Assembly: GCA_003508005.1 (NCBI GenBank) | Contig: DNUE01000016.1 | Location: 24,746 to 88,745, forward strand | Direction: 5' to 3' | DNA from: Desulfobulbaceae bacterium | Lineage (GTDB): Bacteria; Desulfobacterota; Desulfobulbia; Desulfobulbales; Desulfobulbaceae | Length of the DNA: 64,000 bases | Part shown: positions 1-64,000 of the stretch, in pieces | How positions within the stretch are numbered: the first letter of the stretch is position 1 | Layout: each line of letters opens with the position of its first letter | The notes under the pieces: generated by a model | What the model was told of the DNA's origin: nothing | The model's input: the letters and a program-made list of their open reading frames with translations, nothing else | Databases searched by the model: none | Translations under genes and position numbers: made by a program

Positions 1-1249
1 GGCAAACGTCATGGATAACCTGATCCAGGGCTCGCTGCATGAAGGTTGAGTAGATGGCGACCACCGGCCGCAGGCCTTCCAGGGCCTGGCCGGCGGCAAA
101 AGTGACCGCATGCTGTTCCGCGATGCCCACATCGAAAAACCGTTCCGGGAACTCCTGGCTGAAAGGGATCAGGCCGGTGCCGGCGGTCATCGCGGCGGTG
201 ATGGCGGTAAGCCGGTCGTTTTCCCGGCCAAGGGTGCACATGGTTCGGCCAAAGATCTCGGTGTACGAGGCCGTCCCCTTGGAGGACAGCGGGGCGCCCG
301 TGGCAATGTCGAAGGGGCCCACTCCGTGATAATCGCCGGGGTTTCGTTCCGCCGGCCCGTATCCTTTGCCCTTGGTGGTCAGGACGTGGATGAGCACCGG
401 TCCGTGCCGGTTGTCGCGGACATTTTGCAGGGTCTCGATGAGCGATTCAAGCTTGTGGCCAGGCAGGGGGCCGATGTATTCGAATTTGAGGGCCTCGAAG
501 AGCATGCCAGGGGTAAAGAAGCCTTTAAGGCTTTCCTCGCTTTTGCGCAGGACGTTCAGGATATTTTCGCCCACGGAAGAGAGCGATTTGAGGCGTTCCT
601 CGACCTGCTTCCGCAGGTGGCTCATCGTCTTGCCGGTCAGTTTCTTGCTGAGGAAGCTGGACATGGCGCCCACGTTAGGCGAGATGGACATTTCGTTGTC
701 ATTGAGGATGACGATCAGATCCTTGTCCAGGTGACCGGCATGGTTCAGGCCCTCGAAGGCCAGGCCGGCGGTCATGGAACCGTCGCCAATCACCGCGATC
801 ACCCGGCTGTGGTCCTTGGTCAGCTCCTTGGCGGTGGCTATGCCCAGGCCGTAGGAAATCGAGGTGGAACTGTGGCCGGTTTCCACGACGTCGAAGGGGC
901 TCTCCGTACGTTTGGGAAAACCGCTGATTCCTTTGTACTGGCGCAGGGTGTGGAATTTGTCGCGACGGCCGGTAAGCAGCTTGTGGGCGTAGGACTGGTG
1001 GCCGACGTCCCAGATCAGCTTGTCCTTGGGGGTATCGAATACGTAGTGCAGCGCAATGGTCAGTTCCACAACGCCGAGGCTTGGTGCCAGATGGCCGCCG
1101 GTGGCCGCGACGGTGCGGATGATTTTGTGACGGATCTCCGCGGCAAGGCGGTCCAGGGATTCCGGCGGCAGACGCCGCAGATCAGCCGGGGAGTTGATGG
1201 AGTCCAGCAGCTCGGTCTGCCGGTCCTGCAGGGCATTGAGCATGAGCAT
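1..1249 (-). CDS. dxs: 1-deoxy-D-xylulose-5-phosphate synthase, N-terminal ~416 codons (3' end runs off the window)
   Basis: Absent from the ORF track because it has no in-window stop. My translation from ATG 1249 gives [36 protein letters not shown]. Near position 118 downward it gives [38 protein letters not shown], a typical DXS sequence. Sits in the canonical xseB-ispA-dxs order. Confidence 0.9.
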
Positions 1250-1251
1250 GA

Positions 1252-2148
1252 TCAGGTGGAGCGCTGGATGATGTAGCGGGCCAGGGCCCGCAGCGGTTCG
1301 GCATCGCTTCCGAAACCGTCCAGGGCAAAGGTCGCCGCCGCCACGGCGTCCGCCGCCATGGATTTTGATTTGTTCAGCCCGAACAGGGCAGGGTAGGTAG
1401 CCTTGCCCCGGGCTGCATCACTGCCTGCCGCCTTTCCCAGCTGTTCGGAGGTGGACTCCACGTTGAGGATATCGTCCACGATCTGAAAGGCCAGGCCCAC
1501 CGCATTGCCATAGTCGGTCAACTGGTGCTGCTGCTCAGTGCTGGCGCCGGCGGCTATCCCGCCGGAAAGCACCGCCGCGGTAATCAGCGCCCCGGTCTTG
1601 CTGCGGTGGATCGTTCTCAGCAGTTCAAAGGGAATCTCCCTCCCCTCGTTGGTCACGTCCAGATACTGGCCGCCGACCATGCCCAGCGGCCCGGCTGCCC
1701 GGGCAATGACGGCGATGATCCGCAGGCGAGCCTCGGGGGGAATGTCTCCATAATCCGGGTTACTGAGGAGGTCAAAGGCGAAGCAGTGCAGGCCGTCCCC
1801 GGCCAGGATCGCAGCGGCCTCACCGTAGACCGCGTGATTGGTCGGCTTGCCCCGGCGCAACTCATCGTTGTCCATGGCCGGCAGGTCGTCATGGATAAGA
1901 GAATAAGTATGGATGCACTCCAGGGCGCAGGCAACCGGCAGTACCGCCTCATCCCTGATTTTTCCCTGGGAAATCATCCTGGCGGCAGCCAGACAGAGGA
2001 TAGGCCTGAGCCTTTTGCCGCCGGCAAACAGGCTGTAGCGCATGGTGTCGACATGGTCGGAAAATTGGCCGGCTGCCCGAAGCATGGAGCGGGACAGTGC
2101 CTGTTCGACGAGTTCTTTCTGCTCATGCAGGAAGTTCTTGATCTCCAT
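1252..2148 (-). CDS. ispA: farnesyl/geranyl diphosphate synthase (polyprenyl synthetase family)
   Basis: ORF 1252..2163. Aspartate-rich motifs [17 protein letters not shown] and FQIVDDILN. The first ATG is at 2148 (the track start at 2163 is TTG). The stop lies 2 nt before the dxs ATG. Confidence 0.9.
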
Positions 2149-2371
2149 CCTCGTCCTCTGCAAACGCGGCGTTCTGAAGGGTGCCGTCCTCTTTAAGCAG
2201 CAGATCGACCTGCTGGCGGGCCTCCGACAGCTTTTGGTTGCAGAACCGTACCAGCTCGATGCCTTCGTTGAACTTTTTCAGGCTCGTTTCCAGCCCTTGT
2301 TGACCGTCCTCGAGTTCGGCGGTGATCTGTTCCAGCCGGGCAAGGGCGTTTTCAAATGATTTTTTCGCCAT
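2123..2371 (-). CDS. xseB: exodeoxyribonuclease VII small subunit
   Basis: MAKKSFENALARLEQITAELEDG...LVRFCNQKLSEARQQVDLL is a typical XseB. The internal ATG at 2371 was chosen over the extended track start at 2422. Confidence 0.85.
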   Translation of the reverse strand: MAKKSFENALARLEQITAELEDGQQGLETSLKKFNEGIELVRFCNQKLSEARQQVDLLLKEDGTLQNAAFAEDEDGDQELPA

Positions 2372-2494
2372 ACCTGAAAGAAAACCCTGGGGTGTCAGTC
2401 GCTGCTCCTGCCGTGAAACCATAACCCGGCTAAAGCGTAATTTAGTATGATATACCTTCCGGGAAGGGCTTTCAAGCTATCTTTTATACAGGTT

Positions 2495-2528
2495 GGACAG
2501 AATTCGATCCCGTCCCTGAGACTATTTC
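2495..2528. repeat. left copy of a 34-bp inverted repeat flanking the primase-helicase-like gene
   Basis: GGACAGAATTCGATCCCGTCCCTGAGACTATTTC. Its reverse complement matches 4369..4402 at 28/34 positions without gaps. It overlaps the stop codon of the 590-aa gene. Confidence 0.7.
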
Positions 2529-4294
2529 TCCTCGAAGCCCCAGAAGGGATAATCGAGGCGGTAGTCGGCGACCTTGCCGGGGCTGTGTTCGCGGCTGGCC
2601 ACCAGCCAGAGACTGTTGATCCTCTGGTCCAGGGGTCCGGAGTCAAACGGATCCCATGCGGGGAGCAGGACCAGGGCATTGTCCGCCGAGTATTCAATAT
2701 CGCCGGTGCCTTTGAACGATCCCAGGTGGGGCTGGAGATCATATCTGTCGTCCTTCCCCCGCGAAAGTTCAGAAATGACCAGAAAAGACACGTTCAGTTC
2801 GTCGCGGATAGCCTCCAACTGCCGAAGCCAGGAGTCGATGCCGGTTCGCCGTTCCGTTAAGTCCTTGAAGGGGAGCTTATGCAGGCTGTCGATGATGACC
2901 ATGGTGTACTGGCTCTTGGTTTCATGGCGGATGAAATCGATATGGCGGCGCATGAGTTCCGGTGAGAGCTGGCGGTCGGTGACCACCCGGAACCAGGGCA
3001 GAAAACGGCGCAGTTCATCCTGGGAGGCCCGGAGGCGCGTGGTTTGTTCCTGATCCAGGCCGCTGCTCTGCAACTGTTCATTGGAGAGGCGGCTCATGCG
3101 GCACAGGGTGCGCTGGTAGATTTTCTGGCGGCCATTCTCGAAATCATAGTAGATGACCGGGATGTTGCGGCGGGCCATTTCCGTGGCCGTCTGAATAAAG
3201 AAACAGGACTTGCCGCTCTTGGGGGTGCCGCCGAGAATATTTATGCCGTGCATTCCCCCCAGTGCCCTGTCCAGGGCCGGAAAACCTGAGAGCATGGTCC
3301 GGTACTCGTCGCCGCCTTCATGCTGCAGTCGATCGTGGAACTGGAGGTATTCCTTCTCCGGCGAGGCAAAGGGCGAAAAGGCCCTGGCCTCCATTATCAT
3401 GCGGAAGGCGGTCTGCTGAAACACCTTCTGTTGATCAGTGGCGAGTAGGACCAGGGAAGAGTTTTTCTCCGTGTGGTCAGGCCAGCGGACAATCCTGGCC
3501 TTGAAACCCAGGTTCGTGGCGAGGGCACGGGCTGCCTGTTCCGAATCGGTGCTGTGATTGACCCAGAGGAAGACGGTGGAGAGCCAGCGGAAGGCGCCGG
3601 CCGGGAGTTTTTCAAGCGCCCCGGCCGAGTTCACGGCTACCCCGGGCAGACCCAGCTGCTTGATGGTCAGCAGATTGAATTCGTCCTCCACGATGATCAG
3701 GGAGCCGTTTTCGCAGCGGTCGATGTCTCCCCCGTTGAAAAGCATGACCCGGTCGGTCGTCACATCCTCGTTGCCGTACCAGAAACTGTCCTCGGGCCTG
3801 TCAGGATGGACGCAGCGGGCGACGTAGCAGTTGCCGTCCTCTTCTATGTAGGGGTAGACCAGATAGCGGCCGTTATAGCCGACCTGCATCTCCATTAATG
3901 TTTCCCGGGTGATTCCTGCCCTCTGAAAATAGGCGAATTGCTCCTCGGTCATCCTGCCCATGAAATCCAGTATTTCGGCATTGATGTTCTTGACCGGGAA
4001 TTCGACGCCGGCGGCCTCATATTCCCGGTCCGGGTCGTAGCCCGGGACGGACATCATGTTGAGAGCCCTGAGTCTTGCAAAATAAAGGGGAAAGCCGCCC
4101 GGGATACAGCGGTTCTGGCAGCGGAAATAGCCGTGAAAATAACTGTCAGGATTGAGAAAGATCAGGATCTGCCCGGCCTTGCCGCCAGATTTACCGGCGC
4201 AGAACGGGCAGGGGGCGGAAAGAATGTTGTTTTTCAGTTCACCGTCTGGTAACTGATTATGGTAGAATTCAGTAATGGCGTCGACTTTTTTCAT
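2522..4294 (-). CDS. primase-helicase-like protein (N-terminal Cys4 zinc ribbon, TOPRIM-like middle, DnaB-C/RecA-like P-loop ATPase); T7 gp4/Twinkle-like architecture
   Basis: CPFCAGK...FRCQNRC zinc-ribbon-like Cys pairs. LIIVEDEFNLLTIKQLGLPGVAV is a TOPRIM-like acidic strand, but no clear DxD motif is present. Walker A GGTPKSGKS, Walker B-like TMVIIDSLHKL, and SFLVISELSRG. Confidence 0.65.
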   Translation of the reverse strand: MKKVDAITEFYHNQLPDGELKNNILSAPCPFCAGKSGGKAGQILIFLNPDSYFHGYFRCQNRCIPGGFPLYFARLRALNMMSVPGYDPDREYEAAGVEFPVKNINAEILDFMGRMTEEQFAYFQRAGITRETLMEMQVGYNGRYLVYPYIEEDGNCYVARCVHPDRPEDSFWYGNEDVTTDRVMLFNGGDIDRCENGSLIIVEDEFNLLTIKQLGLPGVAVNSAGALEKLPAGAFRWLSTVFLWVNHSTDSEQAARALATNLGFKARIVRWPDHTEKNSSLVLLATDQQKVFQQTAFRMIMEARAFSPFASPEKEYLQFHDRLQHEGGDEYRTMLSGFPALDRALGGMHGINILGGTPKSGKSCFFIQTATEMARRNIPVIYYDFENGRQKIYQRTLCRMSRLSNEQLQSSGLDQEQTTRLRASQDELRRFLPWFRVVTDRQLSPELMRRHIDFIRHETKSQYTMVIIDSLHKLPFKDLTERRTGIDSWLRQLEAIRDELNVSFLVISELSRGKDDRYDLQPHLGSFKGTGDIEYSADNALVLLPAWDPFDSGPLDQRINSLWLVASREHSPGKVADYRLDYPFWGFEEK

Positions 4295-4368
4295 AGTGGC
4301 GGCAAAACTCCTTTGCTGGCGTTTAACCTGTTGTTTCTATTGAAACAGAAACGGGAGCGTACTTCAAC

Positions 4369-4402
4369 GAAATAGTCTCGGGGATAGAATTCAATTCTGT
4401 CC
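4369..4402. repeat. right copy of the 34-bp inverted repeat; contains a 25-nt palindrome centred on GAATTC
   Basis: GAAATAGTCTCGGGGATAGAATTCAATTCTGTCC. The internal palindrome GGGGATAGAATT-C-AATTCTGTCCCC spans 4380..4404 (11/12 arm match). It lies in the 147-bp divergent promoter region. Confidence 0.7.
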
Positions 4403-4441
4403 CCGACTTAACAGCGACTTAACAGGAGACAGGAGAGAAAT

Positions 4442-6859
4442 ATGACGGACTCCCCGATGTATGAAAAGCTCGATCTCTTCTACCTGGGGCGCGAGATGGA
4501 TCCCGCCACCGGCCAGACCATCTCTCTACCGTTCCTCTACAAGCACAGCCACATGACAACCCATGCCGCCATCATCGGTATGACCGGCAGCGGCAAAACC
4601 GGGCTGGGGATCTGTCTACTCGAGGAAGCGGCCATTGACCGGCTGCCGGCCATTGTCATTGACCCCAAGGGCGACATGGGCAATCTACTCCTGACCTTTC
4701 CCGATTTGCAACCAGAGGATTTTTTGCCTTGGGTTGACCAGGCACGGGCGGAGCAGAAAGGGGTAAGCAGGGAGGAACTTGCCCTGGAGACGGCAACGAC
4801 TTGGGAGAAGGGGCTTAAGAGCTGGGACCAGGACCGTGAGCGCATCGTCCGCCTGAAGGCAAATGCTGATTTTTCCCTGTTCACCCCGGGGAGCGAAGCC
4901 GGCCGGCCGGTTTCAGTGCTGGCGAGCCTGGAGGCGCCGGCCCCGCAACTCCTGGAGGACACCGCCACCGCGGCCAGTTTGGTAAATTCCACAGTTTCTT
5001 CCATTCTCGGCCTGGTGGGCATGCATGCTGACCCGCTGACCAGCAGGGAACACATATTGCTGTCTGCTATCATCCTGCAGCAGTGGCGGCAGCAGGCAGC
5101 CATCACCCTCGAGTCCCTGGTTGCCAGCGTGGTCACCCCGCCTTTTGCGCAGATCGGGGTCCTGCCCCTGGAGAGCTTCTATCCACAGAACAAGAGGATG
5201 GAACTGGCCATGCAGCTTAACAACATCCTCGCCAGTCCAGGGTTTGCCGCCTGGACCAAGGGCGAGCCCCTGCGCATCGACAGTCTTCTTTATACCGCGG
5301 AAGGCCGGCCCCGTATCTCCATCTTTTCCATAGCGCACCTGAGCGAGTCGGAACGGATGTTTTTCGTGACCATGCTTCTCGGCCGGCTGATCAGCTGGAT
5401 GCGGCGGCAGCCGGGCAGCAGCAGCCTGCGCTGCCTGCTGTACATGGATGAGATCTTCGGCTATTTCCCGCCGCTCGGCAACCCCCCCGCCAAGGCGCCA
5501 ATGCTGCTCCTGCTGAAGCAGGCCCGGGCCTACGGTCTCGGTATTGTCCTGGCTACCCAGAATCCCGTGGACCTCGATTACAAGGGGCTGGCCAATATCG
5601 GCACCTGGTTCATCGGCCGGCTGCAGACCAGGCAGGACCAGGACCGGGTCATGACAGGGTTGGCCGGCGGGAGCAACGCTCTGGCGGAAGAAGACATCCG
5701 GTTGCTCCTGGCAGGGCTTCGCGGCCGGACCTTCCTCGTGCATTCCGCCCACCTTGACCGCCCTGTGCTTTTTGAAACGCGCTGGGTCATGTCCTACCTG
5801 AAGGGTCCCATCGCCTTGAACGAAACAGCCAGTCTGGCCGCTTTTCCGCAGGACGCTACCGCGACGCCGGCTGCTGTGGCAGCGTCCGCGGATGCGCAGA
5901 CCGCTGCTGCACCTGGTGCTGGCGGTTTTTTGCTGACGCCGCCCCTGCTGCCTGCAGCTGTGCCGCAAAAATTTATGCCGTCGCCTCTTCCGGTGCAAGG
6001 GGTGCGCTATCAGCCCTTTTTTGCCGGTTCGGCCACCGTCAGGCTATTCAGCCAGGCCAGGGGTATTGATCAACTGTCCCCGGTCCGGCTCAAAATTCCC
6101 CTCGCCGGAACAAGTGAAGCTGCGGATTGGGCCGTTGCCGTTGATAATACGGTTTTTCCGGAATCGGTCACAACCATGCCGCCGGCCGGGGCGCAATATA
6201 ATTCCCTGCCCGCATGGATCATGGCGTTGAAAAACTTGCGCGGCCAGGAAAAGAGCCTTGCCGATTACCTGTATCAGACCAGGACCATGACCCTCCAACG
6301 GGTAGCCGCCCTCAAGCTCGAATCTGGGCCGGAGGAGACGGAGAGCGAGTTTCAGCAGCGGGTTGCTGACCGTCTGCGGTCCCTGAAAGAGGCGGAGGTG
6401 GAGAAAGTCAGGCAGCTCTACCAGGGCAGGGAGCAGGCTATAGTTCGCCGGCTGCAGAATGCACAGGCCCGGATGGAGAAGGAAAAGAGTGATGTGGCCA
6501 GCCGGGGCGTGGATACGGCCCTTTCCTTCGGGGTCGCGGTGCTTGGCGCCTTCTTTGGCCGCAAGGCGCTCTCAGTGACAACTGCCTCGCGTTCGGCCCA
6601 GGGGGTGCGCAGTGCGGGTCGGCTCATGAAGGAGAAGGGCGACGCACGCAGGGCAGTAGAGGAGGTTGCGCGGATCGAGGAAGAGATCGCCGCCCTGACA
6701 GCGGAACTGGAGGAAAAGATCGCGTCGGTGACCGGCCGCTTCGATCCATCCTTCTATCCGGTGGAAAAGGTGACAATCACCCCCCGCCGCAGCGATATCG
6801 CCGAGGTCCGGGTCTGGCTGCAGTGGGAGCCGGTGCTGGACCTGCCGGGACGGCAATGA
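4442..6859 (+). CDS. HerA/FtsK-like (DUF87/DUF853-type) P-loop NTPase with a long C-terminal coiled-coil/hydrophobic extension
   Basis: Walker A GMTGSGKTG followed by AIVIDPKGD. Walker B LLYMDEIFGYF. GLGIVLATQNPVDLD. The C-terminus is rich in E/R/K heptad-like sequence with the hydrophobic stretch ALSFGVAVLGAFFG. A good RBS (AGGAGA) is present. Confidence 0.7.
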   Translation: MTDSPMYEKLDLFYLGREMDPATGQTISLPFLYKHSHMTTHAAIIGMTGSGKTGLGICLLEEAAIDRLPAIVIDPKGDMGNLLLTFPDLQPEDFLPWVDQARAEQKGVSREELALETATTWEKGLKSWDQDRERIVRLKANADFSLFTPGSEAGRPVSVLASLEAPAPQLLEDTATAASLVNSTVSSILGLVGMHADPLTSREHILLSAIILQQWRQQAAITLESLVASVVTPPFAQIGVLPLESFYPQNKRMELAMQLNNILASPGFAAWTKGEPLRIDSLLYTAEGRPRISIFSIAHLSESERMFFVTMLLGRLISWMRRQPGSSSLRCLLYMDEIFGYFPPLGNPPAKAPMLLLLKQARAYGLGIVLATQNPVDLDYKGLANIGTWFIGRLQTRQDQDRVMTGLAGGSNALAEEDIRLLLAGLRGRTFLVHSAHLDRPVLFETRWVMSYLKGPIALNETASLAAFPQDATATPAAVAASADAQTAAAPGAGGFLLTPPLLPAAVPQKFMPSPLPVQGVRYQPFFAGSATVRLFSQARGIDQLSPVRLKIPLAGTSEAADWAVAVDNTVFPESVTTMPPAGAQYNSLPAWIMALKNLRGQEKSLADYLYQTRTMTLQRVAALKLESGPEETESEFQQRVADRLRSLKEAEVEKVRQLYQGREQAIVRRLQNAQARMEKEKSDVASRGVDTALSFGVAVLGAFFGRKALSVTTASRSAQGVRSAGRLMKEKGDARRAVEEVARIEEEIAALTAELEEKIASVTGRFDPSFYPVEKVTITPRRSDIAEVRVWLQWEPVLDLPGRQ

Positions 6860-6868
6860 CCGGGAAGC

Positions 6869-8350
6869 TCAGCCAAGGAAGGGCATCAGGCCCTCTTTGC
6901 TCAGCTCGTTTGTGAACTTGACGTGCACCGAGTAGTCACTGAGGACAGGGTCATATATCTGCACCCCGGTAACCGTGCCCCGCAGGACCATATCTTTGCC
7001 GCCGCTGGTCGGGATGCACGCCTTGATGCTCCGGTTGAGAAGCAGGCGAATGTTTGCTTTCTTGGTGATCCTGATGAAGAAGGAAAGGCCGCCCTGGGAA
7101 ATATCGGTTAACTCGCCCTTGAAGCTGCTCAGGATGCGATCCTTGTCGTCTACGATCTGCAGCTGGATTTTCAATTCAACCTTGAATCGTTCATGGACCC
7201 TGCGGTCCAAGCCCTTTTTTTTCATCGCAGCATAGAAATCGCTGCAGCGGTTGTAATAGTCGATCAGCTTGGATTCAATTCCCGGAAACCGCTGCTCCAA
7301 CCGGGTCAGATATTCACGCTTGAGGACCGAAATGGAGGTCTGTTGCTGTGCGGTCAGGGACAGTGTCCATACCGATGCGTTGAAGAAATTCTCTCCGATA
7401 ATCTCACCGTTCCCCAAATCTTTCAGGAAAAGCTTCTTCTCTCCGTCCGTATAGGACGCCATGACGCTGCCGTGGTTGATGAAGAACAGCTCGTCATTTT
7501 GTGCTCCTTGGGTGACTATGGTTTCTTCAGGCCGGTAGCTGCGTATTTCCATCTCATGGTAGAGGGAATTGAATTCTTCGGTGGAAAGGACGGTGAGGAG
7601 CTTGGCCCAGACGGCAAGATGGTCCTTGGTGATGGACCCGGATTTTTCCTCCTCGATAATGTCGCCGGATTGAATGATCTCCATCAGCGCCAGGGGATCA
7701 ATCTCATAGATCCGTTCCCGCAGGCGTTCGGCATTGAAGAAATCTTTTTTTCTTGCGCAGGCGACCACCAGGTCAAAGAGCTGTTTCTTGGCCTCGTCCC
7801 TGTTGCCCTTGGCAGCAAGCTGGAATATCTGTTCCTCGCGCAGGGAAAGAAGGTCCTTGGGTTTCTGCGTCGGGTTCTCAGATTTTTCCAAGACGATTTG
7901 CCGGGTCTGTGCCATCTGCACTGCCTTGGCCGCCGAGGCGTGCAGCTGTTCCGGGTAAACCGGATTGCCGATTATGTTCTGCAGGGCGGGAACGGTCTTG
8001 CCCAGGATCTCCCATTGCTGAACCTGGGCCAATCTGGAAGCATTGGCGATGAGGCAGGCAGAGGCTGCCTCCCGGATCTCCTTGTCTTTGCTGCGCGAGC
8101 CGAGCTGGAGTTGGTCAAAAAGCTTCTCCACGACCGCCCTTTTCTGATTCGCGAAGAGGCGGACGATGGCTTCAGGCAAGGGTGCGGTGACCCTCTGATC
8201 GAGCAGGACCCTTTGTTCACCGCGCAAGAGACGGTTCAAGGCATCCTGGAGGCTGAAAACCTGTTGCTGGGTCAATGGAGCACCTTTGGCGAATATGTAT
8301 TTCAGGATAACTCTTTGTCGTGACGTAGCATTGAACGGGTGGCTTGTCAA
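6869..8350 (-). CDS. cyclic-nucleotide-binding domain plus C-terminal PilZ domain protein
   Basis: The cNMP-binding beta-barrel is suggested by ELFFINHGSVMASYTDGEKKLFLKDLGNGEIIGE. The PilZ signature is RRVHERF...DISQGGLSF. Confidence 0.75.
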   Translation of the reverse strand: MTSHPFNATSRQRVILKYIFAKGAPLTQQQVFSLQDALNRLLRGEQRVLLDQRVTAPLPEAIVRLFANQKRAVVEKLFDQLQLGSRSKDKEIREAASACLIANASRLAQVQQWEILGKTVPALQNIIGNPVYPEQLHASAAKAVQMAQTRQIVLEKSENPTQKPKDLLSLREEQIFQLAAKGNRDEAKKQLFDLVVACARKKDFFNAERLRERIYEIDPLALMEIIQSGDIIEEEKSGSITKDHLAVWAKLLTVLSTEEFNSLYHEMEIRSYRPEETIVTQGAQNDELFFINHGSVMASYTDGEKKLFLKDLGNGEIIGENFFNASVWTLSLTAQQQTSISVLKREYLTRLEQRFPGIESKLIDYYNRCSDFYAAMKKKGLDRRVHERFKVELKIQLQIVDDKDRILSSFKGELTDISQGGLSFFIRITKKANIRLLLNRSIKACIPTSGGKDMVLRGTVTGVQIYDPVLSDYSVHVKFTNELSKEGLMPFLG

Positions 8351-8371
8351 GTGTTCGCCGTGGCAGGATTC

Positions 8372-8980
8372 CTATCCTGGCGCAGCGATCACGCGGTACT
8401 GCAGAAGCAGGGAGATGACCCGGTCGATGGGGAGACCGACGACATTGGCGCAGGAACCTTCGATCCTGCGCACGAGAAAGGCCCCGGGCCCCTGGATGCC
8501 GTAGGCTCCAGCCTTGTCCAGAGGGTCGCCGGTGGCGATGTATGCCTTCAGTAGTTGGTCCGGGGCAGGGATGAAGGTTACCCCGGTTGTATCCACCTCG
8601 GTTTGCTCAATTCCCTGCGCCGGGGAGCACAGGCAGATGGCGGTCATCACCTGGTGGGTCCGTCCGGCCAGTTGGTGCAGGATGGCCAAGGCATCGGCCC
8701 GGTCTTTCGGTTTGCCGAGGATCATCCCGTCCAGGGTGACCACGGTGTCAGCGCCGAGCACCCAGGCCCCGGGGTGGGAGCCGGCAACGTCCCGGGCTTT
8801 GCTTCCGGCCATCCGGATGGCAAATTCCCCAGGCGATTCACCAGGCAGCGGGGTCTCATCGACCTCGGCCGGTGTGACCGTGAAATCGAGGCCCATGCTC
8901 CTGAGCATCTCCTGCCGGCGAGGGGAGGACGAGGCGAGGATCAGAGGGGCAAGGGTGGCGAACAGGGGGTGTCTCGGCAT
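8372..8980 (-). CDS. maf: Maf-like nucleoside triphosphate pyrophosphatase
   Basis: LILASSSPRRQEML...GADTVV...DKAGAYGIQG are canonical Maf motifs. Confidence 0.9.
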   Translation of the reverse strand: MPRHPLFATLAPLILASSSPRRQEMLRSMGLDFTVTPAEVDETPLPGESPGEFAIRMAGSKARDVAGSHPGAWVLGADTVVTLDGMILGKPKDRADALAILHQLAGRTHQVMTAICLCSPAQGIEQTEVDTTGVTFIPAPDQLLKAYIATGDPLDKAGAYGIQGPGAFLVRRIEGSCANVVGLPIDRVISLLLQYRVIAAPG

Positions 8981-8986
8981 GGCGGT

Positions 8987-9781
8987 TCACGGTGATGACG
9001 CAAAGGGTTCGTAGAGTACTTTTTCTAGGAGCAGGCCGTGCGCGGGTGCCGTGGCCCCGGCTTGGGCTCGGTCCCGGCTCTGGAGGATGGCGGTGAATTC
9101 ATCCGGGGTTATTCTGCCGCTGCCGACCAGGAGCAGGGTTCCCACCAGGTTGCGGACCATGTGCCGGAGAAAGCCGTTGCCGGTGAAGCGGAAGAACCAG
9201 GTATCGGGCCGCATGGCCTCGCTGGTGAATTCCGCCTGGTACAGTATTCGCATGGCGCCCCGGCCGGCAAAACCATCTGTTTCAAGGTCGCGGGAGCCGG
9301 TACCCTCAAAGCTTGAAAAATCATGGCTGCCGATGATTTGGTTCAGGGCGGTTTTTATGAGCACCGCATCCAACTGACGGGGAACATGGGTGGCATAGAG
9401 CCGTTCTGTCGGCGGTTGCACGGGGGCGGTGCAGATCGTATAGCGATAGGTCTTGCCGATCGCGCTGAAGCGGCTGTGGAACTGGTCCGGCATCACAGTC
9501 GCCTCCAGGATCCTGATGTCCGGGGGCAGCATGCAATTCAGTCCGCGGACGAAAGCGGGGCAGGGAATGCGGGTATCGGTCCGGAAATTGGCCACCATGC
9601 CCAGGGCATGCACACCTGCATCAGTCCTGCCGGCTCCATGCAGGGTGATTTTTGCTTCGGTCATCCGCAACAGGCATTCTTCAATCTCTCCCTGGACGGT
9701 CGGGGCGTTTTTCTGGCGCTGCCAGCCGCTGTAGACGGTACCGTCGAAGGCGAGCAGCAGGCGAATGTTCCGTTTTGTCAC
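8987..9781 (-). CDS. truA: tRNA pseudouridine(38-40) synthase
   Basis: [16 protein letters not shown]...[11 protein letters not shown] is the TruA catalytic Asp motif. Its start overlaps the argC stop by 4 nt. Confidence 0.9.
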
Positions 9782-10818
9782 GGGAAGAAGGGCGCACCAA
9801 GCAGTCCGGTGGTCTCGACAAAACCGTGCATCAGGTTCATGTTCTGCACTGCCTGGCCGGCGGCTCCCTTGACGATATTATCGATGGCGGACATGACGAT
9901 GATCCGTCCGGTGCGCCTGTCCAGGGCGAGGCCGATATCGCAGAAGTTGCTGCCGCGAACGTGCTGCGTCGCCGGGACAGAGCCGGCCGGACAGAGCCGG
10001 ACAAAACGCTCATCACGGTAGGTCTGCTCGTAGAGTTTGTGCAGGACAGCCAGGTCGAGTTCTCTGGTCAACCGGGCATACATGGTGCTGAGGATGCCCC
10101 TGGAGACTGGCAGCAGATGGGGGGTGAAGGACACGGTGACTTGGCTTCCCGCCAGTACGCTCAGCTCCTGTTCGATCTCCGGGATATGCCGGTGGCTGCC
10201 GCCGACCTTGTAGGGACGGAACCCGTCCGTTACTTCGCAGAAGAGGGAGGCCACGCTCGCTCCCCTGCCAGCTCCTGAGGTTCCGGACTTGGAGTCGATG
10301 ATCAGGGTCGCCGGATCGATAAGCCCTTCCCGCAGCAGCGGCGCAAGGCCCAGAATGACGGAGGTCGGATAGCAGCCTGGATTGGCGGTAAGCCGGCTGG
10401 CCCTGATTCGCTCCCGATACAGTTCCGGCAGGCCGTACGCTGCCTCCGGAAGGAGTTCTCTGCTGGTATGCTGCTGGTACCACTGCTCATAGACCGATAC
10501 GTCGCGGAGACGAAAGTCGGCGCTCAGATCTACGACTTTTTTTCCTGCCCGGAGCAGGGGGGGGACGATATCCATGGCGGTCTTGTGGGGCACCGCGGTG
10601 AAATAAAAATCCGCCAGTTGCGACAACTCCTCCGTCGCGGGATTGGTGCAGGTGAGATCCACGCAGCCGCGCAGGTTGGGATAAATCTCGGAAAGAAACT
10701 TTCCGGCATGCTGGCGGGAGGTTGCGACTGTGATCCGGACCTGTGGATGGCCGGAGAGAATTCTGGCCAACTCCACCCCGGTGTATCCCGATACCCCGAT
10801 AATGCCCACTCGTAGCAT
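9778..10818 (-). CDS. argC: N-acetyl-gamma-glutamyl-phosphate reductase
   Basis: [21 protein letters not shown]...NPGCYPT is the active-site Cys motif. The internal ATG at 10818 was chosen; the track start at 10896 adds 26 atypical residues that fall inside a repeat element. Confidence 0.9.
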
Positions 10819-10841
10819 GTTATTATCCCTGATGAAATGTA

Positions 10842-10975
10842 GTGTTAAGCATCCCTGATCCGCCACCATAGGCGGTCTCATTTGAACTGCGGGCAACCGT
10901 ATTTCCCCTCGGCGTCGGGGGCGGAATTGCTATCGAGCGGTTTTGCGACCCCGATTCCGATACCGACGCCGACCC
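10842..10975 (-). repeat. long-arm member of the intergenic repeat family (hairpin 10909..10975 plus box 10842..10866)
   Basis: The minus strand reads CGGGGTCGGCGTCGGTATCGGAATCGGGGTCG-CAAAAC-CGCTCGATAGCAATTCCGCCCCCGACGCCGAGGGG, then GTGGCGGATCAGGGATGCTTAACAC. It shares GTCGGTATCGGAATCGG with 16866..16883 and 16960..16985. Confidence 0.6.
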
Positions 10976-11012
10976 CGATATCAACTCACGAAGGTCAAAG
11001 CTATCATCAGCC

Positions 11013-11049
11013 AAAAAAAAAGGGAATAACGAAGCGTTTCGTTATTCCC
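11013..11049 (-). terminator. rho-independent terminator downstream of rpsI
   Basis: On the minus strand, stem GGGAATAACGAA/TTCGTTATTCCC (12 bp, 4-nt loop) is followed by a T9 run. Confidence 0.7.
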
Positions 11050-11097
11050 TTGCTTACCAGAAAATCTGGAATCTGAAAAGGCCTGGCGGCTCCGCTG

Positions 11098-11490
11098 TTA
11101 ACGCTTAGAGAATTGGAAGCGGGCGCGTGCTCCACGCTGACCATATTTTTTCCGCTCCTTGGCGCGGGAGTCCCTGGTGAGCAAGCCGGCTCGCTTCAGG
11201 GGATGGCGCAACTCGGTGTCCATGTCCTGCAGGGCACGGGAGATGCCGTGCACCAGGGCATCAATCTGGGCCGATTTGCCGCCGCCGGCAACAGTGGCCA
11301 GTACATCGAACTTGTTGACGGTTTCGGTGACCGCAAAAGGCTTCGCCAGACGAGGGGCAAAGTATATGCCGCCGAAATAGTCATCAGGGGTCTGCTTGTT
11401 CACGTTAATTTTGCCATTGCCGGGAGTAATCCATACCCGGGCCACCGCAGTCTTCCTTTTGCCGGTCGCGTAAAACGATAGCTGTGCCAT
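11098..11490 (-). CDS. rpsI: 30S ribosomal protein S9
   Basis: 130 aa ending in [12 protein letters not shown]; typical S9. Confidence 0.95.
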
Positions 11491-11511
11491 TCGTATGAAC
11501 TCCGTAAAGAT

Positions 11512-11940
11512 CTAGATATCAAGATTTTCAGGTTGCTGCGCCTGGTGCGGATGCTCGCTACCCGTGTAAATTTTCAGTTTCTTCAGCTGTTTTCGGCCGA
11601 TCTTGTTTTTGGGAAGCATTCCCCGCACCGCCATTCTGATGAGTTCTTCAGGTTTGTTAGTGAGTACATCTGAGGCCGTCTGTTCCCTGATACCGCCCAT
11701 GAATCCGGAATGGCGATAATATTTTTTCTGATCCCACTTGTTCCCGGTGAGATGGATCTTTTCGGCATTGACCACGACAATGAAATCGCCGTTATCCTGG
11801 AAATTGCAGAAGGTCGGTTTGTGCTTGCCACGCAACCGCCTTGCTATTTCCGAGGCAAAACGGCCAAGGGTCTTGCCATCGGCATCCGCTACATACCATT
11901 TGCGGTCAATTTCATTCACCGGAGTATAAAACGTTTTCAT
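11512..11940 (-). CDS. rplM: 50S ribosomal protein L13
   Basis: [42 protein letters not shown] is a typical L13, in the conserved rplM-rpsI pair. Confidence 0.95.
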
Positions 11941-11961
11941 TGCAGTGCCTCAACTGAGTAT

Positions 11962-11991
11962 AAAAAAAGGTTCGAACCAGGGGTGAACCTT
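11962..11991 (-). terminator. possible hairpin plus T-run downstream of tRNA-Gly
   Basis: On the minus strand, AAGGTTC(11-nt loop)GAACCTT is followed by T7. It lies only about 25 nt upstream of the rplM ATG, so its role is uncertain. Confidence 0.4.
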
Positions 11992-12000
11992 CATCATGCA

Positions 12001-12075
<75 letters not shown>

Positions 12076-12079
12076 AGAT

Positions 12080-12119
12080 TAATTGTCAGATTCGCAAGAA
12101 GAACGTCGCTGACGCCGGC
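12080..12119 (+). repeat. hairpin-module copy of the intergenic repeat family
   Basis: TAATTGTCAGATTCGCAAGAAGAACGTCGCTGACGCCGGC. The TAATTGTCAG and CTGACGCCGGC ends match the copy at minus 32080..32041. Confidence 0.55.
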
Positions 12120-12385
12120 AGCGTCTGCACCATTTTCAGCGTCTTCGACAAATTGCGTAAACAGCTTCGAATAAAAACAGTTTGGAGGGAAAATGTCAAT
12201 AAAAAATTGTCTCTATTTTCCAGCGGTCCTTGATAAAATAACCAGAGGAACGGAGAAGGGTTGCGAATATCGCTGAAGAAGAATATGATTAGAGTAATAT
12301 TATTCGGAAAATTTTAGTCATGATCGCCGTTTCCCTTGCCAGGGAACGGGATGCCTTGCAGGAGGATGCAGTGGCGAGAAAAGCG

Positions 12386-12970
12386 ATGCGGAAAACTGAA
12401 ATAACTCGGAAAACCAGGGAAACCGATATCAAGCTGCTGTTGAACATTGACGGCCGCGGCCAGGCCCAGGTCGTAACCGGGGTCGGGTTCATGGACCACA
12501 TGCTCACCCTGTTCGCGGCCCATGGGTTATTTGACCTGGTCATTACGGCCCAGGGTGACACCCGGGTCGACGACCACCATTCGGTGGAGGATCTTGGGAT
12601 CTGTCTGGGTCAAGCCCTGAAAAAGGCGGTGGGCGACCTGGCCGGCATGAGCCGCTACGGCTCCAGCTATGTCCCCATGGATGAAGCCCTGGTCAGGGTC
12701 TGCGTTGATTTCTCCAACCGTTCCTTTTTGCATTACAACGTCACTCTTGCCGACCAGAAGGTTGGCAGTTTTGATACTTCCCTGACCAAGGAATTTTTGC
12801 GGGCGCTGGTACTGCACAGCGGCGCGACCCTCCATGTGGACATGCTGCACGGGGAGAACACCCATCATATCATTGAGGCGATTTTCAAGGCCCTGGGGCG
12901 GGCAGTGGCCGATGCGCTCACGCCTGATTACCGCGTGCAGGGAGTGCTGTCATCCAAGGGTCTCCTCTAG
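12386..12970 (+). CDS. hisB: imidazoleglycerol-phosphate dehydratase
   Basis: MRKTEITRKTRETDIKLLLNIDG...DDHHSVEDLGI...GENTHHIIEAIFKA are the IGPD metal-binding motifs. An alternative upstream ATG exists at 12320. Confidence 0.9.
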   Translation: MRKTEITRKTRETDIKLLLNIDGRGQAQVVTGVGFMDHMLTLFAAHGLFDLVITAQGDTRVDDHHSVEDLGICLGQALKKAVGDLAGMSRYGSSYVPMDEALVRVCVDFSNRSFLHYNVTLADQKVGSFDTSLTKEFLRALVLHSGATLHVDMLHGENTHHIIEAIFKALGRAVADALTPDYRVQGVLSSKGLL

Positions 12971-13032
12971 GCGGACCTGGAGGGAGAAGGCGGCAAGGGG
13001 CAACGAATCAAGAACGAAACTGGAGGAAGAAT

Positions 13033-13719
13033 GTGATGTATACTGTGCGCACGGCAATGCTGCTCTTTTTTGGTGGCGTGGTCCTCTTTGCCGCAGGTTG
13101 TGGCCTGATAAAGAATGACGCGGGTGAAATGACCCTGGCGGCCGAGGAGCAGGTTACATGCATCGGCGTGCTGCCTTCTGCCACGGCCCCTGTTCCCCAG
13201 GGTCCAGCCGGCGAAGTGCAGGCCGCGAGTCTGCGCCAGGGTGCTGAGACCATGGACAGTCTGCTGCAGCAGGAACTGCAGGGTCAGCCCCAGGTCCGCT
13301 TTGTCGGCCAGGACCTCATTGCCGGGCTGTCGCTGACCGGCGGAGAAAGCACTCTTGCCCTGGCCAGGCTGGTCGGTGAGCGTATCGGCTGCAATGCAAT
13401 CCTGGAAACCACAGTATCGCGGTTCGATGAGCGGGAGGGCAGCAAGTATTCCGTCGAGAATCCGGCTGCCGTGGCCTTTGATTTAACGTTGATCAACCTG
13501 GAGAACGGCGCCGTCCTTTGGTCGGCCTCCTTTGAGGAGGCGCAGGAGGCGGTATCTGAAAACCTCTATGAATTGAAAAAAGCCAAATCCAGGGGTTTCC
13601 GCTGGCTGAGTGCAGAGGGACTCATGCTGGAGGGTGTCCGGGAAAAGCTTGGCAACAGCCCTTATTTCGGGAAAACGGCCCAGGCCGTGCCGCCCAGGGA
13701 CGAGCCGTCAGGGAAATAG
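13033..13719 (+). CDS. predicted lipoprotein, function unknown
   Basis: Signal peptide with lipobox: MMYTVRTAMLLFFGGVVLFAAGC. Confidence 0.6.
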   Translation: MMYTVRTAMLLFFGGVVLFAAGCGLIKNDAGEMTLAAEEQVTCIGVLPSATAPVPQGPAGEVQAASLRQGAETMDSLLQQELQGQPQVRFVGQDLIAGLSLTGGESTLALARLVGERIGCNAILETTVSRFDEREGSKYSVENPAAVAFDLTLINLENGAVLWSASFEEAQEAVSENLYELKKAKSRGFRWLSAEGLMLEGVREKLGNSPYFGKTAQAVPPRDEPSGK

Positions 13720-13749
13720 AAACGGGTACGCATCCTTGTTGTTCTGAAG

Positions 13750-14532
13750 ATGAAGAGTCCTCTGCCCCGGGATGTCAACCGGCGCATTGGCCAGGCCCTG
13801 CACACCTATGGGATGCTGGCCGACGGTGACCGTGTCCTGGTGGCTGTCTCCGGCGGAATAGATTCACTGGTGCTGGCTTGGCTTCTCTTGCTCTGGCGCG
13901 AAAAGGCGCCTATCGACTACCAGATCCAGGCCCTGCATATAGACATGCAGCCGGCTGCGCAAGGTCCCGGATCAGCAGCTCTGGCCGTCAAAAGCCTGCT
14001 GGCCGACCTGGACATACCGCTGGACATTGTTCCTGCCGCCTGGCAGCCTGATGTAAGCGCTTCCGATGTCATCGCGCCGCGGGGCGACCTCTGTTTTTCC
14101 TGTGCCCGCAACCGCCGCCGTCAGCTTTTCGATTACGCGGGCAGCGGCAATTTCAATAAGCTCGCCTTGGGCCACCACCGAGACGACATCATCGAGACCT
14201 TTTTTCTCAATATCTGTTATGGCGGCAACATCAGCACCATGGTTCCCCGCCAGGATCTGTTCTCCGGCAGGTTGTCGCTGATCCGGCCCCTTGCCCTTCT
14301 GGACAGGGAGGAGGTACGACAGCTTGCCACCGGGCTTGGACTGGAGCCGGTCCCAGCCTCCTGCCCTGTAGGAGAACAGACCAGGCGCCGCGAGGTGCGT
14401 CAGGCCCTGGCCGACCTCTACCGGAAAATTCCTGAGGCCAGATCCTGCATTTTCGCCGCCTTGAGCAATGTGCGTCATGATTACCTGCTGCGGCCGCTTG
14501 CAGGGGCAAGATTGCATCGGGGGAGCAAGTGA
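13750..14532 (+). CDS. PP-loop ATPase, TtcA-like tRNA 2-thiocytidine synthetase family
   Basis: PP-loop VAVSGGIDSLVL, CFSCARNRRR and ALGHHRDDIIETFFLN are TtcA-family motifs. Confidence 0.75.
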   Translation: MKSPLPRDVNRRIGQALHTYGMLADGDRVLVAVSGGIDSLVLAWLLLLWREKAPIDYQIQALHIDMQPAAQGPGSAALAVKSLLADLDIPLDIVPAAWQPDVSASDVIAPRGDLCFSCARNRRRQLFDYAGSGNFNKLALGHHRDDIIETFFLNICYGGNISTMVPRQDLFSGRLSLIRPLALLDREEVRQLATGLGLEPVPASCPVGEQTRRREVRQALADLYRKIPEARSCIFAALSNVRHDYLLRPLAGARLHRGSK

Positions 14533-15413
14533 GAACCGAGGAGGAATGCCTGGGCTGCTTCCTGCGGCAGGCACTCGCCACTGCCCGCCTGGCCGGTGCG
14601 GACGAAGAGGGTCAGGCCAGGGTAGTGACGGAGATCGAACGGCTGCTGCCGCAGCTGGACCTGACCTCATCGCCGCCGGAGAATGCCGTGGCCGTTTATG
14701 GAAAGATAGCGGAGATCAGCGGGGTACCGGATCCCTTCGCCGAGGTCAAAGCCCGGAGTACCCGCTTTGCCCTCGGCCTCAGAGACGAGGTGCGCGCAAG
14801 GATAAGCGGTTCCGGAGATCCCTTTTATGCAGCGATCCGCTATGCCATTGCCGCGAACATCATCGATTACGGCATCCAGCGGCCCTTTGACGCCCTGTAC
14901 ACCCTGCAAACATGTCTGGATCAGCAACTGGCCCTGGACGAGTACGAACGCTTCCGGGCAGCGATAACCAGGTCCGCAGGGGCCAGGGTCCTGTACCTGG
15001 CGGACAACTGCGGTGAGATCGTCTTTGACGGGTTGCTCGTTGAACAGCTCCAGAGGCTTGGCTGCCGGGTGACCATGGCGGTAAGAGGGGAGGCTATTCT
15101 GAATGACGCGACCATCGAGGATGCAAGTGCCTGTGGGCTTGATAGCCGATGCCCCGTCATCGGAAGCGGTATCGGTTGTCCCGGCACCCCCCTTGCTAAG
15201 TGCAGCGAGGAGCTTCGCCAGGCTTTTGCCCAGGCTGAGGTCATTGTCAGCAAGGGGCAGGGGAACTATGAAACCCTTTCCGCCGTCGCTTCGCCGCTGT
15301 TTTTTCTGCTCACTGTCAAGTGCCCCGTGGTCGCCAGCAGAATCAGCACGGAACACGGGCTGGACCCGGAGCGGATAACCGGCCGGGGCGAGATGATTTT
15401 GCTGCAAGGGTAA
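14529..15413 (+). CDS. DUF89/ARMT1-like damage-control phosphatase family protein
   Basis: CLGCFLRQ...YLADNCGEIVFD...SKGQGNYETLS is DUF89-like. The GTG start overlaps the upstream stop (GTGA coupling). Confidence 0.7.
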   Translation: MRTEEECLGCFLRQALATARLAGADEEGQARVVTEIERLLPQLDLTSSPPENAVAVYGKIAEISGVPDPFAEVKARSTRFALGLRDEVRARISGSGDPFYAAIRYAIAANIIDYGIQRPFDALYTLQTCLDQQLALDEYERFRAAITRSAGARVLYLADNCGEIVFDGLLVEQLQRLGCRVTMAVRGEAILNDATIEDASACGLDSRCPVIGSGIGCPGTPLAKCSEELRQAFAQAEVIVSKGQGNYETLSAVASPLFFLLTVKCPVVASRISTEHGLDPERITGRGEMILLQG

Positions 15414-15422
15414 GGAGAAACC

Positions 15423-16802
15423 ATGCTGCCGCAGCAGATAGCAGAGATTCTGCGCACCAAACCCTTCGACTCCCGGCTTTTCGTGTCCGGCTGGATCAAG
15501 ACCCGGCGTGATTCCGGGGCGGTGTCGTTTATCGAGTTGAGCGACGGTTCCTGCCTGGCCAATCTGCAGGTGATCGCCGGCCCTGGTCTGGGCAATTTCG
15601 AGAGGTTGCGCAGAGATTTGACCACCGGTGCGTCGATCCGGGTTCGTGGGCTGCTGGTTCCTTCACCCGCCCAGGGGCAGGAAGTGGAACTCCGGGCGGA
15701 AGAGATCGAGATCCTCGGCACGGCTGACCCTGAGAGCTATCCCCTGCAGAAGAAGCGACATAGCTTCGAGTTTCTTCGCACCATCCCACAGCTGCGCCCC
15801 CGCACCAACGCTCTGGCCTCGGTGGCCAGGGTTCGCAGCTGCCTGAACTACGCCGTCCATCGGTTTTTTTGCGAGCGCGGCTTTTTCCAGGTGCATACCC
15901 CGATTATCACCACCAGCGACTGTGAGGGGGCAGGGGAGATGTTCACGGTCACCGTGCTTGCGCCCGGCGAACTGAACGAAAAAGAGGGGTTTGCCCGTGA
16001 TTTTTTCGGCCGTCGGGCCGGGCTGACGGTGAGCGGGCAGTTGCAGGCTGAGATCTATGCCCTTGCCTTGGGCCGGGTCTATACCTTCGGCCCGACCTTC
16101 CGGGCGGAAAATTCCAATACCAGCCGCCATCTCGCCGAGTTCTGGATGCTGGAGCCAGAAATGGCCTTCTGCGACCTGCAGGGGGACATGGAGATCGCGG
16201 AGGAGCTGATCCGGTATCTGGTGAGCGAAGTCCGGAGGGAATGCGCGGCCGAGATCGGGCTCTTTGCCCGATTTATTGACCGCGAGCTTCCGGCTCGGCT
16301 GGAGCGGATCGCCAGCAAGCCGTTTGCCCGGCTATCCTATGGCGAGGCTGTGGACCGGCTCATCGCCTCCGGTGCCTCCTTCGAATTCCCGGTTGCCTGG
16401 GGCATGGACCTGCAGTCCGAGCACGAGCGCTACCTTTGCGAGAAGATCATCGGCGGGCCGGTCATTGTCTCTGACTATCCCCTGGCAATAAAGCCCTTTT
16501 ACATGCGGCTCAACGATGATCGCCGGACGGTGGCGGCCATGGACATCCTGGTGCCCGGCATCGGGGAGTTGGTCGGCGGTAGCCAGCGCGAGGAGCGCTA
16601 TGATGTGCTGGCGGAGCGTATGGCGCAGGTGGGGCTCAAGGAAGAGGACTACGGTTGGTACCTTGACCTGCGGCGTTACGGAAGCGTGCCTCATGCGGGC
16701 TTCGGCCTGGGCTTCGAGCGGCTGGTGCAGCTGGTGACCGGGATGCAGAATATCCGCGAAGCCATCCCGTTTCCGCGGACTCCGGGGTCAGCCCCGTGCT
16801 GA
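15423..16802 (+). CDS. asnS: asparagine--tRNA ligase
   Basis: Class II aaRS motifs FRAENSNTSRHLAEFWMLEPE and GFGLGFERLV. The N-terminal OB-fold region is VSGWIKTRRDSGAVSFIELSDGS. Confidence 0.9.
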   Translation: MLPQQIAEILRTKPFDSRLFVSGWIKTRRDSGAVSFIELSDGSCLANLQVIAGPGLGNFERLRRDLTTGASIRVRGLLVPSPAQGQEVELRAEEIEILGTADPESYPLQKKRHSFEFLRTIPQLRPRTNALASVARVRSCLNYAVHRFFCERGFFQVHTPIITTSDCEGAGEMFTVTVLAPGELNEKEGFARDFFGRRAGLTVSGQLQAEIYALALGRVYTFGPTFRAENSNTSRHLAEFWMLEPEMAFCDLQGDMEIAEELIRYLVSEVRRECAAEIGLFARFIDRELPARLERIASKPFARLSYGEAVDRLIASGASFEFPVAWGMDLQSEHERYLCEKIIGGPVIVSDYPLAIKPFYMRLNDDRRTVAAMDILVPGIGELVGGSQREERYDVLAERMAQVGLKEEDYGWYLDLRRYGSVPHAGFGLGFERLVQLVTGMQNIREAIPFPRTPGSAPC

Positions 16803-16854
16803 AAGGCTCAAGGCAGGGAGGTAAGTCGATGGGGGGCAAAGGTCATCCTACTGT

Positions 16855-16989
16855 GTCGGGGTCGGGGTCGGTATCGGAATCGGTAGCGCAAATAGAGTTA
16901 TGTACTGTTGCCATCCATTTATTGATGCAATGATATTCGGTTAACGCCGGTTTACTTCTCGACCCCGATTCCGATACCGACTCCGACCC
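16855..16989. repeat. inverted-repeat member of the intergenic repeat family (arms of about 23-29 nt separated by about 76 nt)
   Basis: Left arm GTCGGGGTCGGGGTCGGTATCGGAATCGG (16855..16883). The reverse complement of the right arm (16960..16989) is GGGTCGGAGTCGGTATCGGAATCGGGGTCG, matching 22/23 in the core. The interior carries GCGCAAATAG and AACGCCGG, echoing the hairpin module. Confidence 0.65.
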
Positions 16990-17000
16990 TGATGGGATAA

Positions 17001-17036
17001 CTTGACGAACTTGATAATCTTGACAAGCTTGATGAA
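17001..17036 (+). repeat. 4 x 9-bp tandem repeat CTTGAYNAN directly upstream of the hflX ATG
   Basis: CTTGACGAA CTTGATAAT CTTGACAAG CTTGATGAA. It ends 6 nt before ATG 17043, and a TAA stop precedes it in frame. Confidence 0.7.
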
Positions 17037-17042
17037 CAGACC

Positions 17043-18707
17043 ATGACCCATGTCACCGGCGATACTCCAGGCCTGAAACCACATCAGCTCAGGGAGCTGG
17101 AACGACTGGCGAGGAAACGGGTTTCCCCGGACGAGATCATCAGCAGGGACCTTGCCCGCTCCCTGAGCGGTCTTTCCACGGATCTGAACCGGCAACTGGG
17201 GCTTCTTGTCAATCGCTCGGGCCAGGTGGAAGCGGTTATTGTCGGCGACTATGACCGGATCGTTATCCCGCCGCTGTCGACTCTGCGCACCGCCGGCGGT
17301 CGACTGCGCGGGTTGCGCTGTGTGCATACCACTTTCAGCCGGCTCGGGATCACCGACGAGGATGTCATGGATCTGGCCTGTCTGCGCCTGGACCTGATGT
17401 CCGTGCTGAGCATGGCGGACGGCCTGCCGCATCTCCTCCATACCGCCCACCTGCTCCCGGAAGCGGTGGCCGGTAAAGAATGGGGCGAAATGGCGCCGGT
17501 GCATCCCGCCGGCCAGACAATCTCTTGTCTCGCCTTTATCGAGTCACTGGAGGATGAGTTTGTCCGGGCCCGGCCTTTGAAGGCGGTTGACCAGGGCCAG
17601 GACCGGGCGATCCTGGTCAGCGTTGCGACAGGTACGGCCCGCGAGGCAGCCGATTCCCTGGCTGAACTGGCCGAATTAGCCCGCTCCGCAAATGTCATGG
17701 TCCTGGACCGGGTCAGCCAGCGCCGGAAGACCATTCATCCCCGTTTTCTTCTGGGCAAGGGCAAGCTGATGGAAATCATGCTGCGGAGCCTGCGCCTTGG
17801 GGCCAATCTGCTGATTTTTGATCAGGAACTGACCCCTTCCCAGATCCGGTCGGTCACCGAGCATACCGACCTGCGGGTCATTGACCGGACCCAGCTGATC
17901 CTGGATATTTTTGCCAGCCGGGCCCTGTCGCGGGAGGGCAAGCTGCAGATCGAAATGGCTCAGCTCAAGTATCTGTTGCCGCGACTGTCCAGCCGTGACG
18001 ACGCCCTGTCGCGCCTTACCGGGGGCATTGGAGCCAGGGGACCGGGAGAAACCCGGCTGGAGATCGACCGCCGCCGGATCAACGACCGCATCGCCCGGCT
18101 GGCCAAAGAGCTGAAAACCGTGGGGCAGGAGCGCTTCCACCGCAGGTCCCGGCGACGCAAGCGCGACGTCCCGGTGATTTCCCTGGTCGGCTATACAAAT
18201 GCCGGCAAGTCGACACTGCTGAACACCCTGACCCGCAGCCAAATCAAGGCCGAAAATCTGCTCTTTGCCACCCTGGACCCCACCAGCAGACGGCTCCGCT
18301 TTCCCCGGGACCTGGAGGTGATCATCACCGATACCGTCGGTTTCATCCGCAATCTGCCGGAGGAACTGCTCAAGGCCTTTGCCTCCACTCTGGAGGAACT
18401 GCACGAGGCAGACCTGTTGGTCCATGTCATTGATGTCGCCAACCCCGCCCATGAGGAGCAGGAGGCAGTGGTGAACGCCCTGCTGCGGGAATTGGGGCTG
18501 GTGAACATTCCCTGCCTGAACGTTTTCAACAAGATCGACCTGGTGAATAAAGAAACACAGGAGAGGCTGGGCAGGAGGGAAGGGGTTGCGGTGAGCGCCC
18601 TGGATGAGAGGACTCTTGCCCCATTTCTGGAGAGGGCGCAGGCAATGCTGCTGGGTTCCTTAGGAGGAGAAAGAACGCTGGAGATGAGCCAGGGGGAGGG
18701 GGGTTGA
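17043..18707 (+). CDS. hflX: GTPase HflX
   Basis: G1 motif GYTNAGKSTLLN, G3 motif DTVGFI, plus the HflX N-terminal domain. Confidence 0.9.
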   Translation: MTHVTGDTPGLKPHQLRELERLARKRVSPDEIISRDLARSLSGLSTDLNRQLGLLVNRSGQVEAVIVGDYDRIVIPPLSTLRTAGGRLRGLRCVHTTFSRLGITDEDVMDLACLRLDLMSVLSMADGLPHLLHTAHLLPEAVAGKEWGEMAPVHPAGQTISCLAFIESLEDEFVRARPLKAVDQGQDRAILVSVATGTAREAADSLAELAELARSANVMVLDRVSQRRKTIHPRFLLGKGKLMEIMLRSLRLGANLLIFDQELTPSQIRSVTEHTDLRVIDRTQLILDIFASRALSREGKLQIEMAQLKYLLPRLSSRDDALSRLTGGIGARGPGETRLEIDRRRINDRIARLAKELKTVGQERFHRRSRRRKRDVPVISLVGYTNAGKSTLLNTLTRSQIKAENLLFATLDPTSRRLRFPRDLEVIITDTVGFIRNLPEELLKAFASTLEELHEADLLVHVIDVANPAHEEQEAVVNALLRELGLVNIPCLNVFNKIDLVNKETQERLGRREGVAVSALDERTLAPFLERAQAMLLGSLGGERTLEMSQGEGG

Positions 18708-18722
18708 AGGGGGCAGCGGGCT

Positions 18723-19205
18723 TTAACCCTTGAGGTAAAAGCCGAGTTCTTTTTGGTAGGCCTGTTGTTCGACAAAGCGGCAGCCGACAAAATCGCCAAT
18801 CACTGACTGGACAACGACTTCCTTGGTTAATTTTGTCTTTTTTTTGTCGTCCAGGGTGAAGGACAAGGACAGGGTGTGGCCCTTCTCCAGAAAATGCATG
18901 CCGGAAAAGGTGAAGCCTATCCCGCTCACGGAGATGTCCTTGATATGGATTTCACCGCCCATGCCTGAAGGATTGATGGACCTGAAGGTGCCGGGCAGGT
19001 CGGTCAGCTTGCGGTAGTGCTGGCGGAATTCAAGATGGACCGTGAACACCGTTTCACAGGGGCATCGGACCTTCAGGTAATGTGATTTATCCCGGAACGC
19101 GCCTACCGCTGCATTTTTCGGCGATTTGCAGACTGGGCAGACGATAGTGACCGTATCGTCCGCCCGGACAAAGGCCTTGACGGTAATTTCCATGGGCTCA
19201 GTCAT
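18723..19205 (-). CDS. PilZ domain protein with N-terminal Cys4 zinc-ribbon-like segment
   Basis: CPVCKS...RCPCE, then RQHYRKL...DISVSGIGF (PilZ RxxxR / DxSxxG). Confidence 0.7.
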   Translation of the reverse strand: MTEPMEITVKAFVRADDTVTIVCPVCKSPKNAAVGAFRDKSHYLKVRCPCETVFTVHLEFRQHYRKLTDLPGTFRSINPSGMGGEIHIKDISVSGIGFTFSGMHFLEKGHTLSLSFTLDDKKKTKLTKEVVVQSVIGDFVGCRFVEQQAYQKELGFYLKG

Positions 19206-19389
19206 AAATTATGGTGGTATATTGACCCAGGAGGGCCTCGGTCGCACTGTCGAGCCGGGAGGCCACCTCATGGATCTGAAATTCGCGCTGGCAGTCCGTG
19301 CATTTGAGCCGGACCTGGCGACAGCGGCGTACCACTTCCAATTTCGCCCCGCACTTCTCACAGCTCATGGCCGGTTCCGCTTGCTGCAT
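19198..19389 (-). CDS. small zinc-ribbon protein (63 aa)
   Basis: CEKCGAKL...CTDCQREF. The gene ends overlap the upstream and downstream genes, consistent with operon membership (pyrE, this gene, PilZ). Confidence 0.5.
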   Translation of the reverse strand: MQQAEPAMSCEKCGAKLEVVRRCRQVRLKCTDCQREFQIHEVASRLDSATEALLGQYTTIIYD

Positions 19390-19392
19390 GAG

Positions 19393-19956
19393 TTATCCTA
19401 TGAGCTGCGCCCGGGTGAAGATCGAGACCAGCGGATAGCCGCGGGCCGCCAGATTTTCGGCGCCGCCCTCCTGGCGGTCGACGATGGTTGCCACCAGGCC
19501 CACCCTGAATCCCTCGTTTTCCACCCGGTCGATCACCTTGATCAGGGTACCGCCGGTGGTGACCACGTCTTCCACCACGGCCACCAGGTCGCCGGGCTGC
19601 AGGTTGCTCTTGCCCTCGATGAAGTTGTCCGTGCCGTGCCCCTTGGGCTCCTTGCGGACAATGAAGGCGGGGATGGGGTCATCCTCCAGGTAGCTGACAA
19701 TGGAAACTGCGGTGACCAGCGGGTCTGCGCCGAGGGTCATGCCGCCCACCCCGCTGATCTTTTCGTGGTGCGCCCGGATGAGCCGGTACAGTTGTCGGCC
19801 GCACAGGTACGCTCCCTGGGCTGACAGGGTGGTCTGCTTGCCGTCCACGTAGAAATCCGAGGTCTTGCCGGAGGTCAGGGTAAAAATTCCCTTGCGGTAT
19901 GATTTGCTGAGGAGGAGTTCCTTGAGTTGGGCGCGTTCATCCATAATTTTGTCCAT
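19393..19956 (-). CDS. pyrE: orotate phosphoribosyltransferase
   Basis: The PRPP-binding motif is LVAVVEDVVTTGGT; length and layout are typical of PyrE. Confidence 0.9.
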   Translation of the reverse strand: MDKIMDERAQLKELLLSKSYRKGIFTLTSGKTSDFYVDGKQTTLSAQGAYLCGRQLYRLIRAHHEKISGVGGMTLGADPLVTAVSIVSYLEDDPIPAFIVRKEPKGHGTDNFIEGKSNLQPGDLVAVVEDVVTTGGTLIKVIDRVENEGFRVGLVATIVDRQEGGAENLAARGYPLVSIFTRAQLIG

Positions 19957-20125
19957 AAATTAAAGTCATTATACTTGATACATGTTTTTTGTCCAAACTC
20001 AAAGTGATTTTTGCATCGGTGGTTCTCTGATTTCTTTGTCATTCCCGATATTCTTATGCTACGATTAAAAATATTTTTCCTGTTTAATTCAGGGAAAGGG
20101 AGTTAATTTGCACGCGAGGTGTTAA

Positions 20126-21964
20126 ATGTGCGGAATTATAGGATATACTGGGACGCGCCGGGTGGTGCCAGTCCTGTTGGAGGGGCTGCGCAGGCTTGAG
20201 TACCGTGGCTATGATTCAGCAGGCCTGGTCTATTATGCGGATGGCCGTCTGGTCAAACACCGCTCACCCGGCAAGCTGGATAAACTTGCTGCCGCAGTGG
20301 ATGAGCATATCGGCGTGGCAAGTTTCTGTGGGCTCGGCCATACCCGCTGGGCCACGCATGGCTCTCCCTCCCTTGACAATGCCCATCCCCACAGCGACTG
20401 CACCGGGAACCTGGTGGTGGTCCACAACGGGATCATTGAAAACTACGGTGCCCTACGCCAGGAACTGCGGGAGGGGGGGCACACGTTCACCTCCGAAACC
20501 GATACCGAGGTCCTCGCCCATCTTATCGAGGATTATCTGAGCGACGATCTGCCAGCAGCAGTCCGTGCGGCCCTGGCCCGGGTGGAGGGATCGTACGCCA
20601 TAGGCGTCTTCTGGGCCGGCGCCCCACAGACCCTGGTGGCGGCTCGCAATCACAGCCCGCTGGTCCTCGGGGTTGATGCCGACGCAAGCTACATGGCCTC
20701 GGACATCCCAGCGCTGCTTCCCTACACCCATCAGGTCATATTTCTCGATGATCTGGAAATGGCGGTGCTGACCCCCGGCGCCATAACCTACCAGAACGTG
20801 AGCGATGGCCGGCCGCTCAGGAAGCAAGTGACCACCATCGAGTGGAACGCGGCCATGGCCGAGAAATCTGGTTTCAGGCACTTCATGCTCAAGGAGATCT
20901 TCGAGCAGCCCCAGGCCATCATCAACACGGTGAGCGGCCGGATCGTTCCGGACACCGGCCAGATCGACCTGCCGGAGATCGGCCTCACCGAAGAGGCTCT
21001 GGTTGGAATCGAGCGTATTGCCCTGGTCGCCTGCGGGACTTCATGGCATGCCGCTCTTGTTGCCAAATACTGGATCGAGAAATGGGCCGGTATTCCAGTG
21101 GAAGTGGACATTGCCTCGGAATTTCGCTACCGGCGGCTGCTGATCAATGAGCGAGTGCTGGTCATCGCCATTTCCCAGTCCGGGGAGACCGCCGACACCC
21201 TTGCCGGCATCCGCCTGGCCTCCGCCCTTGGCGCCAAGGTCCTGGCCATCTGCAACGTGGTCGGCTCCACTATAACCCGGGAGGCGGATGGGGTCATCTA
21301 CACCCATGCCGGCCCGGAGATCGGGGTGGCCTCCACCAAGGCCTTTACCTGCCAGCTCGCTGCCCTGTTCCTGCTTACCCTCTTCCTGGCGCGGGTAAAA
21401 AATACGGCCACCAGTGAGCAGCTGGCCGAGTTGGGTCAAGCCCTGATCGGCATTGCCAGTGTTATCGAGAAAGAACTGCCGAACCTGCAGCAGCAAATTC
21501 AGGTCCTGGTCGAGCGCTATTACGACAGCCGCGACTTCCTCTTTATCGGCCGGGGAGTCAACTATCCCATTGCCCTGGAAGGCGCGCTCAAGCTAAAGGA
21601 GATCTCCTACATTCACGCAGAAGGATATGCGGCCGGTGAGCTGAAGCACGGCCCCATCGCCCTGATCGACAAGGATATGCCGGTCCTGGCCCTGGTGCCC
21701 CGGGACAGTGTCTACCAAAAGACCATTTCCAATGTTGAGGAGATCAAGGCCAGGCAGGGCCGGCTGCTGCTGATCGGTACCAAGGGCGATGGCCATCTCT
21801 CGTCTCTGACCGGAGATGTCCTCTACCTTCCGGGGGTGCTTGAGGACCTGAATCCCATTCTCTACTCAATTCCGGCGCAGTTGATCGCCTACGAAATCGC
21901 CAACCGCCGTGGCTGTGACGTCGATCAGCCGCGCAACCTGGCCAAAAGCGTGACAGTGGAGTAG
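20126..21964 (+). CDS. glmS: glutamine--fructose-6-phosphate aminotransferase
   Basis: N-terminal nucleophile MCGIIGY, two SIS domains, and C-terminal NLAKSVTVE. Confidence 0.95.
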   Translation: MCGIIGYTGTRRVVPVLLEGLRRLEYRGYDSAGLVYYADGRLVKHRSPGKLDKLAAAVDEHIGVASFCGLGHTRWATHGSPSLDNAHPHSDCTGNLVVVHNGIIENYGALRQELREGGHTFTSETDTEVLAHLIEDYLSDDLPAAVRAALARVEGSYAIGVFWAGAPQTLVAARNHSPLVLGVDADASYMASDIPALLPYTHQVIFLDDLEMAVLTPGAITYQNVSDGRPLRKQVTTIEWNAAMAEKSGFRHFMLKEIFEQPQAIINTVSGRIVPDTGQIDLPEIGLTEEALVGIERIALVACGTSWHAALVAKYWIEKWAGIPVEVDIASEFRYRRLLINERVLVIAISQSGETADTLAGIRLASALGAKVLAICNVVGSTITREADGVIYTHAGPEIGVASTKAFTCQLAALFLLTLFLARVKNTATSEQLAELGQALIGIASVIEKELPNLQQQIQVLVERYYDSRDFLFIGRGVNYPIALEGALKLKEISYIHAEGYAAGELKHGPIALIDKDMPVLALVPRDSVYQKTISNVEEIKARQGRLLLIGTKGDGHLSSLTGDVLYLPGVLEDLNPILYSIPAQLIAYEIANRRGCDVDQPRNLAKSVTVE

Positions 21965-21987
21965 GGTGGGTTTCCAGGAGTGATTCG

Positions 21988-23160
21988 ATGCAAATCGGCA
22001 TAGAACTGCTGGCCAAAAATCCCCCGGTATCTCTTCGGGGACGGCGTCTGGCCCTGCTTTGCAACCAGGCCTCCACCGACCGCCATTTTCACCACAGCCG
22101 TGATCTCATCCTGGCGGCGTTCCCGGGGCAGCTGACCTGTCTGTTTTCCCCCCAACACGGGTTTTTCAGCGAGAAACAGGACAACATGATCGAGTCCGGG
22201 CACGGTGTGGACCCGGCGAGCGGTCTGCCGGTCTATTCCCTGTATGCTGAACAGCGTCGGCCGACACCTGAAATGTTCTCGGGCTTTGATGTGCTGCTGG
22301 TGGATCTCATTGATGTGGGCACCAGGGTCTATACCTTCGCCTGGACCGTCATCTACTGCCTGGAGACCGCGGCGCGGACCGGGCGCGAGGTGGTGATTCT
22401 GGACCGTCCCAATCCCATCGGCGGCGCTCTGGTGGAAGGCAACCTGCTGCGGCGCGAGTGGTCCTCCTTTGTCGGACTGCACCCGCTGCCCATGCGGCAC
22501 GGCCTGACCCTGGGTGAACTCGCCCTGCTGTGCAACCGGGAGATGGGGATAGGTGCCCGCCTCGAGGTAATCGCGGTTGAGGGTTGGCAGCCGGGCGGTC
22601 TCATGGAGGAGTCTCTCTTTCCCTGGGTTTTTCCCTCGCCCAACATGCCGTCGTTGGCCACGGCTCTGGTCTATCCCGGCCAAGTGCTCTGGGAGGGGAC
22701 CAATGTCTCCGAAGGCCGGGGTACTACCCTGCCCTTCCTTCTCTGCGGGGCCCCGTATCTGAAGCACGGGGGGGTCGAGGCGTACCTTGCTCGGACCCCG
22801 CTTCCCGGCTGCGTGCTGCGGCCCCTGGTCTTTGAGCCCACTTCGGGCAAATGGAAGGGGCAGCCCTGTTCAGGGTTTCAGCTCCATGTAACCGATCCGC
22901 GCACCTTCCGGCCCTACCGCACCAGCCTGGCTTTGTTCCAGGCGCTGTTTGCGCTGTATCCCGGGCAGTTCGCCTACAAGCCGCCGCCCTACGAGTATGA
23001 GCTTGAGCGGCTGCCCATGGACCTGATCCTCGGCGACCAGCAGGTGCGCCTGGCCCTCGAGGCAGGGGCGGACATCCTGGAATTGGAGCGATCCTGGGAG
23101 GATGACCTGGCCGGTTTTGCCGAGCTGTCGCGCTCTGTTTTCCTTTACGGCAGGGGGTGA
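21988..23160 (+). CDS. DUF1343 family protein (NamZ-like exo-beta-N-acetylmuramidase family)
   Basis: The family call rests on LALLCNQASTD...SPQHGF...VYSLY...DVLLVDLIDVGTRVYTF, by recollection of DUF1343 sequences. Confidence 0.75.
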   Translation: MQIGIELLAKNPPVSLRGRRLALLCNQASTDRHFHHSRDLILAAFPGQLTCLFSPQHGFFSEKQDNMIESGHGVDPASGLPVYSLYAEQRRPTPEMFSGFDVLLVDLIDVGTRVYTFAWTVIYCLETAARTGREVVILDRPNPIGGALVEGNLLRREWSSFVGLHPLPMRHGLTLGELALLCNREMGIGARLEVIAVEGWQPGGLMEESLFPWVFPSPNMPSLATALVYPGQVLWEGTNVSEGRGTTLPFLLCGAPYLKHGGVEAYLARTPLPGCVLRPLVFEPTSGKWKGQPCSGFQLHVTDPRTFRPYRTSLALFQALFALYPGQFAYKPPPYEYELERLPMDLILGDQQVRLALEAGADILELERSWEDDLAGFAELSRSVFLYGRG

Positions 23161-23211
23161 ATCGGCTATGGTCCCACTGGTCGGCACAAATCTCGAGCGG
23201 CAAGGAAGCGC

Positions 23212-24291
23212 ATGGTGAATTTTTATACCCTGGATGAGTTGGCAGGGCTGGTAGGGGGCAGGGTCGTCGGTGACGGCAATCTCCGCGTCTCCGGCCTGAA
23301 CAGCCTGGATTTGGCCGGCAGCGACGAGATCACCTTTCTCGTCAGCGCGAAGATGGTTGAAAGGCTTGCCGCCAGCCGGGCCGCTGCCTGTATTGTCCCG
23401 GAAGGGGTTGAGCCGGGGAGGGCCTGCATCCAGGTCGCTGATCCGGACTATGCCGCCACCTTGATTCACCGCCATTTTCTGGGCCTGCCCTTTCAGGCTA
23501 CCGGCGTGCACCCTACCGCCCAGGTGGGCAGCGGCTGCGAGATTCCCCCTGCGGTGGCCATCGGCGCCTATGTTTGCATCGGCGACCGCGTCCGGATCGG
23601 CAGCCAGGTTTCGGTCGGGCCGGGCACGGTGATCGGCAATGATTCAATCATCGGCGACAACGCTATACTGTACGCCAATGTCACCATTTATGAACGCACC
23701 GTCATCGGCAGCCGGGTGATCATCCATTCCGGCGCGGTTATAGGCGCCGACGGCTTCGGCTACGCAACGGACCGAGCCACCGGCGTTCATCTGAAGAAGC
23801 CGCAGGTTGGCTTCGTCCAGATCGACGATGACGTGGAGATCGGCGCCAACACCTGTGTGGACCGTGGGGCCTTCGGCCCAACCCGGGTCCGGCGCGGCGC
23901 CAAAATCGACAACCTGGTCATGGTCGCGCACAATGTGGATATTGGGGAGGACTCCATCCTGGTGGCCCATGTCGGCATTGCCGGCAGCACCATTTTGGGC
24001 AGAAATGTGGTGCTCGGCGGCATGACCGCGGTCAAGGGGCACCTGCAGATTGGCGACCGGGTCATGGCGGCGGCCATGAGCGGCGTGCACAGTAACCTGC
24101 CGGCCGGATCGGTGGTCGGCGGCGCTCCGGCCTTTGACATCAAAAAATGGGGCAGGGCGACGGCCGCCTATGCCCGGCTCCCGGAAATGGTCAAGGAGAT
24201 CAGGGAACTGCGCAAGGAGCTTGACCGGCTGCGCCGGGTAGTACCCGGAGCAGGAACCGCGAACGAGAAAGAGGAGGAACAACCGCAATGA
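23212..24291 (+). CDS. lpxD: UDP-3-O-acylglucosamine N-acyltransferase
   Basis: Left-handed beta-helix hexapeptide repeats with an LpxD-type N-terminus, followed by fabZ-lpxA. Confidence 0.9.
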
Positions 24292-24740
24292 GCGCAAACG
24301 CCGCGCAGGCTCCAATGGACATCAAGGATATCCTGGCGATCCTGCCCCACCGGTATCCCTTTGTCATGGTGGACAGGATTTTGGAGCTCGAGGAAGGCAA
24401 GCATATCGTCGGCCTGAAGAACGTCACCATCAACGAGCCTTTTTTCCATGGGCATTTTCCCGGCGAGCCGGTGATGCCCGGCGTCCTGATCCTTGAGGGC
24501 ATGGCCCAGGTGGGAGCACTGCTGGCCTACCGCTCCATTCCCGAAGCCATCGGCGCCAAGCTGGTCTATTTTGCCGGCCTGGACGCGGTCCGCTTCCGAA
24601 AGGTGGTCCGGCCTGGGGATCAGGTGATCTACCGCCTGGAAATCATCAAGCTGAAGGCGAAGCTCAGCAAGATGGCCGGCAAGGCCTATGTGGACGACCA
24701 GCTGGTCGCGGAAGCGGAACTGATGGCTTCCTTTGTCTGA
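24288..24740 (+). CDS. fabZ: 3-hydroxyacyl-ACP dehydratase
   Basis: [13 protein letters not shown]...[20 protein letters not shown] overlap with lpxD. Confidence 0.95.
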
Positions 24741-24796
24741 AAGGGATATTGGCGAAACCGCTACTCAACATTCACCAGAACACCTCGGGTACTCTT

Positions 24797-25594
24797 ATGG
24801 CTATTCATCCCACAGCGGTGGTCGATCCGCAGGCAGTAATTCATGAATCGGTAGAGATCGGCGCCTACACTGTTATTGACGGCAAGGTGACCATCGGCGC
24901 TGACACGGTCGTCGCCCCCCACGCCCACCTTTCCGGCCCAACGAGTATCGGGGCGCGCAATCGGATTGGAGCCTTCACCTCCATCGGTGCCCCGCCCCAG
25001 GACATCCGCTACAATGGTGAGCCCACCGAGCTGATCATGGGCGATGACAATTTGGTCCGCGAATATGCCTCCATTCATCGGGGTACCGCGGCCGGCAAAG
25101 GCAGGACGGTGATCGGCAACGGCAACATGCTCATGGCCTACACCCACGTTGCGCATGACTGCGTGATCGGCAACAAGGCGATCATGGCAAACGTGGCCAC
25201 CCTGGCGGGGCATGTGGAGATCGGCGACCATGTCAATCTGGGCGGCCTGGTGGCGGTGCATCAGTACTGTCGCATCGGCGCGCACACCTACGTCGGCGGC
25301 TTGTCCGGGATCAGCCTGGACGTGCCGCCATTTGTGATCATCGCCGGCACCCGCAACCGGATGCGGATCAGCGGCATCAACAAAATCGGCATGCGCCGCA
25401 GCGGCATGAGCCGGGAGAACATCAACAAACTGGAGGAGGCCTTCCGCATCATTTTTCGTTCACCGCAACTCCTCCTGAACGATGCCCTGGTCAAGGTAAA
25501 GGAGGAGATTCCCGATTGTCCGGAGGTCGATCTGCTGGTGGAGTTCTTTCAGACCTCCAAGCGCGGCGTGGTCAAGAGGACCCTGGATGACTGA
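24797..25594 (+). CDS. lpxA: acyl-ACP--UDP-N-acetylglucosamine O-acyltransferase
   Basis: MAIHPTAVVDPQAVI followed by hexapeptide repeats. The internal ATG at 24797 was chosen. Confidence 0.9.
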   Translation: MAIHPTAVVDPQAVIHESVEIGAYTVIDGKVTIGADTVVAPHAHLSGPTSIGARNRIGAFTSIGAPPQDIRYNGEPTELIMGDDNLVREYASIHRGTAAGKGRTVIGNGNMLMAYTHVAHDCVIGNKAIMANVATLAGHVEIGDHVNLGGLVAVHQYCRIGAHTYVGGLSGISLDVPPFVIIAGTRNRMRISGINKIGMRRSGMSRENINKLEEAFRIIFRSPQLLLNDALVKVKEEIPDCPEVDLLVEFFQTSKRGVVKRTLDD

Positions 25595-25600
25595 TCGGCC

Positions 25601-26434
25601 ATGGGCATCCCGATAGGCTTGATCGCTGGCGGCGGCCAGTTCCCGCTGCTTTTTGCCGAGGCGGCGAGAAGCAGAGGGCGCAGGGTGGTCGCGGTGGGAC
25701 ACTTGAACGAATCAGCGCCGGAACTTGCAGAGGCGGTGGACGCCTTGTGCTGGGTCAAGCTCGGCCAGCTGGGCAGGATCATCAGTTTTTTCAAGCAGCA
25801 CCGGGTAGGCGAGGCGGTCTTTGCCGGCACCATCACCAAGACCCGCATCTTCAAGGATGTCCTGCCCGACCTCAAGGGCCTCACCCTCTGGAACAAGATC
25901 GACAGCCACCAGGACGACTCCATCCTGCGGGCCGTGGCCGGGGTCCTGGAGGGGGAGGGAATCAAAATCCTTCCCTCCACCTGCTATCTCGACCAACTTT
26001 TTTTTCCCAAGGGAATTCTCTCCCGAAAGAAGCCCACCGCCGAACAGTGGGAGGATATTCGCTTCGGCTGGCGCATGGCCCGTGAGGTGGGTCGCCTCGA
26101 CATCGGCCAATGCGTGGTGGTGCGGGCAAGGGTGGTCATGGCGGTGGAGGCCATCGAAGGCACCGACGCCGCCATCCGTAGAGGCAGCGAACTGGCCGGC
26201 TCCGGGGCCGTGGTGGTCAAGCTGAAGAAGCCGGACCAGGATTTCCGGTTCGACCTGCCGGCTACCGGCGCACGGACGATCGAGATCTTGTCCGCGGTAC
26301 GGGGCAGCGTCCTCGCCGTGGAAGCCGGGCAGTCCCTGCTCTTCGACAGGGAGGAGATGGTTGCCGCGGCCGACCGTTCCGGGATCGTGGTGGTCGGGCT
26401 GGTGGAAAACGAGACAGGGGATTTGGAATATTAG
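25601..26434 (+). CDS. lpxI: UDP-2,3-diacylglucosamine diphosphatase LpxI (DUF1009)
   Basis: GLIAGGGQFP...DIGQCVVV...AVEAIEGTDAAIRRG. It sits after lpxA, as in LpxI-type lipid A clusters. Confidence 0.8.
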   Translation: MGIPIGLIAGGGQFPLLFAEAARSRGRRVVAVGHLNESAPELAEAVDALCWVKLGQLGRIISFFKQHRVGEAVFAGTITKTRIFKDVLPDLKGLTLWNKIDSHQDDSILRAVAGVLEGEGIKILPSTCYLDQLFFPKGILSRKKPTAEQWEDIRFGWRMAREVGRLDIGQCVVVRARVVMAVEAIEGTDAAIRRGSELAGSGAVVVKLKKPDQDFRFDLPATGARTIEILSAVRGSVLAVEAGQSLLFDREEMVAAADRSGIVVVGLVENETGDLEY

Positions 26435-26462
26435 TGCGTCAGGCTCAGCAACGGCAGTTGTG

Positions 26463-27167
26463 TTACTTGGACAGCATGCCGTCCTTGAGGGTCAGGCAGC
26501 GGTCCATGGCCCGGGCCAGTTCCTGGTTGTGGGTGACCATGACCACCGAAAGTTCCAGGGAGCGGCTCAACTCGTGCAGCAGGGCAAAGACCCGCTGGCC
26601 GTTGGCTGAATCCAGGTTGCCGGTGGGCTCGTCGGCCAGCAGCAGGGCGGGTTGCATGACCAGTGCCCGGGCCAGGGCTACCCGCTGCTGTTCCCCGCCA
26701 GAAAGTTCGCCGCTGCGGTGCGTGGCCCGGTGGTCAACCTTGACCTGCTCCAGCAGGCTCATGGCCCGGCGACTCAACTCCACCTGGTTCATCCCCTGGA
26801 TGAGGCCGGGCATCATCACGTTTTCCAGGGCAGTGAACTCCGGCAGCAGATGATGAAACTGGAAGATAAACCCCACGTTGCGGTTGCGGTGGCCGCTCAG
26901 CTCCTTTTCGCCCATGGCGGTCAGATCGCGGTCGTTGAACAGCAGCCGGCCGCTGCCCGGAAGATCCAGGGTGCCGAGGATCTGCAGAAGGGTGGTCTTG
27001 CCGGAGCCCGAGGCGCCGACCACCGCGACCATTTCCCCCCTGGCAACGGTCATGTTCACCCCTCGCAGCACCTCGACCACTGTGGCGCCATGACCGAAGT
27101 TCTTGCGGATGTCCTCCGCACGCAGAAGCTCTGCCCCTGCCGGGCGGACCGTTTTTTCGTTATTCAT
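26463..27167 (-). CDS. lolD: ABC transporter ATP-binding protein, LolD-like
   Basis: Walker [10 protein letters not shown], signature LSGGEQQRV, and Walker [10 protein letters not shown]. Paired with an FtsX-type permease. Confidence 0.8.
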
Positions 27168-28389
27168 AGGTCAGGGCCTCGGCGGGTCGCACGCGGGATG
27201 CCTTCCAGGAAGGATAGAGTGTGGCGGCCAGGGTGATCAGTACTGCGGACAAGGCGATCAGGGTGACGTCAAAGGCCACCACCTTGATGGGCATGGTGGA
27301 CATAGGATAGACGTTTCGCGGCAGTTCGATGAACTGGTAGCGCTTGAGGATAGCGCACAGCGATAAGCCGCCCAGCACCCCGAAGGTCATGCCGGTCATG
27401 CCGATCACCGCGCCCTGGTAGAAAAAGATGCGCATGATGGAGCCAGTGGTGGCGCCCATGGACTTGAGGATGGCAATGTCCCGGTTCTTCTCCATCACCA
27501 CCATGATCAGGGCGCTGATGATGTTCAGGGCGGCGACCAGGATGATCAGGTCCAGGGCGATGAAAATGCCGGCCTTTTCCAGCTTGAGCGCGGCAAAGAG
27601 ATTCTGGTTCAGCTGCATCCAGTCGCGGACGGAATAGCCTCGGCCCAGCTTTTCCCGCAGGGCATCGGCCACCCGTCCGGCCTGCTCCACATTGCTCACC
27701 CGCACCTCGATACCGTGCACCCCTTCATCAAAACCGCCCAAGCTGCGGGCCGTTTCCAGGGTGATAAAACCGAGGGTGGAGTCATATTCGAACATCCCGG
27801 TCTCGAAGATGCCAACAACCTCGCAGGTGCGGATTTTTGGCAGCACGCCCATGGGCGACAGCGGTCCGTCCGGGGAAATGAGCCTGACCTTGTTGTTCTG
27901 GAGCACGCCCAGTTGGCGGGCCAACTCACGGCCGATGATGATTCCGGGCAGGTCGCTGGTGCGGTCCAGATCCGCCAGGGTACCGGACTTCATCTCCCGG
28001 CCGATGTTGATAACCTTGCCGGCAGTCGCCGGGTCAATCCCGCGCAGGACGATGCCTCCGGAATTCTGGCCCGTGGAGATCAGGGCCTGGCCGTAAATGT
28101 AGGGCGTGGTCGCCGCCACCCCAGGCACGGTCTCGATTTCCTTGCGCATCTCGTCAGGATGCAGCAGATTCATGCCGTAGTGCTGCACCAGGATATGGGA
28201 GTTGATGCCGATGATCTGGTCGCGCAACCCCTCCGTGAAGCCGGTATAGACGGAGAGGACGACGATGAGCGCCATGACGCCGACAGCGACCCCGGCAATG
28301 GAGATGACCGAGATCAGCGAGATGAATTTCTGCTTGCGCTTGGCCCGGAGATAGCGACGGCTGACAAACCATTCAAAGGACATGGGCAC
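27160..28389 (-). CDS. lipoprotein-releasing system permease, LolC/E (FtsX/MacB-type) family
   Basis: 409 aa with the N-terminal TM segment [26 protein letters not shown], a large periplasmic loop, and a C-terminal FtsX-like TM bundle. Confidence 0.8.
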
Positions 28390-28401
28390 CTTCCGGCATT
28401 G

Positions 28402-29373
28402 CTACCAGTTCAAATTTTTTTCATACCCGAGGCCGATGAGAAGATCTCCGGCCTCCAGTTTGAATCGCTGCTTATGCTCTTCAGAAAAATAATTTTTCCA
28501 GTCCCCGCTCACGCCCTTCCGGTAATGGTGCTTCTGATCCTCGGTTCCTGCTCGTCTGCCGCTTATTTTCTGGAAGGAATACTGATCAACAAGATATTGA
28601 ATATCTGCGTCGGGAAGGGAAACGCGGCAATGACTAAATATGTCCTTTAAGAAGGCAAGCTGCTCAGGGCCAAACACATCTTCAAATTTGAAAATTTTGA
28701 TATTGACGTTGTCGGCTGCATTCCACTTGTGCATTATTTGTGTGATAAATTTTGCAGTGTTCACAATGAGTTTCATTATTCCATCATGCTCTGATAACTG
28801 TATTAAATCCTTCCTATTGTCGACTATATAATTGTTGAGAACAGGGTGTGAATATTTAATAGAAAAATAATTTGAAATTATTATGTCTCTAGGATCTCTG
28901 ATAATATAGAATGCCTTATAAATATCATTTTTTGTGAATTTTTCAAATGTATCGTATTGTATATAAAATGGACTGCAAATAATGCCGGGTTTTGGAATAT
29001 CTTTTAGCTGATCAAGAATGAGTTTGTCACCAGTAATAAAATTTTTTCCCGGGTAATAAAGGGAGAATCCAGTATTTTTCCAGATAAGCCTATCTGTTAA
29101 CAGCTTGCTGAACCATTGAGTTGCGGTTTTCTGGATACAGCAGTGATATATATTAAAATTTGGAAGTGGTTTGTGATAAATAAGAGGGAATAATATTTTA
29201 TTTGTTATTATGGAAAAATTTCTTGTTGATTTTTTGAAGACAAGAGAAGCTTTCGATTTAAGGTCTTTCACATTTTTCCTGGTATCTGTTGAGTGATGTA
29301 GGGATTTACCTTTACCTGGCTGCCTCTGGTTTGAGGTGGGGGAAAAGGATGACGTCGCGGATGGACGGCGCAT
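28402..29373 (-). CDS. sulfotransferase family protein (start uncertain: ATG 29373 overlaps lysS by 62 nt; GTG 29272 with AGGA upstream is an alternative)
   Basis: The PAPS-binding motifs are a 5'-PSB-like CIQKTATQW and a 3'-region RKGVSGDWKNYFSEE. The central ~650 nt is strikingly AT-rich relative to its neighbours. Confidence 0.75.
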   Translation of the reverse strand: MRRPSATSSFSPTSNQRQPGKGKSLHHSTDTRKNVKDLKSKASLVFKKSTRNFSIITNKILFPLIYHKPLPNFNIYHCCIQKTATQWFSKLLTDRLIWKNTGFSLYYPGKNFITGDKLILDQLKDIPKPGIICSPFYIQYDTFEKFTKNDIYKAFYIIRDPRDIIISNYFSIKYSHPVLNNYIVDNRKDLIQLSEHDGIMKLIVNTAKFITQIMHKWNAADNVNIKIFKFEDVFGPEQLAFLKDIFSHCRVSLPDADIQYLVDQYSFQKISGRRAGTEDQKHHYRKGVSGDWKNYFSEEHKQRFKLEAGDLLIGLGYEKNLNW

Positions 29374-30814
29374 CTGTCAGCAGCATGACCAGCCGGTCAA
29401 TGCCGATACCTTCTCCCGCCGCAGGGGGCATCCCGTACTCCAGGGCACGGATATAGTCCAGGTCGAGTTCCGGATGCACCTCATCGTCCTCGCCCCGTTC
29501 GGCGATCTGTTTTTCGAAGCGCTGCAGCTGGTCCGCCGGATCGTTCAGTTCGCTGAAGGCATTGGCAATCTCGCGGCCGGTGACAAAGAGCTCAAAACGG
29601 TCGGTGACGCTCGGGTCCTCCTCGTTGCGGCGGGCCAGCGGCGAGACTTCCGTCGGATAGGCGGTCACGAAGGTGGGGTTGATCAGTTTTTCCTCCACCA
29701 GCAGCTCGAACAGTTCGGTCTTGGCCTTGCCCGGCCCCGCTTCCCCCGGCAGGGCAATACCCCGGTCCCTGGCCAGCTTGATGACTGCCTGGTCATCCTT
29801 CAGGATGGCCGGATCAAGGCCGCCCACCTGGACAAGGGCCTGGTCCAGGGTGTAGCGCTTCCATGGCGGCGAGAGATTCACCGGCTGGCCCTGGTAGGTC
29901 ACCTCCATGGAGCCGGTTACCTCGGCGGCCAGCCAGGAGATCATTTCCTCGGTGAGGTCCATGAGTTCATGGTAGCTGGCATAGGCCTGGTAGAACTCGA
30001 GCATGGTGAATTCGGGATTGTGCCTGGTAGAGAGGCCCTCGTTTCTGAAATTGCGATTGATCTCGAACACCTTTTCGAAGCCCCCGACCAGGAGACGCTT
30101 CAGATACAGCTCAGGGGCAATGCGCAGGTACAGGTCAATGTCCAGGGCGTTGTGGTGGGTCTTGAACGGCTTGGCCGTCGCCCCGCCGGGGATAGGCTGC
30201 ATCATGGGTGTTTCCACCTCAAGGAAGCCGCGGTCGGTAAGAAAATCGCGGATCAGGCGGATGACCTCCACCCGCTTGCGAAAGGTTTCGCGCACCTCTG
30301 GATTGACGATCAGATCGACATAGCGCTGGCGATAGCGGGTTTCCACATCGGTGAGGCCGTGGAATTTTTCCGGCAATGGCCGCATTGATTTGGTTATCAT
30401 CTCCAGGCGGGAGGCCTCGATGGACAGTTCTCCGGTCTTGGTCTTGAACAGCCGGCCCTTTGCCCCGACGATATCGCCCACATCCCATTTTTTGAAGGAA
30501 TTGAAGACCTCGTCGCCCAGAACATCGCGCTTGGCGTAGATCTGCAGCCGGCCGGTCTCGTCCTGGAGGTGGAAGAAAGCTGCCTTGCCGAACTTGCGCA
30601 TGGACATGATCCGACCGGCCACCTTGTAGGTGTTGCCGTTTTCTTCAAAGGCCTCGGGGGCAAGTTTTTCGCCGCGTGGTAGGATTTCCGAAAGCGGATA
30701 AGGTGCCCGAAAGGTGTTGCTGAACAGCCTTACGCCGCTGTCCGCGAGGGCCTGCGCCTTTTCCCGGCGCTGCTGGAGAAAGTTGCTGCTTTGATTTTCC
30801 ATGGTAATTTGCAA
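29312..30814 (-). CDS. lysS: lysine--tRNA ligase (class II)
   Basis: FRNEGLSTRHNPEFTMLEFY...GIGIDRLVMLL are class II LysRS motifs. Confidence 0.95.
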   Translation of the reverse strand: MQITMENQSSNFLQQRREKAQALADSGVRLFSNTFRAPYPLSEILPRGEKLAPEAFEENGNTYKVAGRIMSMRKFGKAAFFHLQDETGRLQIYAKRDVLGDEVFNSFKKWDVGDIVGAKGRLFKTKTGELSIEASRLEMITKSMRPLPEKFHGLTDVETRYRQRYVDLIVNPEVRETFRKRVEVIRLIRDFLTDRGFLEVETPMMQPIPGGATAKPFKTHHNALDIDLYLRIAPELYLKRLLVGGFEKVFEINRNFRNEGLSTRHNPEFTMLEFYQAYASYHELMDLTEEMISWLAAEVTGSMEVTYQGQPVNLSPPWKRYTLDQALVQVGGLDPAILKDDQAVIKLARDRGIALPGEAGPGKAKTELFELLVEEKLINPTFVTAYPTEVSPLARRNEEDPSVTDRFELFVTGREIANAFSELNDPADQLQRFEKQIAERGEDDEVHPELDLDYIRALEYGMPPAAGEGIGIDRLVMLLTDAPSIRDVILFPHLKPEAAR

Positions 30815-30841
30815 AGGCTGAAGGCTCGGGTAACTGAGCTG

Positions 30842-31936
30842 TTATTGGTTAAAAAATTTCTGGCGCAGGGACCTGGAGACATCGCGGGTGAGAACCAGCA
30901 CCCGGTGCGCCATTTCCTGGCTCAGGGAGCCAGTGCCGCAGCTTGGAGTAATCAGGGTCTGGCGAAGGAGCTCGGCCTTGCTCCGACCTGTGGCTGCCAG
31001 AATATCCATCTGAGCTTCCCAGCGGGCGCAGAGGGATTGCACGCTCTCCGCGGCAATATCCTCGGCCCGCCCCGTGGGCACACCGCCCCAGGCGAGGATC
31101 CCCCCCCGTGAAAGGAAGGCGTCAAGTTCAGCGGTCAGGGGGGCGAGCCGGTCAAAAAAATTGTAGGCGTCAAAGCTGAGGATATCGATATCTGATGCCA
31201 ACAGCATGCCCCAGTCGGTATTGGCGCAAACATGTATGCCCGCGAGCCCTTCTGCCCGGTGCACGGCCGTGGTTACCTCGTTGATCATTTCCTGGATTTC
31301 CTCGGCGGTAACGCTGATAAAGGCAGAGGAGCCGAGCCCCGCCAGGGCCGGTTCGTCGATGAACATCAATATCGGCTGCTTGCATTTCCTCAGAAATGCT
31401 GTCTGCCAGGCGGCTTTCATGGCGATGCCCTTGGTGACCATGTCCCGGATGGATTCGTCAAAATAGCCGGCCCGGCCCTCTTCGTCCTTGATGCCGGTCA
31501 GCATGGTGAAGGGGCCGGTGACCTGTCCCTTGCCGGCCAGGACCTTTGCGGTTTGGAGTCTCTCGGCGAGCAGGTAGAGCCCGGCCGCCCTCTCTCGGCT
31601 TGTGGCAAATATGGAGTCGGGAGGCAATTCGGGGCGTTCCGCTGCCTGGAGGTAGGCTTCGTAAAAGGTGAGCATGGCCTCCTCGTACCCCGGATAGCCG
31701 GTGTCGAAGAATATACTGCCCTGCGGAGCGCTAGTGTTTTTCTCGATGATGCAGGGGATCCCCTCGGCAAACTGGGGCAGCATCTGCTCCCGCGGGTCTG
31801 ATGGCAGCTGCGGCCAGAGCGGGATCTCTGGGGTGGCCTCGAATATCCAGTCCATGGCCTGTTCATGGCTGCGCAGGGGCAGGCTGCCGATGAGAACAGG
31901 TAGGCCGTCTGCGGCAAATCGACCAAGGGCGGTCAT
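30842..31936 (-). CDS. MetE C-terminal-domain-like (Meth_synt_2 / core-MetE-like) zinc methyltransferase family protein
   Basis: The 364-aa TIM-barrel-like sequence has candidate zinc ligands GIHVCAN (HxC) and ITPSCGTG (Cys), placed as in cobalamin-independent methionine synthase catalytic domains. The family assignment is by motif only. Confidence 0.55.
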   Translation of the reverse strand: MTALGRFAADGLPVLIGSLPLRSHEQAMDWIFEATPEIPLWPQLPSDPREQMLPQFAEGIPCIIEKNTSAPQGSIFFDTGYPGYEEAMLTFYEAYLQAAERPELPPDSIFATSRERAAGLYLLAERLQTAKVLAGKGQVTGPFTMLTGIKDEEGRAGYFDESIRDMVTKGIAMKAAWQTAFLRKCKQPILMFIDEPALAGLGSSAFISVTAEEIQEMINEVTTAVHRAEGLAGIHVCANTDWGMLLASDIDILSFDAYNFFDRLAPLTAELDAFLSRGGILAWGGVPTGRAEDIAAESVQSLCARWEAQMDILAATGRSKAELLRQTLITPSCGTGSLSQEMAHRVLVLTRDVSRSLRQKFFNQ

Positions 31937-31974
31937 GAATATTTCACCTCATCAGGTTAAAGGTACGAAATATT

Positions 31975-32095
31975 GATGTGTTCGCAAAAAGTAACAACAC
32001 TGAGCATCCGCCACTGAGATTTCAACAACTTACAAGGCTTGCCGGCGTCAGTTCCGCACTTTTTGCGGGACTGACAATTATCCGCACGTGACGAA
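31975..32095 (-). repeat. compact full-architecture copy of the intergenic repeat family (blocks B, C, D, E)
   Basis: The minus strand reads CGTCACGTGCGG, then TAATTGTCAG-TCCCGCAAAAAGTGCGGAA-CTGACGCCGGC, 24 nt, GTGGCGGATGCTCA (32014..32001), and TTTTTGCGAA (31990..31981). Confidence 0.65.
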
Positions 32096-32129
32096 AAATA
32101 AGTATCATTAGTTCGAAGACGCCCTGATG

Positions 32130-33431
32130 TCAATTTTTTTCAAGTAGGGCGACGGCTTCAATATGGTGCGTTTGGGGGAACATGTCTACGGGGGCGAGTT
32201 GCCGCAACCGGTAGCCCCGGGCGCAGAGCTGGGCCAGGTCGCGTACCAGGGTCGCCGGATCGCAGGAAATATAAATGATCCGGGCGGCGCCCAGTTCGGC
32301 AAGCTGGGCAGTCGCCTTGCCCAGGCCCAGCCGGGGAGGATCCAGGACAATCAGGTCGTAGCAAGCGTCCGTGATGTCCGGTGTACCGAGGGCACCCGCC
32401 ACGTCTGCGGCAATGAATCTGGCATCAGCGCAACCGGCTGCTGCTCCATTGTTTCTGGCCCAGGTTATGCTTTCCCGGCTGAGTTCCACGCCGGTTACCC
32501 GCGCTCCATTCAGGGCCAGGGGCACGGAGAAGTTGCCCGTGCCGCAGAAAAGGTCCAGGACGCGTCTGCCGGCAATACTGCCGGCCAGACGCAAAATCAG
32601 GTTGATCAGTTGTTCATTCTGCCGGACATTGACCTGGGAGAAACAGCCGGGGGGCCAGCACAGGGTAAAGGCACAGCCACAGACTTCCGGGGGAAAGTCC
32701 TGGCGCAGCAGGTCAGGGCAGCTGTCGCCGGCTAGTCGCTCGCTGCCGGTCCTGGTTTTGAGCCAGACGGACTGGACCCCGGCCAGTCTGTTGGCATAAT
32801 CGGCGAGCAGCCGCCGGTCCATATATCTTCTGAAATCCGGCAGGATCAGGGCATGGATGCGGTCATCGGCCGGGCTGTGCAGCAGTTCGATATCCTGGAT
32901 GACGGTAGCGAGAGACCTTGGCAGGGGGGATGCCTGGAGCCCTCGCAAAGCGGAGTTCAGAATCTCTGTGGCCACCGGGCAGCGGTCGATGCTGACGACC
33001 CGGTTGCTGCGGAACCGGTAGAACCCCGGCTGCCCATCCGGGTCAACTTTGAGGCGGATTCGGAAGCGGTAGTGATAAGGGCTGGGTGAGGGAAGAACAG
33101 GGTGCAGGACGTCATGGTCAGTCTGGATTCCTGCCCGCAGGAGGGCCTCGCGGTACATCTCCTTTTTATTCTGGAGCTGGGCCGGACCACTGAGGTGCTG
33201 AAAGTCGCAGCCGCCGCAGATGGTGTAAGAAGGGCAGGCCGGAATCGTCCGCTCCGGAGAGGGCTCCAGCACCCGGACCAGTTCGGCCTCCACATAGCCA
33301 CGGCGTTGCCAGGTCTCCTTGACCTCGACCTTTTCACCGGGCAGGACAAATCTGGTGAGGACCACCATGCCGTCCTCCCGCCGGGCAAGACCCTGGCCGC
33401 CGGTAATGATTTTTTCGATGCGAACCTGCAT
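32130..33431 (-). CDS. 23S rRNA (uracil-5-)-methyltransferase RlmD/RumA family (TRAM + [4Fe-4S] Cys cluster + SAM-MTase)
   Basis: N-terminal TRAM-like GGQGLARREDGMVVLTRFVLPGEKVEV, Cys cluster CPSYTICGGCDFQH, SAM motif VLDLFCGTGNF, and C-terminal DMFPQTHHIE. Confidence 0.8.
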   Translation of the reverse strand: MQVRIEKIITGGQGLARREDGMVVLTRFVLPGEKVEVKETWQRRGYVEAELVRVLEPSPERTIPACPSYTICGGCDFQHLSGPAQLQNKKEMYREALLRAGIQTDHDVLHPVLPSPSPYHYRFRIRLKVDPDGQPGFYRFRSNRVVSIDRCPVATEILNSALRGLQASPLPRSLATVIQDIELLHSPADDRIHALILPDFRRYMDRRLLADYANRLAGVQSVWLKTRTGSERLAGDSCPDLLRQDFPPEVCGCAFTLCWPPGCFSQVNVRQNEQLINLILRLAGSIAGRRVLDLFCGTGNFSVPLALNGARVTGVELSRESITWARNNGAAAGCADARFIAADVAGALGTPDITDACYDLIVLDPPRLGLGKATAQLAELGAARIIYISCDPATLVRDLAQLCARGYRLRQLAPVDMFPQTHHIEAVALLEKN

Positions 33432-33517
33432 TGCCTGACGCTTCGGGTGTTATTCGTGCCGGATACATTGAGTCAAGGCACCATCTGACCCTGAGCCGCT
33501 TTGAGTCATATGCTGCC

Positions 33518-33548
33518 GGAATCTTAATAACAGTAATGCAGACGCCGG
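33518..33548 (+). repeat. hairpin-module-derived copy (GGAATC-N12-ATGCAGACGCCGG)
   Basis: It shares the identical 13-mer ATGCAGACGCCGG and the identical GGAATC-N12 spacing with 60886..60916. Confidence 0.55.
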
Positions 33549-33620
33549 AAACTCTTTCCGCACGATGAGATACCGGGGCAGAGTGGTCATCACTGTTTTA
33601 TTATCAGCTGGCGTAGCATT

Positions 33621-33720
33621 TTTTGTCAGAATCGCAAAAAAAAAACGATTCTGATGCCGGTGCTCTGGAATTTATTGAAATTAACAGTGGAGGAAGCTCA
33701 GTTTTCATTTTTTGCGAGTT
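33621..33720 (+). repeat. copy of the intergenic repeat family (blocks C, D, E) upstream of the sigma-54 regulator gene
   Basis: GTCAGAATCG-A10-CGATTCTGAT hairpin followed by GCCGG, then 24 nt, CAGTGGAGGAAGCTCAG, and TTTTTGCGAG. Confidence 0.6.
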
Positions 33721-33770
33721 TGCCATATTTTGCTACAAAGAAGAAGGGGAATTGTGTACTTTCTCATTCT

Positions 33771-35126
33771 ATGGAGAAAAAGAACAATATCAAAATACTG
33801 GTCGTTGACGACGAAAAGGTCCACCGTTTTATGCTGACCTCGCTTTTTACCGAATGGGGCTGGCAGACGGTGGAGGCGGATGACGGAAGCACGGCTGTGT
33901 CCGCTGTGGAGCAGGGTCCTTTTGACGCGATCCTCATGGACGTGCGGATGACCATCATGGACGGGATGGAAGCCCTGCAGAAGATCCATGCCTTGAACCC
34001 GGCTATCCCGGTGGTGATCATGACCGCCTTCTCCTCGGTAGACTCTGCGGTGGAGGCCATCAAGATGGGGGCGCACGACTACCTGACCAAACCTCTGGAT
34101 TTCGATCGGCTGCGCCAGACCTTGGAGGCGGCAACCCAGCACAAGCGGCAGGGAAGGTCAAAGAAGCCAGAGAGTGCACTGGACCTGGACAGCGATATCA
34201 TCGGCAACTCCATGCCGATGCGGGAACTGTGGGAAATGATCCTGCGGGTGGCGCCTACCGAGGCCAATATCCTCATCGCCGGGGAGTCCGGGACCGGCAA
34301 GGAGCTGGTAGCCGCCGCCCTGCACAAAAAAAGCCTGCGTGCCAGCGGCCCACTGGTCAAGGTCAATTGCGCTGCCCTGGCCGAGAACCTCCTGGAGTCT
34401 GAACTTTTCGGCCACGAAAAGGGGGCATTTACCGGAGCGGACCGGCGGCGGGAGGGGCGGTTCGTCCAGGCGGATCATGGGACTCTGTTTCTGGACGAGA
34501 TCAGCGAAACCAGTCCGTCCATGCAGGCCAAGCTCCTGCGCGTTTTGCAGGAGCACGAGCTGCAGAGGGTGGGCGGTCAGGAAACCATTTGGGTCGATGT
34601 CCGGGTCATTGCCGCCACCAACCGCGATCTGGAACGGGAAGTGGCTGCAGGCCGTTTTCGCGAGGACCTCTATTACCGCCTGAATGTCGTGGTCCTTCAA
34701 ATCCCGGCTCTGCGGGACCGGCTGGGCGACGTTCCTTTGCTGGCCGAGTTGTTTCTTAAGCGGTTCGCCGAGAAAAACCGGCGGCAGGTCAAGGGAATCA
34801 CCCCGGAATGCATGGATCTGCTGAGCCGCTATCCCTGGCCCGGCAACGTGCGGGAGTTGGAAAATTCCATCGAGCGGGGCGTTATCCTCATGCGCGGCGA
34901 ATACCTGGACGTGGGCGGGCTGCCCCTGGCCCTGCAGAGGTGGGCCGGGGACAATGTCCGGGCGGTGGCTGAGAGCGAGTGGCCGGCCACCCTCAAGGAT
35001 GCGGAACGGTTGCTCATCATCCGGACCCTGGAGGAAACGGGAGGCAATCGCAGCGAGGCTGCCCGGCGGCTGCAGATCACTCGCAAGACCCTGCTCAACA
35101 AGATTAAGAATTATAATGTCGATTGA
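33771..35126 (+). CDS. sigma-54-dependent response regulator (NtrC/AtoC family: REC + AAA+ + Fis-type HTH)
   Basis: REC domain ILVVDDE...DVRM. AAA+ domain with GESGTGKE and the GAFTGA loop (EKGAFTGA). C-terminal HTH AARRLQITRKTLLNKIK. The internal ATG at 33771 was chosen. Confidence 0.85.
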   Translation: MEKKNNIKILVVDDEKVHRFMLTSLFTEWGWQTVEADDGSTAVSAVEQGPFDAILMDVRMTIMDGMEALQKIHALNPAIPVVIMTAFSSVDSAVEAIKMGAHDYLTKPLDFDRLRQTLEAATQHKRQGRSKKPESALDLDSDIIGNSMPMRELWEMILRVAPTEANILIAGESGTGKELVAAALHKKSLRASGPLVKVNCAALAENLLESELFGHEKGAFTGADRRREGRFVQADHGTLFLDEISETSPSMQAKLLRVLQEHELQRVGGQETIWVDVRVIAATNRDLEREVAAGRFREDLYYRLNVVVLQIPALRDRLGDVPLLAELFLKRFAEKNRRQVKGITPECMDLLSRYPWPGNVRELENSIERGVILMRGEYLDVGGLPLALQRWAGDNVRAVAESEWPATLKDAERLLIIRTLEETGGNRSEAARRLQITRKTLLNKIKNYNVD

Positions 35127-35244
35127 TCAGGATATAAAGTCATCAAGTCTGTCAAGTGCAGCATGTGTATCATGGCAGGGATTCGGAAAGTGCATGCGCG
35201 GACGAAGAGTCAGCCTTGGTGCATCTTCCGGATGCCAACCAGGA

Positions 35245-36117
35245 TCAGCCCCTGAGGGCGCTTACCGCTGTCAGCCCCGCATAGAAGACGAGCCATAGAC
35301 CAATGCCGGCAAGGTACGCCATCCTGCGTCTGCCCTTGTGCGGCAGTTTGAGCAGGGCTGCCAGGAGCAGGCCGGGGAGGAGGATTCCAGCCCAGAAGGG
35401 AGGGGTATAGCGCAGGGCTTCCTGCAGGCCGAGAAAAAACCAGGGGCCGGTGATATGAACCAGGCCGAAGCGCTGGGGTTCCATAGGTGCGACCAGAAAC
35501 GCGGAAATAAGGAACACCGCGCAGACCATCGGCAAGTGGTCGCGCCAGCGGGCGGAGTAACGCCGGATATGGGGCCAGATGCACCAGGCGCCTATCAGCA
35601 TCAGCCCGGCCAGGTGATTGGCATACACCCTTTTCACCCCATTGGCGGTTATCGCCAGCAGCAGATCGTTCAACCATTCGCCTACAAACGGCACCGAGAG
35701 CATGATATTCTCGGCGATCTGGCCGGCCGCCTCGCCGGTGGCATCATCCCGGAGGATGTAGCCGGTGAACAGCAGGAGCAGGGCTACCGGCAGGCTTAAG
35801 GAGAGCCTGACCCAGGTTGCCCGGCTGTAGTAATGGGTGTTTTCCCAGGTGATGGCGACAAAATGGCAGAGCAGGAGCAGGAAAAAGGCCTGGCTTGAGT
35901 AGTAGTGGAGCCCCCGCCAGAAGGAGCCGAAGGGCGCGAGGAGCTCAATGGCCGAGGTGGAATGGAAAGGCTCGGCAGGGTTGTACTGCAGGGCGACGAT
36001 GATCCCCGAAATGACCGAGATGTACAGACTGATCAGGGCATTGCCTCCCCAGCGGATGCCGATGAAGCGCTCTTTCAGGGAAAAGCAGGGCCGGTCAAAA
36101 ACGGGGGGTGTGCTCAC
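35245..36117 (-). CDS. cytochrome b-like integral membrane protein
   Basis: A multi-TM protein with two His pairs on TM helices (GLHYYSSQAFFLLLLCHF and NHLAGLMLIGAWCIWPH), consistent with bis-heme cytochrome b. GTGA overlap with the Rieske gene. Confidence 0.65.
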   Translation of the reverse strand: MSTPPVFDRPCFSLKERFIGIRWGGNALISLYISVISGIIVALQYNPAEPFHSTSAIELLAPFGSFWRGLHYYSSQAFFLLLLCHFVAITWENTHYYSRATWVRLSLSLPVALLLLFTGYILRDDATGEAAGQIAENIMLSVPFVGEWLNDLLLAITANGVKRVYANHLAGLMLIGAWCIWPHIRRYSARWRDHLPMVCAVFLISAFLVAPMEPQRFGLVHITGPWFFLGLQEALRYTPPFWAGILLPGLLLAALLKLPHKGRRRMAYLAGIGLWLVFYAGLTAVSALRG

Positions 36118-36551
36118 AGGGTTACCTCGTAACCGGTGACGGTTCCCTGATCGTCTTTAAGCTCCCGCACCGAAAAGATGGCCAGGTTTTTCTGGGCCGG
36201 ACCGGAGAGACGGATTCCTTCAGGGCTGAACTGACTTTGGTGGCAGGGACATTCGATGATGCCCAGTTCCATGCGGAAGTTCACCCGGCAGCCTAGGTGG
36301 GTGCATCGGCGGGAGATGGACCGTGCACCGGCTTCGGTTACAAACAGAATGAAGTCATGCTCGGTAAGGACGGCGCCCGGCAGCAGCTTTTTGTTTACGG
36401 TGACATATCTCGGCTTGGGCTTTACCGTAAAGCCTGCAAAGCGCAGAAGGGGGAGGGCGAGGGCTGTCAGCGTTCCTGCCAGGAGCCATCTCAGTTGTCG
36501 AGCGAGAAAACGGCGGCGACTGCTGTCCGGTTGGGAGACGGAAGGGGACAT
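36114..36551 (-). CDS. Rieske [2Fe-2S] protein with twin-arginine signal
   Basis: SRRRFLA Tat motif. Rieske boxes CTHLGCRV and CPCHQSQF. Confidence 0.85.
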   Translation of the reverse strand: MSPSVSQPDSSRRRFLARQLRWLLAGTLTALALPLLRFAGFTVKPKPRYVTVNKKLLPGAVLTEHDFILFVTEAGARSISRRCTHLGCRVNFRMELGIIECPCHQSQFSPEGIRLSGPAQKNLAIFSVRELKDDQGTVTGYEVTL

Positions 36552-36568
36552 GACATGCGGCGAACTGG

Positions 36569-37096
36569 TCAGCTGAATTTTGCCTGCAGCGCGGCCTTGA
36601 CATGCGCAGGCACCACACCGCTGACATCCCCGCCATGCCGGGCCGCATCCTTAATAATGCTGGAGCTGATATATATCCAGCGGAATCCGGTCATCAGAAA
36701 GACCGTTTCCACCCGCCGCTGAAGTTTTCTGTTCATCAGAGCCAGCTGAAATTCGTAGTCAAAATCAGATACGGCCCGCAGGCCGCGGACAATGGCGCAG
36801 GCGCCCCTGCTGACGGCAAAATCGACGAGCAGGCCGGTGGTGGTGTCCACCTCCACCCGATCGTTGCCGTTAAAGCACTGGTTGATCATGTCGATACGCT
36901 CTTCGATAGTGAAGAGCGGGGTCTTAAGAACATTAATGGCAATGACGATGACGACCTTGTCAAAAAGGCGCAGGGCTCGTTTGATGATATCGACATGGCC
37001 GTTGGTGATCGGGTCGAAGGTTCCGGGATAGACTGCGATCGAGACGGACTTGGCAGGTTCGGTACCGGTGGTCTCTGGGGTGTCGGGGAAAGACAT
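36569..37096 (-). CDS. coaD: phosphopantetheine adenylyltransferase
   Basis: AVYPGTFDPITNGHVDII is the canonical CoaD motif. Confidence 0.9.
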   Translation of the reverse strand: MSFPDTPETTGTEPAKSVSIAVYPGTFDPITNGHVDIIKRALRLFDKVVIVIAINVLKTPLFTIEERIDMINQCFNGNDRVEVDTTTGLLVDFAVSRGACAIVRGLRAVSDFDYEFQLALMNRKLQRRVETVFLMTGFRWIYISSSIIKDAARHGGDVSGVVPAHVKAALQAKFS

Positions 37097-37108
37097 GGTG
37101 GCGAATCC

Positions 37109-37693
37109 TTACGATGAACTTTTCTCGGTTGTATACAGCCAGATGCCTGTTTCTCCATAACGGCGGTGCAGGTAAAGCCGGAGGCTGCCCCTCTGCTCCG
37201 GAAGGATGATCTTCCAGCGCTCCTCCACTATCAAAGAGCCGCCGGCAGCGACAAGTCCAGTTGTATCTACCATTGTCAGAGCCGTTTCTGCCAGTTTTTT
37301 CTCGTAGGGCGGATCAAGAAAGACGATATCAAATAGGTTGTTGGGGGCCAGGCGACTGACAAGGGAGGTGTACCCTGCGGGCCTGCTCAGGTCGATTTTG
37401 AACAACGCCACCGGACTCTGGGGAAAGCAGTGCTGCAGGTTGGAACGAATAAGCTCCAGGGAGGAGGGGGACTGGTCAACAAAGACAACGCTGGCCGCGC
37501 CCCGGCTGAGGGCCTCCATGCCCAGGCTGCCAGTGCCGGAGAAGAGGTCAAGCACCCGGGCACCTGCAATACGGTTGCCGAGGATGGAAAAAAGGGCCTC
37601 ACGCACCCGTTCGCTGGTGGGCCGGATGCTGTCCCTCGCCCCTTTCGGGCTGCAGAGTTTTCTGCCTTTGGCCGTGCCGCCGGTGATGCGCAA
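37109..37693 (-). CDS. rsmD: 16S rRNA (guanine966-N2)-methyltransferase
   Basis: RITGGTAKGRKL...RPTSERVREALFSIL...VLDLFSGTGSLGMEALSRGA...FLDPPY. I propose TTG 37693 as the start, giving (M)RITGG. The track start at 37858 would overlap pssA by about 100 nt. Confidence 0.75.
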   Translation of the reverse strand: MRITGGTAKGRKLCSPKGARDSIRPTSERVREALFSILGNRIAGARVLDLFSGTGSLGMEALSRGAASVVFVDQSPSSLELIRSNLQHCFPQSPVALFKIDLSRPAGYTSLVSRLAPNNLFDIVFLDPPYEKKLAETALTMVDTTGLVAAGGSLIVEERWKIILPEQRGSLRLYLHRRYGETGIWLYTTEKSSS

Positions 37694-37754
37694 TGTACTG
37701 GCGTGCGATGCTGGAAAATGTCCCTTCAGCAGCGACGAGACCTCCCGGTCGGGT

Positions 37755-38510
37755 TCAGGATGGTTTCTTGTCGCTGGCCAGTTTTTGTCTTTCCCTGGTA
37801 ACCAGGGCATACAGGGCCAAAACCGGGCCGGACAAAATATAGGAGACAGCGACGACAAAGAGGGTGATTGGCGGTTCCGTTGCCAGCAGGATAAGGAGCA
37901 GGAGCAGGAAGACCATGAGCTGGAAGGCCTTGGCCCGGGTAATATGCATGTGCTTGAAACTGAGATAGCGATGGTTGCTGACCATCAGGTAGGAAAGGAC
38001 ATAGACCAGCAGGAGGATTGACAGATGCTTGACCGTACCAGTGGCACCGAGGAATCGGCCGAACATCACGGTGGTGGCGATCATCATGGCCGCAGCCGGA
38101 CATGGGAGGCCGACAAAATCGGTGCCGGAGGTCGCTGTCTGGGTATTGAACCTGGCCAGGCGCAGGGCGGTGGTTGCCACGTAGAGGAAGGCCGCCAGCC
38201 AGCCGTAGCGGCCGTAGGGGGTGAGCGCCCAGAGATAGGCAAGAATGGCCGGGGCTACGCCGAAGGACACCAGATCGCACAGGGAATCCAGTTCCATGCC
38301 AAAGGTGCTGGTGGAGCCGGTCATTCTGGCGACGCGGCCGTCAAGCCCGTCAAAAACGGCCGCTACCAGAATGGCGATGGCCGCTGCATAAAAATTGCCG
38401 TTTATGGCGGCGACAATCGAGTAAAAACCGCTGAACAGACTGCAGCAGGTCAGCAGACAAGGCAGCGGATAAAACTTTGAACTGGTGGGGGGTACCATCA
38501 ACAACCTCAT
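37755..38510 (-). CDS. pssA: CDP-diacylglycerol--serine O-phosphatidyltransferase
   Basis: CDP-alcohol phosphatidyltransferase motif DGLDGRVAR...G.ELDSLCD in a multi-TM protein. Confidence 0.85.
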   Translation of the reverse strand: MRLLMVPPTSSKFYPLPCLLTCCSLFSGFYSIVAAINGNFYAAAIAILVAAVFDGLDGRVARMTGSTSTFGMELDSLCDLVSFGVAPAILAYLWALTPYGRYGWLAAFLYVATTALRLARFNTQTATSGTDFVGLPCPAAAMMIATTVMFGRFLGATGTVKHLSILLLVYVLSYLMVSNHRYLSFKHMHITRAKAFQLMVFLLLLLILLATEPPITLFVVAVSYILSGPVLALYALVTRERQKLASDKKPS

Positions 38511-38598
38511 CTTGCGTCAAGGGTGCAAATTACAAACTTCAATTTTAATTTACGATAAAATTGAAAAATATTCCAAATAAATAATAACGGTCGCGGGA

Positions 38599-39258
38599 TT
38601 AGGTGAACACGGTGCCCGCGTGACTGGCGATGACGGTTTCCCCTGCCTTGACCTTATCTCCCTTTTTGACGTGCAGTTTCAGCTGCAGGGGGAGGTAGAT
38701 GTCCAGCCGGGAACCTAAGCGGATAAGGCCGTAGCGCTGGCCGGTGGCCAAGGCCTCTCCTTTTTCCGCCCAGCAGACTATGCGGCGAGCGATAAGACCT
38801 GCAACCTGCACCACACCATATCTGAGGTTGCCTTCGGACAGGATCGTCAAGGCGCAGCGTTCGTTCTGCAGAGCACCGCGCTCAGAGTCAGCGGCGTAAA
38901 ATTTGCCTGGCTGCAGAAGGATTTGCTCGACCCTGCCCTGGTAGGGGACCCTATTGACATGGACGTTGAATATATTCATGAAAATTGAGATCTTGTAGGC
39001 CCTGCCCTGGACAAATCGTTGGTCATCCACCTCCTCGGCGACGATCACTTTGCCGTCTGCGGGCGAGACAAAGGCGTCGGCCTGATCGGGTCCTATCCTT
39101 TCCGGGTCGCGGAAAAACCAGGTAACAAGGGCTGTGACGAGCAAACAGGGCAGCGCCGCCGCGGGAAATTCAAGCAAGGCGAGGACGAGTGTGGTAAAGG
39201 CGGCAAAGAGGATAAAGGGATACCCTTCCAGGGTTATTGGAACGCGTGGTGTTTTCAT
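38599..39258 (-). CDS. psd: phosphatidylserine decarboxylase proenzyme (short, Asd-type)
   Basis: SPADGKV...GLIARRI...LGSRLD contains the LGS self-cleavage site. The internal ATG at 39258 was chosen. Confidence 0.85.
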   Translation of the reverse strand: MKTPRVPITLEGYPFILFAAFTTLVLALLEFPAAALPCLLVTALVTWFFRDPERIGPDQADAFVSPADGKVIVAEEVDDQRFVQGRAYKISIFMNIFNVHVNRVPYQGRVEQILLQPGKFYAADSERGALQNERCALTILSEGNLRYGVVQVAGLIARRIVCWAEKGEALATGQRYGLIRLGSRLDIYLPLQLKLHVKKGDKVKAGETVIASHAGTVFT

Positions 39259-39366
39259 AATGCACAATCGGGGATAGAGGGGATAGAGGACAACCGGGCG
39301 CGGCAATGACAGGAAAGGAATAGCCGGGGCCAAGCCTTTCCGTTGCGGAAGTGACGGTCGTACACG

Positions 39367-39849
39367 TTACTTCTTGGGCGCCCTGGCCAGGGCGATGGTG
39401 CCGGTTCGGATGATTTCCTTGATGCCGATTGGCCGCAGGATGTCAATTACCGCTTTGATCTTGCTTTCAGGACCGGTGATCTCGACAGTGTAGGTGGTAG
39501 GGCTGACATCCACCACCTTGCCGCGGAAGATGTCGATGACCCGCAGAACTTCCGCCCTGGTATTGGCCTCGGCCTTGACCCTGATCAGCACCATTTCCCG
39601 CTCGACAAACTCGCCCTCGCTGATGTCGGTGACTTTGATGACGTCGATCAGTTTGTGCAGCTGCTTGGTGATCTGCTCGATGATATGATTCTGGCCCCTG
39701 GTGACCAGGGTCATGCAGGATACCTTGGGATCGAGGGTTTCCGCCACACAGAGGCTCTCGATGTTGAAGCCACGGCCGCTGAAGAGTCCGGTTACCCGGG
39801 AGAGCGCCCCGGGCTTGTTCTGCAGGAGAACGGAGAGTGTATGTTTCAT
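39367..39849 (-). CDS. ilvN: acetolactate synthase small (regulatory) subunit
   Basis: MKHTLSVLLQNKPGALSRVTGLFSGRGFNIESL is an ACT domain typical of IlvN/IlvH. Confidence 0.9.
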   Translation of the reverse strand: MKHTLSVLLQNKPGALSRVTGLFSGRGFNIESLCVAETLDPKVSCMTLVTRGQNHIIEQITKQLHKLIDVIKVTDISEGEFVEREMVLIRVKAEANTRAEVLRVIDIFRGKVVDVSPTTYTVEITGPESKIKAVIDILRPIGIKEIIRTGTIALARAPKK

Positions 39850-40081
39850 CGCGCTGATCCTTTCTAATCTCGGTGGCACGGCTGTACTGGATACAAGCCG
39901 CGGTTTACAGAGTTTCTGGTTGAGGGGCCCGCATACAAAAGTCGGTTGTCAGGAAAAAAAGTTGCGCAAATAGCCCCACGAGCAGGTCGCAAAAGTCCTG
40001 GACACCAGGGCGTCCACACGGTGCGCCGCAGTGACGAATAATGCTGAATAATGTCACGGTTGGGGAGTTTTGGCGACGCCA
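39850..40081 (-). repeat. repeat-family element filling the ilvB-ilvN spacer (blocks A, B plus divergent tail)
   Basis: The minus strand reads TGGCGTCGCCAAAACTCCCCAAC (40081..40059), 21/23 identical to 60762..60784. GTCACTGCGGCG (40035..40024) is identical to 60825..60836, and the following ~40 nt are also alignable. Confidence 0.6.
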
Positions 40082-40083
40082 TT

Positions 40084-41784
40084 TTAGACGAGCAACATTT
40101 CCGTTGTCGCTTTCCCGGCCGGGACCATCGGGAACACGCCTTCTTCCCGTTCAATGACAAAGTCCATGATCACGAGGTTGTCCGAGGCCAAGGCTTCCTT
40201 GATCACCGGCACAACCTCGGCCTTGGTCTTGGCTCGCAGGCCAACAGCGCCGTAGGCCCTGGCCAGTTCGACAAAGTCGGGGGTAACCTCCATGGGAGTG
40301 GCCGAGTAGCGGCGGTTGTAGAACAGCTCCTGCCACTGGCGGACCATGCCCAGGTAGCCGTTGTTGAGAATGGCCACCTTCACCGGCGCACCCCACTGCT
40401 TGGCCGTGGCCAGTTCCTGGATGTTCATCTGGATGGAGCCGTCGCCGGCGATGTCGATGACCGTGGCGTCCGGAAATGCCAGCTTGGCGCCGATGGCCGC
40501 CGGCAGCCCGTAGCCCATGGTGCCGAGCCCGCCGGAGGTCAACAGGTGTCGCGGTTTATTGAATTTGTAGAATTGGGCCGCCCACATCTGGTTCTGGCCG
40601 ACCTCGGTGGTGATGATTGCATCGCCGCCGGTCAGTTCGTGGAGTTGCTGGACAACGTACTGCGGTTTGATCACATCGCCTTTTTCAAGGTAGGTCAGCG
40701 GGTGTTTTTTCTGCCAGTCTGCGATTTCGGCAAGCCAGGGCTGCAGTTTCTCTGCGCTCGTCTTGGGATCGAATTCAGAGGACTTGTCGAACCAGGTGTT
40801 CATCGCCTGCAACGCAGCCCTGCAGTCCGCGACTATGGGGATATCCACCTTGACGTTCTTGCTGATGGAGGTGGGATCGATATCGATATGAATGACTTTG
40901 GCGTGCGGGGCAAAAGCGTCCAGCCGGCCAGTCACCCGGTCATCGAAACGGGCGCCGACCGCAATGAGCAGATCGCTCTTGGCTACGGACATGTTGGCCG
41001 CATAACTGCCGTGCATGCCGAGCATGCCGAGCGACTGTTTGTCGGTGCCAGGAAAGCCGCCCAGGCCCATGAGGGTCATGGTCACCGGTGCGCTAATTTT
41101 ATGCGCCAGTTCGGTAAGTTCCTTGCTGGCGTTAGACAGGATGACCCCCCCGCCCACATAGACGACCGGCCGTTTCGCTGCGAGTATCCCCTTGCAGGCC
41201 TTCTCGATTTGCCCCGGATGGGGTTCGTAGTTCGGCTGGTAGGTCTGCATCTTGATTTTTTTCTTTTCCGGATAGGTGATCATCGAGGCAACCACGTCCT
41301 TGGGCAGATCAACGAGCACCGGGCCGGGCCGGCCGGTGGCGGCGAGATAAAATGCCTCACGGATGGTCTGCACCAGATCATCAGGGTTGCTGACCAGGTA
41401 GTTATGCTTGGTACACGGCCGGGTAATGCCGACGATATCCACTTCCTGAAAGGCATCGTTGCCGATGAGGGCGGTGGGAACCTGACCGGTGAGCACGACT
41501 ATCGGAATGGAATCCGCATAGGCGGTAGCGATGGCGGTAACTCCGTTGGTGGCGCCTGGACCTGAAGTGAGCAGCGCAACCCCGACATCGCCGGTGGCCC
41601 TGGCGTAACCGTCTGCCGCGTGCACAGCTCCTTGCTCGTGGCGAACCAGGATGTGTTTGATATCTGTGTTGAGCAGTTCATCGTACAGGTCAATGACCGC
41701 ACCACCCGGAAAGCCGAAAATGATGCGGACTCCTTCTTCTTTCAGACACTTGATAATGGCCTGTGCACCTGTCATTTTTGCCAT
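40084..41784 (-). CDS. ilvB: acetolactate synthase large subunit (biosynthetic, ThDP-dependent)
   Basis: MAKMTGAQAIIKCLKEEGV...GGLGTMGYGLPAAIGAK...GDGSIQMNIQEL is the ThDP motif. Confidence 0.95.
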   Translation of the reverse strand: MAKMTGAQAIIKCLKEEGVRIIFGFPGGAVIDLYDELLNTDIKHILVRHEQGAVHAADGYARATGDVGVALLTSGPGATNGVTAIATAYADSIPIVVLTGQVPTALIGNDAFQEVDIVGITRPCTKHNYLVSNPDDLVQTIREAFYLAATGRPGPVLVDLPKDVVASMITYPEKKKIKMQTYQPNYEPHPGQIEKACKGILAAKRPVVYVGGGVILSNASKELTELAHKISAPVTMTLMGLGGFPGTDKQSLGMLGMHGSYAANMSVAKSDLLIAVGARFDDRVTGRLDAFAPHAKVIHIDIDPTSISKNVKVDIPIVADCRAALQAMNTWFDKSSEFDPKTSAEKLQPWLAEIADWQKKHPLTYLEKGDVIKPQYVVQQLHELTGGDAIITTEVGQNQMWAAQFYKFNKPRHLLTSGGLGTMGYGLPAAIGAKLAFPDATVIDIAGDGSIQMNIQELATAKQWGAPVKVAILNNGYLGMVRQWQELFYNRRYSATPMEVTPDFVELARAYGAVGLRAKTKAEVVPVIKEALASDNLVIMDFVIEREEGVFPMVPAGKATTEMLLV

Positions 41785-41980
41785 TGAATTTTTCCTCTTC
41801 TGCTTGAATCCATAATGCCCTTGCTAATATTGAGAATACTGATCATCCGCCATGGCGGTTACAATATTTGCATGGTTTGCCCGCAACAGAATCGCTTTGT
41901 AAGCAATTTTGACAACCCAGGAAATTGCCGCCGCCGTCGACCTGACTGGATTGTAAGTAACCGTACAGGATGAATCTAAA

Positions 41981-42009
41981 ATAATAAAATTGATATTATA
42001 TCCTGTCAA
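41981..42009 (-). promoter_or_regulatory. candidate sigma-70 promoter for the ilvBN leader
   Basis: On the minus strand, TTGACA-17 nt-TATTAT lies about 195 nt upstream of the ilvB ATG. This is consensus matching only. Confidence 0.35.
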
Positions 42010-42134
42010 GCAGGAAAGACGCATCCTGAAAATAATAATTTTTACTGAAAGGCGAAAGGTTTGTTTCTGTCCCCGTTAGGGGGAAACTGAGCGGGAGGGT
42101 CCTTTGCAATCGGAGTAATAATGGGATAAAATAA

Positions 42135-42728
42135 TTACTTCTTTTCCTGAAATGCGGCAGACTTGTCGACCATATCCGAGACAGGGGTCCCGTCCGGTCC
42201 TCTGGCGTCGGGGTTGATCAGCAGCAACTCCTTCCATGCCTTCAACGCCTCCCCGATTTTGCCCAGATCGTAGTACATGACGATACCCTTGTTGTACAGG
42301 GCCTGCTCGAAACCGGGACTGACCACTAGGGCTTGGTTGAAGGTCTCAACTGCTTTGTCCGGCTGACCGCTGTGACGGTACATGACCCCCAGGTCTGTGA
42401 GAACGGATGGATTTCCAGGGACGATTGCCAGGGATCTGGAGTAGGCTTCAATGGCTTTTTTCTCCTGGTCGGTGTCATAATAGGCGTTGCCGAGTCGGGT
42501 CCAGGCTTCCACGCTGTTCGGATTCTCTTTCACCGCCAGTTCAAGGGAGGCTATCGCTTGCAGCAACTGTTCCTGCTTCGAGGGCTCCATGCTCTGCTGG
42601 ACCGTCTGGCGAACGGTTTGGGGTGTCCGGTCACTGTAGAATATTCCCAGGAGAAAGCCTGCCAGCAGAGAGGCCGTGATGCAAATGTAGAGGGTCTGTT
42701 TCGAGACCCCGTTTCCGGATTCTGCCAC
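42135..42728 (-). CDS. membrane-anchored TPR repeat protein
   Basis: N-terminal TM segment LYICITASLLAGFLLGIF followed by 3-4 TPR-like repeats (AWTRLGNAYY..., VLTDLGVMY..., ALYNKGIVMY...). Confidence 0.7.
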   Translation of the reverse strand: MAESGNGVSKQTLYICITASLLAGFLLGIFYSDRTPQTVRQTVQQSMEPSKQEQLLQAIASLELAVKENPNSVEAWTRLGNAYYDTDQEKKAIEAYSRSLAIVPGNPSVLTDLGVMYRHSGQPDKAVETFNQALVVSPGFEQALYNKGIVMYYDLGKIGEALKAWKELLLINPDARGPDGTPVSDMVDKSAAFQEKK

Positions 42729-42794
42729 TCTTGCTCTCCGTAGGTGTTGCGCTTGTCCTGGTGCGGAATCAGAGACGACTAATTTCTTGTCGGG

Positions 42795-43190
42795 TCAGAA
42801 CGACTCAAGGATTTTCTTCACAGTTTCTCCCTCGGTCGAAGATCCGAAGTGGGCCATGATCGGCCGCATGGCCTGCATTTTGTTTTTCAACTGGGAAAAA
42901 TTAATATTGGCGGCGATCCAGGCGCGAATCTCTTCCTCACTGGCCTGGCGGGGCAGGTAGGACTCGATGATTTCCAGGTAGGGTGAAGTGGCCTGGCCGG
43001 TCCGCTCCAGGGTTTCCCGCTCCGATTTGCTCAGTTTGCGGATGATTGCCACTATCTCGGCATCGTCCAGTACCTTTTTCCCTTGGCGCTGAAATTCGCC
43101 AAGCATGACCCGAAGCGCCGAGATTCTGACCTCATCTTTGCCCTTCATCGCCTTCTTCAGGTCGTCGTGGATGGAATTCTGAAGGTCCAT
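42795..43190 (-). CDS. GatB/YqeY domain protein
   Basis: MDLQNSIHDDLKKAMKGKDEVRISALRVMLGEF is a typical YqeY N-terminus. The internal ATG at 43190 was chosen, because the extended ORF would reach to within 3 nt of tRNA-Val (43250). Confidence 0.8.
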   Translation of the reverse strand: MDLQNSIHDDLKKAMKGKDEVRISALRVMLGEFQRQGKKVLDDAEIVAIIRKLSKSERETLERTGQATSPYLEIIESYLPRQASEEEIRAWIAANINFSQLKNKMQAMRPIMAHFGSSTEGETVKKILESF

Positions 43191-43249
43191 GGCTTTCTCT
43201 CCGTGAAAGAAAAACGGGAGCAGACAAAGCCCCCGTTTGATCATCATGA

Positions 43250-43324
43250 TGGTGGGCGATACTGGGTTTGAACCAGTGACCCCTGCCGTGTGAAGGCAGT
43301 GCTCTCCCGCTGAGCTAATCGCCC
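43250..43324 (-). tRNA. tRNA-Val (anticodon CAC)
   Basis: Hand-folded: acceptor GGGCGAT/ATCGCCC, anticodon stem CTGCC/GGCAG with loop TTCACAC, T-loop TTCAAAC, and an encoded CCA. Confidence 0.95.
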
Positions 43325-43439
43325 TTAACTGTTTTGAAATAATAGTTCATTCGCCGGAGCGAGTCAACGTTCCTGCAGGTTCTTATTGTAAAAAAAAGGA
43401 AGGAGGGAGCATGAAGTATAGATAACTATTTTCTAAAAC

Positions 43440-43516
43440 TGGTGGGCGAAGCGGGATTCGAACCCGCGACCTTTGGCTTCGGAGGCCAACACTCTATCCA
43501 GCTGAGCTATCCGCCC
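43440..43516 (-). tRNA. tRNA-Arg (anticodon CCG)
   Basis: Hand-folded: acceptor GGGCGGA/TTCGCCC, anticodon stem TTGGC/GCCAA with loop CTCCGAA, T-arm GCGGG-TTCGAAT-CCCGC, and an encoded CCA. Confidence 0.95.
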
Positions 43517-43737
43517 ACTCGTTGTGATTTACGTGTAAATTTGTCTAATTAGCTGTTTGTATCCGGTTCCCGCAAGTCGAGTTGACCTGCCAGGAGTATA
43601 CCCTGAAAACAACATTTTGTTTCCACATAGTTTCCACCTGGGAGACCACATAATCTCCAATGGAATCCGGAAAACAGCTGTTTATTAGGAGTCTAAGACA
43701 CATTACACTTCATTGCATCTCCTCCCAATCAAAAGCC

Positions 43738-43767
43738 GCGGGTTCAAATCCCGCCATATTTCCTCCA
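43738..43767 (+). other. isolated tRNA/tmRNA-like T-arm fragment (no complete cloverleaf)
   Basis: GCGGGTTCAAATCCCGC followed by CATATTTCCTCCA. I could not fold a D-arm or anticodon arm upstream of it. Confidence 0.3.
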
Positions 43768-44052
43768 ACCCTGGAGAAATTCCCGATGGTAATCTCTCGA
43801 AGGTGTCAGAAATGTCGGCACGATAATACGCGCAAGCACCATAAATGTCAATGTTGTTCCTTCCCGCTGTCTCAGGTGTAATTTCAGGAAAATAATTCCT
43901 TCCTTACGGTATTTCAAGTTCGCAGTATCCCGCCAGCTCGTGGAATGCTTCGCCGGGTGACAGATACACGGTGGAATTGACTTGAAAAGCATCGTGAATT
44001 CATATAGTCTGCTTATTATTTCGATTACTATGGATAGAAACGTGAAGAATCT

Positions 44053-45000
44053 ATGAAGCCGCCACCAGACGCTATTGACCCACGCTGTCTTGATTCCATT
44101 GTATTCTCTCAAGTTCTTGACATGGTGGATATCGGACTGGTGATTCTGGATCGCGGATTGCGTGTGCGGTATTGGAACCGTTGGATGCAACAGCACAGCG
44201 GAATCGGGCCTGATCGAATTCTTGGGTCTTCTCTTTGCGATATTTTCCCTAACTTAAATCGTCCCCGCTTTTTGAGTAATTGTCAGACGGTTTTCACGTT
44301 TGGTAATTTCTGTTTCTTTTCCCAAAAGTTGCACAACTATTTGTTTCCTTTTAAGCCGATCAGTTCTTTTGATTCCGATTTTAAGCATATGCAGCAGAGC
44401 TGCACGATGGGACCGTTGCGTAATGAAAAAGGTGAAATTACCGATCTGTTCATCTCCGTGCATGATATGACCGAATCGGTCAGTTTCGAACAGAAGTTGA
44501 TAGCCCTCAATATGATTGATTCGCTTACCGGTGTGCATAACCGGAGATGTTTTGAAGCGCATCTCAAGGAAGAGGTGGAGCGTCATAAACGGTATGGTCA
44601 TCCCTTGAGTTTGATCATGTTTGACATCGATTACTTCAAGCAGGTCAACGACACTTATGGCCACCAATGCGGTGATTATATTTTGCGGGAGATTGCCGAA
44701 TTAATCAACAATTCAATTCGCAGCGAAGACAGGCTGGCTCGATACGGCGGCGAAGAATTCTGTTGCATATTGCCGGAAACTACGTTGGAAGCCGCTGCAA
44801 TTCTTGCCGAACGGTTAAGGAAAAAAATCGCCGATCATGTTTTCGAGTACGAGCAAGACCGTGTCCGACTCACCATCAGCCTGGGCGTTTCTGCTATGAA
44901 TTTGAACACAACGACGGCCGATGCCCTCCTGAAAAACGCCGATGATGGCCTGTATTCGGCTAAAAACAGAGGCCGCAACCAAATTGAAGTCACGCCCTGA
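44053..45000 (+). CDS. PAS-like sensor diguanylate cyclase (GGDEF domain)
   Basis: DSLTGVHNRR...MFDIDYFKQVND..GH..GD...RYGGEEFCCIL has an intact GGEEF active site. The N-terminal ~130 aa are PAS-like. Confidence 0.85.
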   Translation: MKPPPDAIDPRCLDSIVFSQVLDMVDIGLVILDRGLRVRYWNRWMQQHSGIGPDRILGSSLCDIFPNLNRPRFLSNCQTVFTFGNFCFFSQKLHNYLFPFKPISSFDSDFKHMQQSCTMGPLRNEKGEITDLFISVHDMTESVSFEQKLIALNMIDSLTGVHNRRCFEAHLKEEVERHKRYGHPLSLIMFDIDYFKQVNDTYGHQCGDYILREIAELINNSIRSEDRLARYGGEEFCCILPETTLEAAAILAERLRKKIADHVFEYEQDRVRLTISLGVSAMNLNTTTADALLKNADDGLYSAKNRGRNQIEVTP

Positions 45001-45083
45001 TTGAAAGTTTATTGGAGAAGTGGATGTTGATGAAGAAGCTGAGCATTCAGGACAGGAAGGTATAGTTCCCTTTGAGGCAGATC

Positions 45084-45464
45084 ATGATAAAAAAGATACT
45101 GATTGTTGATGATTCGCCTATTTCCATTAGAATTATCAAGTGCTGCATCCCCAAGGATCGCGACTTTGAATTTTTTGATGCCGCAGATGGCCGGATCGGC
45201 GTGGAAATGTTCAAGCAAATCAAGCCGGATCTGACCTTTATGGATTTGACCATGCCGGTGATGAACGGTTTTGAAGCCCTGCAGGAAATTATTCAATTCG
45301 ATTCCCGGGCAATGGTGGTAATTGCCACCGCTGATGTTCAGAGTAAGGCCATCGAGCGTGCCCATGAGCTTGGCGCTTTTTCCGTTGTCAAAAAACCGCC
45401 GACCAGGGAAAATATCGCCGCTGCGATTTCCGGCGTTGAATCAGCGCTCGCGAAACGGAGATAA
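45084..45464 (+). CDS. CheY-like single-domain response regulator
   Basis: ILIVDDSP...LTFMDLTMPVMNG...ATADV...VVKKP has the REC-domain acidic pocket, phospho-Asp and conserved Lys. ATG 45084 was chosen (the track start at 45072 is TTG). Confidence 0.85.
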   Translation: MIKKILIVDDSPISIRIIKCCIPKDRDFEFFDAADGRIGVEMFKQIKPDLTFMDLTMPVMNGFEALQEIIQFDSRAMVVIATADVQSKAIERAHELGAFSVVKKPPTRENIAAAISGVESALAKRR

Positions 45465-45467
45465 ATA

Positions 45468-46112
45468 ATGAGTTCGGCCAATCAAGAATTAATGATCACT
45501 GCGGAAGAAACCGATATTCTCCAGGAAATCATGAACATTGCCTTTGGCCGCGCGGCGTCTGATCTTGCCGAGCATATCGACATATTTGTTATTCTCAGCG
45601 TTCCGTATATCAAGCTGCTCCGTCTCTCTGACCTTCCGCCCTATATCAACTCAGAGATTAAGGAGTATAAAAAGGTAACTTTGGTTGAACAGAACTTCTG
45701 GGGAAAATTCAAAGGCAGCGCCTTTCTGGTTTTTCCGGCGGATAGCGGTAAAAACATCCTGTCCCTGCTCGACGGCTCCGATGAATACTTTGAATCTGAC
45801 CGGATCAATGAGCTGGAAAAAGAGGCGGTTCGCGAAGTCGGCAACATTCTAATCGGAGCCTGCATCGGTAAGATCGCCGAACTCCTGGGGGATTTCATCA
45901 CCTATTCGCCGCCCCGCGTGGCGGTGGAGAGAAGTCAGTGCGGCATTATATCTGACAGCCTTGTTGCAGATGACAACCTGGCGATTGTCTTAAGGACTGT
46001 TTTTGAATTTAATGATAAAAACATTTGTGGCTATCTTTTCATCGTCACGAGCGAAGAATCCTTTGCCTGGTTAAAAACGGCTCTGCATAATTTTCTGGAT
46101 CAGTACGAGTAA
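45468..46112 (+). CDS. CheC/CheX-like (CheY-P phosphatase family) protein
   Basis: Two CheC-type segments: DILQEIMNIAFGRAASDL and EAVREVGNILIGACIGKIAELLG. The gene starts 3 nt after the CheY-like gene. Confidence 0.65.
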   Translation: MSSANQELMITAEETDILQEIMNIAFGRAASDLAEHIDIFVILSVPYIKLLRLSDLPPYINSEIKEYKKVTLVEQNFWGKFKGSAFLVFPADSGKNILSLLDGSDEYFESDRINELEKEAVREVGNILIGACIGKIAELLGDFITYSPPRVAVERSQCGIISDSLVADDNLAIVLRTVFEFNDKNICGYLFIVTSEESFAWLKTALHNFLDQYE

Positions 46113-46116
46113 TCCT

Positions 46117-46344
46117 TTATTTCATGCGGACACAGGGAAGGCTGGAAGCTTGTTCCCGTCCATCGTATTCTTCGCCGATTCCCTTGTCCGTTTGCCCTGT
46201 TTTCGGATTGTAGCAGGCATATGCAAATTCTCTATCCCCGTTGAACGATACATTTCTGCGCAGGAAGATGGAGCATTGCGGAAGAGTATCCAGGCAGGCG
46301 CTTGTTGCGGTGACGGGCAAGAGGAATTGGAGAACTTTGCTCAT
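46117..46344 (-). CDS. hypothetical small protein (75 aa), weak support
   Basis: Supported by the ORF only; no recognisable motif. Convergent with the CheC-like gene. Confidence 0.25.
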   Translation of the reverse strand: MSKVLQFLLPVTATSACLDTLPQCSIFLRRNVSFNGDREFAYACYNPKTGQTDKGIGEEYDGREQASSLPCVRMK

Positions 46345-46365
46345 ATGGGACTGAAATCCTGAAGA

Positions 46366-46803
46366 ATGACAATGACATTAAGGGAAGAAATACAGGCAAT
46401 CGTCAAGGCGGTGCCGGCGGCATTGACTGAGCGCAAAGACCTGTTCAGCTTTTCATATGTTGTGGCCGAACGGAAGGCATTTCTGTGCAAGCAGAAGCTG
46501 GTCTACTCCGCGAAAATCCGTATCGATGACCTCAACAAAGAGCTTCATTTTTCCGAAATGCTCAAGGAAACGGGTTTTGGCCTGGGCGGCGGTAATGACG
46601 GCGATACTATGAGCCCCGGGCTTGGCTTCAGGAAATCCGTTTACAAGACCGGTTTGGGGCCGAGGCTGGAAACAATTGAGGAGCTTTCCTCCTTTTTCGG
46701 CAAAAAATACAGCTACACCTTTGCTTTCGCCTTGATCAGGGAACGCATCAAGGCCGCGGCAACGAATGCTCGATATCGTTTCGTTTACAAGCTCATCCAG
46801 TAG
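46366..46803 (+). CDS. hypothetical protein (145 aa)
   Basis: An ORF with plausible composition, but I recognise no domain. Confidence 0.45.
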   Translation: MTMTLREEIQAIVKAVPAALTERKDLFSFSYVVAERKAFLCKQKLVYSAKIRIDDLNKELHFSEMLKETGFGLGGGNDGDTMSPGLGFRKSVYKTGLGPRLETIEELSSFFGKKYSYTFAFALIRERIKAAATNARYRFVYKLIQ

Positions 46804-46866
46804 CAAAGGGATGCATACGATGACAAGGAACCTTGGCGGATCAACAGCTCTTCAGCACCTTGAATG

Positions 46867-46913
46867 AAAAAAACAGGAGGGGAAATTTTCTTGTACAAAT
46901 TCCGCCCCCCTGT
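46867..46913 (-). terminator. rho-independent terminator downstream of the ferredoxin gene
   Basis: On the minus strand, an ACAGGGGGGCGG...CCCCTCCTGT hairpin is followed by a T7 run. Confidence 0.6.
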
Positions 46914-46954
46914 TGACTTGCGTAAATCGATCCCGGTTTCCGCCGGGAAGAGAA

Positions 46955-47140
46955 TTACACTTCGGTAACCGTGATCGCCCCTGTCGGGCAGACCTCGACG
47001 CAGGTCTCGCAGCCCAGGCACTCATCCATGTTCACCGGCTCGGCCTTGCCGTCAACCAGTTCTAAGACCTGGGCAGGGCAGGCGTTTACACATTCAGAGT
47101 CACCGTTGCATTTATCTTTGTCCACCACTACATCAAACAT
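46955..47140 (-). CDS. small [4Fe-4S]-type ferredoxin (61 aa)
   Basis: CNGDSECVNACP and CLGCETCVEVCP cluster motifs, with a strong RBS (GAGGGAGG). Confidence 0.85.
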   Translation of the reverse strand: MFDVVVDKDKCNGDSECVNACPAQVLELVDGKAEPVNMDECLGCETCVEVCPTGAITVTEV

Positions 47141-47767
47141 GACATACCTCCCTCGTTCTGTTTTGCTTTAAAGCCTTGGTAACAAACTCCTTGTGGAGTA
47201 TTTTTTAACATGGGGCGACGTTATCGCGTCTCCCCAAGATGTTCATCCCTTCTATTTGGCGCCGCTTAGCCATGCTTACGGCTATTTTCATTTTCCTGGC
47301 CCAGGTATTTTTTATTAGGGGCCGCTCCCGCAGGAATTGATCAACTGCCCTGGCATCCGATGGGTTCGCGCCGGACGATTGAGATGACGCTCACTTTCCC
47401 AACCTGTCCATTTTCCTGTTCGACCAGTGAATACAAGCAGCAGTGGCTGAAACGATCTTGTCTCTATCGCTTCAGCTTTTCTGAGTTCTCTGGTCAGGAT
47501 GGAATAGTACCCAAAAAAAATATAACACCTCTTCTAACATATTGAAATTTTTTCTGCCACGTTTTGCTGATAAAGTCATCAAAGAACATATGCACAAAAT
47601 AAATAACAAGGATGCCGTTGTCAGAAGGATTTTTTGACATTCCCCTTCCGTTTGTTCATGGTGGAATCTCCTGTCAGGGTGAAGAGCTCATTTTCAGACT
47701 ATGTGGCTAATCTCTCTGGATAAGTGCGACACGAACAGTCAGGAATGAGATCGCCCTCCACGGCAGG

Positions 47768-48781
47768 TCAGCGGTAACCGTCTGGATTGTTCGACTGCCA
47801 GCGCCAGGTGTCCGTGCACATGGCGTCGAGGCCGCGTCTCGCCCGCCAGCCGAGCTCTTTTTCAGCAAGGCCGGGATCAGCGTAGCAGCAGGCGATGTCT
47901 CCCGGTCGGCGGGAGGTGATGCGGTAGGGTATTTTCTTGCCGCTGGCCCGGGCAAAAGCGGCGATCATCTCCAGCACGCTGCAACCGCGTCCGGTGCCCA
48001 GGTTGAAGGTCGCCACCCCTGGGTTTTGCGTCAGTTTTTCCAGGGCCTTGAGATGACCCAGGGCCAGGTCGACCACATGGATATAGTCGCGGACCCCGGT
48101 GCCGTCGGGCGTATCGTAATCATTGCCGAATACCGACAGGGTCTGCAGTTTGCCCACCGCCACCTGGGAGATAAAGGGCATGAGGTTATTGGGGATGCCG
48201 TTCGGGTCCTCGCCGATCTCTCCGCTTTCGTGCGCGCCCACCGGGTTGAAGTACCGAAGCAGGGCCACGTTCCAGGACGGGTCCGCTGTGTGCAGATCGC
48301 GCAGAATCTCCTCGATGAACAACTTGGTCCGGCCATAGGGATTGGTGCAGGCGAGCGGAAAATCCTCGCGGATGGGAACGCTCTTCGGATGGCCATAGAC
48401 CGTGGCCGAGGAACTGAAGACCATATTTTTGACATTGCATTCCTGCATCACCTGGCAGAGGTTAAGGGTGCCGGTGATGTTGTTCCGGTAGTAGAGAAGG
48501 GGCTTGGCCACAGACTCGCCAACCGCCTTCAGCCCGGCAAAATGAATGACCGCCGTTGCATCGTCGCAGACCGCGAAGATACGCTCCAACTCATCCCGGT
48601 CCAGCAGGTCGGTCTCGAACAGGGCGATGGGTCTTCCGGTCAGCTTTTCCACCCGCTGGAGGGACTCTTCGCATGAATTGCTCAGGTTGTCGATTACTGT
48701 GACCTGGTGCCCGGCGTTGAGCAACTCCAGGCAGGTGTGGCTGCCAATATACCCGGCCCCGCCGGTGACGATGATATGCAT
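47768..48781 (-). CDS. galE: UDP-glucose 4-epimerase
   Basis: [15 protein letters not shown] Rossmann motif, with YGRTK providing the catalytic YxxxK. The internal ATG at 48781 was chosen. Confidence 0.9.
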
Positions 48782-48871
48782 CTGTGCTCCTGCTCCTGAG
48801 GATAATATGAATGTGATCAAGAGAAACGGATCAAAGTTCTTTTGTCAAAGCTATTTTATTGTCCGGATTCA

Positions 48872-49849
48872 TCAGCCGGCAGTCGTTGCACCGCTCCCGC
48901 CTATTCCTATTCTCCTGCCCGTTTTCTTTTCCCCACGGAGGGAAGCCAGGTTGAACAGAATGATGGAAAGGGCGACGCAGAACATGCCGGCTACCGAGGA
49001 AAGTGTCGGCGACTCGTCGGGTAGCAGCAACCAACTCAGGGCGGCGCCGAACACAGGGATGATGAATTTCCAGATATTCACCTCCGATACCCGTGTTCCC
49101 GGGCGGCGAAGCAGGATAAACCACAAGGAAAATGCAATGGCTGAAAGGGCGGCCAGCCAAAACAGGACCGTGTAATATTCCATGGGCAGTATCCTCCGAG
49201 GCGGACCTTCCAGGGGGATGGAAAAGAGAAAGAGAAAAAGGCCGCCGAGAAATATCTGGATGGAATTGAGCATGACCGGTTCCATGCTGTTGTTATCGCG
49301 GGCCACCAGGATGTTACCGAAGGCGCTGGATACCGTAGACAGAAGCAGCAGCACGATGCCGGCAAGTTCCTTCAGCCCCGCCGGCGAACTCCAGGGCTCC
49401 CGGCTCACGCAGAGCACGATCACCCCGACTACCCCGAGTCCAAGGCTGAATATCCTGGACGGGGTCAGGGCGTCGTTGCCCATGCAGTAATGCGCAAGAA
49501 TTGCTGCGACCAGCGGCGAGGCCCCGACGATGATGGCCGTAACCGCGCCGGAAACCAGGGTGATCCCGAAATAAAAGAGGGCATACAGTAAAAAGGTCTG
49601 GAAAAAACTGACCACCAGGATCAGTTTCAAGTTCTCCTGAATCATTCCGATTTGGTTCGGGTTTTTGCGCCACCAGAACGGTACCAGCATCAGGCCGGAA
49701 AGCATGAAGCGGAATCCGGCAAAGCAAAACGGGTCGGTGTAGCGCAGACCGATCTTGATGCCGGCAAAGGCGGTTGACCAGAGAAGGCAGGCCAGGATAG
49801 CCAGGAGGGCGTTGGTTGCCGGATAGGTGTCGCACCGCAATATGGACAT
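48872..49849 (-). CDS. DMT superfamily (EamA-like) transporter
   Basis: About 10 predicted TM helices in a duplicated EamA-like arrangement. Confidence 0.75.
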   Translation of the reverse strand: MSILRCDTYPATNALLAILACLLWSTAFAGIKIGLRYTDPFCFAGFRFMLSGLMLVPFWWRKNPNQIGMIQENLKLILVVSFFQTFLLYALFYFGITLVSGAVTAIIVGASPLVAAILAHYCMGNDALTPSRIFSLGLGVVGVIVLCVSREPWSSPAGLKELAGIVLLLLSTVSSAFGNILVARDNNSMEPVMLNSIQIFLGGLFLFLFSIPLEGPPRRILPMEYYTVLFWLAALSAIAFSLWFILLRRPGTRVSEVNIWKFIIPVFGAALSWLLLPDESPTLSSVAGMFCVALSIILFNLASLRGEKKTGRRIGIGGSGATTAG

Positions 49850-50091
49850 GCTGGTAACCGTCGAAGAGGAGGAGCTTCAAAAAATTATAGTCGTTTTCTT
49901 GAGCCCTGCTGTCAAGAGGTTCCGGCGAAAGGGAGTGAATTGAAGCAGCCTCCTGCAGCTCTGTGCATCGGAGAGCTCGCGGTTACGGCCATAAATCATG
50001 ATCGACATCATAACTAATTCCTGATAAAATTTATACAATATGGTAAAGAAGCTACGCTGCCGCAACAGATGACTTGAGCCGGAGGAGAGGT

Positions 50092-50274
50092 ATGCCGTAT
50101 GTAAGTATTCGGGTGGCCGGAAAGCTGACCCGCACGCAGAAGCAAAATATCGCCCGGGGCGTAACCGAGGTGATTGCCAGGGAGGCAAACAAGCCGGAGA
50201 GTTCCATCCTCATCTTTATTGACGAGGAAGAGAGGGAAAACATCGCCAGCGGCGGCAAGCTTCTGGACGAATAA
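50092..50274 (+). CDS. 4-oxalocrotonate tautomerase family protein
   Basis: MPYVSIRVAG places the catalytic Pro-1 after the initiator Met, and the protein is about 60 aa. RBS GGAGGAGAGG. The internal ATG at 50092 was chosen. Confidence 0.75.
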   Translation: MPYVSIRVAGKLTRTQKQNIARGVTEVIAREANKPESSILIFIDEEERENIASGGKLLDE

Positions 50275-50321
50275 GAGCTGTCCGGGAAGATGGCATGGCC
50301 TCAAGGCCGGGACTCGGCTGA

Positions 50322-52630
<2,309 letters not shown>

Positions 52631-52663
52631 ACTGAGATTCCAACCAGGAACGAAACGTTGAGC

Positions 52664-52915
52664 ATGAAAAAGGTCCAGGTACCGGCTGGCCGGCCTCTCG
52701 GCAGGATTGTCTGCCCAAACTGCGGCAATGACAGAGAGTTTGTCGAGGTGGCCCGCAATGTCGTTGTCACCACCAGGTATGTGCAGAATGATGACGGCAG
52801 CTTCACCCCGGATGAGGGCGATAGCGAGGTGCTGGGTAAGGTCGGACTCTACTGTGGCCAATGCGACGCCGATGTCAGCATCTATCACAACCATGTCATG
52901 GAGATGATTTTTTGA
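52664..52915 (+). CDS. small zinc-ribbon protein (about 83 aa)
   Basis: CPNCGN...CGQCDA Cys pairs. ATG 52664 was chosen (the track start at 52658 is TTG). The stop lies 2 nt before the ATP-grasp gene. Confidence 0.5.
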   Translation: MKKVQVPAGRPLGRIVCPNCGNDREFVEVARNVVVTTRYVQNDDGSFTPDEGDSEVLGKVGLYCGQCDADVSIYHNHVMEMIF

Positions 52916-52917
52916 GC

Positions 52918-53688
52918 ATGGCGTTCCGGATAATCGAGAGCAACGCAGACCTCAATGACCGCTTCCATGAGCTCCGGGCCGGTGATGTGGTAGTCGGCCG
53001 GTTGCGGCTGCGATCCGGGGAAGAACACCTGCTGCTTGACCTCGCAGTGCGCGGCATCAGGCTTGTGCCCTCGGCCATCTCCCAGTGGCTGAGCCGGTCC
53101 AAGGTCTTTCAGGCAAGGATGCTCGGCTCCTATATGGTTCCTGCGACCCGGCCGGTCTACGATCTGCACGACCTGATGCAGCTGGTGACCGAATACGGCC
53201 GGGATGGGGTGGGCAGGGTCGTCTGCAAGCTTGACCGGGCCAACGGCGGGATGGGCATCCTCCTGTTCGCGTCCGTTGAGGAGGCCTATACCCAGGCCGT
53301 CCTTGGGAACCTACGCTTCCCCTTTGTCCTGCAGCCGTTCGTCGATCAGGCGCGGGACATCCGGGTGGTGCTGCTCGGCGATTATCTGGAGGCGTACCAG
53401 CGGCACAATCCCCATAATTTTCGTCACAATCTCCATTGCGGGGGGGAAGGAACCCCCTGGCAACTAGACAGTGCCCAACTGGATCTTTGCCGGCAGGTCA
53501 TGGTCCGGGGCGAATTCCCCTATGCCCATATTGACCTGCTGGTGACCCCGGAAGGGCAGAACTGGCTGAACGAAATCAATCTGCGGGGAGGATTGCGGGG
53601 GGCACGAATCTCGCAGGGTGACTATCTGGCGGCGGTGGAAAAAGTCCACGCCAGGCTGCTCCAGGAAGAACAGGGTTGCCGGCCTTGA
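52918..53688 (+). CDS. ATP-grasp (RimK-like) family protein
   Basis: VCKLDRANGGMGILLF...FVLQPFV...DIRVVLLGD...HIDLLV...LNEINL is an ATP-grasp fold pattern. Confidence 0.65.
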   Translation: MAFRIIESNADLNDRFHELRAGDVVVGRLRLRSGEEHLLLDLAVRGIRLVPSAISQWLSRSKVFQARMLGSYMVPATRPVYDLHDLMQLVTEYGRDGVGRVVCKLDRANGGMGILLFASVEEAYTQAVLGNLRFPFVLQPFVDQARDIRVVLLGDYLEAYQRHNPHNFRHNLHCGGEGTPWQLDSAQLDLCRQVMVRGEFPYAHIDLLVTPEGQNWLNEINLRGGLRGARISQGDYLAAVEKVHARLLQEEQGCRP

Positions 53689-53747
53689 AGGCCCGGATGG
53701 TTCTCTGTGCCGCTGAAGAGAATGAGCACAGGACTCTGAAAAAATGC

Positions 53748-53781
53748 AAAAAAAAAAGGAAGGCCGCCGAAGCAGCCTTCC
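53748..53781 (-). terminator. rho-independent terminator downstream of dsrC
   Basis: On the minus strand, GGAAGGC-10 nt-GCCTTCC is followed by a T-run of about 10. Confidence 0.7.
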
Positions 53782-53805
53782 TTTTGCAATTCAGGGTGTA
53801 ATGAA

Positions 53806-54126
53806 TTACACGCAGCCGGTCGGCTTGGGAAGACCAGCCATTTTGCAGGCTCCCTTGCCAGGTCCGCTCGGGAACAGCTCGTAGATCCTCTTCAGCGGGA
53901 AGCCGGTGGTCTTGGACAGAATACGGACCATCGGGGCAATGCCATTTTTCTTGTAATACTCCTGGAGAGCGTCGATAACCTTGGTGTGCTCGTCGGTCAA
54001 TTCGGAGATACCTTCGACGGTCATGACATAATTAACCCAGTCCTGATCCCACTGGGCCATGCCATCGGCCAGGAAGCCGTCTTCATCCACGTTATACGAT
54101 TTACCTTTGTGCTCAATAGTTGCCAT
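53806..54126 (-). CDS. dsrC: DsrC (TusE/DsrC/DsvC family sulfur-relay protein with both C-terminal cysteines)
   Basis: The C-terminal arm GKGACKMAGLPKPTGCV carries the two conserved Cys that distinguish true DsrC from TusE. Confidence 0.9.
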   Translation of the reverse strand: MATIEHKGKSYNVDEDGFLADGMAQWDQDWVNYVMTVEGISELTDEHTKVIDALQEYYKKNGIAPMVRILSKTTGFPLKRIYELFPSGPGKGACKMAGLPKPTGCV

Positions 54127-54388
54127 GTTATCCTCCTTGCGGCAAAATATTAACGTACAAGCCTACAATTTTTCCCCTAAGAAGTTTAGTGTCATTCATT
54201 TACTATAGGCCCTTATCTTTGTCAAGCATACAACTTCTTTTTTTTTGAATGAATGACCAATCATTTTTTTGACCGTCCGGCGAATATTTTTCACTGGAAA
54301 AAAAAGGGGATAATAGGGTAATTATACTCCCTCTGAAACATTCTGCCGGAAATTGTACGTTCATTACGGATCAAGGAGTCGAGACATC

Positions 54389-56281
54389 ATGCTGAGCATT
54401 TTGCGTAAACAGGCACAGTCCATTGTTATCCAGATAGTGGTCCTGATCATTGCCATTGTCTTTATATTCTGGGGTGTTGGCAGCAATTTGGGCAACCGCC
54501 GCAACTCGCTGGCCACAGTTAACGGCGAGGAGATTCCCTTTGACGCCTTTCAGCGAAATTACGACAACGCGGTGGACAATATGCGGGCACAGTTCGGCGG
54601 GACCATCCCCCAGGGATTCCTTGAAGGGCTCGGTCTGAACCGGCAGGTGCTGAATCAGCTGATCCAGGCGGAAATCCTTCGGCAGGGAGGTCGGGAAATG
54701 GGCCTGATGGTCAGCAAGATGGCTACTCAGGATGAAATCAAGTCCATCCCCGCCTTTCAGACCAACGGCCAGTTCGATCTGAATCGCTATAAGGAGGTCC
54801 TGGAGGAGAATAGGATGAACCCTACCTCCTTTGAGGCCAGCCTGCAGAACGATCTGCTGACCCGCCGGGTCAGCGAGTCCATCCAGGGGTTTGCCGTGGT
54901 CCCTGCCGAAAAAGTCATATCCCGCCACAACTACACCGGGGAACAGATTCGCCTTGCCTTCGCCGCAGTGAAGAGCGAGGAGTTGCAGGGCGAAGTGGAG
55001 GTGCACGACCAGGACCTGGCCGCATGGTATGAGCAGCACAAAAACGACTATCTCCCTGAGCCGAAAATTCGGCTGCAGTACCTGTTTTTTAACGCCGAAG
55101 ACGACTTGGCTCAGGTCCAGGTGAGCGATGACGCCCTCAAGGCGAGGTACGAGGCTGAAAAGGATAAATATTTTACACCAGAACAGCGTCATGCCCGGCA
55201 TATCCTGCTGCGCGTGAAGGAAGGAGATGATCCGTCAGTGCGAGCTGCCAAGAAAAAAACGGCTGAAGAGGTTCTGGTCCAGGCCAAGGCAGGCAATGAC
55301 TTCGCTGAACTGGCCAGGCAATATTCCGAGGATTCCTCCGCCAAGAACGGCGGCGATCTTGGATTCTTCAGCAAGGGCGCCATGGTCGAGTCTTTTGACA
55401 ATGCGGTTTTTCAATTGGAGCCGGGGGAGATCAGCGACGTGGTAGAGACGGTATTCGGCTATCACCTTATCAAGCTTGAGGAGGTGCGGGGGGCAACCAC
55501 CCGCTCCTTTGAGCAGGTCAGAGAGGAGCTTGCCGACCAGGTCCGGCGGCAGGAAGGCAAAGGCTTGACGTTCAAGCGAGCCTCCCAGGCCTACGAGGAA
55601 ATCTTTCGGGCAGGGAGCCTGGCAAAGTTCCAGGAAAACAACAAGGAGAGCGTACGGGAAACCGACTTTTTCAGCCGCAATGAGCCACCCCCGGCGCCGG
55701 TTTCCGACCCCCGTTTTCTCCAGGCGGCCTTTGCCTTGAAAAAGGGTGAACTCAGCTCAATAGTGGAGATCAGCCAGGGCTATGCCATCTTTTTTGTCAA
55801 CGACATCCAGGCCCCGTCGGCACCGGAGTTGAACGAGGTGCGGGAACAGGTGGAGGTCGCATACCGCAAGGAAAAAAGTATTGACCTGGCTAGGTCCAGG
55901 GCGGAAACCCTGCTGAATGAAGCCCGGGACAAGAAAAGTTTAAGTGATGCGGCGCCCAAGGAGATCGCGGTACAACAGTCAGGGTTGATCCTGCGCTCAA
56001 ATCCGGCCAGTGGCGGCGAGGTGCCAGCGCAGGTGGTTCATGAGGCCTTCTCCCTTTCCATGAAGGATGCCATGCCCGCCAAGCCGGTGACCGTAGGCGA
56101 TATTTTTTATGTGTTCCAGCTGCTGGAGAGGGGCAATGAGGAAAAGCCCCTTGATGATGCGGGGAAAAAACAGCTGCACGATCAGTTGCTGACTGGCGCG
56201 CAAAATGATCTGATGAAGGGCTGGCTGAAGTGGATGCAAGGCAGAACCGACATCTGGATCAACGAGGAGCTCCTGAAGTAA
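54389..56281 (+). CDS. ppiD: periplasmic chaperone/peptidyl-prolyl isomerase PpiD-like
   Basis: MLSILRKQAQSIVIQIVVLIIAIVFIFWG membrane anchor. Central parvulin domain HILL...GGDLGFF...GYHLIKL. RBS AAGGAG. Confidence 0.8.
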   Translation: MLSILRKQAQSIVIQIVVLIIAIVFIFWGVGSNLGNRRNSLATVNGEEIPFDAFQRNYDNAVDNMRAQFGGTIPQGFLEGLGLNRQVLNQLIQAEILRQGGREMGLMVSKMATQDEIKSIPAFQTNGQFDLNRYKEVLEENRMNPTSFEASLQNDLLTRRVSESIQGFAVVPAEKVISRHNYTGEQIRLAFAAVKSEELQGEVEVHDQDLAAWYEQHKNDYLPEPKIRLQYLFFNAEDDLAQVQVSDDALKARYEAEKDKYFTPEQRHARHILLRVKEGDDPSVRAAKKKTAEEVLVQAKAGNDFAELARQYSEDSSAKNGGDLGFFSKGAMVESFDNAVFQLEPGEISDVVETVFGYHLIKLEEVRGATTRSFEQVREELADQVRRQEGKGLTFKRASQAYEEIFRAGSLAKFQENNKESVRETDFFSRNEPPPAPVSDPRFLQAAFALKKGELSSIVEISQGYAIFFVNDIQAPSAPELNEVREQVEVAYRKEKSIDLARSRAETLLNEARDKKSLSDAAPKEIAVQQSGLILRSNPASGGEVPAQVVHEAFSLSMKDAMPAKPVTVGDIFYVFQLLERGNEEKPLDDAGKKQLHDQLLTGAQNDLMKGWLKWMQGRTDIWINEELLK

Positions 56282-56594
56282 CGGGCCGGCAGCGAAAGCC
56301 TTTTTCGGGGAACATCTCCCTTTGCCTGGTGGTGGCTCTCGGGAACATAGGCTGAAATGTTTGAGGCTCAAGGGGAAGATAAATCCGATCATGCTGAAGG
56401 ACGTATCTATTATTTGTTTCCCCGAACAAATCAATGTCCAGGATCGCTAAATGCCTCAGCTTACAGTATATAGCCTTTGGCCTTCAGTCTGAATAGCCTG
56501 AGCAGTTTACGCTTTTTGTGTTCAAGAAACTGGTTGTCCATGGTAAGTATAAAGGCTGTTGATTTTTTTTCGGGCATTTGCTTTCCAGGATTCC

Positions 56595-59500
56595 ATGACT
56601 GACGAACACGAACGGAACATTCCTGCGGGCTATTTATCTTTTTCCCCCTTGGAGCAGGCCCTTCTCCTCCTTGTTTCGGTAATATACGAACCCGTTGCCA
56701 CCCCTTTCCTTTTCTCCTGCATGGCAAAGGCCGATTTTGGGACGCTGGGGACTTTCAGGCCAACCCGGGAGGAGCTGGCTTCGGCCCTCTACCGACTGCG
56801 GGAGAAACATTTTCTGAACGAAAATAACCGCATTCCGCAGCCGTTGGTTGAGTACATCACCAGACAGGCCGTTCGCAGCGGAATATTTTGCCAGCTTTCA
56901 GCCTTGGTCGAAAAGATGGCCCCGGTTTCCTATCAGGACGGCAAATGGTCAACCCGCTGCCGGAGGGCCATGCGGCAGTTCCGTATCGGGATCTACAACG
57001 GGGATTTCGAGAAGATCGACGAGGCCAACGCCTTTCTTGATGAACACTGCCGTTCTCGTCTTGCGGGAAAGGCCCCTGCCGTGCTTGTCGCGGCCGAGTC
57101 GTTTGACCCTCAGTGGTTCGGTGCCCTGGCCGGATCCCTGCAGTTCTATCTGCTGGAGCAGGTTATTCGCTACAGCATGAACCAGTTGCAGCATTACCCC
57201 CCGGTTCTCTCCTATCTTGCGGACGAGTCTGCCCTGACCATCGGTCCTGACGAACAGGTGCCGTTCCACCGCCTTCTGGCCGGGTATTATCTGCTGGAAG
57301 GCCGTTTTACTGATCTGGAGGCTTTGCATGCGCGGCATCCGGACTCGTTCCATGCATCCGGCTTCAGCGGCACCCTTGCATTTCTGCGCGGCGACACCGA
57401 ACAGGCGCATTTTCTTTTTAGAGAGGATTTGCGCCAGTTGCATGCGTATTTCGGAGACCGTCCGGCTTTTTTCTTCGGCTTGCCGGGACTGTTCTGCGTC
57501 TTCGCCTTGCTGGACAGGAACCGTATAGAGGACCGGCTTCTTATCAAACAGGATATTGCCATCGCCCTGGCCCGGTACCAGGGATGTCCTGAAGAGGTTC
57601 CCTATCTGTTCATCGACGCCTTGGTCAGCTCCCTGGACAGTTCACTGCCGGACATGAAGACGCTCTCCGAACGGCTTCAGGAGGACGAGGCGGGTCTGAC
57701 AAGGCTTATTGCCGTACTCTGCCTCTGCTGGATGGGAGTCGAAATCCCCGACGAGTTCAGAAAGTCCCTGGCCTCTGTCTACGAAAGGGCTGCCGCCAAT
57801 GGTTTTGCCTGGCTGGCCATGGAGGCGGCGATCCTTCTTGGCGAACTGGAATATGAAGGGCAGGGGGCAGAATATGGCCGACTGGGCGAAGAGTACCGAT
57901 CCCGTCTGGGCTGCCGGTCGATTGTCAGCATAATCGCCACAGAGCGGTCCTGGAAGCATAGCCTGCAGGAGCTGATCACCCTGACCAGCGCGGTCAGGAG
58001 TCAGAAGCAGACCACCCGTTTGGTGTGGCTGGTACAGTACGCCAAGGGACGGCTCTATTTTCAGCCCAGGGAACAGAAACGTAAGGCGGACGGCACATGG
58101 AGCAAGGGGCGGTCCATGGCCCTCAGCCGGCTTATTGAGCAGCGGGATCTCGATTTCCTCACCACCCAGGACCGGCGCATCTGTGCGGCACTGCATTCTC
58201 TCGCGGAACCGCCGAGCAAGGGGAGCGGGTACGGTTTTGATCCGGAGATCGCTCTGCCGGCGCTGATCGGTCACCCCTTGGTGTTTCTGGAAAAATCACC
58301 GCAGACCCCCGTGGAGATCATTGCCGGAGAACCGGAGCTGCTGGTTGAGCAGCAGGGTGACTACCTGTTCATTCATTTCACCCAGGATATCGGGGAAGGC
58401 AAGGTGATAGTCTGGCAAGAAACCCTGACTCGGTTCAAGGTGATCCGGATCGATGATAATCATCGCCGCATTGCCGGGATAACCGGGCGCAAGGGGCTGC
58501 GGGTCCCTATCTCCGCGAGCAGCCAGGTGCTTGACGCCATCGGCAGGATCGGTTCGTTTATGACCGTCCATTCCTCGGTGGGGGTTGATATCGGCAGCCA
58601 GAGCGTTGACTCCGTGGAGGCCGATTCCACCATCCACCTGCACTTCATCCCCTACGGCAGCGGCTTCCGGCTTGAGATGTTTGTCAAGCCTTTTGTCGAC
58701 GGCGGCCCTTATCTGAAACCGGGCGTTGGCGTTGCCAATCTGCTGGCCGATGTCAACGGCCGGCGCCTGCAGACCCGCCGCAACTTGAGGCTGGAAGAGG
58801 AAAAGGCGAGAGAGATAGAGGAGAGCTGCCCTATCCTGGACCTGGCTATTGACCTGGAAGAGGGGAATGTGCGGGAATGGCACCTGCTCGACCCGGAGGA
58901 GTGTCTCCAGGCGCTGCTGGAGCTGGAGGAGATTCGGGACAAGGTGGTGCTGGAGTGGCCCGAAGGCGGCAGATTGTCCGTGCGCCGTCAGGCCGGCGTC
59001 AACCAGCTGAACCTCAATATCCGCACCAGCCAGCAGGACTGGTTCGGAATCAGCGGGCGGCTTGCGATCGATCAGGATGAGGTCATCGAGCTGAAGACCC
59101 TGCTGGACAGCGTAAAGTATTCCCGCAGCCGCTTCATCCCCATCGGTGACAGCCAATTTTTGGCCCTGACCCAGGAGTTCCGCAAACGACTGGACGAGCT
59201 GGTTCTCCTTGCCGAAAGCAGAGAGGACGGAGAGGGCGACGAGGTCTTCATCCATCCCCTGGCTGCACTCGCTCTGGACGGCCTGACCCGGGAAGCGAAC
59301 ACCAAGGCCGATGAGGGCTGGAAGCGGCGTCTGCGCCTGGTTCAGGAATCGCAGGCCCTGGCCCCCGAGGTACCCTCCACCCTGCAGGCCGAACTGCGCG
59401 ATTACCAGTACGAGGGTTTCGTCTGGATGGCGCGCTTGGCACATCTCGGCGTCGGCGCCTGCCTGGCCGACGACATGGGTCTTGGCAAGACCCTGCAGTC

Positions 59501-60761
59501 CCTGGCAGTGATCCTGTACCTGGCCAAGCAGGGGCCGACGCTGGTGGTCGCGCCGACCTCGGTGTGCATGAACTGGGAGCAGGAGATCATCCGTTTCGCA
59601 CCTACCCTCAACATCCAACTTCTCAGCGGGACCGGAAGAAAGGACCTGGTCGCCTCACTGAACAAGTTTGATATCCTGATCACCAGCTACACCTTGCTGC
59701 AGCAGGAAATCAAGCTGCTGGAGTCGGTCGAGTGGCAGTGCATTGTCCTGGACGAGGCACAGGCCATCAAAAATGCCGGCACCAAGCGCTCCCGGGCGGC
59801 TATGCGGCTCAAAGGCAGGTTTCGCCTGCTGACCACCGGAACGCCCATCGAGAACCATCTGGGTGAGCTGTGGAACCTGTTCCGCTTTATCAACCCAGGT
59901 CTGCTCGGCTCCTTCAAGCAGTTCAACGCCCGTTTCGGCATTCCCATTGAAAAGCATCAGGACCGGGATGCTCGTCGCAAACTGAAAAAGATCATCCGCC
60001 CCTTTATGCTGCGCCGGATCAAGGCCCAGGTTCTGGACGAGCTGCCGCCCCGCACCGAGGTATCCCTGCGGGTGGAGATGAAGCCCGAGGAAATGCATTT
60101 TTACGAGGCCCTGCGCCAGCAGGCCCTGGAAAACATCGAAGGAAGCATGGAAAAAACCGGCCGCCATCTGCAGATCCTGGCGGAGATCATGAAACTGCGC
60201 CGGGCCTGCTGCCACCCCAGGCTGATCGTGCCGGACATCGACATTTCCGCGGCCAAGATGGAGGTTTTTGCCGCGCTGGTGGATGAACTGCTGGCAAGCA
60301 GGCACAAGGCCCTGGTTTTCAGCCAGTTCACCGGCCACCTTTCCTTGATCAGGAAATATCTCGACGAAAAAGGGATCGTCTATAAATACCTGGACGGCAC
60401 CACGCCGACCAGGGAGCGGCAGCGCCAGGTGGAAACCTTCCAGGAAGGTGAAGGCGATCTGTTCCTGATCAGCCTGAAAGCAGGTGGGCTCGGACTCAAC
60501 CTGACCGCTGCCGATTATGTCATCCACATGGACCCCTGGTGGAATCCTGCGGTCGAGGACCAGGCAGCGGACCGGGCGCACCGGATTGGCCAGAAACGGC
60601 CTGTTACGGTCTACCGGCTGGTGACTGCCAATACCATCGAAGAAAAAATAGTCAAGCTGCACCAGGAGAAACGGGATCTGGCCAATTCGCTGCTCGAGGG
60701 CACCGATGTCAGCGCTCGGATCAGTGCCGACGAGCTGCTGGAACTGATCCGGGAAAAATGA
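56595..60761 (+). CDS. SNF2-family helicase/ATPase with an N-terminal region of about 900 aa and unknown function
   Basis: C-terminal SNF2_N plus helicase_C: LADDMGLGKT (motif I), VLDEAQAIKN (DEAQ box), TGTPIEN, and WWNPAVEDQAADRAHRIGQ (motif VI). Confidence 0.85.
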   Translation: MTDEHERNIPAGYLSFSPLEQALLLLVSVIYEPVATPFLFSCMAKADFGTLGTFRPTREELASALYRLREKHFLNENNRIPQPLVEYITRQAVRSGIFCQLSALVEKMAPVSYQDGKWSTRCRRAMRQFRIGIYNGDFEKIDEANAFLDEHCRSRLAGKAPAVLVAAESFDPQWFGALAGSLQFYLLEQVIRYSMNQLQHYPPVLSYLADESALTIGPDEQVPFHRLLAGYYLLEGRFTDLEALHARHPDSFHASGFSGTLAFLRGDTEQAHFLFREDLRQLHAYFGDRPAFFFGLPGLFCVFALLDRNRIEDRLLIKQDIAIALARYQGCPEEVPYLFIDALVSSLDSSLPDMKTLSERLQEDEAGLTRLIAVLCLCWMGVEIPDEFRKSLASVYERAAANGFAWLAMEAAILLGELEYEGQGAEYGRLGEEYRSRLGCRSIVSIIATERSWKHSLQELITLTSAVRSQKQTTRLVWLVQYAKGRLYFQPREQKRKADGTWSKGRSMALSRLIEQRDLDFLTTQDRRICAALHSLAEPPSKGSGYGFDPEIALPALIGHPLVFLEKSPQTPVEIIAGEPELLVEQQGDYLFIHFTQDIGEGKVIVWQETLTRFKVIRIDDNHRRIAGITGRKGLRVPISASSQVLDAIGRIGSFMTVHSSVGVDIGSQSVDSVEADSTIHLHFIPYGSGFRLEMFVKPFVDGGPYLKPGVGVANLLADVNGRRLQTRRNLRLEEEKAREIEESCPILDLAIDLEEGNVREWHLLDPEECLQALLELEEIRDKVVLEWPEGGRLSVRRQAGVNQLNLNIRTSQQDWFGISGRLAIDQDEVIELKTLLDSVKYSRSRFIPIGDSQFLALTQEFRKRLDELVLLAESREDGEGDEVFIHPLAALALDGLTREANTKADEGWKRRLRLVQESQALAPEVPSTLQAELRDYQYEGFVWMARLAHLGVGACLADDMGLGKTLQSLAVILYLAKQGPTLVVAPTSVCMNWEQEIIRFAPTLNIQLLSGTGRKDLVASLNKFDILITSYTLLQQEIKLLESVEWQCIVLDEAQAIKNAGTKRSRAAMRLKGRFRLLTTGTPIENHLGELWNLFRFINPGLLGSFKQFNARFGIPIEKHQDRDARRKLKKIIRPFMLRRIKAQVLDELPPRTEVSLRVEMKPEEMHFYEALRQQALENIEGSMEKTGRHLQILAEIMKLRRACCHPRLIVPDIDISAAKMEVFAALVDELLASRHKALVFSQFTGHLSLIRKYLDEKGIVYKYLDGTTPTRERQRQVETFQEGEGDLFLISLKAGGLGLNLTAADYVIHMDPWWNPAVEDQAADRAHRIGQKRPVTVYRLVTANTIEEKIVKLHQEKRDLANSLLEGTDVSARISADELLELIREK

Positions 60762-61010
60762 TGGTGTCGCAAAAACTCCCCAACTGAGGTGTCGGAGTCT
60801 ACGCTTACCTGTGCTTCTTCCTTTGTCACTGCGGCGTACAGGGTGTACGCTTCATTCCTCAGGATTTGCGCGCCTTGCATTTGACGGAATCGCAAAAAGG
60901 GCGATGCAGACGCCGGCAATCTAGGTAACTTATTGTATCCATTGTGGCGGATGCTCAATGTATTTATTCTATTACACTTTTATTTCATTGGGGTTTTTTG
61001 CATAGCCATC
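60762..61010 (+). repeat. most complete copy of the modular intergenic repeat family (blocks A-E)
   Basis: Block A is 60762..60784 and block B is 60825..60836. Block C is GGAATCGCAAAAAGGGCGATGCAGACGCCGGC (60886..60917). Block D is GTGGCGGATGCTCA (60944..60957). Block E, TTTTTGCA, lies near 60994..61001. Confidence 0.65.
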
Positions 61011-61074
61011 CCTTTTGTCTTTTAAAGAGGACATAAGAAATATGAGACACCACGGTATTAATTGAGGACGCGAG

Positions 61075-62394
61075 ATGAACATTCGAACGCTGAGTGTGGA
61101 AACAGAGCAGGGGCGAAATTTTCTGCGGGTCCTGCGGGAAAGGTTCAGCTTCGGGGACGGCGGCTGCCGCGAGAGGGTGGCGAATATCCTCGAGGAGGTT
61201 CGTCTCCGGGGCGACGAGGCGGTGGTGGAATACACCCGGAAGTTTGATGCCCCGGCTATGACTGTCGCCGGTATGCGGGTGCTTGATGCGGAAATCGAGG
61301 CGGCGGCAAAGGGAGTGTCTACGGAGCTTTTGGCAACCCTCCGCCTGGCCGTGGAGAGGATCCGGGCCTTTCATGAACGGGAGATGGAGGACTCCTGGTT
61401 CCTGACAAGGGACGACGGCACGGTGACCGGCCGGCTGGTGCGGCCGGTGGACAGCGCCGGCCTTTATGTGCCGGGCGGGCAGAGCGGCTCCACCCCCCTA
61501 GTCTCCTCGGTTTTAATGAACGGCATCCCCGCCCTCATCGCCGGGGTCAAGAGGCGGGTGATGGTCACCCCGCCCGACGACCAGGGAGGGGTCAGCCCGG
61601 CGCTGCTGGTGGCGGCCCGCGAAGTCGGGATAGATGAGATTTATAAAATCGGTTCCGCCTGGGCCATTGCCGCCTTGGCTTACGGCACCGCGACCATCCC
61701 GGCGGTGGACGTGATCGTCGGCCCCGGCAACCAGTACGTGGCCGAGGCCAAGCGCCAGGTCATGGGTCGTGTGCGCATCGATATGATCGCCGGCCCCAGC
61801 GAAGTGCTGATCGTGGCCGACGCACAGGCCAACCCATCATTCATCGCCGCTGACCTGCTGGCCCAGGCCGAGCATGATCCTCAGGCCCTGGCCATCCTCC
61901 TCACCACCAGCGAGGAGATTGCCGCCAGGACCGAGGCGGAACTGGAGTATCAGTTACCGCAGCTGAGCCGCCAGGAGGTGGCCAGCCGGTCGCTTTCCGA
62001 GCGGGGCGCAATCCTGCTGGTCGATTCTTTGGAGCAGGCCATGGAATTGGCGAACGAGATCGCCATCGAGCATCTGGAGCTGCAGGTGCAGGACCCCTGG
62101 CAGTGGCTGCCCAGGGTGCGGCACGCCGGGGCTGTGTTCCTGGGCGGCTTTACCCCGGAGGCGGCCGGCGATTATGTGGCCGGGCCCAATCATGTCCTGC
62201 CCACCATGGGTACGGCCCGCATCGCTTCTGCCCTGGGGGTGGAGACCTTTCTCAAAAAAAGTTCCATCATCTCCTATTCGCGCCAGGCCCTGCTCAGCGA
62301 TGCCGACCATATCCGCCTGCTGGCCAGACTCGAGGGGCTGACCGCCCACGAACGCTCCGTGGCGGTGCGGGTGGAACACGCGGCCAGGTCCTGA
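61075..62394 (+). CDS. hisD: histidinol dehydrogenase
   Basis: [15 protein letters not shown]...AQAEHD...AIEHLEL are HisD motifs. Confidence 0.95.
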
Positions 62395-62401
62395 CCCGTT
62401 C

Positions 62402-63073
62402 ATGCCCGGCACCAGTGAACAGGAGGCGGAGCAACTCCTCCGCCGGGGACTGGAGCTGCTTGGCCTCCCCTTGGCGGACGGTCCGGTGGCGCAGCTGGTG
62501 CGCTACTGCCTGGAGTTGGAGAAGTGGAACCGCAAGGTCAACCTCATCGCCAAAAACACCCCGCTGCCGGAGATTATTGACAAGCATTTTCTTGATTCCC
62601 TGACCTTGGTCCCGATCCTCGACCGGCTGCTGCCCAAGGGCGGCACCTTGCTTGACGTGGGCAGCGGCGCCGGTTTTCCCGGCCTGCCGGTGAAAATTGC
62701 GCGACCCTCCTCCTGGCAAATCACCCTGCTCGAACCACGAGAGCGGCGAGTCATTTTTCTGCGGCATGTCATCAGAACCCTTGCCGTGACGCGGATTGCG
62801 GTGGAGCCTTCCCGCATCGAGGAGGGACGAGTGACAGGAGAATACCAGCTCATCACCGGCCGGGCCGTAGCGGACGTTCCCTCCTTTCTAATCATGGTCG
62901 AGATCCTCGCCACATCGAAGACCTATGTCATCTGTATGCAGGGGGAGGGGGGAAGGCAAGGGCTGGGGCAGGGTGACCGGGTCGGAGCTTTCATCTGTGT
63001 CGGGGTGGAGGAGACCAGGCTGCCGTTCAGCCGGGCGCCGCGTTTCCTCTTGCTGTTTCGCCGGGCGGATTGA
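62402..63073 (+). CDS. rsmG: 16S rRNA (guanine527-N7)-methyltransferase
   Basis: KWNRKVNLIA...HFLDSL...LLDVGSGAGFPGLPVKI is GidB/RsmG-like. Confidence 0.9.
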   Translation: MPGTSEQEAEQLLRRGLELLGLPLADGPVAQLVRYCLELEKWNRKVNLIAKNTPLPEIIDKHFLDSLTLVPILDRLLPKGGTLLDVGSGAGFPGLPVKIARPSSWQITLLEPRERRVIFLRHVIRTLAVTRIAVEPSRIEEGRVTGEYQLITGRAVADVPSFLIMVEILATSKTYVICMQGEGGRQGLGQGDRVGAFICVGVEETRLPFSRAPRFLLLFRRAD

Positions 63074-63093
63074 GTCACTCTATATTCCTGTCC

Positions 63094-63134
63094 ATCAAGG
63101 AGGTGGCTGACCGCCTCCTTGATCACCTTTTTTT
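63094..63134 (+). terminator. rho-independent terminator downstream of rsmG
   Basis: ATCAAGGAGG-10 nt-CCTCCTTGAT (perfect 10-bp stem) followed by CACC and T7. Confidence 0.75.
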
Positions 63135-63219
63135 GATCCATATTGTCCGTATGAATCCCGAATTTTCTGGTTGTTGCAGGACTTGTGCTGTTTTGAGAAA
63201 AGGTGATTTGTTACGTATA

Positions 63220-64000
63220 GTTCCGGGTAAAGGCGCCGGTTACCCGGTGCCCTCCCCACAGACCCGGACGTGATGATTTCCCTCACCCGGTTCCTCGAAA
63301 GACACAGGTTCTACGCCCGTGAATTACCAAACGGGTTGTTCCCCGTTTGGCGCATAACTTTGCTACCCAGTGCATTCTATGGACTTTGCGTTGACATAGT
63401 TTGTGGGCACAGAGTCCCTCCTATCTTTCCTGTCCACAGAGCGTTATGCCCGGCTTCACCTTTCCTGCAGCGGGTCCCTTGAGCCTCGGTTCCCCGCCTT
63501 CCCGGACATCTTTTCCTGTCCACCGGTACTATGATCAGCTAAGACTGCCAAAAGCCCGTCTCAGGTCCGTTCACTCTTCGCTGTCCGTACCTGATACCTT
63601 GCCTGCCCTTCTGCTTTTGTGTTCTTCTGCAAGCTCGCATGAGGGGCGGGGCGCTCTCACCTCATACGCCGGGAATGTATATACGGCATTCCTGACCGTT
63701 ACCTGTGCAAGGAGACAAGTGGCTCTCCCGAGTTCCCACGCTACCCCTGTGAATACATGCCCTGGTCTCAGACCCCGGTGGTGACCGGAACACTTGCCAT
63801 AGCGCATTCCGGCCTGCTGCCTTCCGGCATCGTAAAGCCGTCGGCTTTCACTCCCGGTTGCCCGGAAGCTATCATAAAGACCACGAAGAAAGATTTTTCG
63901 GAGCTCAATACAGAGCCTGCATTCTTGATCCGTCCGGCTCAGGACTCCCGTTACTGGGTTGGCCCTCGGACTTCTCTACTGACCTGTCGGCTTGACTTTG
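63220..64000 (-). ncRNA. candidate large structured RNA; group II intron-like 3' portion (domain III-, V- and VI-like elements), 5' end beyond the window
   Basis: No credible ORF on either strand over about 800 nt, and the minus strand is purine-rich. The domain V-like element at minus 63293..63261 is GAACCGGGU-GAGG-GAAA(U)-CAUC-AC-GUCCGGGUC. The domain VI-like element is GGCACCGG-GUAA-CCGGCGCC with a bulged A 8 nt before ...GGAAC (63220). The canonical AGC triad reads AAC, so the call is tentative. Confidence 0.35.

Follow-up and report, generated by a model that had tools for sequence, protein, structure and literature searches.

The inverted repeat around a primase-helicase-like gene of a Desulfobulbaceae bacterium is best explained by two copies of a dispersed palindromic element

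A 34-bp inverted repeat brackets a primase-helicase-like gene in the window, i.e., the whole 64,000-nucleotide stretch of Desulfobulbaceae DNA analyzed here. This repeat very probably represents two copies of a dispersed REP/MITE/RPE-like palindrome that lie beside a conserved gene, which itself stays unmobilized. We propose that the copies landed in two short permissive stretches flanking this chromosomal gene, in which case their inverted orientation would be a by-product. The first-pass annotation had presented the locus as a single-gene cassette with transposon-like geometry and, as a fallback, as a pair of operator sites. The finding as stated there is ordinary, and a false lead is removed, since the locus holds neither a gene cassette nor a domesticated transposon. 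The features of the region are compiled in Table 1.

Table 1. Features at and around the inverted repeat (positions in the window).
Feature	Position	Strand	Description
Sigma-70-like promoter of xseB-ispA-dxs	2447..2475	-	TTGAAA, 17-nt spacer, TATCAT; 10/12
41-nt inserted segment	2484..2524	-	missing in relatives with an empty 3' site
Left arm of the inverted repeat	2495..2528	-	decayed palindromic element (19/25 to the family core) plus shared flank GAAATAGTCTC
gp4/Twinkle-like primase-helicase homologue, 590 aa	2522..4294	-	Cys4 zinc ribbon, TOPRIM-like, DnaB_C
Intergenic block kept in relatives	4295..4373	.	ATTTCGTTGAAGTAC...GTTTCTG.TTCAAT.GAAAC
Right arm of the inverted repeat	4369..4402	+	matches the left arm
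Nearly intact palindromic element	4374..4408	+	AGTCTC-GGGGATAGAATT-C-AATTCTGTCCCC-GACT, core 4380-4404
Tandem 11-bp duplication	4404..4425	+	CGACTTAACAG x2; abuts the palindrome
HerA-like (DUF87) ATPase gene	4442..6859	+	divergent from the helicase gene

The inverted repeat itself is real. Positions 2495-2528 (GGACAGAATTCGATCCCGTCCCTGAGACTATTTC) and the reverse complement of 4369-4402 (GGACAGAATTGAATTCTATCCCCGAGACTATTTC) are identical at 28 of 34 positions without gaps, as the annotation had claimed, which is far above the chance level: in 3000 shuffles of both intergenic stretches the best 34-mer match did not exceed 24. The arms are spaced by 1.84 kb and were 100% identical, in a single orientation, across six independent assemblies of the window's species. 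At its outer end, the right arm reads CAATTCTGTCC, which the annotation had given as GAATTCTGTCC. Exactly one ORF lies between the arms (590 aa, 2522-4294, minus strand), as proposed, but the enclosure is not complete, since the final 7 nt of this ORF lie within the left arm. The near-perfect palindrome noted at 4380-4404 was likewise recovered, with arms 4378-4391 and 4393-4406 that are 93% complementary. The palindromic core also lets the two arms align as a direct repeat (2495-2519 versus 4382-4406, 80%), and their inverted orientation is set only by the 11-nt block GAGACTATTTC. The longest perfect blocks between the arms reach only 10-11 nt. No direct repeat was found outside 2495 or 4402, which bears out the reported absence of a target-site duplication; an AAA triplet is the most that could be duplicated, around the 3' insertion alone. 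Mismatch-tolerant and compensation-tolerant scans of the 64-kb window yielded no copies above chance beyond these two, one intact and one decayed, both flanking the helicase gene. A scan of metagenome contigs with the strict two-arm consensus AGTCTCRGGGAYRGRATYSAATTCTGTCC gave no match in a collection that apparently does not include the window's species.

Comparison with relatives separates the history of the gene from that of the arms. The helicase gene was found at the same locus, next to xseB-ispA-dxs, in 13 of 13 related Desulfobulbaceae lineages with protein identities of 51-97%, and the order asd-truA-maf-cNMP/PilZ-(herA-like)-gene-xseB-ispA-dxs is retained in the closer lineages. The neighbors xseB and HerA-like (DUF87) had been named correctly; the herA-like gene is present in closer relatives and missing in L003-L005. 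The enclosed gene is an ordinary, vertically inherited chromosomal gene that is conserved in Desulfobulbaceae, including cable bacteria. Both arms occur only in the window's species, and the orthologous loci of close as well as distant relatives carry the gene without the repeats, an outcome that the annotation itself had listed as refuting its reading. Both sites are empty in L016, L018, L142, L143, L001, and L002. An unrelated MITE-like repeat of ~125 nt, or a remnant of it, is located upstream only in L015, L141, and L006; in L007 and L008 it occupies both sites as an inverted pair (31-32/34), and AAAGATA is duplicated at the 3' site. L017 has a decayed copy of the hairpin, matching the core at 21/25, at its 3' site and none at its 5' site. 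Two or three lineages have members of one repeat family on either flank of the gene, inverted relative to each other. Chance or local hopping would be enough to account for this pattern, and some selection for flanking inverted repeats is possible.

At the 3' site of the helicase gene, the 41-nt segment 2484..2524 displaces the last two codons of the gene (ancestral ...FEEKIG*), and the TAG stop codon of the ORF (2522-2524) comes from the left arm within this segment. The site is empty in L006, L015, L016, L018, L001, L002, L141, and L143. In the left copy (2495-2524), half of the palindrome is gone; its minus strand, which is the sense strand of the gene, folds into a stem of 9 bp that includes two G-U pairs. 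The xseB promoter (-35 at 2475-2470), which is kept in relatives, follows directly downstream of the inserted segment. Besides the TAG stop, the 3' copy would provide a stem-loop in the sense RNA right behind the ORF and just upstream of the xseB promoter, and it may serve as a 3'-end stabilizer or insulator, like E. coli REPs. A canonical intrinsic terminator at this copy was rejected, because a U-tract is missing and a terminator scan gave no hit.

At the 5' site, ~8 nt of the ancestral spacer have given way to a lineage-specific segment (4374-4419), which includes part of the tandem-duplication region. The right-arm core, GGGGAYAGAATT-N-AATTCTGTCCCC (4380-4404), pairs into a stem of 12 bp; the plus strand has a folding energy of -22.8 kcal/mol (z = -4.6), and this nearly intact copy is located 38 nt upstream of the herA-like ATG. 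The plus-strand GAAAT at 4369-4373 is ancestral sequence, though counted in the right arm. It belongs to the intergenic block that is kept in relatives and that probably contains the divergent promoter region. The 5' copy would be flanked by this promoter block and by the ribosome-binding site of the herA-like gene, and it probably forms a stem-loop in the herA-like 5' UTR.

The palindrome belongs to a family that many environmental bacteria share and that is widely dispersed among unrelated metagenome contigs. The family core is the 25-nt sequence GGGGACAGAATT-N-AATTCTGTCCCC, and the pattern GGGAYAGAATTNAATTCTRTCCC retrieved at least 130 copies in at least 120 contigs, assigned to Nitrospirota, Gammaproteobacteria/Chromatiaceae, Desulfobulbales, and Desulfuromonadales. 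Their flanks are unrelated (78 flank groups, 60 of them singletons). Stem variants with compensatory changes exist, e.g., GGGACGGAATTGAATTCCGTCCC and GGGACAGATTTGAAATCTGTCCC. The tuf-tRNA(Trp)-secE region is empty in L025; in L121 it holds two copies, and L123 has compensated variants in both of these places. According to crude ORF calls, 31 of the classifiable intergenic copies lie between co-directional, 15 between convergent, and 1 between divergent genes, mostly with a stop codon no more than 50 nt away. The upstream copy of the window, placed in a divergent promoter region, is atypical in this respect (1/47 classifiable copies). Some copies are found in frame within real genes, where they encode GTE(L/F)NSVP. 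The suspected positional link between the repeat and the helicase gene is therefore not specific, the arms being members of this dispersed family.

A test for target duplication around 100 copies was negative, and the flank composition revealed a weak R-T-T preference after CCCC and no GTAG/CGTC tag. A motif scan of ~900 kb, comprising the collected loci and the window, detected no IS200/RAYT-like ORF, and clustering of the ORFs over 120 loci yielded no protein family common to more than six loci. The palindrome had no BLAST match among the PLSDB plasmids and a single match in a scan of 2.9 M viral contigs; therefore, the element is not plasmid- or phage-borne. No Rfam family covers the hairpin in this locus or in 14 hairpin-bearing loci, literature searches with the DNA half-sites and the peptide GTELNSVP gave no match apart from unrelated primers, and the motif is not part of the GTAG/CGTC REP survey (PMC3733652). 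The cross-phylum hairpin family may thus be undescribed. As a tentative reading, the 25-nt palindrome could be an undescribed, horizontally spreading hairpin that stays nearly unchanged across phyla, inserts 3' of stop codons and in frame with the same peptide encoded on either strand, maintains its stem by compensation, relies on an enzyme encoded elsewhere, and was copied locally in the window.

The two copies of the window share a flank of 6-11 nt (AGTCTC, preceded by a GAAA(T) that pre-exists at both sites), and therefore one is most likely a local duplicate of the other, or both derive from one genomic master. Since only two copies are present in the window and both adjoin one gene, independent random insertion is unlikely, and local copying or site preference must be assumed. 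By analogy, single-strand hairpin mobilization of the IS200/RAYT type would be the nearest known model for such a movement.

Local copying could also have occurred without transposition. Hairpins promote template switching, and the left arm might have arisen when replication switched templates at the GAAA microhomology and copied, in inverted orientation, ~30 nt from the upstream hairpin region. The presence of GAAA(T) at both junctions already in relatives, the common flank outside the family core, and the lack of other copies within 64 kb are consistent with such an event. However, L017 carries a family copy at the same 3' site and none upstream, so the 3' site can receive the element on its own. 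Moreover, the left and right copies differ at 6 of 34 positions, and a template switch would therefore have to be old. The present data do not separate it from local transposition, and we consider a template switch unlikely.

Also quite unlikely is that the palindromes are operators through which one factor acts on the divergent herA-like/helicase and the xseB promoters, possibly by DNA looping. Both copies do lie just upstream of promoter-like elements (the xseB -35 at 2475-2470 and the conserved block by 4369), and the decayed copy of L017 keeps the 24-nt distance from the GAATTC centre to the xseB -35 that is seen in the window. However, relatives with 89-92% protein identity do not have the motif in their orthologous promoters, half of the palindrome is missing in the left copy, and the same 25-mer recurs in several phyla, on at least 120 unrelated contigs, where it mostly follows a stop codon or falls within an ORF and hardly ever lies in a divergent promoter region. 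These observations disfavor the paired operator sites that the annotation had kept as its second choice.

The identity of the enclosed gene has a bearing on whether the arms could be terminal inverted repeats of a non-autonomous mobile cassette. Its product matches Pfam DnaB_C (1.6e-26, residues 336-542), DnaB chains in the PDB (1e-13), and, over residues 16-543, PHROG 239 'DNA primase/helicase'. The top Foldseek matches are T7 gp4 (5ikn, 1q57, 6n9x; E-values of 1e-18 to 1e-15 over 480-600 aligned columns) and also include Twinkle (7t8c), which substantiates the architecture assigned by the annotation. Among 17-19 homologues, the zinc-ribbon cysteines C29, C32, C59, and C63 are invariant. In the P-loop GGTPKSGKS, residues G355, G356, P358, K359, G361, K362, and S363 are invariant, and T357 and S360 vary. 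A central TOPRIM fold is joined to the helicase as in gp4, and E203 and E205 are conserved among homologues. The TOPRIM DxD, which the annotation had described as not evident, is indeed not conserved: the position reads V-N/D-H/N-S and is variable, its correspondence to gp4 having been judged by eye rather than by superposition.

The 590-aa protein thus resembles T7 gp4 and Twinkle in its order of zinc ribbon, TOPRIM-like segment, and SF4 DnaB-type helicase, with 5ikn, 1q57, and 7t8c as its closest structural matches. Unlike theirs, its DxD reads N/D-H-S and is not conserved, and its gene is chromosomal, family-wide, and syntenic in Desulfobulbaceae. In metazoan Twinkle, conserved primase motifs have reportedly been lost as well.

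As gp4-like primase-helicases are frequent in phages and plasmids, the PHROG match and an inverted repeat that brackets exactly one gene speak for a cassette. However, 12 related lineages have the gene at this locus but no arms, the empty sites are clean, and the arms were gained independently of the gene and, as seen from the lone 3' copy of L017, of each other. The core of the arms is a dispersed palindrome that recurs in unrelated surroundings, the left arm runs into the ORF end, and target duplications are missing. We found no transposase domain in the 590-aa protein, which has only DnaB_C/AAA_25, and no recombinase or transposase gene adjoining the arms, whose neighbors are xseB and the DUF87/HerA-like gene. 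The GC content of the gene (0.56-0.60) equals that of its neighbors and is native, as had been noted. A cassette that moves the primase-helicase-like gene, the headline of the annotation, is therefore very improbable.

There is hardly any case for the arms acting as recombination sites of an invertible segment or pairing in a long-range 5'-3' mRNA duplex, which the inverted orientation and the 1.84-kb spacing would allow in principle, since perfect blocks reach only 10-11 nt, an adjacent recombinase gene is missing, and six assemblies show one orientation with identical arms. The duplex was ruled out on account of the position of the right arm upstream of the conserved promoter block, which probably places this arm outside the helicase transcript.

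Taken together, the two-copy explanation illustrates that inverted repeats around a gene can arise when small repeats insert independently at the only intergenic positions that tolerate them. The gp4/Twinkle-like homologue with a degenerate TOPRIM as a conserved chromosomal gene of Desulfobulbaceae may be of specialist interest, and so may the 25-nt cross-phylum palindrome, which is in part REP-like (at gene 3' ends) and in part reminiscent of Rickettsia palindromic elements (in frame).

REPs and REPINs are repetitive extragenic palindromes that are mobilized by RAYT transposases (PMC3116915, PMC3733652). The hairpin element resembles them as a short (25-37 nt), stem-loop-forming palindrome with dispersed copies that have unrelated flanks, lie mostly downstream of genes, and sometimes occur in clusters and pairs of slightly different variants (L043, L069, L119). 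GTAG REPs can provide the stop codon of an adjoining ORF (PMC3733652), and a hairpin copy can do the same. Unlike REPs and REPINs, the element lacks a GTAG/CGTC tag, is not accompanied by a RAYT gene in the motif scan of the collected loci and the window, and has some copies in frame within genes. REP families are usually lineage-specific, whereas the hairpin core is identical across phyla.

Rickettsia palindromic elements (RPEs), as reported by Ogata et al. (2000), are selfish palindromes that sit in frame within protein-coding genes. Like them, hairpin copies are found in real ORFs, where they leave the frame intact and add (L/V)GTE(L/F)NSVP in linker regions. Unlike RPEs, which measure 100-150 nt, the hairpin element has 25 nt, is present in several phyla, and is mostly intergenic. 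It differs from MITEs, which have terminal inverted repeats and target duplications, by the lack of a target duplication and by a conserved part that is the centre rather than the ends. Like the ~125-nt MITE-like family of L007, L008, and L015, it is small and non-coding, and is present or absent at orthologous sites in the same permissive intergenic spots.

The inverted repeat that the first-pass annotation had placed around the gene for the T7 gp4/Twinkle-like primase-helicase homologue (the helicase gene) was recovered, with two arms identical at 28 of 34 positions without gaps. Since the best match in 3000 shuffles of both intergenic stretches never exceeded 24/34, this similarity is not due to chance. 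The identity consists of two perfect blocks, GGACAGAATT and GAGACTATTTC, separated by a more variable middle. The near-perfect palindrome previously seen in the right arm is also present and, because of it, the arms match in direct orientation as well; the inverted character of the pair rests only on the GAGACTATTTC block. While the arms had been described as enclosing the gene, the left arm in fact overlaps the final 7 nt of the ORF and supplies its TAG stop codon. No target duplication was found in the flanks of either arm, as noted before, and each of six assemblies of the same species as the window shows the arms unchanged and in a single orientation.

Two further repeats in the window each occur in both orientations. 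An intergenic family (...TGCCGGCGTCAG...) with several copies is unrelated to the arms and is probably the "abundant intergenic family" mentioned in the first-pass annotation, and a GAT/GAC-rich repeat (CGACCCCGATTCCGATACCGAC...) with three copies may lie in coding sequence and specify a repeat with many Asp, Ser and Pro residues.

Both intergenic regions were aligned across relatives and read against the protein tree. At the 3' site (the helicase-gene end, on the xseB side), the ancestral junction reads ...TTCGAGGAAAAGATAGGTTGAAAGC..., and the ancestral TGA stop shares bases with TTGAAA, the -35 hexamer of the xseB-ispA-dxs promoter (loci L006, L016 and others), so that no true intergenic spacer exists there. 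In the window, 41 extra nucleotides stand directly upstream of the -35 hexamer in place of the last two codons. At the 5' site (the herA-like side), the ancestral intergenic region comprises only ~100 nt (L016, L018 and L143), and the window carries ~46 lineage-specific nucleotides between a conserved block, ...CTTCAACGAAAT, and the ribosome-binding site of the herA-like gene. The filled and empty states across relatives (see table) show that both spots were hit repeatedly and independently. The MITE-like ~125-nt repeat (ATGGCGTCGCAAAAACTCCCCAAC...GCTTAGCCAT), of which the window has two copies elsewhere, is the one that fills these same sites in several relatives. These are probably the only places tolerating insertion, because promoter and ribosome-binding signals fill the rest of the intergenic regions. 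A perfect tandem 11-bp duplication directly abuts the palindrome in the window, and a similar 10-bp one (GCAATTTCGT x2) is found in the same intergenic region of L017.

Coordinates of features in the window, states of the two sites in related loci and palindrome copies on metagenome contigs
Feature	Location	Strand	Details
Helicase gene	2522-4294	minus	590 aa
Left arm	2495-2528
Right arm	4369-4402
Direct match of arms	2495-2519, 4382-4406		80%
Palindrome in right arm	4378-4391 / 4393-4406		near-perfect; family palindrome at 4380-4404
xseB-ispA-dxs promoter	2475-2447	minus	sigma-70-like, conserved; TTGAAA, 17 nt, TAYYAT
Extra sequence, 3' site	2484-2524
Lineage-specific sequence, 5' site	4374-4419
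Tandem duplication	4404-4425		CGACTTAACAG x2
HerA-like (DUF87) gene	4442-6859		805 aa
MITE-like ~125-nt repeat	39966-40082	minus
MITE-like ~125-nt repeat	60761-60883	plus
TGCCGGCGTCAG family	31992-32080, 60882-60966, 12080-12120, 33514-33551	both
GAT/GAC-rich repeat	10942-10979, 16856-16892, 16960-16993	both
Both sites empty	L016, L018, L142, L143, L001, L002
Upstream site only	L015, L141, L006		unrelated ~125-nt repeat (ATGGCGTCGCAAAAACTCCCCAAC...GCTTAGCCAT) or internally deleted remnant
Both sites filled	L007, L008		~125-nt repeat, inverted (31-32/34); AAAGATA (7-bp) duplication at 3' site
3' site only	L017		decayed copy of the window's palindromic element, 21/25 to core
Palindrome in frame	L081:5358, L112:2340, L089:939, L028:1242, L058:1940, L115:2620
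Second palindrome	L028:1200-1240, L042, L093
HlyD-like gene between inverted copies	L134:2507-4000		449 aa
Palindrome/REP-like mosaic	L065:5015-5400

The arms had been proposed to be the ends of a mobile single-gene cassette, as their geometry might suggest. Both the conserved synteny and the arms' independent histories contradict this. Desulfobulbaceae MAGs and genomes, Candidatus Electrothrix and Electronema among them, hold abundant homologues of the helicase gene (60-92% identity), and relatives at 76-97% identity preserve the order asd-truA-maf-cNMP/PilZ-(herA-like, reversed)-gene-xseB-ispA-dxs. In the more distant loci L003-L005, its place after the cNMP/PilZ gene is retained, but the herA-like gene and xseB are not adjacent. 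The GC content of the helicase gene is similar to that of its neighbours, in line with the native appearance noted earlier. Judged from sequence and gene order, the helicase gene is vertically inherited and forms no cassette. The HerA-like gene, located between the cNMP/PilZ and helicase genes in closer relatives, is absent from the locus in L003-L005 and is thus itself a variable insertion or loss.

The gp4/Twinkle-type architecture assigned to the 590-aa product is supported. Pfam DnaB_C was matched at residues 336-542 (1.6e-26) together with AAA_25, and PHROG 239 "DNA primase/helicase" at residues 16-543 (8e-22); matches to NCBIfam DnaB models did not reach the cut-offs of those models. An AlphaFold model (19 homologues, mean pLDDT 75.5) best matched T7 gp4 (5ikn, 1q57, 6n9x; E 1e-18 to 1e-15) and Twinkle (7t8c) in the PDB over 480-600 columns, outranking plain DnaB. 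Homologues all retain C29, C32, C59 and C63 and conserve E203/E205, while the expected TOPRIM DxD position reads N/D-H/N-S and is variable, which is consistent with the earlier suspicion that primase activity may be lost.

The right copy of the palindromic element, AGTCTC-GGGGATAGAATT-C-AATTCTGTCCCC-GACT, is one position off the family core; the left copy, AGTCTC-AGGGACGGGATCGAATTCTGTCC, has six differences and lacks the right-hand end. These are the only copies in the 64-kb window. AGTCTC, which is not part of the family core, is common to the two copies and follows GAAA(T), a stretch that is ancestral at both sites. In the simplest reading, a local event would have produced one copy from its partner, or the two copies from a single master; this would have been transposition or a template switch at the GAAA microhomology. 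Substitutions in both copies leave G-U pairs on the strand reading GAAATAGTCTC first, which is herA-like sense in the right copy and helicase-gene sense in the left, and mismatches on the other strand; this pattern (three changes) hints weakly at constraint at the single-strand level.

The 3' copy provides the helicase ORF with its stop codon and, immediately behind it, a predicted 9-bp stem-loop. A canonical terminator was rejected because a U-tract is absent; possible roles of the copy are stabilisation of the 3' end or insulation of the xseB promoter. The 5' copy is located downstream of the conserved promoter block, with 38 nt between it and the herA-like ATG, and transcription probably gives a strong 5' stem-loop there (-22.8 kcal/mol, z = -4.6).

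Scanning metagenomes with the core GGGAYAGAATTNAATTCTRTCCC yielded at least 130 copies on at least 120 contigs, against a chance expectation far below one; nearly all listed copies are GGGGACAGAATT-N-AATTCTGTCCCC. Among the matches listed, flanks are unrelated (78 similarity groups, 60 singletons), contig GC spans 0.30-0.69, no target duplication surrounds the copies, and a weak R-T-T preference follows the stem. About one quarter of these copies form the tip of a longer stem that differs from copy to copy, in some cases with terminator-like A/T runs. By crude ORF calls, most of the listed intergenic copies have a stop codon less than 50 nt away; by gene orientation, 31 are co-directional, 15 convergent and 1 divergent. 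Hosts, assigned via contig proteins in named clusters of at least 90% identity, were Nitrospirota (at least five contigs), Gammaproteobacteria/Chromatiaceae (at least three), Desulfobulbales and Desulfuromonadales (at least one each), and the palindrome is almost unchanged across them. Double changes preserve the stem in neighbouring variants (GGGACGGAATTGAATTCCGTCCC, GGGACAGATTTGAAATCTGTCCC, GGGACAAAATTTAATTTTGTCCC). At the orthologous tuf-tRNA(Trp)-secE region, an empty gammaproteobacterial contig can be compared with a second contig that has two perfect copies and a third that carries compensated variants in the same two places.

Several copies lie in frame within long, real ORFs (MetH-like, NuoG-like, glycosyltransferase, radical SAM), adding (L/V)GTE(L/F)NSVP, a peptide that either strand yields. 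In a Nitrospirota MetH-like protein the insert sits in a linker; its closest homologues retain it intact or decaying, and it is absent from those at 79% identity or less. No Rfam family covers the palindrome, a plasmid search gave no match, and only one viral contig carries it. A motif scan of about 900 kb for IS200/RAYT-like ORFs identified no mobilising enzyme, and a literature search found no description of the sequence or its peptide.

The fallback interpretation of the palindromes as paired operators, prompted by the copy in the divergent promoter region, is likewise contradicted, since the motif is absent from orthologous promoters and the family is positioned otherwise elsewhere. An invertible segment or mRNA cyclisation lacks any support.

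Taken together, the arm repeat is an ordinary result of small dispersed repeats entering permissive sites, and only the palindrome family, cross-phylum and partly in frame within genes, may be new. The bracketing geometry arises repeatedly with this family, as a single HlyD-like gene on another contig lies between inverted palindrome copies plus a 26-nt flank. On Nitrospirota contigs, a second palindrome (CCCCCCTTTAGGAAAGGGGGG-like) often stands ~10 nt from the first and is also found in frame, in proteins P0282 and P0295, as ...PPF.KGG.... On a further contig, three palindrome copies alternate with a classical GTAG-tagged REP-like hairpin (GTAGGTCGGATTAGGC...GCCGTAATCCGACA), a mosaic that resembles BIME.

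Follow-up and report, generated by a model that had tools for sequence, protein, structure and literature searches.

Introduction

Correia elements of Neisseria (CREE or NEMIS) are non-coding sequences of about 100-150 bp that are present in many copies, mostly intergenic and often co-transcribed in 5' UTRs, and that contain an IHF-like site. The ERIC or IRU sequences of enterobacteria are imperfect palindromes of about 127 bp located in transcribed intergenic regions, and larger variants of them are formed by internal insertions. To our knowledge, neither mobility nor target duplications have been established for ERIC. In the BOX repeats of Streptococcus pneumoniae boxA, boxB and boxC are parts of one element, and the number of boxB units is variable.

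Another class is formed by RUP, Nezha and other IS-derived MITEs: these are about 100 bp long and are thought to be moved in trans by the transposase of an IS, via shared ends. The cognate IS of RUP is IS630-Spn1. When MITE families derive from one IS, it is typical to find the same ends around two different internal sequences. Further, REP/BIME sequences with RAYT are short, intergenic, palindromic and of high copy number; single REPs are 20-40 nt long, have a conserved GTAG head and are not known to have a target duplication.

Here we describe two families of repeats, CDE and AB, that meet in the spacer between an SNF2 gene and hisD in a 64-kb stretch of Desulfobulbaceae DNA; this whole stretch is called the window below. 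A preliminary description had seen one modular, unnamed family of interspersed repeats at gene junctions, similar to BOX or ERIC. The recurring blocks, their location and the general likeness to ERIC, BOX and Correia all stand, but what we find are two independent elements with shared ends and not a single family.

In behaviour, Correia elements are the closest to CDE: both are small and do not code for protein, occur in many copies that lie mostly between genes and often in transcribed 5' UTRs, are bounded by inverted repeats and short target duplications, and contain an IHF-like site. The likeness is one of description. In Correia elements the terminal repeats are 26 bp long and the duplication is TA, while CDE has subterminal repeats, a hairpin at one side only and an AT-rich duplication of about 5 bp; also, the hosts are unrelated. 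AB resembles ERIC, again by description, in being an imperfect palindrome and in having an internal insertion at hisD. However, unlike in ERIC, what is inserted here is itself a distinct repeat, flanked by a target duplication, and we know of no sequence relationship between ERIC and AB. With BOX the hisD spacer has its intergenic location and modular look in common, but the analogy fails because CDE and AB are independent, occurring alone and nesting in either order. It should be kept in mind that BOX and ERIC are compared by description only and that their hosts (Streptococcus, Enterobacteriaceae) are remote from Desulfobulbaceae.

For RUP, Nezha and similar MITEs, movement in trans via shared ends is what we propose here as well. 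RUP has a cognate IS, whereas none was found for CDE or AB in the window or the fetched loci. Finally, the elements are short, intergenic, palindromic and numerous as REP/BIME are, but CDE is unlike a REP in being 103 nt long, mostly non-palindromic and flanked by duplications.

MITEs as such are a known kind of element; CDE and AB are two families for which no description was found. A literature search on MITEs in Desulfobulbaceae or Desulfobulbus, and on the motif strings, returned nothing relevant. Likewise Rfam, suggested earlier as a check, gives no match at the gathering threshold, and for two copies searched at E up to 10 only noise (sR47 at 11 bits, pemK at 13.7 bits).

Results

Organisation of the SNF2-hisD spacer

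The spacer, read directly from the window, is 313 nt long, from the SNF2 stop codon at 60759-60761 to the hisD start at 61075. It consists almost wholly of two small non-coding mobile elements: a CDE copy that is nested in an AB copy (Table 1). In intact AB copies the point of insertion reads CTTGCATTCGGGG or CTTGCACCCGGG, and in the window it reads GCATT[CDE]TCATT GGGG. The nested CDE, 73% identical to the family consensus, shows its 5' hairpin, GACGCCGG and the GTGGCGGATGCTCA core, and its 3' end is decayed.

In one relative (L049) the site is empty and reads AAAAATGATGAC, so the native sequence resembled an AB end before insertion. About 45 nt at 61037-61074 are found in the window and in a second relative (L048) and are missing in L049; this stretch may be native spacer that was lost in L049.

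The AB terminus (TGATGG) includes the SNF2 stop codon, TGA, as its opening triplet.

Copies within the window

A CDE profile was built from nine copies, and AB was searched with a separate second profile (nhmmer). Full-length matches to the CDE profile are located at minus 32081-31967, plus 60877-61004, minus 41919-41799 and plus 33620-33739, and their E-values of 1e-23 to 1e-34 place the recurrence well beyond chance. The same profile also matches a 5' fragment at 12079-12136. The AB profile matches both the ilvB-ilvN and the SNF2-hisD spacer (E 1e-25 to 1e-38). The boundaries of all copies are listed in Table 1.

Table 1. Coordinates of CDE and AB copies and their flanks in the window
Feature	Position	Strand	Evidence and remarks
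AB at hisD, 5' part	60759..60881	+	starts TGATGGTGTCGCAAAAACTCC; nhmmer E 8.7e-25; aligned to the uninterrupted orthologous AB of L048
Left target-site duplication of nested CDE	60877..60881	+	GCATT
CDE at hisD, 103 nt, within AB	60882..60984	+	nhmmer E 1.3e-26; boundaries from comparison with L048
Right target-site duplication of nested CDE	60985..60989	+	TCATT
AB at hisD, 3' part	60990..61036	+	GGGGTTTTTTGCATAGCCATCC...GAGGACATAA; collinear with AB of L048, L043 and L047; 3' end +/- a few bases
AB filling the ilvB-ilvN spacer	39920..40084	-	nhmmer E 4.9e-38; begins at the final base of the ilvB stop
Young CDE, 5' UTR of 364-aa ORF	31974..32076	-	nhmmer E 2.7e-34; flanks ATAAT / ATATT; 88% to consensus
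Old CDE, ilvB 5' UTR, between conserved promoter and ribosome-binding site	41813..41914	-	nhmmer E 2.2e-24; flanks TGGGT / TGGAT
CDE upstream of sigma-54 response regulator	33624..33725	+	nhmmer E 6.1e-23; flanks TTTTT / TATTT; ortholog at L043 minus 15557-15440
Decayed full-length CDE, in tandem with 33624..33725	33514..33618	+	62% to consensus vs 49 +/- 2.3% for shuffles; tandem pair also in L043
CDE 5' fragment (hairpin + GACGCCGGCA), between tRNA gene (minus) and hisB	12084..12136	+	nhmmer E 1.2e-07, profile positions 6-63 only
End-motif pair, written out			TGATGGCGTCGCAAAAA ... TTTTTGCGRGKTCATCA

Most of the block matches proposed in the preliminary description are recovered. Block A, at the SNF2 stop, recurs after the ilvB stop (60761-60784 vs minus 40082-40059, 22/24 or 92%), and block B is part of a 57-nt match of 60822-60878 to minus 40038-39982 (68%). 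The stretch from block C to block D aligns over 76 ungapped nt with the copy upstream of the 364-aa ORF (60891-60966 vs minus 32067-31992, 74%, blastn E 5e-11), and block D is identical at both sites. The hairpin copies at 33514-51, 33621-60, 12080-12120 and minus 32080-32040 are likewise genuine. The 5' fragment near hisB matches the copy upstream of the 364-aa ORF at 78% over 41 nt.

Some assignments have to be changed. The look-alike of block B at minus 32093-32082 is native 5' UTR; the empty site in L043 has it too. What had been taken for long-arm forms of block C (10909-75 and 16855-16989) belongs to another repeat, which neither profile matches. Block E (60995-61002) is a real part of an element, but of AB and not of CDE. 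Further, a complete CDE copy upstream of ilvB (minus 41914-41813; blastn match minus 41915-41840) had been missed, as had the fact that 33514-33618 is a whole copy and that AB extends to 61036 and to 39920.

Two families with shared ends

The length of CDE is nearly fixed, 100-103 nt, and it spans from TGTCAG... to ...CATCA. It starts with an 11-bp hairpin with an A-rich loop, followed by GCCGGCAA, a well-conserved core, GTAACNTGTTGAAATCACAGTGGCGGATGCTCAGTG, and the 3' end, TTTTTACTTTTTGCGAGGTCATCA, with the end motif TTTTTGCGAGGTCATCA. The core is nearly invariant among young copies. AB is an imperfect palindrome of 165-200 nt with a predicted fold of -40 to -81 kcal/mol.

The termini TG...TCGCAAAAA and TTTTTGCG...CATCA are common to both families. 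At the 5' end CDE has TGTCAGAATCGCAAAAAG and AB has TGATGGCGTCGCAAAAAC, while the shared 3' end is TTTTTGCG(A/G)G(G/T)TCATCA. When the CDE 3' end is reverse-complemented (TTGATGACCTCGCAAAAAG) it resembles the CDE 5' end (TTGTCAGAATCGCAAAAAG), and both are like the AB ends, TGATGGCGTCGCAAAAAC and GTTTTTGCGGGTTCATCA. The TG-N6-TCGCAAAAA motif forms inverted pairs at both bounds of each copy. These inverted repeats are subterminal and imperfect (13/19 matches in CDE and 15/20 in AB, by hand alignment), and the extreme tips match poorly. Because the ends of CDE and AB are alike, blocks A and E as well as the hairpin loop all contain TCGCAAAAA.

Neither family has coding capacity: the sole recurrent ATG, in GGCGGATGCTC, opens frames that differ in length and sequence, and the copy at the response regulator has AAG where others have this ATG. 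A leader peptide or type I toxin starting there was rejected on the same grounds.

The hairpin is maintained. Across 17 CDE copies 80.6% of the cells are paired, and sliding the partner lowers this to 20-39%. Changes on both sides are seen in 20 cells, a number that is reached by 0/500 shuffles. RNAalifold finds no second supported helix; the other helix that it predicts is invariant or broken. The CDE palindrome is maintained, which does not in itself show a function as RNA: transposase recognition in master copies, or template-switch correction of quasi-palindromes, would preserve the pairing equally well. We also considered, and discarded, that the hairpin loop, CGCAAAAA, pairs at long range with TTTTTGCG, as the inverted terminal repeats explain this complementarity better and RNAalifold gives no second helix.

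Filled and empty sites among relatives

Orthologous ilvB and hisD loci of relatives were fetched. The identity of their IlvB to that of the window is 96% (L043), 94% (L044), 90% (L045) and 89% (L046). Four sites show insertion polymorphism, with both filled and empty states among the relatives.

The ilvB leader contains CDE in the window and in L043, a degenerate copy in L044, and is cleanly empty in L045 and L046; the promoter TTGACA-N17-TATAYT is kept in 5/5 genomes, whether filled or empty. Upstream of the 364-aa ORF the site is empty in L043, ...GCAAATAATT|CGCACC, where the window reads ...GGATAAT[103 nt]ATATT TCGTACC; the empty site reads ATAATT|CG. The promoter of this ORF, TTGACA-N18-AATGAT, is located directly upstream of the young CDE and is conserved in L043 too. 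Between ilvB and ilvN, both the window and L043 contain AB, while L044-L046 have no AB and a spacer of 68-73 nt. The SNF2-hisD spacer is 24 nt long in L049; L048 has an uninterrupted AB there, the window has AB with a CDE nested in it, and L047 has a CDE in antisense.

The reverse nesting is observed in the metagenome-assembled genome (MAG) of Desulfobulbus sp. SURF_48, where an AB insertion splits a CDE copy. Since CDE and AB are each found alone and nested both ways, they insert independently, and either is able to land in the other. The filled and empty orthologous sites, together with the target-site duplications described below, show mobile DNA and not a fixed structural or regulatory feature.

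The ilvB promoter of the window (minus 42009-41981, TTGACA-N17-TATTAT) is conserved, with about 60 nt of leader, in five Desulfobulbaceae relatives. This conserved leader may be the carrier of native ilvBN regulation.

Target-site duplications and decay

To assess the duplications we took the element boundaries from the profile, allowed no shifts, and compared the 5 nt to the left and right of each of 13 independent CDE insertions. The flanks agree at 36/65 positions, against 26.3 +/- 2.9 in permuted left-right pairings (P = 0.0012), and at least 4/5 bases match in five of the events (P = 0.003). The targets are AT-rich and end in T; the duplications are about 5 bp long and mostly imperfect, at 4/5. 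AB shows a convincing duplication once, at L049 (AAAAA / AAAAT), and none is visible elsewhere.

The decay of older copies that are shared between genomes proceeds at the neutral rate. One insertion gave rise to the ilvB copies of the window and of L043, but their mutual identity is only 64%, lower than their identity to the consensus, about 70%; the damage differs between the two and includes the core. At the other extreme, the CDE upstream of the 364-aa ORF is as similar to a copy on an unrelated wetland contig as it is to the consensus (88%), and it is recent, because it is missing in L043. The pattern is that of a mobile element that spread from conserved sources and then drifted, rather than of selection in place.

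Head-to-tail tandems of CDE with only a 4-5-nt duplication between them are frequent: L035 1943-1826 and 2022-1940, L043 15664-15440 and window 33514-33725. This suggests that new copies favour insertion at the edge of an existing one.

Distribution outside the window

In a collection of species-representative genomes the C-D pattern has 27 matches. The clear members are confined to two loci, both from SURF_48: L005, with two copies, and L018. L014 scores weakly (E about 1e-3). A scan of metagenomes gave 11 matches, of which four are real (L034, L035, L036 and L042), wetland contigs among them. The families therefore occur in several organisms, yet in a narrow clade. No plasmid match was found in PLSDB.

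One AB-like copy was seen in an IMG/VR contig that is classed as viral (L052 272-396, nhmmer E 2.3e-08). The remaining matches in viral contigs are coincidental and lie inside coding sequence.

Discussion

Two probably non-autonomous elements and their likely mobilisation

The hisD spacer is probably made of two non-autonomous, MITE-like mobile elements, one nested in the other. A single transposase would bind the shared ends containing TCGCAAAAA and move both families in trans, making staggered cuts about 5 bp apart at AT-rich targets. The TG...CA tips and the duplication of about 5 bp suggest an enzyme of the IS3 / IS481 / IS21 / Mu-Tn7-type (integrase-like) DDE group. When long-range pairs of the end motif were sought in about 330 kb (the window and the fetched loci), no transposase or full-length IS with these ends was found. 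Pfam searches of the ORFs in the low-GC region (43.7-47.8 kb), at the window end and in the ilvB neighbourhood gave no parent IS either.

The sample of insertion sites is small, about 16. That copies survive only between genes could be explained if insertions within genes were purged by selection, and in this GC-rich genome AT-rich targets would be concentrated in leaders and spacers. Effects on neighbours, such as the longer 5' UTRs of ilvB and the 364-aa ORF, would then be by-products and not the reason for the elements.

Other readings of the elements

The elements might instead be a cis-regulatory leader RNA (riboswitch-like, an attenuator or a protein-binding 5' UTR module) that amino-acid and translation genes have in common. 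The copies at ilvB and at the 364-aa ORF are indeed transcribed in 5' UTRs, because good native promoters lie just upstream; the hairpin is kept via compensatory changes; and the neighbours include ilvB, hisD, hisB, leuB, serS and tRNA-Ser. This list of genes is however biased, because the ilvB and hisD loci were chosen deliberately, and functionally unrelated neighbours occur too: mlaE, a response regulator, an MBOAT gene and the SNF2 gene. Orientation was part of the preliminary description, which held that every copy is oriented with its downstream gene. This is true within the window, which would agree with a leader, but fails outside it, where the copies in L018 and L047 are antisense. 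The copy in L035 is located upstream of the tRNA-Ser promoter, outside the transcript. In close relatives the same leaders (ilvB, hisD and the 364-aa ORF) do without the element, and orthologous copies decay to 64% identity with the core included. Further, only one helix is supported, and Rfam has nothing comparable even at E up to 10. With all this a shared leader RNA is very unlikely.

Slightly less likely again is a portable promoter, or a site for a nucleoid protein, that is retained for its effect in driving or tuning the gene that follows. A -35-like TTGCGA is placed 7 nt from the 3' end, so that it could pair with a -10 hexamer in the flank, the element contains an IHF-like site, YAA-N4-TTGAAAT, YAANNNNTTGAAAT is conserved, and there is a trend to sense orientation. 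But this trend, 7 sense vs 2 antisense between co-directional genes, is not significant (two-sided binomial about 0.18), the candidate -10 hexamers are poor and not conserved when read by eye, and a sigma-70 scan shows no promoter inside or across the hisD element. Moreover, ilvB and the 364-aa ORF have native upstream promoters that are conserved at the empty sites. Least probable of all is single-strand, hairpin-recognising transposition, as of REP/RAYT or IS200/IS605-derived palindromes, in place of DDE-type insertion. The structurally conserved hairpin at one end of CDE and the long palindrome into which AB folds would agree with it. IS200/IS605 and REP systems are not known to make target duplications, while flank duplications are present here; apart from T-rich sequence, no fixed tetranucleotide precedes the copies on their 5' side, the CDE hairpin is at one end only, and both orientations occur in one replichore (the skew is monotonic across the window).

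A sigma-54, RpoH or RpoE promoter, a CsrA site and a T-box or ppGpp-type leader were also compared with their consensus by eye, and their spacing or conserved bases do not fit.

Several observations count against the MITE-like reading: no transposase or full-length IS was found in about 330 kb, the inverted repeats are subterminal with poorly matching tips, the duplications are mostly 4/5, every window copy is in sense orientation, and the sample is small. The compensated hairpin and the nearly invariant core of young copies count against it too and could reflect a function beyond transposition. The core, YAA-N4-TTGAAAT-N4-GTGGCGGATGCTCAGTG, and the hairpin would then form a portable module, either a leader that binds a protein or an sRNA or else a small RNA itself, that wires amino-acid and translation genes into a common control circuit. 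We consider this very improbable. If true, insertion into 5' UTRs would have connected, in this Desulfobulbaceae lineage, ilvB, hisD, hisB, leuB, serS and tRNA-Ser, and also the operon that contains the 364-aa ORF and a tRNA synthetase gene.

Consequences of the MITE-like reading

As MITE-like insertions, the elements explain why some spacers are much longer than in relatives: 313 nt vs 24 nt between SNF2 and hisD, and about 235 nt vs about 70 nt between ilvB and ilvN. For this reason, conserved blocks that recur in front of his and ilv genes should not be taken for regulatory RNAs. Further, the two families are markers of recent genome change in uncultured Desulfobulbaceae that can be searched with profiles, and their insertion polymorphisms distinguish strains at 96% IlvB identity. 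Two elements with one set of ends that nest in each other also point to a transposase that is active, or was recently active, in the lineage. Apart from annotation, markers and this lead to a transposase, they are ordinary selfish DNA.

Other features near the elements

A third intergenic repeat, with GC-rich arms and a six-base period, (CGAYNC)n, is found in the window at 10905-10980 and 16852-16992, in L047 at 1279-1316 and in L048 at 12056-12083. Its copy at 16852-16992 is a 141-nt foldback with 28-nt arms that are 93% complementary (-73.7 kcal/mol). The hisD spacer of L047 contains yet another small repeat type, a GC-rich hairpin (CTCCCTCGCCCCCGTTCCGGGGGAGAGGGTGGGGGTGAGGGGG) at 8330-8400. 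Domains D1-D4 of a group II intron (Rfam, 75.7 bits) are located at 63763-64000 on the minus strand, cut by the window end.

The 364-aa ORF (30842-31936, minus) is conserved, and neither Pfam nor NCBIfam gives a match for it; the gene that comes after it in L043 encodes a class II aminoacyl-tRNA synthetase. Finally, the region 43253-47800 is low in GC (48%), adjoins two tRNA genes and a YqeY-like gene, and carries GGDEF and CheC/CheX genes. At this site L043 and L044 have different integrase-bearing islands, which suggests that it is a hot spot for integration.

Follow-up and report, generated by a model that had tools for sequence, protein, structure and literature searches.

The DNA that follows rsmG at the end of the 64,000-nucleotide stretch of a Desulfobulbaceae contig analysed here (hereafter the window) certainly carries, on the minus strand, a group II intron without an open reading frame (ORF), located at a site that matches its own EBS1. 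The element is very probably an ORF-less, non-autonomous form derived by deletion from a mobile IIB-like group II intron belonging to the RF02005 RNA family, and the balance leans modestly towards a relic that is now drifting. As an element it adds one more member to a known kind; what is variant is the lineage to which it belongs, in which the domain V triad reads AAC, the intron starts U(C/U)GYG and the 3' end is not AY.

Group II introns consist of six domains (D1-D6) arranged around a central wheel, with an RT/maturase ORF in domain IV where they are mobile retroelements. Further hallmarks are a domain V of ~34 nt with a 2-nt bulge and an AGC triad (CGC in IIC), the ends GUGYG and AY, a bulged branch-point A in D6 at 7-8 nt from the 3' end, the EBS1-IBS1 pairing at the 5' splice site, and self-splicing via a lariat.

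Identity, domains and boundaries of the intron

The intron lies in the spacer between rsmG, which ends at 63073, and a gene for a collagen-like surface protein, and is antisense to both neighbours. The intrinsic terminator of rsmG (63094..63133, plus strand), a 13-bp stem at 63094-63123 (L001 10693-10722) followed by a T-run, is not part of the intron. The initial annotation had seen no credible ORF after this terminator, and the 127-, 78-, 70- and 67-aa ORFs in 63070-63807 likewise had no Pfam match at E<=0.1. The purine skew and the hairpin-rich structure that it had described were also borne out: the minus strand of 63221-64000 is 58.7% purine, a value that ranks among the three highest for the 633 windows of this size (780 nt) in the 64 kb (the GC and AT skews of the plus strand are negative), and the full 883-nt RNA has an MFE z-score of -3.55, with 0 of 20 shuffles folding as well.

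Contigs encoding an identical RsmG protein were found in 6 assemblies, and the window tail shared 99.9-100% identity with these contigs and 100% identity with one of them, L001, which continues for 1537 nt past the window end and supplied the missing 5' part of the intron. In 4 of the 6 independent assemblies the contig ends inside the intron, which hints at sibling copies in those communities.

The region 60000-64000 was scanned against all Rfam families, and RF02005 (group-II-D1D4-6; gathering threshold 49 bits) was found to match the minus strand at 63763-64000 with 75.7 bits, the match being cut off by the window end. In L001 the full-length match reached 92.8 bits (E 3e-26). Transfer RNAs aside, RF02005 is the only family above threshold in the whole 64-kb window. 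A domain V/VI match to RF04357 was found at 63258-63296 (30.6 bits), and RF00029 (Intron_gpII, D5-D6) matched 63221-63295. Of the two models that the initial annotation had proposed to run, group-II-D1D4 is over threshold, whereas Intron_gpII, at 30.4 bits, is under its threshold of 40 bits.

That annotation had also considered an undescribed large ncRNA, and had listed as refuting its reading the case that the region is the 5' leader or promoter region of a plus-strand gene just beyond the window. The region is indeed non-coding and structured, and the next gene, encoding a collagen-like/CBM protein on the plus strand, starts at L001 11856, 257 nt past the window end. However, the covariance-model match lies on the minus strand and is far over threshold, no other Rfam family matches, and the RNA is homologous end to end with introns that carry ltrA. 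Moreover, the plus-strand promoter-like site of the collagen-like gene (L001 11772-11801) lies past the far, 5' end of the intron, leaving the intron outside the transcript, and the region is therefore not the leader of that gene. None of the refuting outcomes listed in the initial annotation was encountered. In our judgement both readings are refuted by the present data, and the chance of either is negligible.

A consensus structure was derived with RNAalifold from eight ORF-trimmed relatives (helix numbers are counted from the G of GCGCC; 2 is added for intron numbering) and includes many double-covarying pairs. It places D1 at 4-374, D2 at 375-561, D3 at 574-630, D4 at 632-805, D5 at 809-841 and D6 at 845-877. 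Taken together with RF02005 for D1 and the D5/D6 matches, it indicates that all six ribozyme domains are present in the canonical order. All coordinates of intron features given below refer to the minus strand.

The whole of D1 corresponds to window-equivalent 63728-64098, of which 63728..64000 is in the window and was assigned by the RF02005 alignment. In the RNAalifold consensus it is closed by two basal stems, nt 4-8/370-374 and 14-18/363-367, in which double covariation occurs and no cell is broken. EBS1, UACGAU, is at 63829..63834 in the loop of a D1 hairpin, GCCGAC-GGC UU[UACGAU] GCC-GGAAGG. The putative domain II (63541..63727), placed by alignment and RNAalifold, has helices 375-378/558-561, 379-387/547-555, 390-395/500-505 and 508-512/537-541, and includes a ~100-nt insert that some relatives lack. 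It is followed by a linker, ..GCUGAUCAUAG (63529..63540), which is conserved across relatives and was assigned to J2/3 by position, and by the putative domain III (63472..63528; helices 574-577/604-607, 580-586/593-599 and 608-610/628-630). The labels D2 and D3 follow from position and RNAalifold, and in this model the string at 63555-63603 that had been likened to domain III falls in D2. Domain IV, without its ORF, was assigned to 63297..63470 by homology to ORF-bearing relatives.

Domain V, GAACCGGGUGAGGGAAAUCAUCACGUCCGGGUC (63261..63293), is 33 nt long and has the features that had been recognised in it previously, namely a lower helix of 9 positions, an AC bulge, a 4-bp upper helix and a GAAAU loop of 5 nt. 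The triad is AAC with an A.G mismatch, also as described before, and departs from AGC/CGC. Domain VI, with a GUAA loop, is at 63225..63257 from sequence and RNAalifold, and its helix is conserved in all relatives. The bulged A at 63228, the putative branch point, is 7 nt from the 3' end and is shared by the relatives. The D6-like helix and bulged A of the initial annotation thus stand, but the end position from which the A had been counted is now 63221.

The boundaries were placed using two MAGs, in which 8 and 7 near-identical copies have different flanks, together with the EBS1 register. The 3' end, ..UUUACCCGGAA, is at 63221, where the sequence reads ..CCCGGAA, as the copies in both MAGs diverge straight after AA, and not at 63220 with ..AC as had been suggested. 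The adjoining 63134..63220 is 3' exon, which is non-coding intergenic DNA; copies in other genomes diverge after ..GGAA, and no ORF or Pfam match was found there. Of the structured span originally drawn at 63140-64000, the part from 63221 to 64000 is thus intron, but the part within 63134-63220 is not. The 5' end is UCGCG at window-equivalent 64103, giving an intron of 883 nt. Nucleotides 104-883 occupy 63221..64000, as determined from identity to L001, RF02005, the copy comparison and the EBS1 register, and the remaining 103 nt at the 5' side continue past the window end, at window-equivalent 64001-64103 (L001 11600-11702). The observation that no GUGYG 5' end is present in the window was correct, the start being 103 nt beyond it. 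UCGCG departs from GUGYG but retains positions 3-5 (GYG), and the ..AA at the 3' end departs from the AY consensus.

In group II introns, IBS1 abuts the splice site. EBS1 forms 6/6 Watson-Crick pairs with AUCGUA, the last six nucleotides of the 5' exon, directly before UCGCG, and from this register it follows that the intron begins with UCGCG at 64103. The EBS/IBS pairing that the initial annotation had recommended looking for is therefore present at the insertion site, NNAUCGUA/ (the slash marks the junction). The predicted exon junction is ..AUCGUA/CUAUACG.., with ..GGUAUAUCGUA as the 5' exon and CUAUACGUAAC.. as the 3' exon. The same loop position gives 6/6 pairing with quite different sequences in L012, L015, L016, L017, L027 and L035. 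A 5' exon complementary to EBS1 is what insertion by reverse splicing leaves behind.

Other placements were considered. An EBS1 in the large loop at 63565-63590 was rejected, as its GGUACG/CGUAUC complementarity is probably due to chance, whereas in seven introns the D1 hairpin loop pairs 6/6 in one fixed register. A GUGCG at window-equivalent 64032 was rejected as the 5' end, as relatives have GUGCU or GUGAU at this point and the identity between copies runs ~70 nt further, multi-copy families being identical as far as ..(U)CUC/GCGCC. A ~57-nt 5' extension with a pseudoknot preceding a vestigial GUGYG was also discarded because the nucleotides concerned pair with nt 363-374, with double covariation, and form ordinary D1 basal stems.

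Loss of the reverse transcriptase gene and state of the window copy

A BLAST search against plasmid sequences identified 72% identity (nt 22-662 and 670-812, counted from the internal GUGCG) to a region overlapping an annotated ltrA gene on a plasmid of Desulfosarcina sp. BuS5 (NZ_CP087953.1). This identity, together with the RF02005 and D5/D6 matches and the 6/6 EBS1 pairing, bears out the original proposal that the minus strand carries a group II intron that is ORF-less or degenerate. The BuS5 IEP of 457 aa matches TIGR04416 with 351 bits and includes Pfam RVT_1 and the GIIM maturase domain; no endonuclease (En) domain was found in it by TIGR/Pfam profile search, and its distance to each of the solved group II RTs is about the same. 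A genome search with this protein identified 25 further loci encoding IEPs 64-99% identical, mostly in Desulfobacterales MAGs, and the RT/maturase of the full-length Desulfobacterales introns is 457-465 aa. Two MAGs were found to contain 8 and 7 near-identical 2.2-kb copies with different flanks. Near-identity among 7-8 copies per genome implies recent retromobility, and the non-canonical cores of these multi-copy introns are presumably active.

The intron of the window is homologous to its relatives from nt 1 up to ~13 codons inside the IEP ORF and again from 13 nt past the stop codon through to the 3' end, with only ~16 nt between the two homologous blocks, and ~1.37 kb of domain IV is missing relative to ORF-bearing introns. 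As homology is found on both sides of the missing ORF, the element is a deletion derivative. A remnant of the IEP reading frame was located at 63377..63424 by aligning it to the beginning of the ltrA genes of BuS5 and L017. It comprises ATA, where relatives have ATG, and 14 sense codons followed by TAG, and reads ATA GGA GGG ... TAG, compared with ATG GGA GAT ... in the relatives. The lack of an RT ORF reported in the initial annotation is thus due to deletion from domain IV, and a tblastn search of the 64-kb window with the IEP of a relative found no IEP homologue. The further copies of the element that it had proposed to look for in the genome were likewise not found within the 64 kb.

We infer that the window copy is non-autonomous. 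Any folding, splicing or movement would depend both on a cognate maturase that a full-length sibling at another place in the genome provides in trans and on transcription of the intron from the minus strand.

A search with a 28-mer spanning the deletion junction identified a second ORF-less copy, L156, in a JGI metagenome. It is 91.9% identical to the window copy and has the same deletion junction. The two copies share ~50 nt of homologous 5' flank but have different neighbouring genes, and a 22-nt motif in this flank was found at the two ORF-less intron loci only. Further ORF-less forms in the lineage are L042, L078 and the first intron of L142, and in a search that began from D5, 14 of 45 D5 matches had no detectable IEP upstream. 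For annotation, the intron explains a ~0.9-kb spacer that had appeared empty. A search for introns by way of the RT gene or of the GUGYG/AGC/AY consensus would miss this element, and the rarity of ORF-less introns may therefore partly reflect the search method, as the D5-first search found L156, L042, L078 and the first intron of L142.

The window copy was compared with L156 pair by pair on the consensus structure. Non-standard pairs account for 17 of 223 in the window copy compared with 11 in L156 and 4-10 in ORF-bearing relatives, and 8 pairs are broken in the window copy only compared with 3 in L156 only. Among the private disruptions of the window copy are a G x A mismatch in the upper helix of D5 and an A x C mismatch in D6, and its RF00029 score is ~10 bits under those of its siblings (39.7 bits for L017, 40.2 for L156 and L042, and 43.5 for BuS5). 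A scan of the minus strand near the intron found no sigma-70-like promoter site. Because the window copy has the most broken pairs, no promoter-like site on the minus strand and no maturase gene in the 64 kb, a drifting relic is somewhat favoured over an element that is currently splicing. The decay suggested in the initial annotation is upheld to the extent that more pairs are broken than in any relative, but the triad and the ends, being traits of the lineage, are not part of it.

A working non-autonomous intron, which would be transcribed, spliced with a maturase acting in trans and perhaps mobilised, and whose RNA would be under selection, has an appreciable but lesser likelihood. The six domains are intact and the EBS1-IBS1 pairing is perfect, and the same ORF-less form is found at 92% identity beside different neighbours in a second metagenome. 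However, the shared ~50 nt of 5' flank means that these two copies may represent one old insertion and not two mobility events. Differences between the window copy and L156 affect 5.4% of paired and 8.4% of unpaired positions, and the fewer changes at paired positions, along with the retention of every domain by both copies over ~8% divergence, are compatible with continued selection on the RNA. The excess of pair-preserving changes was not significant (10 of 21 changed pairs stay paired; null 0.39 +/- 0.10). The recurrence of ORF-less forms in the lineage and the contig breaks within the intron in 4 of 6 assemblies also favour a working intron, and precedent exists in IEP-bearing introns that co-occur with ORF-less ones and in the trans-splicing by an IEP in a cyanobacterium (PMC4424553). 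Against it are the 8 private pair disruptions with those in D5 and D6, the reduced D5-D6 score, the missing promoter-like site and IEP, and the non-coding location, where no host gene selects for splicing.

A third reading, in which the ribozyme has been domesticated or repurposed, for example to make circular or linear RNAs for the host, is very improbable. The ORF-less form has persisted over ~8% divergence, with both copies beside surface-protein genes, and circularly permuted group II RNAs, which are ORF-less derivatives with circular or linear RNA outputs, provide a precedent for new outputs (PMC8637638). However, the domain order here is canonical and not permuted, there are just two copies, which share a flank, and helix-breaking changes are accumulating in the window copy. 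The position is also not conserved, as related Desulfobulbales keep the hisD-rsmG synteny without the intron. The host is a Desulfobulbales bacterium, its HisD protein being 72% identical to that of Desulfobulbus MAGs. When Desulfobulbus/Desulfocapsa relatives were searched for an empty insertion site downstream of rsmG, none was seen to have a homologous spacer.

Triad and terminal nucleotides across the lineage

An AAC triad opposite G or A and a 5-nt loop were found in D5 of 26 of 26 relatives, with the form GAACCG...CGG(G/A)UC. As the variant triad is shared by all 26 relatives, including the multi-copy full-length introns, it is a trait of the lineage, and the AAC/A.G triad that had been held against an intron in the initial annotation does not count against one. 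Likewise, the missing GUGYG is no argument against an intron, as the lineage starts U(C/U)GYG. The AAC triad, UCGCG start and ..AA end of the window copy are inherited lineage traits and not damage.

The genomes of 185,579 species were scanned with a D5 pattern allowing A or G at the middle position of the triad, and at least 120 loci were found. Among the matches listed (at least 120 loci), AGC.U occurred 78 times, AGC.A 26 times, AAC.G 11 times and AAC.A 7 times, and the AAC forms among them are spread over several phyla. All AAC introns for which the 5' end was located start U(C/U)GYG: those of Desulfobacterota have UCGCG or UCGUG, and those of alphaproteobacteria and Alteromonas have UUGCG. 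The start of AGC relatives is GUGCG, GAGCG or GCGCG. Relatives for which the 3' end was read have AA or another non-AY end.

Some cultured bacteria, namely Alteromonas macleodii, Rhizobium sp. and Bradyrhizobium barranii, have plasmids with AAC/UUGCG introns in which ltrA is intact, and all of these match RF02005 at 125-139 bits. Full-length relatives in cultured hosts include those on pAltEZ55 of A. macleodii EZ55 and pBb38S5b of B. barranii. Overall, the hosts of the lineage comprise Desulfobacterota, Alphaproteobacteria (with plasmid copies in cultured Rhizobium and Bradyrhizobium), Alteromonas and Planctomycetota, among others. It is possible, if still tentative, that this is a widespread and currently mobile lineage in which the triad, the first two nucleotides and the 3' end changed together.

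The G of the group II triad is shared with U6 snRNA. If the lineage is undescribed and its introns use the usual two-metal mechanism for splicing, the triad G regarded as 'invariant' would be replaceable in nature, and the lineage would constitute a natural set of compensated active-site variants. As there are plasmid copies in cultured bacteria, the consequences for catalysis are directly testable. A review from 2015 lists 'AGC (or CGC)' as the triad and, for 'the vast majority' of introns, GUGYG...AY as the ends (PMC4424553). Text searches of the literature found no AAC lineage described in bacterial introns, though an earlier description may exist, and the sole related report that they identified concerns a UUGCG..GU intron of another class (PMC7923331).

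Comparison with known introns

Introns of class C (IIC) are typically inserted just after a terminator stem-loop, and have a short IBS1 and a CGC triad. The window copy does not belong to this class, as it has a 6-nt IBS1, an AAC triad and a large D1, and no terminator directly precedes the site on the intron strand. Class D introns share an En-less IEP with the lineage described here, and in this class (e.g. RmInt1 with its engineered delta-ORF derivatives) ORF-deleted ribozymes can be complemented in trans. Reference introns were taken by their published coordinates (tables in PMC3552965) and scanned with Rfam. The class D examples pBpOF4-01 and Sh.dy.I1 match RF01999, start GUGUG and GUGGG and have AGC.U triads, and the class F intron Ni.ha.I1 matches RF02003 with a canonical GUGCG start and an AGC.U triad. 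The 3' ends are ..AC in Ni.ha.I1 and Sh.dy.I1 and ..CC in pBpOF4-01. As the window matches RF02005 only, and not RF01999 or RF02003, placement in class D or with class F introns of the Ni.ha.I1 type was rejected. The IEPs of the lineage carry RWADD or RFADD in place of YADD, and FADD has been reported for Toro's variety g2 (PMC3552965).

Among the closest known introns are the ltrA-bearing members of RF02005, which encode an En-less RT/maturase and are found on plasmids of Desulfosarcina sp. BuS5, Halomonas, S. meliloti, Rhizobium, Bradyrhizobium and Alteromonas. They share with the window copy the D1 model (49-156 bits), a 33-nt D5 with a 5-nt loop, D6 and the EBS1 hairpin, but differ in having an IEP of 410-465 aa in D4. 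The members in Halomonas (L237) and S. meliloti (L241) keep AGC, and L237 starts GUGCG, whereas the sub-lineage of the window copy combines AAC with UCGYG. IIE/IIF introns are, like this lineage, IIB-like and small, with an En-less IEP and a D5 loop of 5 nt in place of 4 nt, but were described by Nagy et al. 2013 with GUGYG/AY ends and with no triad deviation mentioned (PMC3753933).

The window copy also resembles the ORF-less introns of bacteria, which likewise consist of a six-domain ribozyme with a domain IV stub and no IEP, descend from IEP-bearing introns and are expected to depend on a maturase in trans. Examples are the cyanobacterial introns spliced by the IEP of a sibling and C.te.I1 of Clostridium tetani, and such introns nearly always co-occur with related IEP-encoding introns (PMC4424553). 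The window copy differs from those known in that its deletion can be mapped to the codon, with an ATA start remnant, and in that it lies in non-coding DNA and belongs to a lineage with a non-canonical core. Bacterial group II introns that lack an ORF are reportedly the subject of Simon et al. 2008.

Sequence flanking the two ORF-less copies

The gene directly past the window end (L001 11856–13130, window-equivalent 64257 onward, plus strand) was found in L001, the longer contig identical to the window tail, and encodes a 424-aa product that has Gly-X-Y repeats like those of collagen and matches CBM_5_12 weakly. A strong sigma-70-like site (11/12 matches) is located at L001 11772–11801. Upstream of hisD–rsmG, the window carries a plus-strand gene (56559–60761) for a 1400-aa SNF2-family helicase, and dsrC and surA-like genes are located further upstream of it in identical contigs.

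In L156, the metagenome locus with the second ORF-less intron copy, a c-di-GMP-I-GGC riboswitch-like match (491–564, minus strand; 57.3 bits, threshold 59) adjoins the intron and is located 5' of a gene encoding a beta-helix protein. The two copies have a 5' flank of ~50 nt in common, which includes a hairpin, CCGGCA-N9-UGCCGG. This motif (L001 11729–11750; L156 642–663) was not found again in the window or the fetched loci. Past the common flank the gene-level context of the two loci is not homologous, and the flank-side neighbour encodes a putative surface protein at both, collagen-like in L001 and beta-helix in L156.

Possible alternative pairing and domain I inserts

The 5' strand CCGAG of the window intron has two possible partners, CUUGG (local) and CUCGG (long-range), the strands involved being intron nt 6–10, 24–28 and 372–376 (window-equivalent 64076–64098 and window 63728–63732). 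As each partner covaries with CCGAG in relatives, the two may represent alternative pairings.

Further ORF-less RF02005 introns were identified in Desulfobulbaceae MAG JAUWLT010000066 (L042, 565–2391) and in Desulfobacterales HSG2 (L078), each with an insert of 0.9–1.6 kb in domain I and neither with the intron-encoded RT/maturase (IEP). As the L042 insert includes a near-threshold match to RF02003 (D1D4-4) at 786–968, this intron looks like an ORF-less twintron.

ORF-less introns and IEPs among relatives

A tandem pair was found on the reverse strand of L142, from an alphaproteobacterial MAG, where an ORF-less AAC/UUGCG intron of ~830 nt (about 5035–5862) is immediately upstream of a full-length copy (about 5946–7976) with a frameshift-split IEP. 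Among the matches listed in the D5 pattern scan, 45 had 2.6 kb or more of sequence upstream, and tblastn with one query detected no IEP at 14 of these. Surveys that start from the RT may therefore underestimate how common introns with no ORF or with a divergent IEP are. AGC was opposite A, giving G×A instead of G·U, in 26 of 122 D5s among the matches listed.

A 2215-nt contig assigned to 'Bradyrhizobium sp. WSM1743' (L011; NZ_AXAZ01000150.1) shares 99.6% identity along its full length with the Desulfosarcina BuS5 plasmid intron, and is a contaminant or else reflects transfer in the very recent past.

The IEPs of L007, L012, L014, L017, L023, L237 and L238, which represent the Desulfobacterota AAC lineage together with Halomonas and Alteromonas relatives, carry RWADD or RFADD as the RT active-site motif instead of the usual YADD.
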